Made by a program: the position numbers and the translations under genes
Assembly (NCBI GenBank): GCA_900128395.1
Contig: LT649300.1
Span: forward strand, 1 to 42,064
Reading direction: 5' to 3'
DNA from: Stramenopiles sp. TOSAG23-2
Taxonomy: Eukaryota
Length of the DNA: 42,064 nucleotides
Notes under the pieces: generated by a model
The model's database searches: none
What the model saw: the letters and a program-made list of their open reading frames with translations, nothing else
Told to the model about the DNA's origin: nothing
In this document: piece after piece, positions 1-42,064 of the stretch
How positions within the stretch are numbered: the stretch's first letter is position 1
Layout: the number at the start of each line of letters is the position of its first letter

Positions 1-50
1 TCAGATTCGCCAACTTGTATCAACATGTTGCCCCCAATTCCATCACCTTT
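1..50 (-). other. Inverted duplicate of 367-416 (probable chimera or assembly artefact)
   Basis: Bases 1-50 are the exact reverse complement of 367-416. The peptide MLPPIPSP appears in both the + ORF at 25 and the - ORF 261..545. Confidence 0.85.
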
Positions 51-3000
51 AGATGGTGACTCATCTGGATCTGCGTTGAACATAAAAGGGCAATATTCAA
101 GTGGTGCGAAGGGTGGTGATCTTATCCTTGAAGGCGGAACCGGGGGTGTACTAGAAGGTGGGGATGTCATGATTACGGCAGGGGAAGGCCAAACGAATGG
201 AGGTGATATTGTTTTTAAGAGTGGGGACGGTAGTGACAACAACGGAGGGACATTTACTATTCATAGTGGAACAGGTATAAGTGGCAATGGGGGCTTCGTT
301 GAATTACAGGCTGGAGCTGGTGAAGGCAGTGCTGGTACCGGAGGTGATTTGACAATTAGATCTGGAAAAGGTGATGGAATTGGGGGCAACATGTTGATAC
401 AAGTTGGCGAATCTGAAGGCGGCGCTGGCGCTTTATTGGAAATTAAAGGCAGTAAAGGATCTACAGATGGCGGATACGTGCAATTTAGTACCGGTGATTG
501 GGGCGATAGTAGCGAACCTGGAAAGTTTAAATTTATTGATGGCAAAAACGATTTTATTATGTCTGAATTTTATCGACAAAAAATTACGGACAAGATCGAT
601 GAGACCCGTTTGAAATATAATTATGCAACACGTTATTTATTAAAATCAAATGAGAAAAAATCTTTCTCGATAGGTGATCATGGAGAATTAGCAAGTGGTA
701 GCAGCCTTGCTACTTATTTAACATTTGATACGGATACGATCAATGTGGAAGATAGTAGAAAAGTCATTTTAGGAGATAGTTTAGAATCCGGTGGGAATGG
801 TTTGGTCGACATTTTAGATATTAACATGCATATTTTAGATGCTCGAAGCCAAATTACAACAATTGAAATGAAACACGATCAAAATGTTGCTTTCAAATTT
901 GTAGATACAGTATTTGAAAGTTTAAATGTAGATAACACCATGGCCCGAGGCAAAAGGGAAGGGGATGAAACATATATGTCTTTCAAAACAAATTATGCAA
1001 ATTTTGCACCCAGTGGAATCAATGTGGATAAATTTCTCAGATTTTCTCATTTTGGTTTTCAAACCAAACCGAAAGTCATAGATGCATTTGGTGTTGGATA
1101 TGGGTATGCTACGATTAGCAATAGAAATGAACGTTGTTATGGCGATTTTGAGGATACAACATATTATATATCTCAATCTGCTGCCGAGAACGCTTGTAAT
1201 TTAGATGAATATTGCGAAGGGTATTCATATTGGATATACAAATCTACTGACTCTTCATGTGGTAGCGAAAATACAATAGTAAGTGATCATACAAATAATT
1301 GTAAAGATGCGGTAAAAATGTTCCACAGTGGGGCAAACTCGGAACTTAGTTGTCATACAGGTAATTGTGGGAATAAGTGTAGAAAAAGTTGCACCGAAGA
1401 ATCCGGAGGATATTGTTATCAAAACTTTCTCAATAATGGGCAGTGCCCAAGCGGTTATAACCCTTATAGCTACCATAATGCACCTTGTGGATGTACTTGT
1501 CATGGTAGCGATAAATGTTCCTACATACGTTCAAAAGTCAATAATGATAATTGGGGGGATTACTATTCCACTAGAATTATATCTATTAATAATCATCACA
1601 ATAAATTTCGAATAGAGACTCCCCAATACATGTGTGGACGCTGGGTTATTGGTTATACAAGAACGTCTGGTTGTACAACTGGGGATCAAAAAGCATACAT
1701 CTCAAAAGGATTATCGCCAAGAATTCCATATGGTACCAATATTGTTAACTTGAAAACATTCAATAGTCATCGTACAGTTACGTTGCCTCTTGTTCAAAAT
1801 GAAATCGATGTCGGTGCGAGTATTACTATACATGTTCAAAGAGATTCACACACCAATCACGTTTTAATATATCCGGGACAAACGCATTCAATCAATGGCG
1901 GCAATTTAAACGAGCCGTTAATAATTACTAATGATGTTGCTGTAACACACTGTACATTTAATAGCGATAATTTGTGGGTTTGTAACAAAGAAGGTTATGA
2001 TGGTGGTTTAAGGACAACGGTTGTTTCTACAGACGTGAATCAACCTGTAAATGATGGTTTGCATTTGCGCCATGAAATGCAAACGGCAAACGTACCTAAT
2101 GATTTTGGAGTAGGTATTGCGTTTGATTTAGAAGACAATAGCGATAATGTGAAAAAACAAGGATCCATTTTCGTTTCATTAGCAGATTCAACTCCAAATG
2201 GGGAAAACAGTGAAATGACTTTTCAAACTAGAACCACACGTAACGGTGAAGTTGCATCTGGCCTAACCGATGCAATGCGTTTATCTTCGACAAAGATTTA
2301 TGTTCCAGAACTAGTAGTTGATGTGATATCAAACGTAGATAACACTAAAACATGTATCACGCCAGATCATCCACATTGCAAGACTCCGGGTACAATGACG
2401 GTGCCTTTTTACTGCGAATATTTCCCCGTTGTTTACAACGAAGCTTGTACTGAAACAAGTGGTGGTAGACAACATTCTAAAAGTAATTGTGAAGGAGCCG
2501 CAGGAACATGGAATGAAGCGTATTGTGAAGGTGCAGTACACTTTACTTCGGAAACTGCTTGTTACATGAGTGGGGAATGGGATGACTCATCATCAACATG
2601 CTATATTAATGTCGATACGCCAATTGACGGTGGAAGGGATGTAGGAGAAACTGAATGTGAAGATGCTGGCTCTTACACGTGGCAACCCGATGCCTGTACA
2701 AATCCTTCGTATACAACGGAAACGGCATGTGAAACTCCTGGTACATGGACACATAGTAGTGTAGCTACACATCCCCAATGTGATTTTGGTGGAAAATGGA
2801 AATTCGATGCAAATTGCCATGTCGCCGAGCATTATGCTAATGCTGCAAGTACATTACTGCCAGATGCAGCTAACATTCCCGCTGTGACAGAAAAATGTTT
2901 TAAAGAAGGTGGGGAAGCTCACGGAAGTTGCACTGCTGCAATCTCAAATAACTGTCATGACGACCAGGGGGCAGCATTACTGGGTGGTAGAGAAACAAAT

Positions 3001-6000
3001 CAAGCCGCATGTATTGCCGCTGGAAAGAATTGGAATGACGAAGATGCAGCGTGTAGTGACACAACTTATACAACAGAGGATGCATGTGAAACACAGGGTA
3101 CTTGGACAGCTTCTAAAACACTGTGTGAAAATACAAAATGGGATAACACAAATTATTGCGTGTACAGACCTTCTGCTGCTGGTATAACTGGTACCGCTAC
3201 AAGTGTCGATGCGGCAAGATCAGCGTGTCAAACGACTGTTGCTGCTACGCCTTCAAATACCATTTTGCATTGTGTTGAATGCAACAAAGTGTTAGCGTCA
3301 TTTGCCCACCATAGTTTGAACACACCATTACAAGATTTTGGCTCTTCGATAGAAATATTATTAGAAGATGATAACAAAGTTGAAAACCTTGCATTTAATT
3401 TAAAAACTAGTATGAATGATGTAACTAATGGTGCCGTAGATTCAAAAATAATGTTTGATGGTCTTGCAGATAATTTGCCAACTACATTGATAACGATGGA
3501 AACGGCGAATGCGATAAGTGAGGAATGCACACCGCCAGCATCTGCGGGAGATGGTGATACAGCATGTGATGTCGTGGCAAACAAGGCAGCAGCCTATGGT
3601 GGTGATATTGCGAAAGCAAAAAGAGCATGTGTGACTACCATATCAAATAGCCCTTACGGGAATGCGAATTGCGTATATACAAAATATGTACCTAGCGGGA
3701 CAAGCATCGTATCCCATCACAAAACAAAAGTTGAAGGTAGATTTGATGTGGAGCATATACTAAACAATGGAAACGACCCGATTGCAAACTTCAAAGCCAA
3801 ATATAATCAAGGTATAGTGCCGAATGGGTATAGCGGTTCATTAAATGTGTTTTTAGATGATAATGAAAACAATGAGCGATTGGTATTTAAAATGAAAACT
3901 AGTTTCACCGACATGATTTATGATTCAACAGATGCTAAAACTGAATTTATAGGAATTGCTAATAATGCCCCAATTACATACTTCACTTTAAACTCTGATG
4001 AAAATAGTAAAATTCAGATAAAAGTTCACAAAGATTTAACTACAGAATTAGATTTACGATTGAAAGGTTCGTTGCAGATGGGGTTTGATGATGCTGGCAA
4101 CGAGGAAAGAGCAGCCTTTAATATACATTCAAACATCTCACCCCCTGCTGTTTGTAGCATCAGTGTCGGGGGGAGAGAAACGGATGAAACGTCTTGTATA
4201 GCAGCTGCTGGCATATGGGGCGGAGCATGTTCGGATAATTCATATACTGATCAACCAACTTGTGAAACAAACACGGAAGAGTGGACGCTACAATGTTCGG
4301 ATAATACATATACAACTGAAGAAGCATGCATTACTCAAGGTGTATGGTTGAATGCAAATTCAAACACATTTTTTCAAGGACTTGTAAATACGCAATTAAA
4401 AAACTTCTTAGAATTCAAAGCTTTGGAAAACGAACATACAATGTTACAATTAGATGCTGAAGAAATGAGCTTAAGTACGAAAGCTTTCCACATAGACACT
4501 TTGCTTAAATTGGATGCAAACGAAACGAACTTATATACAAAAGTTTTTGACATAGATGCTTTGCTTAAATTGGATACAAACGAAATGACTTTAGATACGA
4601 AAGTTGTTCATTTAAACTCGGTTCTCGAAACGCATTTTTACGGAGAACATAATTCCAATTTTTATTTTAAAAATTGTGTTTACACACCATATCGAGCGAG
4701 TGCTGTAGATACTTGTGCTGGTCCCAGTAATAGTGGTAGTTGTTTGATTGCTATTGGTGGAAGGGAAGTTGATCAAATGCAGTGTGAGGCAAGTGTTGGT
4801 ACGTGGAATGTTTGTACGGGCGCTGCTTGTTGCAGTGATGCATCTTCAACAAATAAAGCTACATGTGAAGATGTACCAGCGCAATGGACAGATATGATAT
4901 GTTCTGACGGAACATATACGACTCAAGCATCTTGTATTACTCAAGGAACATGGACTGGTACAGCATGCAGATTAACATCCGGTGGAAGAGAGATTTCTAA
5001 CGCTGCTTGCACTGCGACAGCTGGTGTATGGAGCGGCGGAGCCTGTAATAATGATGCTTATACCACGGAATCAGCTTGTATTACAACAGGATCGTGGAAT
5101 GTTGATACGGCTTGTGCTTCATCCGCAAATACTGTAGATGGTGGCGCAGCATCAATTGATGCAGCACGAGCAGCATGTGAAGCTACGTCTTCAAATAGTG
5201 GTGCCAACGATGGTCCATGTATTTATACACCTGCAGCTGTTGAAATTTTAGAAAGGTGTAGCACATATGAAAACATGGATGCATCCATGCCCGTGGACAC
5301 GAATTGTCATGTAAGCGATAATTATTTTCGTTCATTTGTTGCAATAAGCCAAGATTGTACAGATTACCAAGGTACTTCAGATACCGATTGTACTGCAGCT
5401 AATACTAATAAAACAACATGCGAAGAAGCAGTTGATAGCGTAAATGGATATCCATGTAAATATATTTCTGGTGTAGCGAGCATTTCTCCAACTGCTGTAT
5501 CAGAAACTGATGCTAAAATATCATGCGAAACTACTGCCTCCAACACGACAATATATATCACAGATGATGTTAATGTAATTGCAAAGTTTCATAACGAAAA
5601 TTCTTTCGAAATAAAAGAAGGTTTTGGTAGTGTTATGCAATTCTTTTTAAAGAATAATGAAAAGAAAAATGTACCGGCAATGCAAATTTCAACTTCTTTA
5701 ACCGATATTAGAAATGAATCAAATTCAAAATTTTCTATTTTGGGTCTTACAAATGGAACAGCAACAGACTTCATATCCATGGAGTCAAACAAAATCGGAC
5801 AAAGAGTGATGTATGTCAATGGCAATATGAGTGTTCATGGCCCTTTGAGGCCAATGTCGTTGTTAGTTTATTCGACAACATTCGTTCCAGGGGCTGACAA
5901 TGTTGAATTGAATACGAATGATTTTACATACTTTATCATAGGGGCGCATTCAGGACCTGTTCACGTGTCATTGTCTGGGGGGTTAGATGGACAAGTTATT

Positions 6001-9000
6001 TATGTAAAAAATGCAGGGCTTGCTCCAACTTCTGGCAAAGTAATCGGCATGAATTCCATCATTCAATACGTACACTCTAACAACGAATGGGTTAATGTTA
6101 CTGCAAGCGTCAGCGCAGTTTCAATGGATGAAGTCCACGAAAAGAACCCCGATAGTGGAGTTACGGTAGATGGAGTTTTAATGAAAGATGGAAGCGTGCT
6201 TTTGAAATTAAAGAGTCATAAATATGTATATCATGGAGCTGATGATCACGATGGACATATGATCTTTAAATTTCTTGACGAAGAAAACAAAACATCCAAC
6301 GTTTCACAAGTTTCGCCTATGTCAATATTCAACGTCGCAGGCAATTGCAATGTCAACATTGCCAGTAGTAAATGTGAAAGAGTTGAAGGGAAAAATTGGA
6401 AAGAATGTATAAATTTAAATACATCTGAAATAAGCTATTTCATGTCTTGGATAAAAGACGGAGAAGCAATAATACGCAATGAATTGAACGAAGATGTACA
6501 TTCATGTACTTGTCAAAGTACATGTAATAAATTGGTTGGGGAATGGCAATGTGATAATTTATTTCCTGTTTGTAGTAGCTTACACTATACAACTGAAACT
6601 GCATGTGTCACACAAGGTACGTGGGATGGTTCATGTGATATTAGTTCTGGTGGTCGAGAGATTGATGAAGCGAAGTGTATTGCAGCAGTTGGTATATGGG
6701 GGGATTGTAGTCTTGGGGCATGTTGTACAGATGGTTCATCAACCTCTGAGGTAGATTGCAACACCGCATCTGCTACATGGAACGAAAATATATGTTCCAA
6801 TTCTGATTATACAACTGAAACAGCTTGCATAACTCAAGGAGTTTGGTCCGGTAGTTGTGACATATCTGAGGGTGGTCGAGAGATTGATGAAGCGAATTGT
6901 ATTGCATCTGCTTCAACGTGGAATGCGCAGAGTACCTTTAAAATTACATCAAACAATTTTACAATTGTACCAAACGCTTTCTGTGACAATAGCAATTACT
7001 TTACCAAAACAGCATGTGAAGATGCGACATTTGACTGGAAGGATAGACCAAATGGCTGGGCTTCATTTGTTACTAATGAGAAACTTAAACATTGTTTCGA
7101 TGAAAATGATATCACTGATTTAAATGGTGTTCTGTTTGAAACATATTCCCATACTGAGAATACATATGAAACTTCTGCCAAGTTGACGTCATCAGAATTA
7201 GTATTACCAGGGGATATGTTTTTTACTGGGGATGACGCAAAATTAATTCACACTGGTCCAAACAACTTGTTGATTGAGACGGTAGATGGCACTCATGTTA
7301 CGATCGAAGCGGTGAATTTTAATTCGAAATCTATAAGCAATCTTAATGATCTTAAATTCTCCAATTTTATAGGTTGCAACAATCCTGCTTATACTACTTC
7401 CTCAACATGTACAGGAGCCGGGTCAACTTGGGGCACAATTGATGGTATAATAGGGACAGAAAATAAACCAAATGCAATTTCATTTAGTAGCGATGGTATT
7501 ATTACATTTGCAAATAATCTTAAAATTCCGGATAATGGAACAATTGGATCTATAAGTGCACCAAATGCATATACAATTGATAATACTGGTAAATCAACCT
7601 TATTAATTGATAATGGTGTAAATAATGACATAACTACTGTACTTGAGATAGTTCATTCAACAAGTGGTACAGCATCAAACGGAATTGGAAGTAGTATATC
7701 ATTTTTACTAGATAATGGTGGATCGTGTCAAAATTCTGCTTATGCAACAGAAACCGCATGTGAGACACTAGGTACGTGGGAAAATAATGGACCATGCGAT
7801 ATATCTGAGGGTGGTCGAGAGATTAATGAAGCGAAGTGTATTGCAGCAGTTGGTATATGGGGGGATTGTAGTTCTGGGGCATGTTGTACAGATGGTTCAT
7901 CAACCTCTGAGGTAGATTGCAACACCGCATCTGCTACATGGAACGAAAATATATGTTCCAATTCTGATTATACAACTGAAACAGCTTGCATAACTCAAGG
8001 AGTTTGGTCCGGTAGTTGTGACATATCTGAGGGTGGTCGAGGGGTTGGCGAAACGGAATGTCAAGCCTCTGCTTCTACATGGATTACAGCACCAGTTGAA
8101 TTTGGAAGTGTAAGCGTTCAATCAACCAATGTAACATCAGGTACAGAAGCAAGTAAAATGATATTTAATACCTATACAAATGGTATATCATCTATTGGTT
8201 TAGAAATTACATCAACTGATATCAAAGCAAGTGGAAATATAATCATTGGTGATAATGAAAATACTATTGGATCTATAAGTGCACCAAATGCATATACAAT
8301 TGATAATACTGGTAAATCAACATTATTAATTGATAATGGCGTAAATAATGACATAACTACTGTACTTGAGATAGTTCATTCAACAAGTGGTACAGCATCA
8401 AATGGAATTGGAAGTAGTATATCATTTTTACTAGATAATGATAATGACGCCATAACGGAGTTTGGAAGTGTAAGCGTTCAATCAACCAATGTAACATCAG
8501 GTACAGAAGCAAGTAAAATGATATTTAATACCTATACAAATGGTATATCATCTATTGGTTTAGAAATTACGTCTGCAAATGTTGCAACAAACGCAAATTT
8601 TAAAATTTCATCGCATGATAATGGTGCCAATGGATTGTATTTAGGCACTGTTGCAGTAATAGCATTAGCATCAGAATTAAATTATTTAAGTGGTATTACA
8701 TTGGGTACATCAGAACCAAGTAAAGTCGTTACAGCAGATTCAAATGGTTTAGTAACATTAACAAAGGGTGCTGTTGTCGGTGCAAATGGTAATTTTGAAA
8801 TTTCATCGCATGATAATGGTGCCAATGGATTGTATTTAGGCACTGTTGCAGTAACAGCATTAGCATCAGAATTAAATTATTTAAGTGGTATTACATTGGG
8901 TACATCAGAACCAAGTAAAGTCGTTACAGCAGATTCAAATGGTTTAGTAACATTAACAAAGGGTGCTGTTGTCGGTGCAAATGGTAATTTTGAAATTTCA

Positions 9001-9918
9001 TCGCATGATAATGGTGCCAATGGATTGTATTTAGGCACTGTTGCAGTAACAGCATTAGCATCAGAATTAAATTATTTAAGTGGTATTACATTGGGTACAT
9101 CAGAACCAAGTAAAGTCGTTACAGCAGATGCGAATGGTGAGATGAAGCTGAATGGATTTGTAAAACTTCAAAAGAAAATTGGGTTAGCTAACACAGCTTT
9201 GACTGGCAGTACTCAAGAAATTGACCCCAATGTTGCTGATAGCACTGCACATTATACTCTGGATGGAAACGATGATTCTGTACCAATAAAAAAAGGTGCT
9301 TATCTTGGACAAATGATTTTTATTACCAACGTTGGTACTCATACAGCCTCAGTTAATATTGAGATCTCTGGAGAATATCTCCCGCGAATTACCAACATAG
9401 CTTATTTATCAACTGCTATTTTTATTTATACTGTTGGCCATGATGATGTAGAGGCGGGTAGTTCAAATATAGCAGATAAACATATGTGGAGCAGAATAGA
9501 TGCTGAGTCTAATATCACTTTGAATAATGGACGACGTCGTCTGCTGCAGATGACTACTGACGATGATGATGACGATAATATTGAAAAAATTGAAAACATA
9601 GGAAATAATAGCCATCATCGAAGGCATTTGTTATCAACAAGTACGTCATATTTAAAGGAGAAAAATACAAAAGAAACTTTATTGAAACAAATCAATGAAT
9701 TAAACGATTCCAACACGGATTTAAACAACAAATTAAAATTAATGGAAGAGGCAAGTCGAACAATGCGTTTTAATATTACGTTAGGCTTTTTATTTTTAAG
9801 TTTGTGTTTGATTGTATTAAATTATTATAACAATAAAAGGAACAAAGAATTGATTGAAAGAATGGATGCCGCAGGTTTATTAATATCCCCGCCGCGGATA
9901 GATGGTTTTAAAAATTGA
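25..9918 (+). CDS. Giant (>3,280 aa, 5'-incomplete) Cys-rich type I membrane/surface protein with Gly-rich repeats and phage tail-fibre-like modules
   Basis: Uninterrupted 9.9-kb ORF. Gly-rich GGxxxxxxGxG repeats (~52-520). Ten GGR(E/D/Q/G)-x-C...W Cys modules. Seven copies of a scaffold domain. 195-bp tandem repeat at 8596-9129. RRRLL and HRRHLL motifs, coiled coil (~9650-9765), one TM helix (ITLGFLFLSLCLIVL, ~9775-9820) and a short tail. The ATG at 25 lies within the inverted chimeric segment, so the true start is missing. Confidence 0.9.
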   Translation: MLPPIPSPLDGDSSGSALNIKGQYSSGAKGGDLILEGGTGGVLEGGDVMITAGEGQTNGGDIVFKSGDGSDNNGGTFTIHSGTGISGNGGFVELQAGAGEGSAGTGGDLTIRSGKGDGIGGNMLIQVGESEGGAGALLEIKGSKGSTDGGYVQFSTGDWGDSSEPGKFKFIDGKNDFIMSEFYRQKITDKIDETRLKYNYATRYLLKSNEKKSFSIGDHGELASGSSLATYLTFDTDTINVEDSRKVILGDSLESGGNGLVDILDINMHILDARSQITTIEMKHDQNVAFKFVDTVFESLNVDNTMARGKREGDETYMSFKTNYANFAPSGINVDKFLRFSHFGFQTKPKVIDAFGVGYGYATISNRNERCYGDFEDTTYYISQSAAENACNLDEYCEGYSYWIYKSTDSSCGSENTIVSDHTNNCKDAVKMFHSGANSELSCHTGNCGNKCRKSCTEESGGYCYQNFLNNGQCPSGYNPYSYHNAPCGCTCHGSDKCSYIRSKVNNDNWGDYYSTRIISINNHHNKFRIETPQYMCGRWVIGYTRTSGCTTGDQKAYISKGLSPRIPYGTNIVNLKTFNSHRTVTLPLVQNEIDVGASITIHVQRDSHTNHVLIYPGQTHSINGGNLNEPLIITNDVAVTHCTFNSDNLWVCNKEGYDGGLRTTVVSTDVNQPVNDGLHLRHEMQTANVPNDFGVGIAFDLEDNSDNVKKQGSIFVSLADSTPNGENSEMTFQTRTTRNGEVASGLTDAMRLSSTKIYVPELVVDVISNVDNTKTCITPDHPHCKTPGTMTVPFYCEYFPVVYNEACTETSGGRQHSKSNCEGAAGTWNEAYCEGAVHFTSETACYMSGEWDDSSSTCYINVDTPIDGGRDVGETECEDAGSYTWQPDACTNPSYTTETACETPGTWTHSSVATHPQCDFGGKWKFDANCHVAEHYANAASTLLPDAANIPAVTEKCFKEGGEAHGSCTAAISNNCHDDQGAALLGGRETNQAACIAAGKNWNDEDAACSDTTYTTEDACETQGTWTASKTLCENTKWDNTNYCVYRPSAAGITGTATSVDAARSACQTTVAATPSNTILHCVECNKVLASFAHHSLNTPLQDFGSSIEILLEDDNKVENLAFNLKTSMNDVTNGAVDSKIMFDGLADNLPTTLITMETANAISEECTPPASAGDGDTACDVVANKAAAYGGDIAKAKRACVTTISNSPYGNANCVYTKYVPSGTSIVSHHKTKVEGRFDVEHILNNGNDPIANFKAKYNQGIVPNGYSGSLNVFLDDNENNERLVFKMKTSFTDMIYDSTDAKTEFIGIANNAPITYFTLNSDENSKIQIKVHKDLTTELDLRLKGSLQMGFDDAGNEERAAFNIHSNISPPAVCSISVGGRETDETSCIAAAGIWGGACSDNSYTDQPTCETNTEEWTLQCSDNTYTTEEACITQGVWLNANSNTFFQGLVNTQLKNFLEFKALENEHTMLQLDAEEMSLSTKAFHIDTLLKLDANETNLYTKVFDIDALLKLDTNEMTLDTKVVHLNSVLETHFYGEHNSNFYFKNCVYTPYRASAVDTCAGPSNSGSCLIAIGGREVDQMQCEASVGTWNVCTGAACCSDASSTNKATCEDVPAQWTDMICSDGTYTTQASCITQGTWTGTACRLTSGGREISNAACTATAGVWSGGACNNDAYTTESACITTGSWNVDTACASSANTVDGGAASIDAARAACEATSSNSGANDGPCIYTPAAVEILERCSTYENMDASMPVDTNCHVSDNYFRSFVAISQDCTDYQGTSDTDCTAANTNKTTCEEAVDSVNGYPCKYISGVASISPTAVSETDAKISCETTASNTTIYITDDVNVIAKFHNENSFEIKEGFGSVMQFFLKNNEKKNVPAMQISTSLTDIRNESNSKFSILGLTNGTATDFISMESNKIGQRVMYVNGNMSVHGPLRPMSLLVYSTTFVPGADNVELNTNDFTYFIIGAHSGPVHVSLSGGLDGQVIYVKNAGLAPTSGKVIGMNSIIQYVHSNNEWVNVTASVSAVSMDEVHEKNPDSGVTVDGVLMKDGSVLLKLKSHKYVYHGADDHDGHMIFKFLDEENKTSNVSQVSPMSIFNVAGNCNVNIASSKCERVEGKNWKECINLNTSEISYFMSWIKDGEAIIRNELNEDVHSCTCQSTCNKLVGEWQCDNLFPVCSSLHYTTETACVTQGTWDGSCDISSGGREIDEAKCIAAVGIWGDCSLGACCTDGSSTSEVDCNTASATWNENICSNSDYTTETACITQGVWSGSCDISEGGREIDEANCIASASTWNAQSTFKITSNNFTIVPNAFCDNSNYFTKTACEDATFDWKDRPNGWASFVTNEKLKHCFDENDITDLNGVLFETYSHTENTYETSAKLTSSELVLPGDMFFTGDDAKLIHTGPNNLLIETVDGTHVTIEAVNFNSKSISNLNDLKFSNFIGCNNPAYTTSSTCTGAGSTWGTIDGIIGTENKPNAISFSSDGIITFANNLKIPDNGTIGSISAPNAYTIDNTGKSTLLIDNGVNNDITTVLEIVHSTSGTASNGIGSSISFLLDNGGSCQNSAYATETACETLGTWENNGPCDISEGGREINEAKCIAAVGIWGDCSSGACCTDGSSTSEVDCNTASATWNENICSNSDYTTETACITQGVWSGSCDISEGGRGVGETECQASASTWITAPVEFGSVSVQSTNVTSGTEASKMIFNTYTNGISSIGLEITSTDIKASGNIIIGDNENTIGSISAPNAYTIDNTGKSTLLIDNGVNNDITTVLEIVHSTSGTASNGIGSSISFLLDNDNDAITEFGSVSVQSTNVTSGTEASKMIFNTYTNGISSIGLEITSANVATNANFKISSHDNGANGLYLGTVAVIALASELNYLSGITLGTSEPSKVVTADSNGLVTLTKGAVVGANGNFEISSHDNGANGLYLGTVAVTALASELNYLSGITLGTSEPSKVVTADSNGLVTLTKGAVVGANGNFEISSHDNGANGLYLGTVAVTALASELNYLSGITLGTSEPSKVVTADANGEMKLNGFVKLQKKIGLANTALTGSTQEIDPNVADSTAHYTLDGNDDSVPIKKGAYLGQMIFITNVGTHTASVNIEISGEYLPRITNIAYLSTAIFIYTVGHDDVEAGSSNIADKHMWSRIDAESNITLNNGRRRLLQMTTDDDDDDNIEKIENIGNNSHHRRHLLSTSTSYLKEKNTKETLLKQINELNDSNTDLNNKLKLMEEASRTMRFNITLGFLFLSLCLIVLNYYNNKRNKELIERMDAAGLLISPPRIDGFKN
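4444..4623 (+). repeat. 60-bp (20-aa) coding tandem repeat x3
   Basis: LQLDAEEMSLSTKAFHIDTL / LKLDANETNLYTKVFDIDAL / LKLDTNEMTLDTKVVHLNSV. Confidence 0.85.
6649..8041 (+). repeat. Near-identical internal duplication, 6649-6880 = 7810-8041 (Cys module)
   Basis: About 232 bp at offset 1161 with only a few substitutions (attgat/attaat, agtctt/agttct). Confidence 0.9.
7543..8569 (+). repeat. Near-identical internal duplications, 7543-7717 = 8266-8440 and 8101-8209 = 8461-8569 (scaffold domain)
   Basis: Direct sequence comparison; offsets are 723 and 360. Confidence 0.9.
8596..9129 (+). repeat. 195-bp (65-aa) coding tandem repeat, ~2.7 copies
   Basis: tcgcatgataatggtgccaat recurs at 8611, 8806 and 9001. 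Unit: ISSHDNGANGLYLGTVAVTALASELNYLSGITLGTSEPSKVVTADSNG... Confidence 0.95.
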
Positions 9919-10080
9919 TTTATTTTAAAATATTAATCTTAACTTCAATAACTGTTATAGTGTTATATTATAATAGGATTATTAGTAATAAAAGGCCAAA
10001 ACTTTTACGAAGTACCACCAGTGGTAGTATACTTAAACACAATATTATGCCTATCATTTTTTTTCTTCTTCAGTTTTATT

Positions 10081-10926
10081 TTAAAGTGCGTACCATTCAT
10101 TGTTATTAGTGTTAAATGAATCGAATTTTCGCTCATTTAAGTGCGTTTCCTTTGCTGTGTTCTTGCTAAGGCTGTTTGTATGGTGGTATTTTGTACTGTA
10201 ACAATTAAAGTGCGTACCATTCATTGTTATTAGTGTTAAATGAATCGAATTTTCGCTCATTTAAGTGCGTTTCCTTTGCTGTGTTCTTGCTAAGGCTGTT
10301 TGTATGGTGGTATTTTGTACTGTAACAAGTACGTTTTTGATACAAAAATATCGTAAATATGCCTCGTTAAGACTTTTTTTTTTACCCCTCTCGAAAATCA
10401 TGAATATTAGCAGGTGCACATCATCATTTGTGACCCGGGTCACAAGGAAAAAGTGACATAGAATATTTTCACCGTCTTAGAGTTAGGGTTAGAATAAATA
10501 TAAATTATTACATTATAAATAGTTTTAAACTTATCGTAAACAACATAACAATATGCCAAAATATATTGCCGTAATAGTGCGTATACGCGGATATTTTGAC
10601 GTAATTTGGCAGAATAGTCGTTTTTTGCCATGGGGTGGTCTTAACGAGGCATATTTACGATATTTATGACACTTATTTATACTTAAAGTTGTATATAAAT
10701 GAGTCTATCAAAAGGGTCTAATAGGAACACAGCAAAGGAAACGCACTTAAATGGACGAAAATTCGATCCATTTAACACTAATAACAATGAATGGTACGCA
10801 CTTTAAAGTTGTATATAAATGAGTCTATCAAAAGGGTCTAATAGGAACACAGCAAAGGAAACGCACTTAAATGGACGAAAATTCGATCCATTTAACACTA
10901 ATAACAATGAAAGGGACGCACTTTAA
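10081..10926. mobile_element. Non-autonomous TIR DNA element (MITE-like, TTAA-bounded, Kolobok-like termini) with duplicated or nested ends
   Basis: Left 124-bp unit x2 (10081-10204, 10205-10328). Right 120-bp unit x2 (10687-10806, 10807-10926). The ~78-bp termini are inverted repeats (TTAA-AGTGCGTACC...GGTACGCACT-TTAA). An inner inverted repeat spans 10327-10373 / 10638-10684. No transposase ORF. Confidence 0.8.
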
Positions 10927-11242
10927 ATAAAATAAAAAAAGATATTTTGTTGTGTTGTTAATTGCAGCACAGGTAGCTACTATTATAGGCACATAGTGGT
11001 GTGTGCATGATAATAATATTAATAATTGTATTATTTATTATTAATCATTTATTTCAACTATTGCAACATTATAACATTATTAACGTGCTATTATTCGGAA
11101 TTAATTAAAAACAAATACCCAAGGAGATGATATATGTAATTTTCTCTTACTCATATATTATATAAATTTCTTTTACTCCCGTAAATTAAAAGTGATTTAA
11201 ATACGCAGTTATTATATATATATACATACACTAAAAATAACC

Positions 11243-12480
11243 ATGAGTGCTGCAACACCACAACAACCAAAGTTAAAACGTTCACGATCTGATATTGTCA
11301 AAAATAATAATAATCAACAAATATTTCTTGGTGGACTTAAAGAAGCATTAGTTCTAGTTCAAAATGAAGCTAGCAAGCTTGCCGATACAGGATTATCCGC
11401 ATTTAGTTTCTTTTATGGATTCAGTGTCTGTCTATTAACAGCATATTTAATTGGTGCTTTCCCAGAAAGTGTTTGGTTAGTATATGGCTTACAAGGTATA
11501 TTAATTTTAGGAAATCGTTTATTGGTTGATATTCCAAGAACCAATCCTACAAATTGGAAATGCTTTCTTGACTTTTGTTGGATAGCTAATATTGTATTTG
11601 CTTTGTTGGCATTTTATATGTTCTTACAAGTTATAGATCGAAAATATTTTGAAGGGTCTATGCTTCCAATTAGTTCAGTGACAAATAAAGCTCCTTGGAT
11701 TGGCCGTGTAGTCATTTTATTTGCATGTGGTCCATTCGCTTTTTCTGTATTAGGTTTAAGAAATAAATTAGGTAAGTAAAAATTCTATTTCCCTTATATA
11801 CATGCAAAAAGCATCGTCATTAATAACACATCATCATTATATTTCATATGCTTCGCTCCATAGTATTGCATGATATTCGCGCGTTTTCTTCCACATTTAT
11901 TCATTTATGGCCTATTATTATTACATTAGCATTTAGAACTCATCCAGAGCAAGTGTTATTGACATATCCAGGATTATTTGATGCATTGACTGGAATTAAA
12001 GATTCTAGCGTCGATGCAGGATTTTTTCATTTAATGCAACTTGGTTGTTTGTCTTACTTCGTATGGTGGATACCATACACAATTTGGATGGTATTGCATG
12101 GAAGATTTCAAAATATTGAAGGTACTGGTGCAAATACTGTTTATATAGATGCAGTTCAAAAAAATAAAATTGTTCGTGTCATTTTAGGAATAGATGGTTC
12201 CACGTATTTAGAAATTGCTGAAAGTGCTAGTAAGCTTGGTCCTGTTTTGAAATATATGTTTATACATGCTATATTTTGCAATATGACGTTTATGTGGGGA
12301 ATATTATGTTATAAATATGTCCAATTACATTTTGTATTTTGTATTATTTGTTTATCAAGTGCATTGTACAATGCATCAATGCATTATGCTTACTTAATGA
12401 CGAATCTACCATCAACTACGATAGTAAAAGAGATTGAAAAAAGACGTAAGAGCAGTGATATTGATTTTAAGAAAGATTAA
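11243..12480 (+). CDS. GPC1: Glycerophosphocholine acyltransferase (GPC1/GPCAT, DUF2838 family); 2 exons, 11243-11771 and 11864-12480, ~381 aa
   Basis: Multi-TM protein with FLDFCWIAN and, across the splice, RNKL-VLHDIRAFSSTFIH, matching the GPC1 motifs (DxCYxxN; RNSLVFHSxDKxTSxFIH). A GTAAGT donor at 11772 and a TAG acceptor at 11861-11863 join the two ORFs in frame. Confidence 0.8.
11772..11863 (+). other. Spliceosomal intron (92 bp, GT-AG)
   Basis: G|GTAAGT ... CCATAG|TA. Removal gives a GTA (Val) codon and restores the conserved motif. Confidence 0.85.
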
Positions 12481-12648
12481 AAAGTGGAGAAGAAAAAAGA
12501 ACGAGAGTGAATTTTTTATTATAAATAATATCAATATTTAAAAATATTAAATATATATATATATTATGATATGATGTATCATATATTAAAATAAAAGTAA
12601 AAAAAGAAATTTTTTAAAAAAGTTCAAAAGGTATCATGTAGGTGCATT

Positions 12649-12768
12649 AATCGCAAGAATAATATATACATGCTATTCTACTAATATAGTAAAGCTCTAA
12701 TGCACCTCTGCAAACTAATACTCCACAAGCACAAGTAGGTTTCTATCCTTCCATCATGTTCGTACGTT
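12649..12768 (-). repeat. Dispersed hairpin-rich repeat family A, copy 1
   Basis: Reverse complement reads aacgtacgaacatgatggaaggatagaaacctacttgtgcttgtggagtattagtttgcagaggtgcattagagctttacta...tattcttgcgatt, near-identical to 27131-27243. Confidence 0.9.
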
Positions 12769-13008
12769 TCAACCATAATATATATGGTGTACATGATGTA
12801 TAATCACGAAGCTCCGTCTCTTGTATGATATGATACGGTATGATATGGCATATTTTTTGATATACACGTATGATACGCACACACAACACACAAGCAGATT
12901 TCTCCTATATCATAAATATCATCTAGAAATAGCTCTTGAAAAACTTTATGCACATATTTTTTGTTTTTTTCCCTTCATTTTTCTCCCTTGAACCAATTTC
13001 TTTTCTTT

Positions 13009-14964
13009 TTACAATAACTGCTCAGTACATTGTAAGTCTTTCCCCTCCTCATCGCCGTCATTATCATCTCCTTCTTCTTCCTCTTCCTCTACTTTTTCCA
13101 TCTCATCTAAATCCTTAAAACCTCCATCATTTGTTGAACTAAAATCATTATCATCAACGTCTTCAACAGAATCATAAATGTCTTCATCATCCTCATCCAT
13201 TAAATTACTAAAACTTCGGCTCATATCACCAGCTACACTTTTATTAATAACATATATTTTTTCCAAGTCAACAAATACACAGGCACATGAAGCACCGTTA
13301 CCTTGACCATGGTTTTTACTAGTCGAAAATATAGTCATAACCTGCGCATGCTTACAAAGTTTCACACCTCCCTGTGTTGCTTCATGTGCTCTAAAAATCA
13401 TCGACAATCCAGTTTCTTTTAAAAAGGTTTCCACGGCTTTCGTGCCATATACTAACGAATATTCCCCACGCCTTCCAGTCATAAATTCTAAATCATTTCC
13501 TTGTAATTGCCGTTCTTGATCATCAGTGGCCGGATCTGCCCATAATAAATTAAATGCTAATCTTTGATAATATTTCTGAAGTTTTTTACTATGTAATAAT
13601 GAGCTTTGATTGTTGTTATTGCCATCATTGTTGTTATTATTATAATCATTATTACTGGAGCTGCTGCCACTACTCTCCATAAAATTATTAACTTTTGCAT
13701 CAACAGTTGTAATAGCCGTCGTAGTTTTATTGTTATTATTAGCATCAAAATTATTATCTGCTGCTGTGTTAAAAATTTCTAAATCTTTTAATTCTTCTGG
13801 ATCTTGTTCATCTTCAGAATCATAAGAACTATTTTCATTCAAATCATCATCTTCGGAATCATAATTATACGTTCCAGGCGATACCACGTTAATTGGACAT
13901 GGGATTTCATTGATTTGAGCGATACGATTTGTAATGCCTCTTTTAGACAATGCTTCTTCCGGCTTTGGTATACCACCATGAACACAGAAAATTTCATTAT
14001 CAATTGTTGCACCAAATGGCATATGTTCAAAAGTCTTATTTATTTCAAGACATAACCTTCTACCATTGTTTACTCCAAATAATTTCACGCATTGCCATAA
14101 AAATGATCTTTGTTTATATGCCTGTATCCAAGTATTAATTTCTTGGGTCTCATGATTTCCTCTCAACAAATGAATTTTTTTTGGATATTTTACTTTACGT
14201 GCAAATAAATAACATATCACTTCGACACTTTGCAATCCACGATCAACATAATCCCCCATAAACAATGCACCGCCACCCATTAAATTTAAACCAAGAGGCC
14301 ACAATGTATTACTAAAGAAGCGCAAATCGTTTAAATTACCATGTATATCGCCCAATACATACAGCGGAGATTGTAATTCCAATACCCTTTTTTCTCTTTT
14401 AAAAATGGCATTACAACAATGACAAATTTTAATAAAATCATCAACAAAAGTAGGACTTCGGAAAAAGTCAATACAATCCCACGGATTATTTCCTTTTGTA
14501 GTTTGAATAATATGTTTCACAAGCCTATTAGTATTTGATGGTTTTCTTCGATTGAAAATCGCTTGCTGGTTCAATATATCGGCGGTTGATGTAGACGCTA
14601 ACCTTCGCAAATTTGTAGTACCAACAATTTTATTGTTTTCATTGGATACTGAAAAAACTGAATTTACAACACGTTTTTTAGAAGGGCGTCGGCGATATTG
14701 TGACTCTTTTTGTTCTTTTTGTTGTTGTTTTCGCCTTTCTTCCTTTTCTTTCAATGTAATAAATGGTGATCCACCAGGTGTCAATGCATCCGCAGAAAAG
14801 TTGCTTTCTTCGATAATTACTTCTGATAATGTACGTTTTAAACCTCGACCATGACGACGGTTCATATTTTTTAAAACTTCTTTTTCATTGTTGTTATCTG
14901 AATTATTATTTGAGTTATTATTATTATTATTATTAATGGTATATTCAGTTGGATTATTCAACAT
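13009..14964 (-). CDS. PPP-family Ser/Thr protein phosphatase (divergent), with Asn/Asp-rich insertions
   Basis: Metallophosphoesterase motifs GDIHG, GDYVDRG, LRGNHE, HGG and RAHE are all present. The SAxNY loop is replaced by STSKNH. Confidence 0.93.
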   Translation of the reverse strand: MLNNPTEYTINNNNNNNSNNNSDNNNEKEVLKNMNRRHGRGLKRTLSEVIIEESNFSADALTPGGSPFITLKEKEERRKQQQKEQKESQYRRRPSKKRVVNSVFSVSNENNKIVGTTNLRRLASTSTADILNQQAIFNRRKPSNTNRLVKHIIQTTKGNNPWDCIDFFRSPTFVDDFIKICHCCNAIFKREKRVLELQSPLYVLGDIHGNLNDLRFFSNTLWPLGLNLMGGGALFMGDYVDRGLQSVEVICYLFARKVKYPKKIHLLRGNHETQEINTWIQAYKQRSFLWQCVKLFGVNNGRRLCLEINKTFEHMPFGATIDNEIFCVHGGIPKPEEALSKRGITNRIAQINEIPCPINVVSPGTYNYDSEDDDLNENSSYDSEDEQDPEELKDLEIFNTAADNNFDANNNNKTTTAITTVDAKVNNFMESSGSSSSNNDYNNNNNDGNNNNQSSLLHSKKLQKYYQRLAFNLLWADPATDDQERQLQGNDLEFMTGRRGEYSLVYGTKAVETFLKETGLSMIFRAHEATQGGVKLCKHAQVMTIFSTSKNHGQGNGASCACVFVDLEKIYVINKSVAGDMSRSFSNLMDEDDEDIYDSVEDVDDNDFSSTNDGGFKDLDEMEKVEEEEEEGDDNDGDEEGKDLQCTEQLL

Positions 14965-15291
14965 ATTATTATAAAAGCTCTTTTTACTATATTAAAATTC
15001 TATCTATTATTATTACTATTATGAATAATGTTTATGAATAAGGATAGGTGGATAGGTGGATAGATGGGTTGATGAATGAAAGCTATGGTGGTAATGTATG
15101 TGTAATGATATCGATTTGCATTTGTTTGAGTATTGTTTTAAATATGTTAAATGAATTAAATTAATAGTAATAGAAGGTGTCTTCATATTCCTTCCTTACT
15201 GTATAGCTTATACTCTGGTAATCCAGTAGCTCAACATATGCTAATCCGTATTAATAATCAAGCTTAGCACCTTATGCTTATGAATGGCACA

Positions 15292-15579
15292 ATGAGAAGG
15301 ATTATTAGTATTTATATAATAGAATTTAGAATTAGTGGATTTCAACACGACGTTTAATTTAAGTACTAATTTAGTATACTAATTTATGCATATTTGATAG
15401 AGAGGTATTGGATATTACAAAAAATCGGAAATTCTTAGTTTATTCATCAAAATAACTATTGGCTATTTTTGGATTTTTTGTAATATCCAATACCTCTCTA
15501 TCAAATATACATAAATTAGTATACTAAATTAGTACTTAAATTAAACGTCGTTATGAAATCCACTAATAATCCTTCTCAT
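15292..15579. mobile_element. Foldback/MITE-like long inverted repeat
   Basis: Arms 15331-15426 and 15472-15567 (~96 bp, few mismatches) around a 45-bp spacer, plus an outer pair atgagaaggattattagt / actaataatccttctcat. Confidence 0.75.
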
Positions 15580-15863
15580 GTAATTTTACATGTAGTTTTT
15601 TTGTTTATTTTTTTGAATTATTTCAAATTACCTAGACTATTTCATCATTCATTATTTTTTATCCTGTTTATGTTGTGCTATCCAGGCTATATATTTATAA
15701 TCTTTTAAATTAGACTATGTACACACACATACAGACGACATTCAATTACATCATTCAATACACAAAATAAACAAAACAAAAAAACAAAGAAAAACATCTC
15801 CTTCCACTCTAATAATAATAAAATTATACGAACAATCAATCACCCGTAGGCAATATCAAATCG

Positions 15864-18257
15864 ATGAAAACAAAACAATATAAACAACATGAGGAGGAGG
15901 ATACCTCTCTTGATAATATGATAAATGATAAAAATAAAACTCCACATGTACGTAATATAAAAGACGTGGGTGAAGGTTTAACACATGTTTTATCGGGAGC
16001 ACTTACTACAGAAAAGGCATTGTTACAAGAAGCAATAAAATACGAACAAAAAATAAGATACAAATTTGCAACGGAATTGAATAAAAGAATGGAAATTACA
16101 CAAGATATTGAACATTCATTGAAACCTACATTTTCACTTAGTTTATTTATACGTATCTTTATTTATCATTTATTTTTTCCATTAACAATACCAATTGTTA
16201 TATTGGTTGAAGGCTTGCACCTTGCAACTGCAATGCAATTTTTACTGTGCCTGGCGCCAATAACGTGTTTTAAGCAAATCTTCAAGGGTAATTTCACTTT
16301 GTTGATTTCTCAATATTTTGTTGCACCATTATCTACAGTAATACTAATTTTTTACCTTACATTATTATTTTATTTTAACAGATTTCCTTGCTTGTCTATC
16401 ACCAATGTGAATATTATGGCTGCACTTGGTTATCACATTTTGCGTATACTTATGATTAGTCTTAAATATGCAATGGCACCAAATCATGAAGTAGCTGCTG
16501 TCTTGAAAAAGCCATTTCATACTACTGCAATAATGTGGAGTAATTGGCACTTAGGCGCATTCATTGGTACCGATATTAATGGTTTTAGGCATCATATTCA
16601 CAAAATTTGTCTAAGGCATGGTATTGATTCACCATTACATGAAAATAAAAGATTTGGTAGGCAAGGATTTAATTTTACGTTTGAATGTTCATTAGACAAA
16701 GACAATCAACATTTGTTTAAAAAGAATAGTGCATTGTATACATTTTTTATCAAAAGAAACAAGGAAGGCCAACGTATATTACCTCTATCTACTTTACCCT
16801 TAGAAGAGAGAAAGAAGTTACCTGTTGAAATGGTTAAAATCATACAACAATATTATTGTATGGTAACGAAACTGAATGAACATGATGAACAAGATTACAA
16901 TGAATTTATTAATTATTTTTCAATTGAAATTTTGTCAAAAAGTAAAAATAATGGTATAAAAAACATTGAAGACTCGATCGTTCATCTACGTGTCGATGTA
17001 AGAGAATTATTGGTTCGTGCTATAAATAAAAAAACATATAGATTGAAATATAGTTCTACAATACTTTGGTGCGTTGCAATTGTTCAAAGTTTAATTCCAT
17101 GGGTAATAGCCATTTGTACGAATCCAAATGGTTTTGGTGATTATAACGCAGCAAAAATCGGTCGGGAAGCATATCAAAATTTCATGGCAAAAAGTAATGC
17201 AAATGGAAATTCAACGTCATCATCCTACGCTTCAATATCAAATTATGATTGTGCACGATTCAATAGTAGTAGCTTTCCTGTTATTGAAGGCGTGAAATAT
17301 TCGATTGCCGGTGAAAACCCTTTTTGGCAAGGTGCAACTGTTTTTATGACCATATCTAGTACCTTTTTACACCTGTTTTATGCCTATGTTATATACACCT
17401 GGTTAACTATTGCCATTGCAGACTCTAAACGACGCCACGACACTATGAAGTTGCTAGATGATTTTATTAAAAAAAGATATTTTTATGAAGGGGAATATAT
17501 CACTGTCAATGGGAATAATGACAATGGCATCGAGAAGATGGAAGGTAACGATGATGAAGGAAGGACCAAAAGCCAAAATTTCGATATGATAACAACAGGA
17601 AATGATGCTTCTGCTGATGGTGTCATTGCTGTGGAGGAAGATGATAAAAAATTGTTATGCGAAAAATTTACTGATATTGTTACTAGCAAGGTAAATGTGA
17701 AATGTACTAAACCACTTTTACTATTAGATTCACCGGAAAATGTATATAACTTTTGTAAAGCACGAAAACTTTTAAAAGAGGTAGGAATGATGTATCATGT
17801 TAGAATGCAAGCACTTGCATTTTTTCTACTAGTAGGTTTCTTCGTTTGTATCATTGGCATGGTATACGTAAGCATAATTTTAAATTTTGGAATCAGTCCT
17901 GTATTAAAAGCAACTGCAACATTGTTGTTTATGTTTGGTACAGGAGGTGTTTTGGAAATGGTGCGTCAAGGTGGTAATGCAAATTATGAAATTTCTCGTT
18001 GCTTAAGTCATATTGATGATCAATGCATTAACTTGTTTGAAAAGAAAGAAAAGGCTGGTGAGTTGCACTTGGAGCGGACAGAAGCAACGGCATTTGCTAT
18101 TGGTGCATGTAGAGATGAATTGAGAGTGGAGTGGCAACGACATCCAATGCGAATATTCTTTTTACCAGCCGGTGCAATTGTGTATAGAGTGATTTTTACG
18201 TTGATGTTTTTATTTTTAGGTTTTATTGTGAGAGATTATTATATGGACAGCCATTAA
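15864..18257 (+). CDS. Multi-pass membrane protein, PHTF/7TM-ion-channel-like C-terminal half
   Basis: 797-aa ORF with about 9-10 hydrophobic segments. IAIADSKRRHDTMKLL, LDSPENVYNFCKARKLLK and the terminal HPMRIFFLPAGAIVYRVIF resemble PHTF motifs. The CDS is solid; the family call is tentative. Confidence 0.6.
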   Translation: MKTKQYKQHEEEDTSLDNMINDKNKTPHVRNIKDVGEGLTHVLSGALTTEKALLQEAIKYEQKIRYKFATELNKRMEITQDIEHSLKPTFSLSLFIRIFIYHLFFPLTIPIVILVEGLHLATAMQFLLCLAPITCFKQIFKGNFTLLISQYFVAPLSTVILIFYLTLLFYFNRFPCLSITNVNIMAALGYHILRILMISLKYAMAPNHEVAAVLKKPFHTTAIMWSNWHLGAFIGTDINGFRHHIHKICLRHGIDSPLHENKRFGRQGFNFTFECSLDKDNQHLFKKNSALYTFFIKRNKEGQRILPLSTLPLEERKKLPVEMVKIIQQYYCMVTKLNEHDEQDYNEFINYFSIEILSKSKNNGIKNIEDSIVHLRVDVRELLVRAINKKTYRLKYSSTILWCVAIVQSLIPWVIAICTNPNGFGDYNAAKIGREAYQNFMAKSNANGNSTSSSYASISNYDCARFNSSSFPVIEGVKYSIAGENPFWQGATVFMTISSTFLHLFYAYVIYTWLTIAIADSKRRHDTMKLLDDFIKKRYFYEGEYITVNGNNDNGIEKMEGNDDEGRTKSQNFDMITTGNDASADGVIAVEEDDKKLLCEKFTDIVTSKVNVKCTKPLLLLDSPENVYNFCKARKLLKEVGMMYHVRMQALAFFLLVGFFVCIIGMVYVSIILNFGISPVLKATATLLFMFGTGGVLEMVRQGGNANYEISRCLSHIDDQCINLFEKKEKAGELHLERTEATAFAIGACRDELRVEWQRHPMRIFFLPAGAIVYRVIFTLMFLFLGFIVRDYYMDSH

Positions 18258-18446
18258 AACATATAGTGTGGCACGTTTCAATTAGAGATATATATTAGAA
18301 TATCAAGAGGTATATAAACCACACGACTATGGCATGATATGTACCACACGAAGTATACGTTTCCCGAGAGATTATAATATGCGATATATGAAAATGATGG
18401 CATATGCGATATATGATAAAAATGATATATCATATTATGAACGCAG

Positions 18447-18622
18447 GGAAGGATAGAAACCTCTACTCATGCTTGTAGAGTATTAGTTTGCAGTTGTGCA
18501 TTAGAGCTTTACTAACACGTAGTAGGATATAGAATAATTATTCTTGAGATATTGAGTATTGAGCATTATTACTTTTAGCACCCGGGAAGTAAAATTTTTA
18601 TAGAAACTTAGATTTTAACATC
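18447..18622 (+). repeat. Dispersed hairpin-rich repeat family A, copy 2
   Basis: ggaaggatagaaacctctactcatgcttgtagagtattagtttgcagttgtgcattagagctttactaa...attgagtattgagcat...aacttagattttaacatc matches 27147-27364. Confidence 0.88.
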
Positions 18623-18657
18623 CTCTTAAATATTAAAAATATATTTTTTTAAAAAAT

Positions 18658-21387
18658 TTAAAATTTTACAGTAACTCCATCACCATTATAATTAATTGTT
18701 TTGTCTGCTTTCATTTCAATATCCAAGCCAGTGCCATGCCCTACTTTTACTATGATAAAATTGAAAGTACGTTTCAATATCATACCTTTGAATCCACCAC
18801 CATTACGTTTGCCAATAGTCAATGTTGAGCTAATATCATCCCAATTAAAGTCAATACGGGTGTATTGATTTTTAACATATGTAGATGCCGTCTCGCCGTC
18901 ATCCTCATACAGCGTAAATTGACCATTTGCTCCTTGATATATACGAAACTCTATTGGATCTTGTTGTTTTTCTGTTACATGCTGCAAATCAGGACCCAAA
19001 GGTAATATAGTACCCGCTCTTATAAACAACGCCATTTCATTTATTGGTAAATTTGTTACTGTAACTGTTGTTCCACTTTCATATTGTTGACCACTGAAAA
19101 AATTAAAATATTTATTTCCCTCATTATTTGGTAAATACACTTCACGTGATTGTGATTCTGTATATATTGGTGCAACTATTATTGAATGGCCAAATACGAA
19201 TTGGTCATTTATTTGATATACTTTTTCATCATCTGGAAATTCTAGTGCCATGGCACGTTGCATTGTATAATCAAAATTCAGTACTTCAAAGAATCCACTA
19301 TAAATATATGATAATAGACGATATCGTATGCGAATAGCAGTATTCACAATTGTCTTTTGCACATCTTGGCCATAATTCCATAATTCAGTATTGCTGCCGC
19401 CCCCATGTACCCTAAATATTGGCGTAAAACAACCAAATTGAAACCACCGTATTAGCAACGTATGGTATCCAGGGTCCGTATATTGATTTTTTGGACGGAA
19501 AAATCCTCCAATATCTTCACTCCAATATGCATGTCCGCTCATTTGATAATTTAGGCTTGCACTAATTTGCCTGCGCATGCTGTCCCATTTCCCACTGATA
19601 TCTCCACTCCATAGAGCTGCGCCAGTCCTTTGCTGTCCAGCGAATGATGATCGAGTTAATGAAAATACCCGACGTCCTTGTTCATTTGAAAAATCGCGTC
19701 TAAGACCATCTGCAATTGCCTTTGTCGTCATCAATGAATATGAATTAAAATATGCATTACCACTTCCTAGCGCGATGGATTGATTTTCCATGGAAAATCC
19801 TTCAGGCTCCGTTGCATCAAGCCACAATGCATCAACATCAATATCGAAATGTGCTTTTTTTGAAAATTGATAAAACATTTCGCGAGCGTCAGCACTCCAT
19901 GGGTCGTAATAAATGGAGCCTTTCAATATATGGCCATTAGCAAACATTTCTTTATAAAATGAAGTGAAATTGTCAAATTTGCTCCAAACAGAAATCATGA
20001 AATGGATATTTTCATCATGCAACGCTTCTACCATTCCTTTTGGATCCGGGTATATAGTATGATCCCATTGCGGTCCCCAACCCAGGTTGCCCCAGTAATG
20101 CCAGTCTTGGACAAAGGCATCAACAGGAATTTTTAAGGCACGAAATTTAGCTGCAGCATTTAACAACTCAGTTTGATTATGATAATGTTCCTTGCATTGC
20201 CAAAATCCATACGCCCAAGATGCGTATAATGGTGCAGAGCCAGTTATTTGACGATAACCTGAAATGGCATTGTCCATATGATTGTAATGTGAGTTTTGAT
20301 TAATATTTTTCTTATCCACCCCTTTTTCTTCCGATTTATATACAAAATAATAATCAATTAAATCACCGAGACGTGATTTCAATAATGCACTTTTTGATGA
20401 TGCTTGTGGCGGAATATAATATAATTTCACATTTTCAATAGACGATTGCATCGATATTGTGTATTTTGTCCTTGAACGCAAACCAGTTGCTCTACCCGAT
20501 ATACTATCTGGCAAATTGGTTAAATCGTCCCAATATTGGATAATTTGTTCACGACCGTCTTTCTCCCCAACAGCAACAATTGATAAATTTAAATAATGAT
20601 TCATACCGCAACCATAATCACTACATGCGTTAACATAAAAAATGTAATCTCCATCTACGGTAGGCGTAAATTCAATTTCTTTTGTTAAATTGCCGCCATT
20701 CATACCAGATAACAACCAATCTTCTTTTGGTGGATTAAATATAGACCGTCCATTATTATCCCATAATATTCCATATCCTTTTGTTGATATAAAAAATGGA
20801 ACAACAGCTTCTGTGTTAAATTGCACAAGTTCAATTGGAGTTGCTGAATAATCCATAATACCATTTTGATATTCACCACCACCATACATACCTTCTGAAT
20901 TATCCAGTGACCACTCCTGTTGTAAACCAAATGTTGACTGGTTCTTATCACCAAAATAATCAACAGTTGGTTCAAATTTGTATGACAGTTCTGAAGTTAT
21001 AACTTTTTCTTCATTTGCGATATCATAAAATTGAATTAAATTAGTTTTTTTATTTGCTTTTAGTAATAAATTTTTTGTTTTAATTAAGATGATATCCTCC
21101 TCCTCCTCAAGCATAGTAAATTTTTGTGATTCTTTTGCCGATGGAAAATTTGGATCTACCATTAAACTTGTGCGTGTCATTGTTTGCATTGTTGCGTTTT
21201 CATATGTTTTGCTATTGGATGTAGGCACTTTAACAATACGAACAATTGATTCAGAACATATTGAAACTGCTAAATTTGGTGATATGGTAATAATATTTCC
21301 ATCTTTCAATGTACCACACGCTGCCTTGGTTGAATGTATAGAAATGAATAAAACTATTAACGTTGTCAATATCAGTGATAAATTCAT
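18658..21387 (-). CDS. Secreted glycoside hydrolase family 31 (alpha-xylosidase/alpha-glucosidase-like)
   Basis: N-terminal signal peptide. WAYGFWQCKEHY, VQDWHYW, nucleophile motif WLDATEPE, acid/base motif WSGDI, DIGGF, RWFQFG, and a C-terminal FTLYEDDG (DUF5110-type) domain. Confidence 0.93.
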   Translation of the reverse strand: MNLSLILTTLIVLFISIHSTKAACGTLKDGNIITISPNLAVSICSESIVRIVKVPTSNSKTYENATMQTMTRTSLMVDPNFPSAKESQKFTMLEEEEDIILIKTKNLLLKANKKTNLIQFYDIANEEKVITSELSYKFEPTVDYFGDKNQSTFGLQQEWSLDNSEGMYGGGEYQNGIMDYSATPIELVQFNTEAVVPFFISTKGYGILWDNNGRSIFNPPKEDWLLSGMNGGNLTKEIEFTPTVDGDYIFYVNACSDYGCGMNHYLNLSIVAVGEKDGREQIIQYWDDLTNLPDSISGRATGLRSRTKYTISMQSSIENVKLYYIPPQASSKSALLKSRLGDLIDYYFVYKSEEKGVDKKNINQNSHYNHMDNAISGYRQITGSAPLYASWAYGFWQCKEHYHNQTELLNAAAKFRALKIPVDAFVQDWHYWGNLGWGPQWDHTIYPDPKGMVEALHDENIHFMISVWSKFDNFTSFYKEMFANGHILKGSIYYDPWSADAREMFYQFSKKAHFDIDVDALWLDATEPEGFSMENQSIALGSGNAYFNSYSLMTTKAIADGLRRDFSNEQGRRVFSLTRSSFAGQQRTGAALWSGDISGKWDSMRRQISASLNYQMSGHAYWSEDIGGFFRPKNQYTDPGYHTLLIRWFQFGCFTPIFRVHGGGSNTELWNYGQDVQKTIVNTAIRIRYRLLSYIYSGFFEVLNFDYTMQRAMALEFPDDEKVYQINDQFVFGHSIIVAPIYTESQSREVYLPNNEGNKYFNFFSGQQYESGTTVTVTNLPINEMALFIRAGTILPLGPDLQHVTEKQQDPIEFRIYQGANGQFTLYEDDGETASTYVKNQYTRIDFNWDDISSTLTIGKRNGGGFKGMILKRTFNFIIVKVGHGTGLDIEMKADKTINYNGDGVTVKF

Positions 21388-22135
21388 GAGATAATATTTT
21401 AATGATAATAATAGAATGTATATATCTATATATGTGTGTATGTGTATATATATATATATATGTTGGCTTGAACGATATAGTTTAAATCTATTTTATTTAT
21501 TCGTACATAAATAACACTTTTGTACTTTTAGGAATATGGTACATCTAAATTGAACTAAAATGTATATATATTTATTAGTAGAAAATAATAAATAATAAAT
21601 AAAATCTTAGTATATATATTATTGCACTATTATACGGGGTATAGATTATAGATAGAATGCCTGGAATGATTGTAATTGAAAAGAATGATGATTTCCAGAA
21701 TTTTCAATGATTTCTGGATTTCAATGATGATGAATACAGAGTATTTGTATGCTATGTGCCTGGTATGCTGGTTCATGAAAACTCATGGGATCATGGGTGC
21801 TTTCAAATCAAATAGAAATCTTAGTATACATATATACATATACTTAATATATTTTAGGGTTATTTCAGAAATTTTTTCGCATACAGCTATCTACAATAAA
21901 CAATTCTTTCGCACTCTTTCATTTTATGCAATTCTGTTTAGGTAATACGTAGTATTAATTATTTCTGGTACGTAATTACACATATATAGTGAATATAACA
22001 GTATGAGTAAATAAAATCTTTAACTTATGAATAAGAGAATTTTTTATATACAGCTATCTATAATAGTATTCAATCTATACAACAATATGGTATATTCCAG
22101 TATTTAGATGCTAGATGTATCATACCACTTTTTTT

Positions 22136-24868
22136 TTATTCTTCTACCAGAAACATTTTTTGTTTCTCTTCTACAACATCTGTTTCAACCTCTACAACTT
22201 TCTCCACCACATCTTGCTCTTCCTCCACCTTTTCATCTTTTACAATTATTATGGAGGAGGAAGATACATTTAATTCATCATCTTCCTCCTCCTCCTCGTC
22301 ATCATCATCTAAACCACCACTATTTCTCATATTATAATCAAACGCTTTCATCAATGCAATTTTCCATTCACGTTGAATACAATTCACGGCATATATTCTA
22401 GCTCGTCGTAGTTCTTTTTGCTTTGTAGCAAGATTTCGAGCATATTCTTGCGCTTTACGATTTTGAGAATTGGGTGAAACTTGAGCAGATTCTTTAGCTT
22501 GTTTTCTTTTCATTTCATTAACTCGTTTTTGTGCCTTTACTTTCTCTTTATCCGCGTCATATTCTTTTCTAGGTGTTCTTGGCGTAGACAATCCATTTTC
22601 ATCATCAGTGGATGATGATTTAGCTTTGATAATCCTATAACCGTCCTCTTTTAATTTTTCTAAACCGGTATCTAACGATCGTCGCTTCGGTTTATTCTTT
22701 ATTTTTTTTTCATATATTTCTTCTTCCGTTGGTAATTCCTGTTTTTTGAAAAATTTGATTTCAAATCCTTTTTCTTTCAATTGATTCAAACCAGTGTCTA
22801 ATTTTTTAGATTCCTTTTTTTCCTTCAACTTCTTTTCATAATAAGATTCATCTACTTGATCTATATACGATGACATGTAATTTGCCGCTTTAACTTGTTT
22901 TGCGACTACATTTGTTCTTGCTTTAATATTTCTTTTTTTTTTCATCGCTTCATTAATTTCGTTAGATATTCTTTCATTGTTTTTGCTCATATCGATAATT
23001 TTAGTCTTTTTCAATAACAATGATGATGATTTGGACGCCGGTGGATTTGGTGGAATAGCACACGTCGAGGAAATATTGAGCAGATTAGACTGTTGTTTAC
23101 CCTTTTTATTCTCAACTACTGTTTTCTTTTTTTTCACTTTCAATGCTTTTACTCTCTTCTTCGCCATTCTTTTCACTTTCTTCCTTTTTTTCTTTTTTAC
23201 TTTTTTTTTAATAACACCAGTAACTACAAATTCCATTGGGCTTCCTTCAATATCTCCTTCATCATAATCATCTTTTTCACCATTGCTGCAGCTACTATTC
23301 CCATCATCATTACTACTATCTTCATTACTATCACGGCTGCTATTATTTTTACTCGTTGATGTTGTGCTATTACTATCTTCATCCTTCTCTGATTCCGATG
23401 ATGATGATGATGGTATTGGTAATGTTGGAATTTTAGATTCTGTAAATTTATTGAGATCTCTTAACACAGCTGCATGAAAATCCTCCGTATCACAAGAAGA
23501 TGTAACTTCACTACTAGTATGTATAGTATCATTTGATCTTTTATCATTATTATTGCTTTTTGCAATTGGTATATGCTTGCTAGGTACATTAACGAAATTT
23601 GTCATATTATTATTATTAAGAAAACCTTGTATTGATAATTTCGGTTTACTATTAGTGACATTGCTATTACTATTATCATTATTATTATTATTGTTATCCC
23701 GATTCATCATATTAGTTTCAATACCATTAGATGATGATGGGGCAGACGATGGAAATTTCATGTTGGAATATGATGATTGTGTTTCTCCGTTTATAATAGT
23801 AGTGGAATGTTGTTGTTTTAAGCATGGTGGCGTAATGCTTTTTCTTGGTACTACTGGTATTTTACCACCTGAGTTACTACTGTTGTTGATATTACTGCTA
23901 CTATTACTTCTGCTTGGATACGTCGAGTTCAATTGTTGTTGTTGTTGTTGTTTTTGTTTTAATAATAAAAATTGTTTATGCTGTAATTCTTTTTGTTCTT
24001 TCTCATATTGTTGTTGTTGCATTATTAATTTTTGCATTGCAGCTTCTTGATTTTTTACGATATTTTTATTACTATTATTATTAGCGATGGATGATGATGA
24101 AGAAGAAGAAGAAGATGATAGCACATGTCGACTATTTATATGTTTAGCATTGTTATTGTTTCTAGGTAATGCATAATTCGATGATCCATTCAATGTTTTA
24201 TGCATTAGACTTGGGCTACCAAATGACCCAAAAGTTTGTCGACTATTATTCATATGAATATAACTCGTATGATTATTAGTATTTTGTTGTTGTTGTTGTA
24301 GTTGTTGAATTGATCGACCAGATTGTAGTCTATTTTTTGACCATACTATATTTCTATTATTATTGTTGTTGATGTTGGCGTTGATATATGAACGATTGGT
24401 ATTATTTTTTGAATAGAAATTATTTGGTTTTTTTTGGTTGTGAATTGTTGAAGAAAAATTGAGCCCATTACCATGGTTGTTCCTATGCTTATAATTTGCA
24501 GTTATTTTATTATTATTGTTTCTCATAAATTGGTTTACATTTGTTTTATTGCTTGGTAATGAATAATCCAATCTATTTTGTACTTTTGGTACATGAATTT
24601 TAGCTTTTCCAGCAAATTGCAAATATGAGCGATTGGATTGATACTGCCTCTTCCTTGTGGCAGCTTGAGCTTTCATTTTGTCTGTTACATAATCGGTATG
24701 CCTAAAAAAATTTGCTCCATTTAATGCTAAGTTTGATGTCTGTTGTTGTTGTTGGAGATGCTTGTTTAATAAACGTTTTCTATTTACATGAATATTTTGA
24801 TGTTGTGGTAAGGTATTCCATTTATCATTTGGATTCAATGTGCTATATACAGATGGGTGATGCCTCAT
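22136..24868 (-). CDS. Large low-complexity (N/Q/S/K-rich) protein with a C-terminal SVBP-like RARIYAVN motif
   Basis: 910-aa ORF with typical codon usage, mostly disordered, with a Lys-rich NLS-like tract. Confidence 0.75.
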   Translation of the reverse strand: MRHHPSVYSTLNPNDKWNTLPQHQNIHVNRKRLLNKHLQQQQQTSNLALNGANFFRHTDYVTDKMKAQAATRKRQYQSNRSYLQFAGKAKIHVPKVQNRLDYSLPSNKTNVNQFMRNNNNKITANYKHRNNHGNGLNFSSTIHNQKKPNNFYSKNNTNRSYINANINNNNNRNIVWSKNRLQSGRSIQQLQQQQQNTNNHTSYIHMNNSRQTFGSFGSPSLMHKTLNGSSNYALPRNNNNAKHINSRHVLSSSSSSSSSSIANNNSNKNIVKNQEAAMQKLIMQQQQYEKEQKELQHKQFLLLKQKQQQQQQLNSTYPSRSNSSSNINNSSNSGGKIPVVPRKSITPPCLKQQHSTTIINGETQSSYSNMKFPSSAPSSSNGIETNMMNRDNNNNNNDNSNSNVTNSKPKLSIQGFLNNNNMTNFVNVPSKHIPIAKSNNNDKRSNDTIHTSSEVTSSCDTEDFHAAVLRDLNKFTESKIPTLPIPSSSSSESEKDEDSNSTTSTSKNNSSRDSNEDSSNDDGNSSCSNGEKDDYDEGDIEGSPMEFVVTGVIKKKVKKKKRKKVKRMAKKRVKALKVKKKKTVVENKKGKQQSNLLNISSTCAIPPNPPASKSSSLLLKKTKIIDMSKNNERISNEINEAMKKKRNIKARTNVVAKQVKAANYMSSYIDQVDESYYEKKLKEKKESKKLDTGLNQLKEKGFEIKFFKKQELPTEEEIYEKKIKNKPKRRSLDTGLEKLKEDGYRIIKAKSSSTDDENGLSTPRTPRKEYDADKEKVKAQKRVNEMKRKQAKESAQVSPNSQNRKAQEYARNLATKQKELRRARIYAVNCIQREWKIALMKAFDYNMRNSGGLDDDDEEEEEDDELNVSSSSIIIVKDEKVEEEQDVVEKVVEVETDVVEEKQKMFLVEE

Positions 24869-25133
24869 CTTTCTATATATATATTACTTCTTTTATTCAA
24901 TTGATATATATATGTATACAAAATTATTACTATTGATATGTTTTGCTCTGTGATATAATATCCATATATATCCTTTTCTCATCATTACTATTTTTTACCA
25001 AGAAGATATATATATTTTATACCAATGATGAAACTGTAGTACTGATGATGATATGTGCATCATAGATCTAAATAAGCGTACCAGCGGGCCAGGTACCTGG
25101 TATTCGCGCAAAAAAAATGGTTGTTTGCTGGTT

Positions 25134-25150
25134 TGCTATCCAGGCTATAT
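25134..25150 (+). promoter_or_regulatory. Candidate promoter motif TGCTATCCAGGCTATAT (identical copy at 15676-15692)
   Basis: Exact 17-bp match in two divergent-promoter regions, both upstream of + strand genes. Confidence 0.45.
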
Positions 25151-25561
25151 CTGTGCATCTCAGATAATAAAAAATAACGTTGGAGACGACTGTGGAGTTT
25201 AAATTATAGTACAACACTACCTATACTATAATTGGTTGTATCATCCTATATAATCTTTTTTTTGGGTTCTTTTTTTGCATTTTACTAATTTGTTCGTTCT
25301 TTTCGTTCTTCTGCACAGTTGCTTCTATTAAAAATTATATATATACTATACATAATTCGAATAATATAATAAATAATACATTGTATAACAAGAGATTGTA
25401 TGTATTATACATATATATTTACATTTATATACAAAACAACAGATATATATATATATATATAGATATAAATATTTACAAATATACATATATCATACACATA
25501 TTTAAATATATAAATATATGCATATAGATAGATAGATAGATAGATAACTATTAATATCATT

Positions 25562-26833
25562 ATGGGAGGAAATAATAATACAGATAATAAACCACCAAAT
25601 GATGCAGCAGAACCACAATGTACAATATTTTCAGAAAATTCCATACTAGCATTTTTAAACCCATATATACCTCACTTAGCAATGGCATATGTTATGTTTT
25701 GTTTTGCTGGATATACATGCATGGGACGCCATTTGAAAGGGGAAGGTCCAATGTTCGAGCCACTAGTTTTTTTATTAATAAGACATTGGGGTTCAGCACT
25801 TTTAATAACTGTATATGTTTATTGCAACGAAAAAATTGTAATACCGAAGCGAAAAGAACGATTTCGTATATTTTTGTGCGGTTCTTTGGGCATAAGTGGC
25901 ACACATCTTTTGTTTATATACGGTTTACGTGCTACAACAGCAACTAGTGCTGCCTGTTTAGAACCATTAATACCATGTGTCGTATTTGTAATGGCTTTAT
26001 GCTTCGGCTTTGAAACCGTTATCAATAGTTGTAATTTTTACTTGAAGATATTAGGAGTTATACTTGGATGTGGTGGTGCTATTTTAACAACATTAGGTCA
26101 TGCCAGATCGCATATACACATTACAGGTGTTGGTAGCGTACAACGTATGGGATTGAAGAAAATAAGACATTATGTAGGTGATGGTGCAATTTTCTTACAA
26201 TGCTTTACACTCGGAATGTACATATTATTAATCAAAGCATTTGTTAAAAAATATTCTCCAATGTGGTTGACTGCGATGATCTTACTTTCCGGTGCATGTT
26301 TTACTTCATTTGTTACATTGCTGAGCTTATTAGGTGCAGGTGGTTCATGGCCTGGTTGGGATACATGGAAGATACATGAAACTTTTTGGTTAGAAGCTGC
26401 ATATGCTACTATCATTGCAAGTATACAAAATTATGCATTGCGCACTTGGGCAATGCAATATATGAAATCAACAACGGTATCAATGTATTTTTGTTTAGAT
26501 CCTCCTGCAACCGCATTATTGGCATTTCTATATTTAGGTGAAGAAATCCATTTAAATCAAATTATTGGTGCGATATTAATTTTATCCGGGATGTATATGA
26601 CAATACATTTTGGAGAAAAAATCATATCACCACCAACACCAGTAAGCACAAACAAAAGAAGACGAAGATCATCCCATGAGCGTAGAATTAGTTCACCATC
26701 TAATTTTCCAGCATATCGTGATATTGATGATGAGATGGAAGATCAACCATTGATGAATCCTTATCGTGACGATGATGATGAACTTGAAATGACTGAAGAT
26801 AATACTGATATGTATGGTTCAGATGAGTGGTAA
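25562..26833 (+). CDS. EamA/DMT superfamily transporter (WAT1-related)
   Basis: About 10 TM helices in two EamA repeats (GLRATTATSAACLEPLIP..., LAFLYLGEEIHLNQIIGAILILSG). Confidence 0.9.
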   Translation: MGGNNNTDNKPPNDAAEPQCTIFSENSILAFLNPYIPHLAMAYVMFCFAGYTCMGRHLKGEGPMFEPLVFLLIRHWGSALLITVYVYCNEKIVIPKRKERFRIFLCGSLGISGTHLLFIYGLRATTATSAACLEPLIPCVVFVMALCFGFETVINSCNFYLKILGVILGCGGAILTTLGHARSHIHITGVGSVQRMGLKKIRHYVGDGAIFLQCFTLGMYILLIKAFVKKYSPMWLTAMILLSGACFTSFVTLLSLLGAGGSWPGWDTWKIHETFWLEAAYATIIASIQNYALRTWAMQYMKSTTVSMYFCLDPPATALLAFLYLGEEIHLNQIIGAILILSGMYMTIHFGEKIISPPTPVSTNKRRRRSSHERRISSPSNFPAYRDIDDEMEDQPLMNPYRDDDDELEMTEDNTDMYGSDEW

Positions 26834-27130
26834 TATACAAATATTCGGTACATTAATTAAAAATATTTTTAACGTACGATATATTTATACTTCGTATACG
26901 TCACAGCAGTAGTAAACGTATTTCCTTATTAATGTTCATATTGTACATATATACCAATATTTATATACGAAGTGTATCATATTATGTTATTTAAATAAAA
27001 AATTGTTTTTATTGCCACAACCGTGCACTTCAAGATCTTTTTCCGAATAGTTACCGGTTGTTGTTCACAACAGGATCTCTCACTTCGACAACCTCACCGT
27101 TTTCGAATGAGCCCGGCGTCCAACGCGTTC

Positions 27131-27364
27131 AACGTTCGAACATGTTGGAAGGATAGAAACCTACTTGTGCTTGTAGAGTATTAGTTTGCAGAGGTGCATT
27201 AGAGCTTTACTATAGTAGGATAACATATATTATTCTTGCGATTGAGTATTGAGCATATTACTTAACACGAGAAGTGTAAAATTATTATGATATGCATATG
27301 CATATCATAATATGATATAATTTAATTTACGCATATTATATACGTAACTTAGATTTTAACCATC
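27131..27364 (+). repeat. Dispersed hairpin-rich repeat family A, copy 3
   Basis: Longest copy. Shares its 5' part with 12649-12768 and its 3' part with 18447-18622. Includes a perfect 30-bp palindrome at 27283-27312. Confidence 0.9.
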
Positions 27365-27386
27365 ATAAATACATATATATAAAATG

Positions 27387-27426
27387 TTCTCTTACTCATA
27401 TATTATATAAATTTCTTTTACTCCCG
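27387..27426 (+). repeat. Dispersed repeat family B (40 bp identical to 11142-11181; inverted degenerate copy ~33070-33102)
   Basis: ttctcttactcatatattatataaatttcttttactcccg occurs at 11142 and 27387; this copy runs directly into the N gap. Confidence 0.85.
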
Positions 27427-27454
27427 NNNNNNNNNNNNNNNNNNNNNNNNNNNN
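27427..27454. other. Assembly gap (28 N)
   Basis: Run of N. Confidence 1.
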
Positions 27455-27835
27455 TTTATAAAGTTTAGTAAAAATTATTTAGTATTCAAAAGATTGTTCC
27501 TCTGTCTGTGATTCAGAGTTAGACGAAAGAGATACTCCTTCATAAAGTTGTAAATCACATGGTTTAATCAATCTAAAATGTTTTTGATAAATATAAAAAA
27601 TTCTCTTATTTTGATAAATATATATATATAATATCATACATGTGTGCGAGACATATTTTACAAAAAAAGCACGAATATTTGTTTGTGTGTTACTTCGTAC
27701 GTACGTAATATAACTAAATTATACGATTCGTATTTAAAATACCATCTTATTTAAAATATCATATTTAAATATGATATGATATGTATACACATCATATTTT
27801 AGTGTTATCGTACAAATACGAGAAGTTTAAACAGT

Positions 27836-29623
27836 TCAAAGTAGTGGCTCTTGGCCATTCCAATCCACACTTGCACCAGGCCAACGTGTCCTAATAACAT
27901 CATCAAGTGGTGGTACAATGTCACTTCTATCAATCACACTTTTAGTCCTAGAGACAGTTAAATGGTATAAATTCTCTTGTGATGCTAATTCATCGTAAAA
28001 GTACAACTCTAAAACCATTTTTTGGTCCAAATCTTCTTTTTTCTCCATCGTAAATAAAACGGTGTAATGACTTTCACTACATATTACCCATACATTCACA
28101 TCTGGTTTTTTATACAATTCACCAGCAGATACATATCCAAAATGTTCAAAATATGTCAAAAAACCACATAATGGCTTACCTGAGATACCTCTCAATGTTA
28201 AACCATCCATATCTTTAACGCCATCAAATATATTAGACCGTGCCCGTCCACTTAATAATAAATTCACTAATTCTTGATTTGCATAATTATGTCCACCAAT
28301 CAAAGTTGGTGTTTCTGCCATAACATCTACATCTTCATTGCAACTATCAATTCCACGCGTTAAAACCGCTGATATGCAAACGCATACTACTCCTGGTCCA
28401 TCTGGTTTCACAAATTTGTCTAAATTCGCTTTAATGAATTGGTCTAATTCCATTCTACCACTAAAGGTAAATAATTCAAGTTGCTCTGTTAATCCATCAG
28501 CTTTGTACGAAGCAGTTTGGCGTGGAGCAGCATCTTGTTTCTCCTCTTCAGTTCGTTCACGTTCAAGTGCTACAATCGGTCTACCATATTGATTACCATC
28601 TTCATCTTTTTTAGCACAAATCATAATAACATCTACTATTGCTCCAACTAATGCTTCTGTTAAATCATCCATCGACGGTGCATTGATGTTATTTAAATTG
28701 TATTTGCCATTAGATGTAAACAACAAACGTCTTAATATACATGCTTGTACTGCTGCTAATACCCCACATGGGCCACCATTCCGTTGCACTAAACCAAATC
28801 CAGCAGTTTTATTTGCAGTAAAAAACAAACCTTGTTTTTTCCATGCATCATTAAAACTTTTACCACGAATTTTTGTACCAAAAAATAATTTACGAATCCC
28901 TTTCGCATTTTCAATTGAAATCAACCGTGGTCGTACAAGTGATGAATTGGATTGCGATTCTTTTATTTCTTCGACATAATTTGTAATATATTCTAAAAAT
29001 TTTTGATTTCCAGGATCACCAAGAATATTATTACTAACTTTATTATTACTATTATTTCCATCTTTCCCACTCCAATCAATACGAAAATCATCATCGTCGT
29101 CGTTGTTTGCATTAGTACTATTACCACCAATACTAAAATTGCCGAAAGGATCATTATCAACGGCATCATTATTCCCACCACCACCGATACTAAAATTACC
29201 AAACGGGTCGTTTTTATCATCAATATTATTATTGTTATTTCTTTGAACCTCAATATCGTCATCTTGTTTTTTATCGACTTTTTCAATAACGTTTTTGGCA
29301 GTTACTTTGTTACTACTACTGTTTGAAGATAACTTTTTCTTGCTTGTTGTTGTGGACGACGATGATAAAGAGGATTCCTTTGATTTATTATCACCATAAC
29401 GTGAAGTAAAGTCATGCACCATAACTTCAATTTTCGATTCGTACCCTCCTTTACTTTTATCATCTTTAGTTGCTCTTTCCATACGGCTCCCACTAGGTAC
29501 GTCGTTACATTTACCTTCAAATTGATCGACTTGTACATCTTGGTATGCTGCTAATGCACGTGCATACTTCGTTGGATTTTTTTTTAAATATTCATATACT
29601 AAATCATCTGACAATGTTGTCAT
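27836..29623 (-). CDS. MINDY-3/4-type deubiquitinase (DUF4205/FAM188)
   Basis: Catalytic QRNGGPCGVLAAVQA, QELVNLLLSGRA, VWVICSESHYTVLF, and terminal IRTRWPGASVDWNG. Confidence 0.9.
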   Translation of the reverse strand: MTTLSDDLVYEYLKKNPTKYARALAAYQDVQVDQFEGKCNDVPSGSRMERATKDDKSKGGYESKIEVMVHDFTSRYGDNKSKESSLSSSSTTTSKKKLSSNSSSNKVTAKNVIEKVDKKQDDDIEVQRNNNNNIDDKNDPFGNFSIGGGGNNDAVDNDPFGNFSIGGNSTNANNDDDDDFRIDWSGKDGNNSNNKVSNNILGDPGNQKFLEYITNYVEEIKESQSNSSLVRPRLISIENAKGIRKLFFGTKIRGKSFNDAWKKQGLFFTANKTAGFGLVQRNGGPCGVLAAVQACILRRLLFTSNGKYNLNNINAPSMDDLTEALVGAIVDVIMICAKKDEDGNQYGRPIVALERERTEEEKQDAAPRQTASYKADGLTEQLELFTFSGRMELDQFIKANLDKFVKPDGPGVVCVCISAVLTRGIDSCNEDVDVMAETPTLIGGHNYANQELVNLLLSGRARSNIFDGVKDMDGLTLRGISGKPLCGFLTYFEHFGYVSAGELYKKPDVNVWVICSESHYTVLFTMEKKEDLDQKMVLELYFYDELASQENLYHLTVSRTKSVIDRSDIVPPLDDVIRTRWPGASVDWNGQEPLL

Positions 29624-30150
29624 GATGTATGTTGTTTCTTGTTTTAGTTAATTAAACTTTTGTGAGATTACCTTGTTCGTTAAAATTATCTATCTATCTA
29701 TCTATTTTATCTATCTATTTCATTTGAATGAAGTTAGTATAAAAATATTTGAAAAAATAGAGTTATCGACATTAAAGATGGGCAACAACGCATGGTGGCG
29801 AAAAAAATTTTTTTTTTTTTTTCAACTTTTTTTTTCCAGCCGTCTAGTATAATATGGAAATAGCATTACTTGGATGGAACCTCGTAGTCTTGTTACTACA
29901 CTTATTATTTATTTTATTTTTTGAATTAGAAAAGCACTCCTGGCACTCCATCCAGAGACTCGACGACTCGACTGATGCTGGACTGCCACATCAGGGGACG
30001 ACTAGGACTGACTGATATATATATGATTTGGAATAATAAAAAGTAGTAAATACTAAAAGAGAAAACAACAACAACAACAAGAAATACAATATACATATAC
30101 AAAGAGATATACGGATATATATATATATATATATACATAAACAAACGAAT

Positions 30151-30699
30151 ATGTTTCGATCAATACTAGCTGCAAGTACTACTAATAATAATAATGATTA
30201 TTTAGTAAAACGAACGAAAGTAGGTATTAAAAATGCTATTTCAATGTATATGTTAACGTTAATGCAAAGTCCATCTTCTAATAACGACGATGAGGATAGT
30301 GGGGCAACAGGTGATGATGATGATAAACCAAGCAAAAAGAATGTATCGATGCCAGATCCATTTGATACTATGCATTTGACATATTTAGGTGGACAACTAT
30401 CGGTAGGTGCTTTATTGGGATACTCTGCAGGCTATGCAATTAACGTCACTGCGCATGTTGCTGCATATTTTGTTGGTATAGTTTTCATTTCAATACAATA
30501 TTTAGCTTGGAAAGGAATGGTAAAAATACAATGGTCTGAAATTTTTGCCCAAGCAGAAAAAGCATTAGATCGTGATGGGGATGGCAAATTTGATATTAAA
30601 GATGCAAAAATTTGGTGGAATGACTTATTAACAATCTTAACATGGAATATGCCAGGTGGTAGTGGATTTTTATTTGGATTGTATTATGCATTGAGTTGA
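30151..30699 (+). CDS. FUN14/FUNDC-family mitochondrial outer membrane protein
   Basis: QLSVGALLGYSAGYA...VGIVFISIQYLAWKGMVKIQW...NMPGGSGFLFG, with an EF-hand-like DRDGDGKFDIKD loop. Confidence 0.85.
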   Translation: MFRSILAASTTNNNNDYLVKRTKVGIKNAISMYMLTLMQSPSSNNDDEDSGATGDDDDKPSKKNVSMPDPFDTMHLTYLGGQLSVGALLGYSAGYAINVTAHVAAYFVGIVFISIQYLAWKGMVKIQWSEIFAQAEKALDRDGDGKFDIKDAKIWWNDLLTILTWNMPGGSGFLFGLYYALS

Positions 30700-30963
30700 G
30701 TGAAAAATATAGTCTTAGTCTCTTTCTACGTTGGTAATATTATTTATTTATTATTTTTTTTAGTGTATTTTTTTTTTTTATTTACCATACCAAGTATAGC
30801 GCTATATATGCTATTTTATTATGCGTTGCGTGCTTGCCTATATCCATAATAATTACTGGCATAATATATATACTGTATTACTAATATATACTAATATTAA
30901 AATACACGCACCATTTACAAAATACAATATACGTACATTTTAGTATCGGAGAGGTCTATATTG

Positions 30964-30994
<31 letters not shown>

Positions 30995-30996
30995 TT

Positions 30997-32862
30997 ATGG
31001 ATACCAATTTAACCTCGTCTATCTTTCATCGACAATTAATTGGGAAATCTGTTATAAAAAATTGGAAGACAGAAACACTTGTACAAAGATTAAAACTAAC
31101 TAAAACATTTAATTGTCATAATGGATGTGTAAATACAATTCAATTCGATTCGACAGGGAATTTAATGATATCTGGTAGTGATGATAAAACATTGAAGATA
31201 CTTGATCCTAAATTAAAATCATCAAATAAAAGTCCTACACTATGGAGCTATCAGACAAATCATTTTTCAAATATTTTTAGCGCTTCACTAGTTAATGGAT
31301 TAACGTATGCTGTCAGTTGTAGCAGAGACGGTGAAGTACGTCTTACCCACATTATTCGAAAAACTAGTGCCGTTGCATTTAGTCATGATAAGACAGCATA
31401 TCAAACATTATCCGCTGGTCCATATGCGCCAAACATATTTTTTAGCTGTTCAGATGACAAAACTGTGCGTAAATTCGATTTAAGAGCAAGAACGTGTTAT
31501 CAAGGTGCATGTATTGAGTTAAACAATTCAGGCATTTCAACAATAGCTATTCATCCATTTGATGAGACTAAACTTTTAGTTGGTTGTAGTGATGATCCAA
31601 TCGTTAAATTGTATGATTTAAGATATTGCAGTGTCAATAATAATACAATAAATAATAATGGTATTAATAATAATGATAATAAAACAACATTACAAAGGTA
31701 TGCTCCGCATCATTTATTGTCTGCAAAAGCTACTGAATCTCGTAAATTAGGCAGGGTTACCTGTGTGAAATTCAATACAATGGGTGATGAATTTTTAGCA
31801 AGTTACAGTAATGAACATGTGTATATATTTAATGTAAATAATAATAATAATAATAACGATGATGGTACAAATGGTATGGATTTTAATAATAATATAATTG
31901 GATATATACCAAAAGAAATCTCAACTGAAAGGCGTATTAGACTTGGAATGGGCGGCTGGGATGAATGTGGTCCATTATCAAATTTGCCTTCATCAAATGG
32001 GGATGATGATGATGATAATAATAATAATAATAATGATGATGATGAGGAAAACAACAACAATGTTGATGAAGAAAGAATAGAAGATGAACAACATAATACA
32101 AGGGCAAATATTATTAATAGTGCTCTTGGAGTAAATATCCCATTAATTAATAATGATGATAATGATGATGATGATGGTGGTGGTGATAATAATAATAACA
32201 AAAACGAGGATGATGAGTGTAAATCAGATGACAATAATAATAATATTAGCAACAACAACACTGAGTATAATCCAAATATCGAAAATATTATTCCCCCAAA
32301 ACAATGTTTTAAAGGTCATCGAAATTCACGTACAGTGATTAAAGAAGCGACATATTTTGGACTAAATGATGAATATATTGTATCTGGTTCAGATGATGGC
32401 CGTATTTATTTTTGGTTGAAAAGTACTGGTAAATTAATTCAAGCATTAAATGCTGATCACCGTGTTGTTAATTGTGTACAACGCCCAGTGAATATCAGGC
32501 ATCAACATCATCCATTACCATATCTATGTTCTAGTGGCATTGATTATGATATCAAAATGTGGGAGCCTATTAATGGTTCAATAACGAATTGTAGTGGTGG
32601 AGGAGATGATGCATTGCAATTAAATGCAACTGGATCAGACGTTGTTGAAGATTTAGAAGCAATTGCAAATGCGAATGAAAAGATGCGAATTGAGACGTTA
32701 GAATCACCAAATGTTAATATCAATACAGCTCAATTAATACGGATGCTGGCAGCAATAAGAATTCAAAGACGTTTACAACGACGCAGGGAAGAAAGAGCAA
32801 GAGCAGTAGCTGCTACGAATGAAGAGAATGACGAGGAAACCGAAGATGAAGTGCATGTATAA
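30997..32862 (+). CDS. DCAF8/DCAF6-like WD40 protein (CUL4-DDB1 substrate receptor)
   Basis: HNGCVNTIQF...ISGSDD, HFSNIFSA, FKGHRNSRTVIKEA, YIVSGSDDGRIYFW, SSGIDYDIKMWEP; FDLR and YDLR resemble WDxR motifs. Confidence 0.88.
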   Translation: MDTNLTSSIFHRQLIGKSVIKNWKTETLVQRLKLTKTFNCHNGCVNTIQFDSTGNLMISGSDDKTLKILDPKLKSSNKSPTLWSYQTNHFSNIFSASLVNGLTYAVSCSRDGEVRLTHIIRKTSAVAFSHDKTAYQTLSAGPYAPNIFFSCSDDKTVRKFDLRARTCYQGACIELNNSGISTIAIHPFDETKLLVGCSDDPIVKLYDLRYCSVNNNTINNNGINNNDNKTTLQRYAPHHLLSAKATESRKLGRVTCVKFNTMGDEFLASYSNEHVYIFNVNNNNNNNDDGTNGMDFNNNIIGYIPKEISTERRIRLGMGGWDECGPLSNLPSSNGDDDDDNNNNNNDDDEENNNNVDEERIEDEQHNTRANIINSALGVNIPLINNDDNDDDDGGGDNNNNKNEDDECKSDDNNNNISNNNTEYNPNIENIIPPKQCFKGHRNSRTVIKEATYFGLNDEYIVSGSDDGRIYFWLKSTGKLIQALNADHRVVNCVQRPVNIRHQHHPLPYLCSSGIDYDIKMWEPINGSITNCSGGGDDALQLNATGSDVVEDLEAIANANEKMRIETLESPNVNINTAQLIRMLAAIRIQRRLQRRREERARAVAATNEENDEETEDEVHV

Positions 32863-33154
32863 ATGTACATACGCGCGGAGCGTACGAGCAGGTGCGTGTA
32901 AAAAGCAACTTTTTTTTTTAATTTTTCAAATTATTAATATAATACGAGAATATATAGATGATGCAAAATTTTATTTTATTATTTTTTTCGTAAATAATAA
33001 CACGCGAACGTAAATATTACGCGCGTACTAAAATATTTTTAGATCCCCTCTCTTCTGTTGTATATATATAAGAATTTTATATAACATATGAGTAAGAGAA
33101 AAACACATATATATATATTTAAAATATATTTTTCAGTAAAACATACGTACATTT

Positions 33155-34261
33155 TCAATATAACCACACTTCAATTTTCCTCATGGCAGAAAAAATTGCA
33201 GGGTCTTCAAAGGTAAGATCAGGTGTTCTTCCAATATCTTTTGTTGGTCTGTATCTATTACAACATGGTAAATTCACTAAACATGTTTTACAATTTCCAA
33301 AAATATTTCTAACTTTATCGAAACGTGCATCTCCTACAAAACGATGGTGACTATGGACACATATTATATATAAATACTGGCATTGATTTTTTTTAATTTC
33401 TTTATTATCACAAGTAGTTGATGCAATATTTACCCAATCTTCGAATTTTTTGTCGAAGCATTCAAGCCGATGGATACCTTTTGGCATTTTACCAACAAAT
33501 TCAGGCTTCAAACCTGGATCAATAGATATTATATTCCAATCTGTTAAGAATGATATTAATGTTGCTGTTCTAGGTGTCGAACCATCACCAATACATATAC
33601 ACCATACATTTGGTTGTTTCCATCGAGACCTATGGAGATTTTTTTTTTTTTTGCTGCCAGTAGTAGTTTTTTTAATTTCATTTGTATCTAAATGTGAGTA
33701 TAACGTACAAGCTCTTAAAGCACCCATTGATTCAGAAATATCTTTTGCATCTGGAAACACATCCAACTCAATTAATTTTTTAAAACACTTCATGTTCCAT
33801 ACCGCATCAATATGTTGACTAAAACCCCAATTTCGCGTTCTCAATTTTCCACTTCTTCTACCCCAATAATTTTGAATGGGACCACCAAAATTTTTTGCGT
33901 CTCCTCGTAAGTCACTTTCTAATTGTTTTCCTACTTTCAAGAAATCATGGTTATCGTGCATTATTTTTTTTTGATATTCATTCATTGAATGTACTTCTGC
34001 AGTTATCTTATTATTTTTTTTCATATTATTGCTATTTCTAAAATTATGTATTTTAGTGCCAGTGCATTGTTTACATCTTGCGAAAGTATCACGTCTCTTC
34101 CATTGATTTTTTGAGAAGTAATTTTGTGATTTGATTGTATTACAATTGAAACACTTGGCTACTTTTTCTGCTTTTACATTTTGTTTTTTTTTTTCACGGC
34201 GATATTCATTTCTGTGATATATTGCATATATACCAATAAATACTCCAACTGCCGTATACAT
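33155..34261 (-). CDS. Hypothetical protein: N-terminal membrane anchor, CxxC..FSKNQW..CxxC zinc finger, putative SAM-dependent methyltransferase-like domain
   Basis: CFNC-x-FSKNQW-x-CKQC; CIGDGSTPRTA, ISIDP, VHSH and LPCC motifs follow a class I MTase-like order. Confidence 0.6.
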   Translation of the reverse strand: MYTAVGVFIGIYAIYHRNEYRREKKKQNVKAEKVAKCFNCNTIKSQNYFSKNQWKRRDTFARCKQCTGTKIHNFRNSNNMKKNNKITAEVHSMNEYQKKIMHDNHDFLKVGKQLESDLRGDAKNFGGPIQNYWGRRSGKLRTRNWGFSQHIDAVWNMKCFKKLIELDVFPDAKDISESMGALRACTLYSHLDTNEIKKTTTGSKKKKNLHRSRWKQPNVWCICIGDGSTPRTATLISFLTDWNIISIDPGLKPEFVGKMPKGIHRLECFDKKFEDWVNIASTTCDNKEIKKNQCQYLYIICVHSHHRFVGDARFDKVRNIFGNCKTCLVNLPCCNRYRPTKDIGRTPDLTFEDPAIFSAMRKIEVWLY

Positions 34262-35040
34262 TATTTAATACATATAAGATGTTATAGATGTTTCAATGTT
34301 GATGAAAAATGTATTGTGTATTTTCGACTAACGAGACTATACCACAATAAATATTATTAATTTAAATATAATATAATACAGGATTAAATAATAAATACTA
34401 CTGTATTACCAAGTATACTTATAATACTGCCAGACTGATTTTACTTTTGGTATTGTTTCTGAATACAACTCTATGAAAATTTACAAAACATTGATTGCTA
34501 AATATAGTTTAGCACCTTTGTGTAAAATATTATAGAGTTATATGGTATATATGTATATCATCGATGGTGAAAGTAGATTGATGTATATATTTATATAAAG
34601 TGATGTATTTGTAAATAATATATATATAATATTTCTATTATTCTAATAAATGGAATAATGGGGGTGTTCATTGTTTGCTGTAGGCAGCTGCTATTGACCC
34701 GGTAGCTAATACCTTATTATAATATCCTCTGGTGTGCTGGTGTGCTGGTTATTACCACCAGGAGGATTATTTACATAAAAGTGCATGTTTTGACTAGATA
34801 GTAGAGGATCCTCTCTAGTATAGTTTTGACATAATAATAACTATTTATTCATTTTTTATTATTCGGTAGCATCATGTATAGTATAAAAATATATTTAATA
34901 TCTCGTGAGAAAACGGCAAAATAACAGATGTCATTATTCCATTGACCTTTACTATATTAACAATTGCACTCGGTTCCAATTTAGTGGATTATTCAAGATC
35001 ATCTAACGAAAATTGGGAAGAAAAAAACAAAAAACATACC

Positions 35041-36237
35041 ATGTCAAATAAAGCGCCTACAAAATTAGCGGAACATTTACACGTGTTACAAGAACCCATG
35101 TGGATGGCTAAATATACATTAGTTTTACAAGATAAAGAAAATATTTTAAATAAAACTATATGTATTTTAAATGCTGGTGTTGGCGTCTTGCCCATTATTG
35201 CTGCACGAACAGGGGCAAAGATGGTATATGCAGTTGAGGATAGTGCATTGGCGGAAACAATGCAAGACTTAATAGCAACCAACGGGGATGATTTGAAAAA
35301 CAAAATTAGTATTGTTAAAAATGTTGATGAAATTAAAGAGAAAGTTGATATCCTTTTAAGTACTCCGATGGGAATGTTGTGTTTGCACGGAAATTATTTA
35401 TCCTATTTAGTTGATGCAAGGGATAAAGTATTGAAGGAAAATGGAATCATCATCCCAAGATCATTGAAACTCATCACTTCGACTTTAACTGATGAGAAGA
35501 CGAATTTATATTTAAAAGAACAAAGTTCGTTTTGGGGGGATCAACATTTTTTCGGTGTTGATTTATCATGTGAAGCTAAAACAGCTATCATGCAAACATT
35601 TGCTCAAACATTAACAGGGCGTATATTAGAAGAATCCATCATGTCAGTAAAGCCATCATCCTATGAAATAGATTTAACTACGATTGCGAAAGAGAGTGTT
35701 GAAGAATTTACTATATCTGCGAATTTTAAAACAGCATTTAATGGTATGATACATGGCATAGGAGCATGGTTTGAATTAGATTTAGGATTACGTCAATGTA
35801 AAATACAATCAGGTCCATCAACTGATGATTCACAATGGTACACATGCCGTTTTTTATTGCCAAAACCTATGTTAGTTCATGCAAATGATGATGTAGAAGG
35901 TACATTAAAATTTCAACTAAACAAATTAGATAGTTACAATATAACAATTGATTTGCAAAATAGTAGTAAAGGAATACGAAGTCGCCATTTATATCCAATG
36001 AATCATTATATAACACATGGTATGAACAATTGGGATAATTCTAATAACAACAATAATGTAAATGGTGGTGGATGGCATTTTTGTGATCAAAATAATGCTA
36101 ATATTGGTCCTGTTAGTCGTACACAAATTATAGAAATGTTACGTGCTGGTAAATTGCATCAGGGTAGCTATGTATGGAAACAAGGTTTTGGTGATAATTG
36201 GACACCAATAAGCCAGATCAATGAATTAAAAATTTAG
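35041..36237 (+). CDS. CARM1/PRMT4-like protein with degenerate active site, fused to a C-terminal GYF_2 domain
   Basis: Colinear with CARM1 (GAKMVYAVE, VDILLSTPMG, FW..HFFGVDLS, IHGIGAWF, QWYTCRFLL, SYNITI). The C-terminal WHF...GPVS..I..ML..G.L...SYVWKQGF..W.PI fits GYF_2. ATG 35041 is preferred over the TTG at 34942. Confidence 0.85.
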   Translation: MSNKAPTKLAEHLHVLQEPMWMAKYTLVLQDKENILNKTICILNAGVGVLPIIAARTGAKMVYAVEDSALAETMQDLIATNGDDLKNKISIVKNVDEIKEKVDILLSTPMGMLCLHGNYLSYLVDARDKVLKENGIIIPRSLKLITSTLTDEKTNLYLKEQSSFWGDQHFFGVDLSCEAKTAIMQTFAQTLTGRILEESIMSVKPSSYEIDLTTIAKESVEEFTISANFKTAFNGMIHGIGAWFELDLGLRQCKIQSGPSTDDSQWYTCRFLLPKPMLVHANDDVEGTLKFQLNKLDSYNITIDLQNSSKGIRSRHLYPMNHYITHGMNNWDNSNNNNNVNGGGWHFCDQNNANIGPVSRTQIIEMLRAGKLHQGSYVWKQGFGDNWTPISQINELKI

Positions 36238-36410
36238 AGCATGTAGGTCGTAGTGTATTGAGAGAGAGAGAGAGATAAACTAATATGGTCGTCTCTATAT
36301 GATATACAAGAGAGATGCACTTTTTGAAATTAGAGATCTCTCTATAAATTATTTTACCACCACCTTTCTTCCCCTGTATATTTTTATTTTTAAATATGCT
36401 CGCACTCTCT

Positions 36411-37655
36411 TTACACTACACCTGCCTTCGCACCTGGTTCAATTCCACCAAACCCCATGCCTGATACTCCCCATTTTCGTGCTTGTGGCCATTGATATAT
36501 ACCATTTGGACAATGTGGCATTAATACTTGTGTTGATTTCATTTGCAAACCACGTTGTGGTGGTGGTACATTGGCTAAAGCCTTCATTTGTTTATCATGT
36601 TCACGTGTACGTCTAATCCAATTTTTTCTAGATTGATCTTCAAAATTTTGAAAACCATTTGATGGCCGTTTACGGGATGGATCTACTGCTTTTGTTGCAT
36701 ATTCATACAGGTAATGAGATCCGCCTGTAATTGGATTCGTATTTTTAATAGCCCATTGTGATCTCGGTATAGGTGGTCTATTTGTTGCATATTTTCGTAT
36801 ATCTGTCCTTTTTGTAAATGCCCAACGATCTATTTCCTCCGATCCTCGTCCACGCCAATATCGTGTGCCGCTATAATTATCATATCGTGGGCTTAAATTA
36901 CCACTTTTAATTTCAACATCTCTCCATTGTTTTTCAATACTAGTTCTATGTTTTGGACCATGATTATAACTAAAACCTTTACTCATATTCGATGGCCAGA
37001 AATTTGGATATTGTCCAGATTTATTACCACCATATATATTTGGATCCTCTCTAATTCCCCAACCTTGCTCTGGACGTTGAATTCCAGTACCTGCATTTTT
37101 CATCAATGGTATAGCTAATAAATCGTTTTGATTCATCCCACGATCATGCTCTTGCTTTACAAAGCTCGTCCGCCTTGGTGATATTAAACGATGTTTCTCA
37201 TGTGCTTTTGCCATTTGATTTAAACTTTCAGATTGATGGCCATAAATGGTTTCGCGGACTGTATTACCACCATGTATTGTTGTATCGATTTTCGGTGGTG
37301 GTGGGGGTATATATTTATTGCTTCTTGGACTTATTGGACCATGAATATCAGATTGTGTTTTTGGTCCAGGAGGTTGAATATTTCCACCAGGTCCTTTTCT
37401 AACATACATTGGTGAATATAATTCTGGATCACGTGCAACTGTTCTTCTTGGTGGTCCACGTGGTGTGAAATTATTTGATTTTTTCAATGATTCATTTAAT
37501 TGCAATGCACTTGCTCTTTTTTCTCTCCAATCTCGACGATTAAATATATCTCTAGCCATTGAATTTGGTTTTGATGTAGCATGTATATTTGACATTTTCC
37601 AACCAGCTTTGTTTATTGGACCACCATATGTCGATTGTCCTAATATAGGATTCAT
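36411..37655 (-). CDS. Unknown basic Pro/Gly/Arg-rich protein
   Basis: 414-aa ORF; NPILG and NPITG motifs, several SPR sites, no recognised domain. Confidence 0.7.
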   Translation of the reverse strand: MNPILGQSTYGGPINKAGWKMSNIHATSKPNSMARDIFNRRDWREKRASALQLNESLKKSNNFTPRGPPRRTVARDPELYSPMYVRKGPGGNIQPPGPKTQSDIHGPISPRSNKYIPPPPPKIDTTIHGGNTVRETIYGHQSESLNQMAKAHEKHRLISPRRTSFVKQEHDRGMNQNDLLAIPLMKNAGTGIQRPEQGWGIREDPNIYGGNKSGQYPNFWPSNMSKGFSYNHGPKHRTSIEKQWRDVEIKSGNLSPRYDNYSGTRYWRGRGSEEIDRWAFTKRTDIRKYATNRPPIPRSQWAIKNTNPITGGSHYLYEYATKAVDPSRKRPSNGFQNFEDQSRKNWIRRTREHDKQMKALANVPPPQRGLQMKSTQVLMPHCPNGIYQWPQARKWGVSGMGFGGIEPGAKAGVV

Positions 37656-38293
37656 ATTTTTATTATATGTTTATATATATATATATATATATATGGAGAT
37701 ATGTAACTTTTCGATTGCTTCTTCGTGTAGTAATATGTTTATATATATATATATATATATATGAGTGTTTGAATATATGTACAATATATATATGTATGTG
37801 TATATGATATTGTTGTAGATGTTTCTATTTGTTATTATTTGTTGAATACTATATGCCATATATATTTCGTCACATTTATTTCTAGTGTTCTTTGCCTGTA
37901 AAATGTAAAACGCCCACATTTTCAGTGTGGTTTATCTTGATAAATGTGTGTTGCAAAAATAGAATAAAATGGTTACACTCTACTCGTACTAAAATCATAT
38001 AAGACTACCATTTATTCTATTTATGTTCTATCATATTTTATTTTACTGGCTGGATGGCCAGGTTGCCTGGATGTGGCTGGATGGCCAAATAACCTGTGGA
38101 TAAAATGGAGGAGGATGTGGCCTCCTCAAGAAGAAGCATGCCAGAGTAAGAAGAGTGGTGGCTGAAAATAATTATTTATATAAACTAATAAACAAAATAT
38201 TGATTATATAATATATAATCTTGCGAAGAATCATTCAAGCCGCAAAACTTATATATAACAAAACACAACGTCTTAAGCACAGAAAAAAAGAAT

Positions 38294-38938
38294 ATGTTAA
38301 CAAAAACAATATTATTATTAATTATATGCACCACTGCATATGGGCAAATTCCAGCAAATACACAACCTGTTATTGCTGGAAAAACTGTTGGTGATTTCGT
38401 ATTACTTGGTTCATTATGCTTTCCACCTGGTGCTGATGATCAAGTATCCATTAAAACAACAACAGAAGACCCAAATGGTGCGCAAAAAATCTTGTTCTTT
38501 GATGATCAAACTTCATCATTTGATAAAATTAATGAACTAAGTCCAGATGCAACATGTGACGAAAGAGAAGCTTTAGCACGTCCAATATGTGCTGGTGATG
38601 AACAATGTGTAACAGGTTATCAAGTTCCTAAAGGCACAGATAAAACATACACTATTGATATCAGTGAAACCTTTGCTCGCCGTTGGTATTTTGTATTATC
38701 AAACTGTAATGATAAAAAGGCTGCTCCAGTTGACATGGCATCATTTAGAATTACATCTCCAGCATCCATTAGTTGTGGACAACTACAAGAAGAAGATTCA
38801 ACAGCCGGTTACATTGTTGCCATCGTATTTTTAAGCTTAATTATTATTGTATTGATAGGTGTTTCATATTACATGTATAAGCGTAGTGATGTACCAGCAC
38901 CATTATCTAATGATAGAGTAGGATATAATACATTGTAA
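38294..38938 (+). CDS. Type I membrane protein with a GPR180/TMEM145-N-terminal-like luminal domain
   Basis: Signal peptide; FVLLGSLCF, LFFDDQ and RRWYFVLSNC motifs; one TM; cytosolic tail ending GYNTL. Confidence 0.7.
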   Translation: MLTKTILLLIICTTAYGQIPANTQPVIAGKTVGDFVLLGSLCFPPGADDQVSIKTTTEDPNGAQKILFFDDQTSSFDKINELSPDATCDEREALARPICAGDEQCVTGYQVPKGTDKTYTIDISETFARRWYFVLSNCNDKKAAPVDMASFRITSPASISCGQLQEEDSTAGYIVAIVFLSLIIIVLIGVSYYMYKRSDVPAPLSNDRVGYNTL

Positions 38939-39630
38939 AAAGCGGGAAGAAGATGAAAATACATGCTTATACAAAAAAGTATTTGCAGAAAAAATAAATT
39001 AACGCGTGAATTAAATAAAACGACGTAATAAAATAAAATATTACGAGCGTATATATATTTTATAATATACGAAAACACATATCAATAGAGAGATGTGTAC
39101 ACATCAGATATCATATGCATCATATCATTATATCTTACATGCATATATATGCAAGTAATACCGTATGCATTAAATACCGAAGTCGTATATAATTTAGTTT
39201 AACGCATAATTTACTATGCATTATAATATAAATGTACGTGTATTTTAATTTTTTATTTTCCTACTCTCAAAATGAATGTCAATAAATCAGTGACTCTAAG
39301 CCAATAATTAAAATATATCTATCTCACAAAATGTGTCAATAATTTCTGTATCATAACAGAAATTACCGATGAGGTAAATAGATGTTATCAACCTACTGTT
39401 GATGAAAAAATATGAAGAGGGTGCGGGGAGTAAATTGTACCAGGGCACAATTCATTGTATTCCTCACCAAATGCACATTTTAATGCATAACGATTAGTAT
39501 AGGCGCACGTCTTAATAACCGCGCTGTTTGAATTATATTTGCATTATATATCAGATGCCATATGATATGCCTACCTATCAGATATGATATTTTACGTGTT
39601 CGTAATAATTTACAAACGTCGTGTATGTTT

Positions 39631-41628
39631 TTACTCCACCAACGATTGATCTAATTCATCCTCTTCCTTCTCTAATGCAAGTAATATCGTGTCATCGAAT
39701 TCTTCTTCATTATCATCATCATCGTTGCCATAAGATTGTAATTGTTGTTGTGTTTTCTTCTTCTTTTTCTTACTTCTAGGTTTTCGCTTAATTCGTCGGA
39801 AAAAAGCAGGTAATTGTAACTTGGAAGAAAATGGATCGTAACCTAATGGTGCTTCTATACCATGGTATAAGATATCGGATGCTTCTTTTTCTAACATTTT
39901 TACTTTGTGTTCCAAAGTTAAAGATTCATCTTTATAAAAACGCGCACGAACCATACCTTTTTCTGCAATACTAATACAATCATAGGCATCTTTTACCCAT
40001 ATATCATACACCTCTGGGTTAAAAACAGGTTTTTTAATAAATTTTGCTCGTTCATCATCATCTTTTATGACTAATGCACCACTACTTACACGTATAGCAA
40101 AGATTTTTGACATTGCATTGTGTAATCTTGCACGTTGGCCGGCCATAAATTCAGGGAAAATATCAATCATGGCATCATAACCTTTTCTTCCAATATCACC
40201 CAATTGTTTTAAAAAGAATTTATAATACTCATTCGATGGTCCACATTTTAATTTTAACATTAAATCTTGAATTTTTTCAATTTCAGCAAAATTATCTATC
40301 TCAAGTGCATGGATTAATTTAATAGTTTTGATTTTCCACTTCAATGAATTTCTATAACTATTTTTACATACAATCAATTCATCATAACATTCATCTACCA
40401 TTTCAAAGGTACTTTCAATATGCTCAATTTTTTCAACACCAGATGGTATCCCTTTTGCTAAACTTATTCGTTTATATCCTTCATTTAATAATTCCTCCAC
40501 TTTTGCAACTGATCGTAAACCTTTTGCTTCTGCTATACGCACACAACCAGCTGCTTTCACAACAATATCAACTCTTCCTCTCCTATATTGAACTAATTTA
40601 ACGCGTTTTTCTTCTTGTCTCATTCTTTCAACGAATTCTTTTTCGTTTTTAGCTGCAATCTTTCTTAAACGCATTTCCTCCTCCGTTGCTTTTCGTTCAC
40701 GTTCTTCCTCTGTTTTGAGGTCTTTTAACATTTTTTGTATTTGTAACAATTCACTTTCTTTTCTTTTCAATTCATAATGGTCATTATATTTTTTTTCATC
40801 CAGATATTTCTTCTTCTTCTTCCAATTATTTTGTAATTTAAAAACACATGTTTCCTTCAATTTAATCGATCCTGCATCTAATAGCATCGATTGATTATAT
40901 GCTGTAACTGAGCGAAAAAAATTACTTTTCACACGACTACTCTTTTTACTAGTAAGAATCCATCTTAAAAAATCCCGTATATCATTATGCCCTAATGCAA
41001 TCGATAGAGATAATATATCCATTCCATTATGATCCGGTGTTTTTAAAACATTTTTATATCTACTTTTGCTACATTCTTTATGTAACCATTTGATTACATC
41101 TATTTTATCTCCAAGTACTGCATAATGCGATAAATTTGCACCAGCATTGTCTAACTCATCAAAATTAAATTTTGATGTTGTATTATACATCCATTTCAAT
41201 AAACCTAATTTACCATGTCTAGCAGCTATATGTACAACAGTTTGTCCATCTTGTAAAACATGGTCATATGGACACGCATCGTGTAAAGTTAAATATTTCA
41301 TAATATTAATATCCCCACGTTGTGCAGCAAAATGGGCTAAGCCTAGATCATTACCATCTCTATATTCCAAGTCAGCACCAACTTGATGCAAAAATTTTAT
41401 CTCGTGCATATCACCACGTACACCTGCACAAAGTAGTTGCTCATCTATGTCTTGTAACGGTTTTAGTTTTTCATAGTCGCATTTATCTGGAAGTGCCCAT
41501 GTCTTTAAATACGAAGTATCAGATAATTTATTTTCATTTTTACTTGTACTGCTGCCGGGATTGGAAGATGGAAATAATATAGGGTCGTCTTTCGTTGCTT
41601 GAACAATGTTCTTCGTTAAGTTAAACAT
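39631..41628 (-). CDS. Ankyrin-repeat and coiled-coil protein
   Basis: About 5 ANK repeats (LAHFAAQRGD, TVVHIAARHGKL, LSHYAVLGDK, ILSLSIALGH) followed by a charged coiled coil. Confidence 0.85.
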   Translation of the reverse strand: MFNLTKNIVQATKDDPILFPSSNPGSSTSKNENKLSDTSYLKTWALPDKCDYEKLKPLQDIDEQLLCAGVRGDMHEIKFLHQVGADLEYRDGNDLGLAHFAAQRGDINIMKYLTLHDACPYDHVLQDGQTVVHIAARHGKLGLLKWMYNTTSKFNFDELDNAGANLSHYAVLGDKIDVIKWLHKECSKSRYKNVLKTPDHNGMDILSLSIALGHNDIRDFLRWILTSKKSSRVKSNFFRSVTAYNQSMLLDAGSIKLKETCVFKLQNNWKKKKKYLDEKKYNDHYELKRKESELLQIQKMLKDLKTEEERERKATEEEMRLRKIAAKNEKEFVERMRQEEKRVKLVQYRRGRVDIVVKAAGCVRIAEAKGLRSVAKVEELLNEGYKRISLAKGIPSGVEKIEHIESTFEMVDECYDELIVCKNSYRNSLKWKIKTIKLIHALEIDNFAEIEKIQDLMLKLKCGPSNEYYKFFLKQLGDIGRKGYDAMIDIFPEFMAGQRARLHNAMSKIFAIRVSSGALVIKDDDERAKFIKKPVFNPEVYDIWVKDAYDCISIAEKGMVRARFYKDESLTLEHKVKMLEKEASDILYHGIEAPLGYDPFSSKLQLPAFFRRIKRKPRSKKKKKKTQQQLQSYGNDDDDNEEEFDDTILLALEKEEDELDQSLVE

Positions 41629-42064
41629 TTTACGTTTGTGATTATATTTGTGTATGTGTATATGTATATGTATATGTATATTTCTTTTTTGAAATACTGA
41701 TTGTTGTTGATTTTTAACAACAGTAAGTTATTATTATTATTTCCTCCCACCAGCCAGAGTTGCCACAGAAGAGCACCAGACTGGAAAAAAAAAAAAAGCA
41801 AAAAAAAAAAAAAAAAATAATTAATATTATAAATAAAAAAGTCTGTTGTTGGCTGGCCAGCCCACCATACTGTAGTCTACCAGGTACGCAACGTACCAGC
41901 AAAAAGAAGTGCACAACCCAAAAAAATAAATAAAAAAATACTGCACTAGACGACGACTACTGGTGTACTGGTGGTATAAAATTTAATAATCCCCTGCATT
42001 AGTGCATTATAGAGTGCATTGGGGCTGTCCAGAGAGGAAGAGAAAAAGAGCATAAAAGTCGTTA

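Follow-up and report, generated by a model that had tools for sequence, protein, structure and literature searches.

Insertions are reported in 20% of multidomain proteins, and 169 families are reported to occur exclusively as inserts (PMC13114784). Like such nested architectures, the locus described here has a host loop interrupted by a self-contained module, with both halves of the host still recognizable. It departs from nested architectures generally in its insert, an array of ~20-aa two-Cys units without a sequence match in Pfam or PDB, and in its host, a fiber repeat whose filled and empty copies stand in tandem in one gene. Intragenic conversion in repeat-rich surface proteins likewise leaves sharp tracts of near-identity inside older, diverged repeats; unlike in those other cases, we infer conversion here from the pattern of identity, and a length difference of 363 nt sets an exact limit to the tracts while both states persist.

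The host repeat also invites comparison with fiber proteins of phages and bacteria. Its resemblance to the phage T5 L-shaped tail fiber and to Peptidase_S74 fibers lies in the scaffold homologues found directly upstream of Peptidase_S74 in three library proteins, and in Foldseek matches to the C-terminal region of the T5 fiber (4uw7/4uw8; TMq, 0.53 to 0.57). Unlike these fibers, the protein studied here (P0001) has no Peptidase_S74 domain (PF13884) detected at its C terminus (Pfam, E ≤ 0.01); its C-terminal end is formed by a hydrophobic anchor with a short tail, and it lies among eukaryote-type genes. The best structural matches of the empty scaffold (8onf and 8oml; E, 0.02 to 0.16; TMq, 0.55 to 0.59) are Bd2439 and Bd1334, chimeric fiber proteins of Bdellovibrio bacteriovorus (PMC10769870). 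The Bdellovibrio fibers are modular, as is P0001, but they are bacterial, with just 11 to 19% identity in the structural alignment. Neither is known to carry nested Cys-unit arrays.

The window, a 42,064-nt stretch of a stramenopile contig (LT649300.1), contains one gene in which a Cys-rich module interrupts the loop of one scaffold copy and is missing from the next. The arrangement is probably an old insertion of one domain into another, subject to concerted evolution, and its look of a fresh copy would be the product of gene conversion. Observed directly are the anatomy of the site, its mosaic identity, a conserved junction, an empty loop of ancestral type, and recurrent nesting elsewhere. 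An old insertion can be made to look fresh by gene conversion inside it and in its surroundings, and filled and empty sites should therefore be read with caution in genes rich in repeats.

A giant fiber-like protein and its beta scaffold

P0001 is a giant fiber-like extracellular protein with a hydrophobic stretch near its C terminus. Its backbone appears to consist of repeat modules akin to phage and bacterial tail-fiber proteins, encoded by an apparently intron-free gene of a compact, AT-rich eukaryote, with a C-terminal anchor. That anchor, ITLGFLFLSLCLIVLNYY, is probably membrane spanning, as expected for a surface protein, so that the original prediction of a surface protein is supported as far as a reading of the sequence goes. 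The locus thus documents a giant, putatively membrane-anchored eukaryotic protein of tail-fiber-like modules. The genes surrounding P0001 are of eukaryote type, and the genome has spliceosomal introns: by our own arithmetic, a 92-nt GTAAGT...AG intron at 11772-11863 joins two open reading frames in frame. A 41-aa gap in P0002 was tested as a possible intron and rejected; its borders are not GT-AG, and GATGAT repeats flank what proved to be an in-frame indel.

Pfam scans returned no family at E ≤ 0.01 for P0001 and only subthreshold matches for its C-terminal 248 aa. The last 1,199 aa are matched by 258 library proteins (E ≤ 1e-3), and the 65-aa fiber repeats are the part of the query most often hit, including a weak match to a Roseobacter phage "putative fiber protein." None of 2,473 candidates of 1,817 to 5,784 aa proved to be a full-length orthologue at E ≤ 0.001, and a search for shorter relatives yielded only 3 fragments among 8,000 candidates.

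The scaffold is a beta domain of ~110 aa with six clear copies in P0001, and its HMM matches 38 of 150 library hits. In P0008, P0035, and P0038 the match stops 4 to 7 residues before the Peptidase_S74 domain, and the scaffold accordingly resembles, at the sequence level, the prechaperone beta module of tail-fiber-like proteins, to which it is homologous by this measure. Foldseek matches of the empty scaffold model (8onf, 8oml, and 4uw7) are weak (E, 0.02 to 0.4; TMq, 0.55 to 0.59). P0001 may assemble into trimeric fibers that display the cassette at their side and act in adhesion or recognition; if the units bind ligands, P0001-like proteins would be modular adhesins whose specificity is re-dealt by recombination.

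Table 1. Features of the P0001 gene (positions in the window)
Feature	Position	Strand	Remarks
Giant ORF P0001	1..9918	+	5'-open; 3,305 aa within the window
Scaffold paralogue	1969..2304	+	Unsplit, short loop
Cys cluster A	2446..3108	+	GGR-type and YTTE-type units alternating
Scaffold paralogue	3214..3534	+	Unsplit, short loop
Scaffold paralogue	3712..4014	+	Unsplit, short loop
Cassette B	4141..4356	+	GGRE, C..C..W, and YTTE units; in a probable degenerate scaffold copy, loop other than that of copy 1
Cassette C	4741..5100	+	Older paralogue, same internal unit order, outside scaffold domains
Scaffold paralogue	5509..5820	+	Unsplit, short loop
Cassette D	6571..6927	+	Paralogue of E; five units in E's order
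Putative conversion tract, upstream partner	6649..6880	+	229/232 identical to 7810-8041
Isolated YTTE-like unit	6982..7038	+	CDNSNYFTKTACEDATFDW
Isolated YTTE-like unit	7375..7431	+	CNNPAYTTSSTCTGAGSTW
Scaffold copy 1 (filled)	7531..8250	+	Left half to 7716, right half from 8098
Left high-identity block, copy 1	7540..7717	+	174/178 identical to 8263-8440
Cassette E	7717..8097	+	127-aa nested insert in place of DNDAIT of copy 2
Putative conversion tract, partner inside insert	7810..8041	+	61% of the insert
Right high-identity block, copy 1	8098..8213	+	114/116 identical to 8458-8573
Scaffold copy 2 (empty)	8251..8607	+	Loop DNDAIT at 8440-8457
Three tandem 195-nt (65-aa) fiber repeats	8588..9172	+	ELNYLSGITLGTSEPSKVVTAD...
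Hydrophobic stretch	9775..9828	+	ITLGFLFLSLCLIVLNYY, read from the sequence; 29-aa tail after it

Filled and empty scaffold copies

The scaffold HMM hits copy 1 in two pieces, model positions 1 to 58 at aa 2517 to 2578 and positions 58 to 104 at aa 2699 to 2745; copy 1 is therefore a nested domain insertion, a host split into two recognizable halves that are continuous in homologues. Between the two high-identity blocks (Table 1), copy 1 carries 381 nt (aa 2573 to 2699) where copy 2 has 18 nt, a length difference of 363 nt. The claim of an in-frame Cys module in a scaffold loop, with filled and empty sites adjacent, thus holds in full. In the AlphaFold2 monomer model of copy 2 (pLDDT 85 to 91 over residues 50 to 115), strands 54 to 62 and 68 to 82 flank a turn at 63 to 67 with the loop NDNDA, and the insertion point is accordingly predicted to be a surface loop, at a beta-hairpin turn of the host fold. 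For the filled copy, modeling gave no reliable structure (pLDDT, 52.9).

All four differences in the left block are at synonymous third-codon positions, and both differences in the right block are synonymous. Past 8213/8573, the DNA of the two copies is heavily mismatched although the proteins remain homologous (the scaffold HMM match extends to aa 2745 in copy 1 and to aa 2869 in copy 2), and so copies 1 and 2 are not a simple recent duplication. Near-identical repeats of 116 to 356 nt abound in the region, which would be fertile ground for a misassembly in which the filled or the empty arrangement represents collapsed or chimeric repeats. We regard this as very improbable: the reading frame is uninterrupted over 9.9 kb, and the offsets of all 10 self-BLASTN pairs listed are divisible by 3. 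Moreover, an independent fragment from another source (P0003, 97% identical) covers the right half of copy 1, all of copy 2 including its DNDAIT loop, and the first part of the 65-aa repeat, reproducing both the junction between the copies and the empty loop. The right junction of the filled site recurs in fragment P0011, and the left part of cassette D is reproduced in fragment P0004.

The empty loop is the common state of the scaffold. In alignment A4, the loop is short, acidic, and Asn-rich in 13 scaffold rows, and a cassette is present in 2 (copy 1 and P0011). The loop of copy 2, DNDNDAIT, is of the same length and character as those of 12 other scaffold rows, including fragments ~43% identical, and we therefore take it to be of the ancestral type and not a deletion scar; in one such fragment, P0039 (43% identity), the scaffold is unsplit and its loop equals that of copy 2 in length. 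This bears on the alternative that a filled scaffold was recently duplicated in tandem and copy 2 then lost its cassette. An ancestral insert and the tandem placement of two copies 98% identical in two blocks would suit such a history, but one would not expect a deletion to leave a loop like those of the 12 other rows, and identity is uneven, with the 3' 37 to 49 nt of the copies diverged. A loss from copy 2 is thus quite unlikely. The original prediction had itself named loss from copy 2 of an ancestral insert as a scenario that would count against it; half of that scenario applies, in that the insert is ancestral, as P0011 indicates, but the empty loop looks ancestral too.

Mosaic identity and age of the insertion

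The original prediction held that most of the insert copies 6649-6880 and took this as a sign of recently active copy-and-paste. The first part stands for 61% of the insert; the remaining homologous segments are only 59 to 71% identical. The alignment of cassettes D and E has 357 columns and 44 mismatches, distributed between a core of 98.7% identity and flanks of 71% (56 nt), 59% (22 nt), and 62% (50 nt). The longest identical run in the core is 167 nt, and none of 20,000 shuffles of the mismatch positions reached it; the same holds for the 110-nt run in the scaffold blocks (0 of 20,000). Sharply bordered near-identity within a longer diverged alignment, as found here, is the pattern of concerted evolution, and a core bounded in this way by diverged but homologous flanks points to a conversion tract between cassettes that already existed as paralogues. 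In the core there are no synonymous differences and three nonsynonymous ones, in two codons, whereas the six differences in the scaffold blocks together are all at synonymous third positions; homogenization of scaffold and cassette would therefore be of different ages. P0004 has Ser where cassette D of the window has Leu, and cassette E also has Ser, a hint regarding nonreciprocal transfer.

Fragment P0011 (58% protein identity) aligns without gaps over 104 aa that begin in the cassette, span WIT..P-EFGS, and end in the right scaffold half, and the scaffold HMM matches it from model position 59 on, straight after the cassette. Because the same junction is present in so distant a relative, the filled junction long predates the 1 to 2% DNA divergence between the near-identical tracts. 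This comparison covers the right junction only, the left junction (LLDN-GGSC) being known from P0001 alone, and both P0011 and P0039 are single short fragments that may represent paralogues and not orthologues. Over the 3' tail of the cassette, which lies outside the putative conversion tract, P0011 agrees with E at 12 of 18 positions and with D at 10 of 18; with the tail barely closer to E than to D, its orthology rests on the continuation into the scaffold.

These results weigh against a recent or still active copy-and-paste event, with 6649-6880 as the source and the loop of copy 1 as the target, following a recent duplication of the empty scaffold. Such an event would agree with scaffold blocks that are 98% identical and reach exactly to the insert borders and with the near-identity of the core, and the recurrent nesting of the unit family in other scaffolds means that insertions do occur in this family. 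However, the near-identity spans just 232 of 381 nt, with the remainder homologous to D at much lower identity, and the cassette-to-scaffold junction is already present in P0011. The borders tell the same story: at 7717/8097, no direct or inverted repeat was found that could be a target-site duplication, as the original prediction had proposed to look for, or a terminal inverted repeat, and in the window the module occurs in the P0001 gene only. We therefore consider recent copy-and-paste unlikely, and that part of the prediction is not upheld. A transposon-like mobile cassette was rejected on the same features of the insert borders. A single 8-nt repeat was seen, TTGGAAGT, and both of its copies belong to the scaffold: one is 25 nt short of the left junction, the other 5 nt past the right one.

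The favored history, an old insertion under concerted evolution, would run as follows. An array of five two-Cys units, 127 aa long, would have replaced six residues at the beta-hairpin turn of one scaffold copy before the split from the 58%-identical relative, and the adjacent empty copy would have kept the ancestral short loop. Short nonreciprocal tracts of ~116 to 232 nt would then have made the filled and empty copies alike in both scaffold halves, as far as the borders of the 363-nt difference, and a later tract would have done the same for the insert core and its counterpart in the paralogous cassette, 1.16 kb upstream. Homogenizing both scaffold halves while sparing the length difference requires two tracts, or one that skips the heterology.

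Since the genome has spliceosomal introns, the insert might in principle be removed before the mature protein is formed, as an in-frame intron or an intein-like element. This is hardly credible: the Cys/Trp/Gly pattern and 53 to 58% protein identity with P0011 are retained, and the unit consensus recurs in 8 of 150 library hits, all of which indicates that the insert evolves as coding sequence. Inteins carry a terminal His-Asn, but the insert, by direct reading, starts with GGSC and ends with TAPV|E, without that pair.

Two-Cys units in other contexts

Cassette E is built, in order, of YTTE, GGRE, CxxGAC-C...C...W, YTTE, and GGRE units, with two Cys, presumably disulfide bonded, in each unit of the YTTE or GGRE type. 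No curated profile of a known Cys-rich extracellular repeat (EGF, EB, TSP1, etc.) is matched significantly: the best Pfam matches of three cassettes have E values of 0.046 to 3.2, far below the cutoffs; a PDB profile search with the cassette gave 0 matches at E ≤ 10, and a protein Atlas search for the module family gave no usable match. A word-indexed search with cassette alignment A3, confined to longer proteins, found 2 proteins among 7,997 candidates. In prokaryote genomes, a single pattern from alignment A6 matched one stretch and no locus, which is weak evidence of absence. No earlier description of the module was found in the literature searched or in Pfam or PDB, and on these searches the YTTE/GGRE units are an unannotated family.

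The module exists outside its scaffold host: neither cassette C nor cassette D sits in a scaffold domain, and two-Cys units are also found in P0016, P0099, P0130, P0135, P0152, and P0153. In two of these, P0152 and P0016, the units interrupt loops of two further scaffold types. The search for the module in unrelated genes, which the original prediction had proposed, thus found it in other proteins but in no other gene of the window. Two-Cys units are thereby documented as nested repeatedly at turns of three different fiber scaffolds. A more tentative and on balance doubtful extension is that YTTE/GGRE units form a specialized, undescribed insert family that repeatedly colonizes beta-hairpin turns of at least three unrelated fiber scaffolds, with ongoing exchange of cassette segments by short-tract intragenic conversion, as a natural loop-display system diversifying the side surfaces of giant eukaryotic fibers. 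If so, insertion could still be active in some lineages. The sites concerned are copy 1, perhaps 4141-4356, P0152, and P0016 (one clear, a second possible).

Other supposed interruptions within P0001 are less distinct. The sequence AAFNIHSNIS-[cassette B]-NSNTFFQGL, read in the original prediction as a fourth scaffold copy split in the same way, is present as described, but its scaffold homology is faint and the loop is a different one: scaffold signal across the junction is 6.9 bits after in silico excision versus 3.0 + 0.2 intact. The single units predicted at ~6980-7040 and ~7375-7435 likewise exist, but they do not clearly interrupt anything: opposite the second of them, homologues have a stretch of non-Cys residues that is similar in length, and no clear insertion is seen there. 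Cassette C, for its part, is closely matched by fragment P0023.

Filled and empty copies of a scaffold domain

Two adjacent scaffold copies within P0001, the product of a giant open reading frame (ORF), differ in whether they carry a Cys-rich cassette: copy 1 (7531 to 8250) is filled and copy 2 (8251 to 8607) is empty. A repeat finder, self-BLASTN, and a base-by-base count delimit a shared left block (7540 to 7717 versus 8263 to 8440, 174/178 identical) and right block (8098 to 8213 versus 8458 to 8573, 114/116 identical), between which lie 381 nt in copy 1 (cassette E; aa 2573 to 2699, nt 7717 to 8097) and, in copy 2, 18 nt that code for DNDAIT (8440 to 8457). These counts bear out the original prediction of filled and empty copies differing at one loop, and also its claim that the insert contains a near-exact copy of 6649 to 6880, which matches 7810 to 8041 at 229 of 232 positions (the core). 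The repeat finder and self-BLASTN also detected the wider pairing of cassette E with an upstream paralogous cassette, D (6586 to 6922 versus 7741 to 8083), and offsets are divisible by 3 in all 10 self-BLASTN pairs listed. A scaffold HMM built on the internal copies of P0001 finds six clear copies in the protein.

Features of the giant ORF and its product P0001
Feature	Position	Strand	Basis or remark
Giant ORF P0001, host of Cys insert	1-9918	+	5'-open, 3305 aa
Hydrophobic stretch ending P0001, then 29-aa tail	9775-9828	+	sequence reading
Scaffold copy	aa 657-768	+	scaffold HMM
Scaffold copy	aa 1072-1178	+	scaffold HMM
Scaffold copy	aa 1238-1338	+	scaffold HMM
Scaffold copy	aa 1837-1940	+	scaffold HMM
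Split scaffold copy (copy 1)	aa 2517-2578 // 2699-2745	+	scaffold HMM
Scaffold copy (copy 2)	aa 2758-2869	+	scaffold HMM

An AlphaFold2 model of empty copy 2 (24-row alignment; mean pLDDT, 72.7; 85 to 91 at residues 50 to 115) places the turn NDNDA between strands 54 to 62 (GSSISFLLD) and 68 to 82 (ITEFGSVSVQSTNVT). In copy 1, whose own model was too poor for use (pLDDT, 52.9), the cassette stands in place of DNDAIT, which comprises the hairpin turn together with two residues at the start of the following strand. In 13 rows of the scaffold alignment this position is occupied by a short loop, acidic, rich in Asn, and similar in length from row to row; these rows comprise copy 2, four paralogues within the gene, P0003, P0009, P0039, P0106, P0151, P0102, P0084, and P0072. 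Only copy 1 and the 202-aa library fragment P0011 have the cassette there, which argues that the domain's default state is the short loop and that the cassette is derived, a nested insertion.

The reading frame is open across 9.9 kb; P0003 (97% identical, from a different source) repeats the right half of copy 1, the whole of copy 2, its DNDAIT loop included, and the beginning of the next repeat, and P0004 repeats the left part of cassette D. We offer these three observations as support for a sound assembly. Another fragment (P0002, 98% identical) is without 41 aa (123 nt, window 9439 to 9561) between two GATGAT(G) repeats; because the borders are not GT-AG, we take the difference for a probable in-frame indel polymorphism of the juxtamembrane stalk rather than an intron.

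Age of the insertion and probable gene conversion

The event at 7717 to 8097 had been read as recently active copy-and-paste. Cassettes D (6571 to 6927) and E have their five-unit order in common and align over 357 columns, and their identity is a mosaic: the core (232 nt, 98.7%) is preceded by a segment of 56 nt at 71% and then one of 22 nt at 59%, and is followed by 50 nt at 62%. A 167-nt perfect run was matched by 0 of 20,000 shuffles of mismatch positions. Pasting of a whole cassette would leave identity uniform, whereas a sharply bounded tract between older paralogues is a signature of gene conversion, and the sharp borders seen here thus point to conversion between two older paralogous cassettes. 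P0011 (58% identical) aligns without gaps over 104 aa, from mid-cassette via ...ASTWITETP-EFGS... into the right scaffold half; a junction held in common at this identity would predate a divergence far deeper than the 1 to 2% DNA differences within our gene. On the evidence of this single fragment, which shows the right junction only, the filled junction appears to be old. Neither a target-site duplication nor a terminal inverted repeat was found at the insert borders. Given the mosaic identity, the P0011 junction, and borders free of such repeats, we do not uphold a recent origin, nor a dedicated paste mechanism at work now.

Unsplit relatives with a loop of equal length occur at 43% identity (P0039, likewise a single fragment; also P0106 in the scaffold alignment). 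Over 26 residues past the junction, P0011 and P0039 agree with each other at 18 and with the window copies at 17 and 15, a slight mutual closeness such as a filled-plus-empty pair of some other lineage would show. The unconverted cassette tail (P0011 versus E, 12/18; versus D, 10/18) does not discriminate between the two cassettes.

Beyond 8213/8573, copies 1 and 2 are still homologous in protein while their DNA is heavily mismatched, and they are therefore not a simple recent duplicate; a 110-nt identical run in the scaffold blocks lies beyond 20,000 shuffles. All six scaffold-block differences are synonymous third positions, so both copies look constrained; the cassette core has no synonymous and three nonsynonymous differences, in two codons, and this opposition suggests homogenizing events of different ages. 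What counts against conversion is that it needs either two tracts stopping exactly at the 363-nt length difference or one tract skipping it. Weighing both sides, we favor with moderate confidence the view that an undescribed Cys-unit cassette became nested long ago within a hairpin turn of a tail-fiber-like repeat and owes its young look to intragenic gene conversion. Protein searches yielded no full-length orthologue of P0001.

At 6712 to 6713, cassette D has Leu (CTT) and cassette E has Ser (TCT); P0004, which covers D, has Ser, possibly a polymorphism common to the paralogous cassettes, as conversion would produce. Three tandem 195-nt repeats at 8588 to 9172 (97 to 98% identity between copies one and two) and ∼2.6 tandem 60-nt repeats at 4448 to 4627 (79% matches) are additional signs of repeat homogenization and expansion in this gene.

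Recurrent nesting of Cys units

The cassettes are composed of ∼20-aa two-Cys units, of which regular expressions find, in P0001, 12 of YTTE type (C-x4-Y-T-T-E-x-A-C-x3-G-x-W) and 8 of GGRE type (C-x3-5-GGRE-x5-C-x5-W). Within the window, six-frame pattern searches place such units only in this gene; four other matches were dismissed as off-frame chance matches. For the module, Pfam gives no significant match (best E, 0.046 to 3.2), a profile search of PDB sequences none at E ≤ 10, and the protein Atlas no neighbor; scanning prokaryotic genomes of 185,579 species with one degenerate pattern gave a single matching stretch, with no locus returned.

As had been anticipated, Cys units are also nested in loops of other proteins whose sister repeats are uninterrupted. 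In P0152 (1337 aa), seven YT-type and seven GGR-type units (aa 248 to 589) break a ∼214-aa super-repeat at ...AWKITG^...^SSGTILQVDT, and the copies at aa 27 and aa 800 read through (WKVTDGASGT/WKVTDGASSE). P0016 (2136 aa) has a single YT unit after GDVVLG in one 139-aa repeat (aa 1884 to 2022) and none in its 98- and 113-aa repeats; by eye, a second unit array appears to sit at the "...FD..DG" turn of a repeat. Another Cys-rich protein, P0153, has GGR units in tandem and likewise YT units. The proposed splitting of a fourth scaffold copy is supported in part: the module at 4141 to 4356 probably splits a degenerate copy, at a loop other than that of copy 1, although the scaffold signal is weak (6.9 bits after in silico excision versus 3.0 + 0.2 bits intact). 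Recurrence of nesting in P0152, P0016, and probably 4141 to 4356 indicates that insertion into permissive turns is a real evolutionary habit of the Cys-unit family. The insertion of one domain into another is in itself a familiar process, and nested domains and concerted evolution are both known; the cassette is, to our knowledge, undescribed. PMC13114784 puts domain insertion at 20% of multidomain proteins, with some families acting only as inserts. The main weight of our finding lies in the recurrent nesting and in a phage-fiber-like giant protein in a eukaryotic setting.

Fiber relationship and genomic setting

No Pfam family matches P0001 at E ≤ 0.01. The last 1199 aa of P0001, searched with HMMER against 1.84 billion representative proteins, match 258 of them with E ≤ 1e-3; 56 of these reach E ≤ 1e-10 and 8 reach E ≤ 1e-30. 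Among the best 150 of the 258, 38 are matched by the scaffold HMM. Peptidase_S74, which serves endosialidases and tail fibers as an intramolecular chaperone, is present in 6 of 15 library matches scanned with Pfam; in P0008, P0035, and P0038 the scaffold match stops 4 to 7 residues upstream of it. The 65-aa repeats downstream of the scaffold match a Roseobacter phage "putative fiber protein" (48% identity over 58 aa, E = 6e-4). Foldseek against the PDB ranked the C-terminal domains of Bdellovibrio fibers Bd2439 and Bd1334 and the T5 L-shaped tail fiber best for the copy 2 model; being weak (E, 0.02 to 0.4; TMq, 0.55 to 0.59), these matches are only consistent with the sequence link. Because a Pfam search detects no Peptidase_S74 in P0001, we describe the protein as tail-fiber-like and do not file it under that family. 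Chimeric fibers are known from Bdellovibrio, according to PMC10769870.

The window is AT-rich (GC, 0.29 to 0.41 in 2-kb windows, peaking within the first 8 kb), with long ORFs lying far apart and no tRNA genes by ARAGORN. It encodes Pfam families typical of eukaryotes: MINDY-3/4 deubiquitinase, FUN14, GH31 glucosidase, WD40, an arginine-methyltransferase C-terminal subdomain plus GYF domain, ankyrin repeats, and an EamA transporter. By hand arithmetic, a canonical 92-nt GTAAGT...AG intron (11772 to 11863) joins ORFs 11243 to 11779 and 11848 to 12480 in frame (phase 1) into a gene with a Pfam match to DUF2838; spliceosomal introns thus exist in this genome. Unlike that gene (11243 to 12480), the 9.9-kb giant ORF needs no intron.

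The visible part of P0001 has, near its N terminus (window 60 to 510, aa 20 to 170), Gly-rich degenerate repeats (GGDLILEGGTGG..., NGGDIVFKSGDG..., NGGTFTIHSGTG...) that match no Pfam family and give the impression of a beta-helix. A separate Cys-dense region (window 1200 to 1560, aa 400 to 520; 12 Cys in aa 401 to 500) has a spacing unlike that of the YTTE/GGRE units. Elsewhere, two long ORFs belong to no Pfam family (22136 to 24868, minus strand, 910 aa; 15864 to 18257, plus strand, 797 aa), and AT skew is strong (-0.29) in the 22- to 24-kb stretch.
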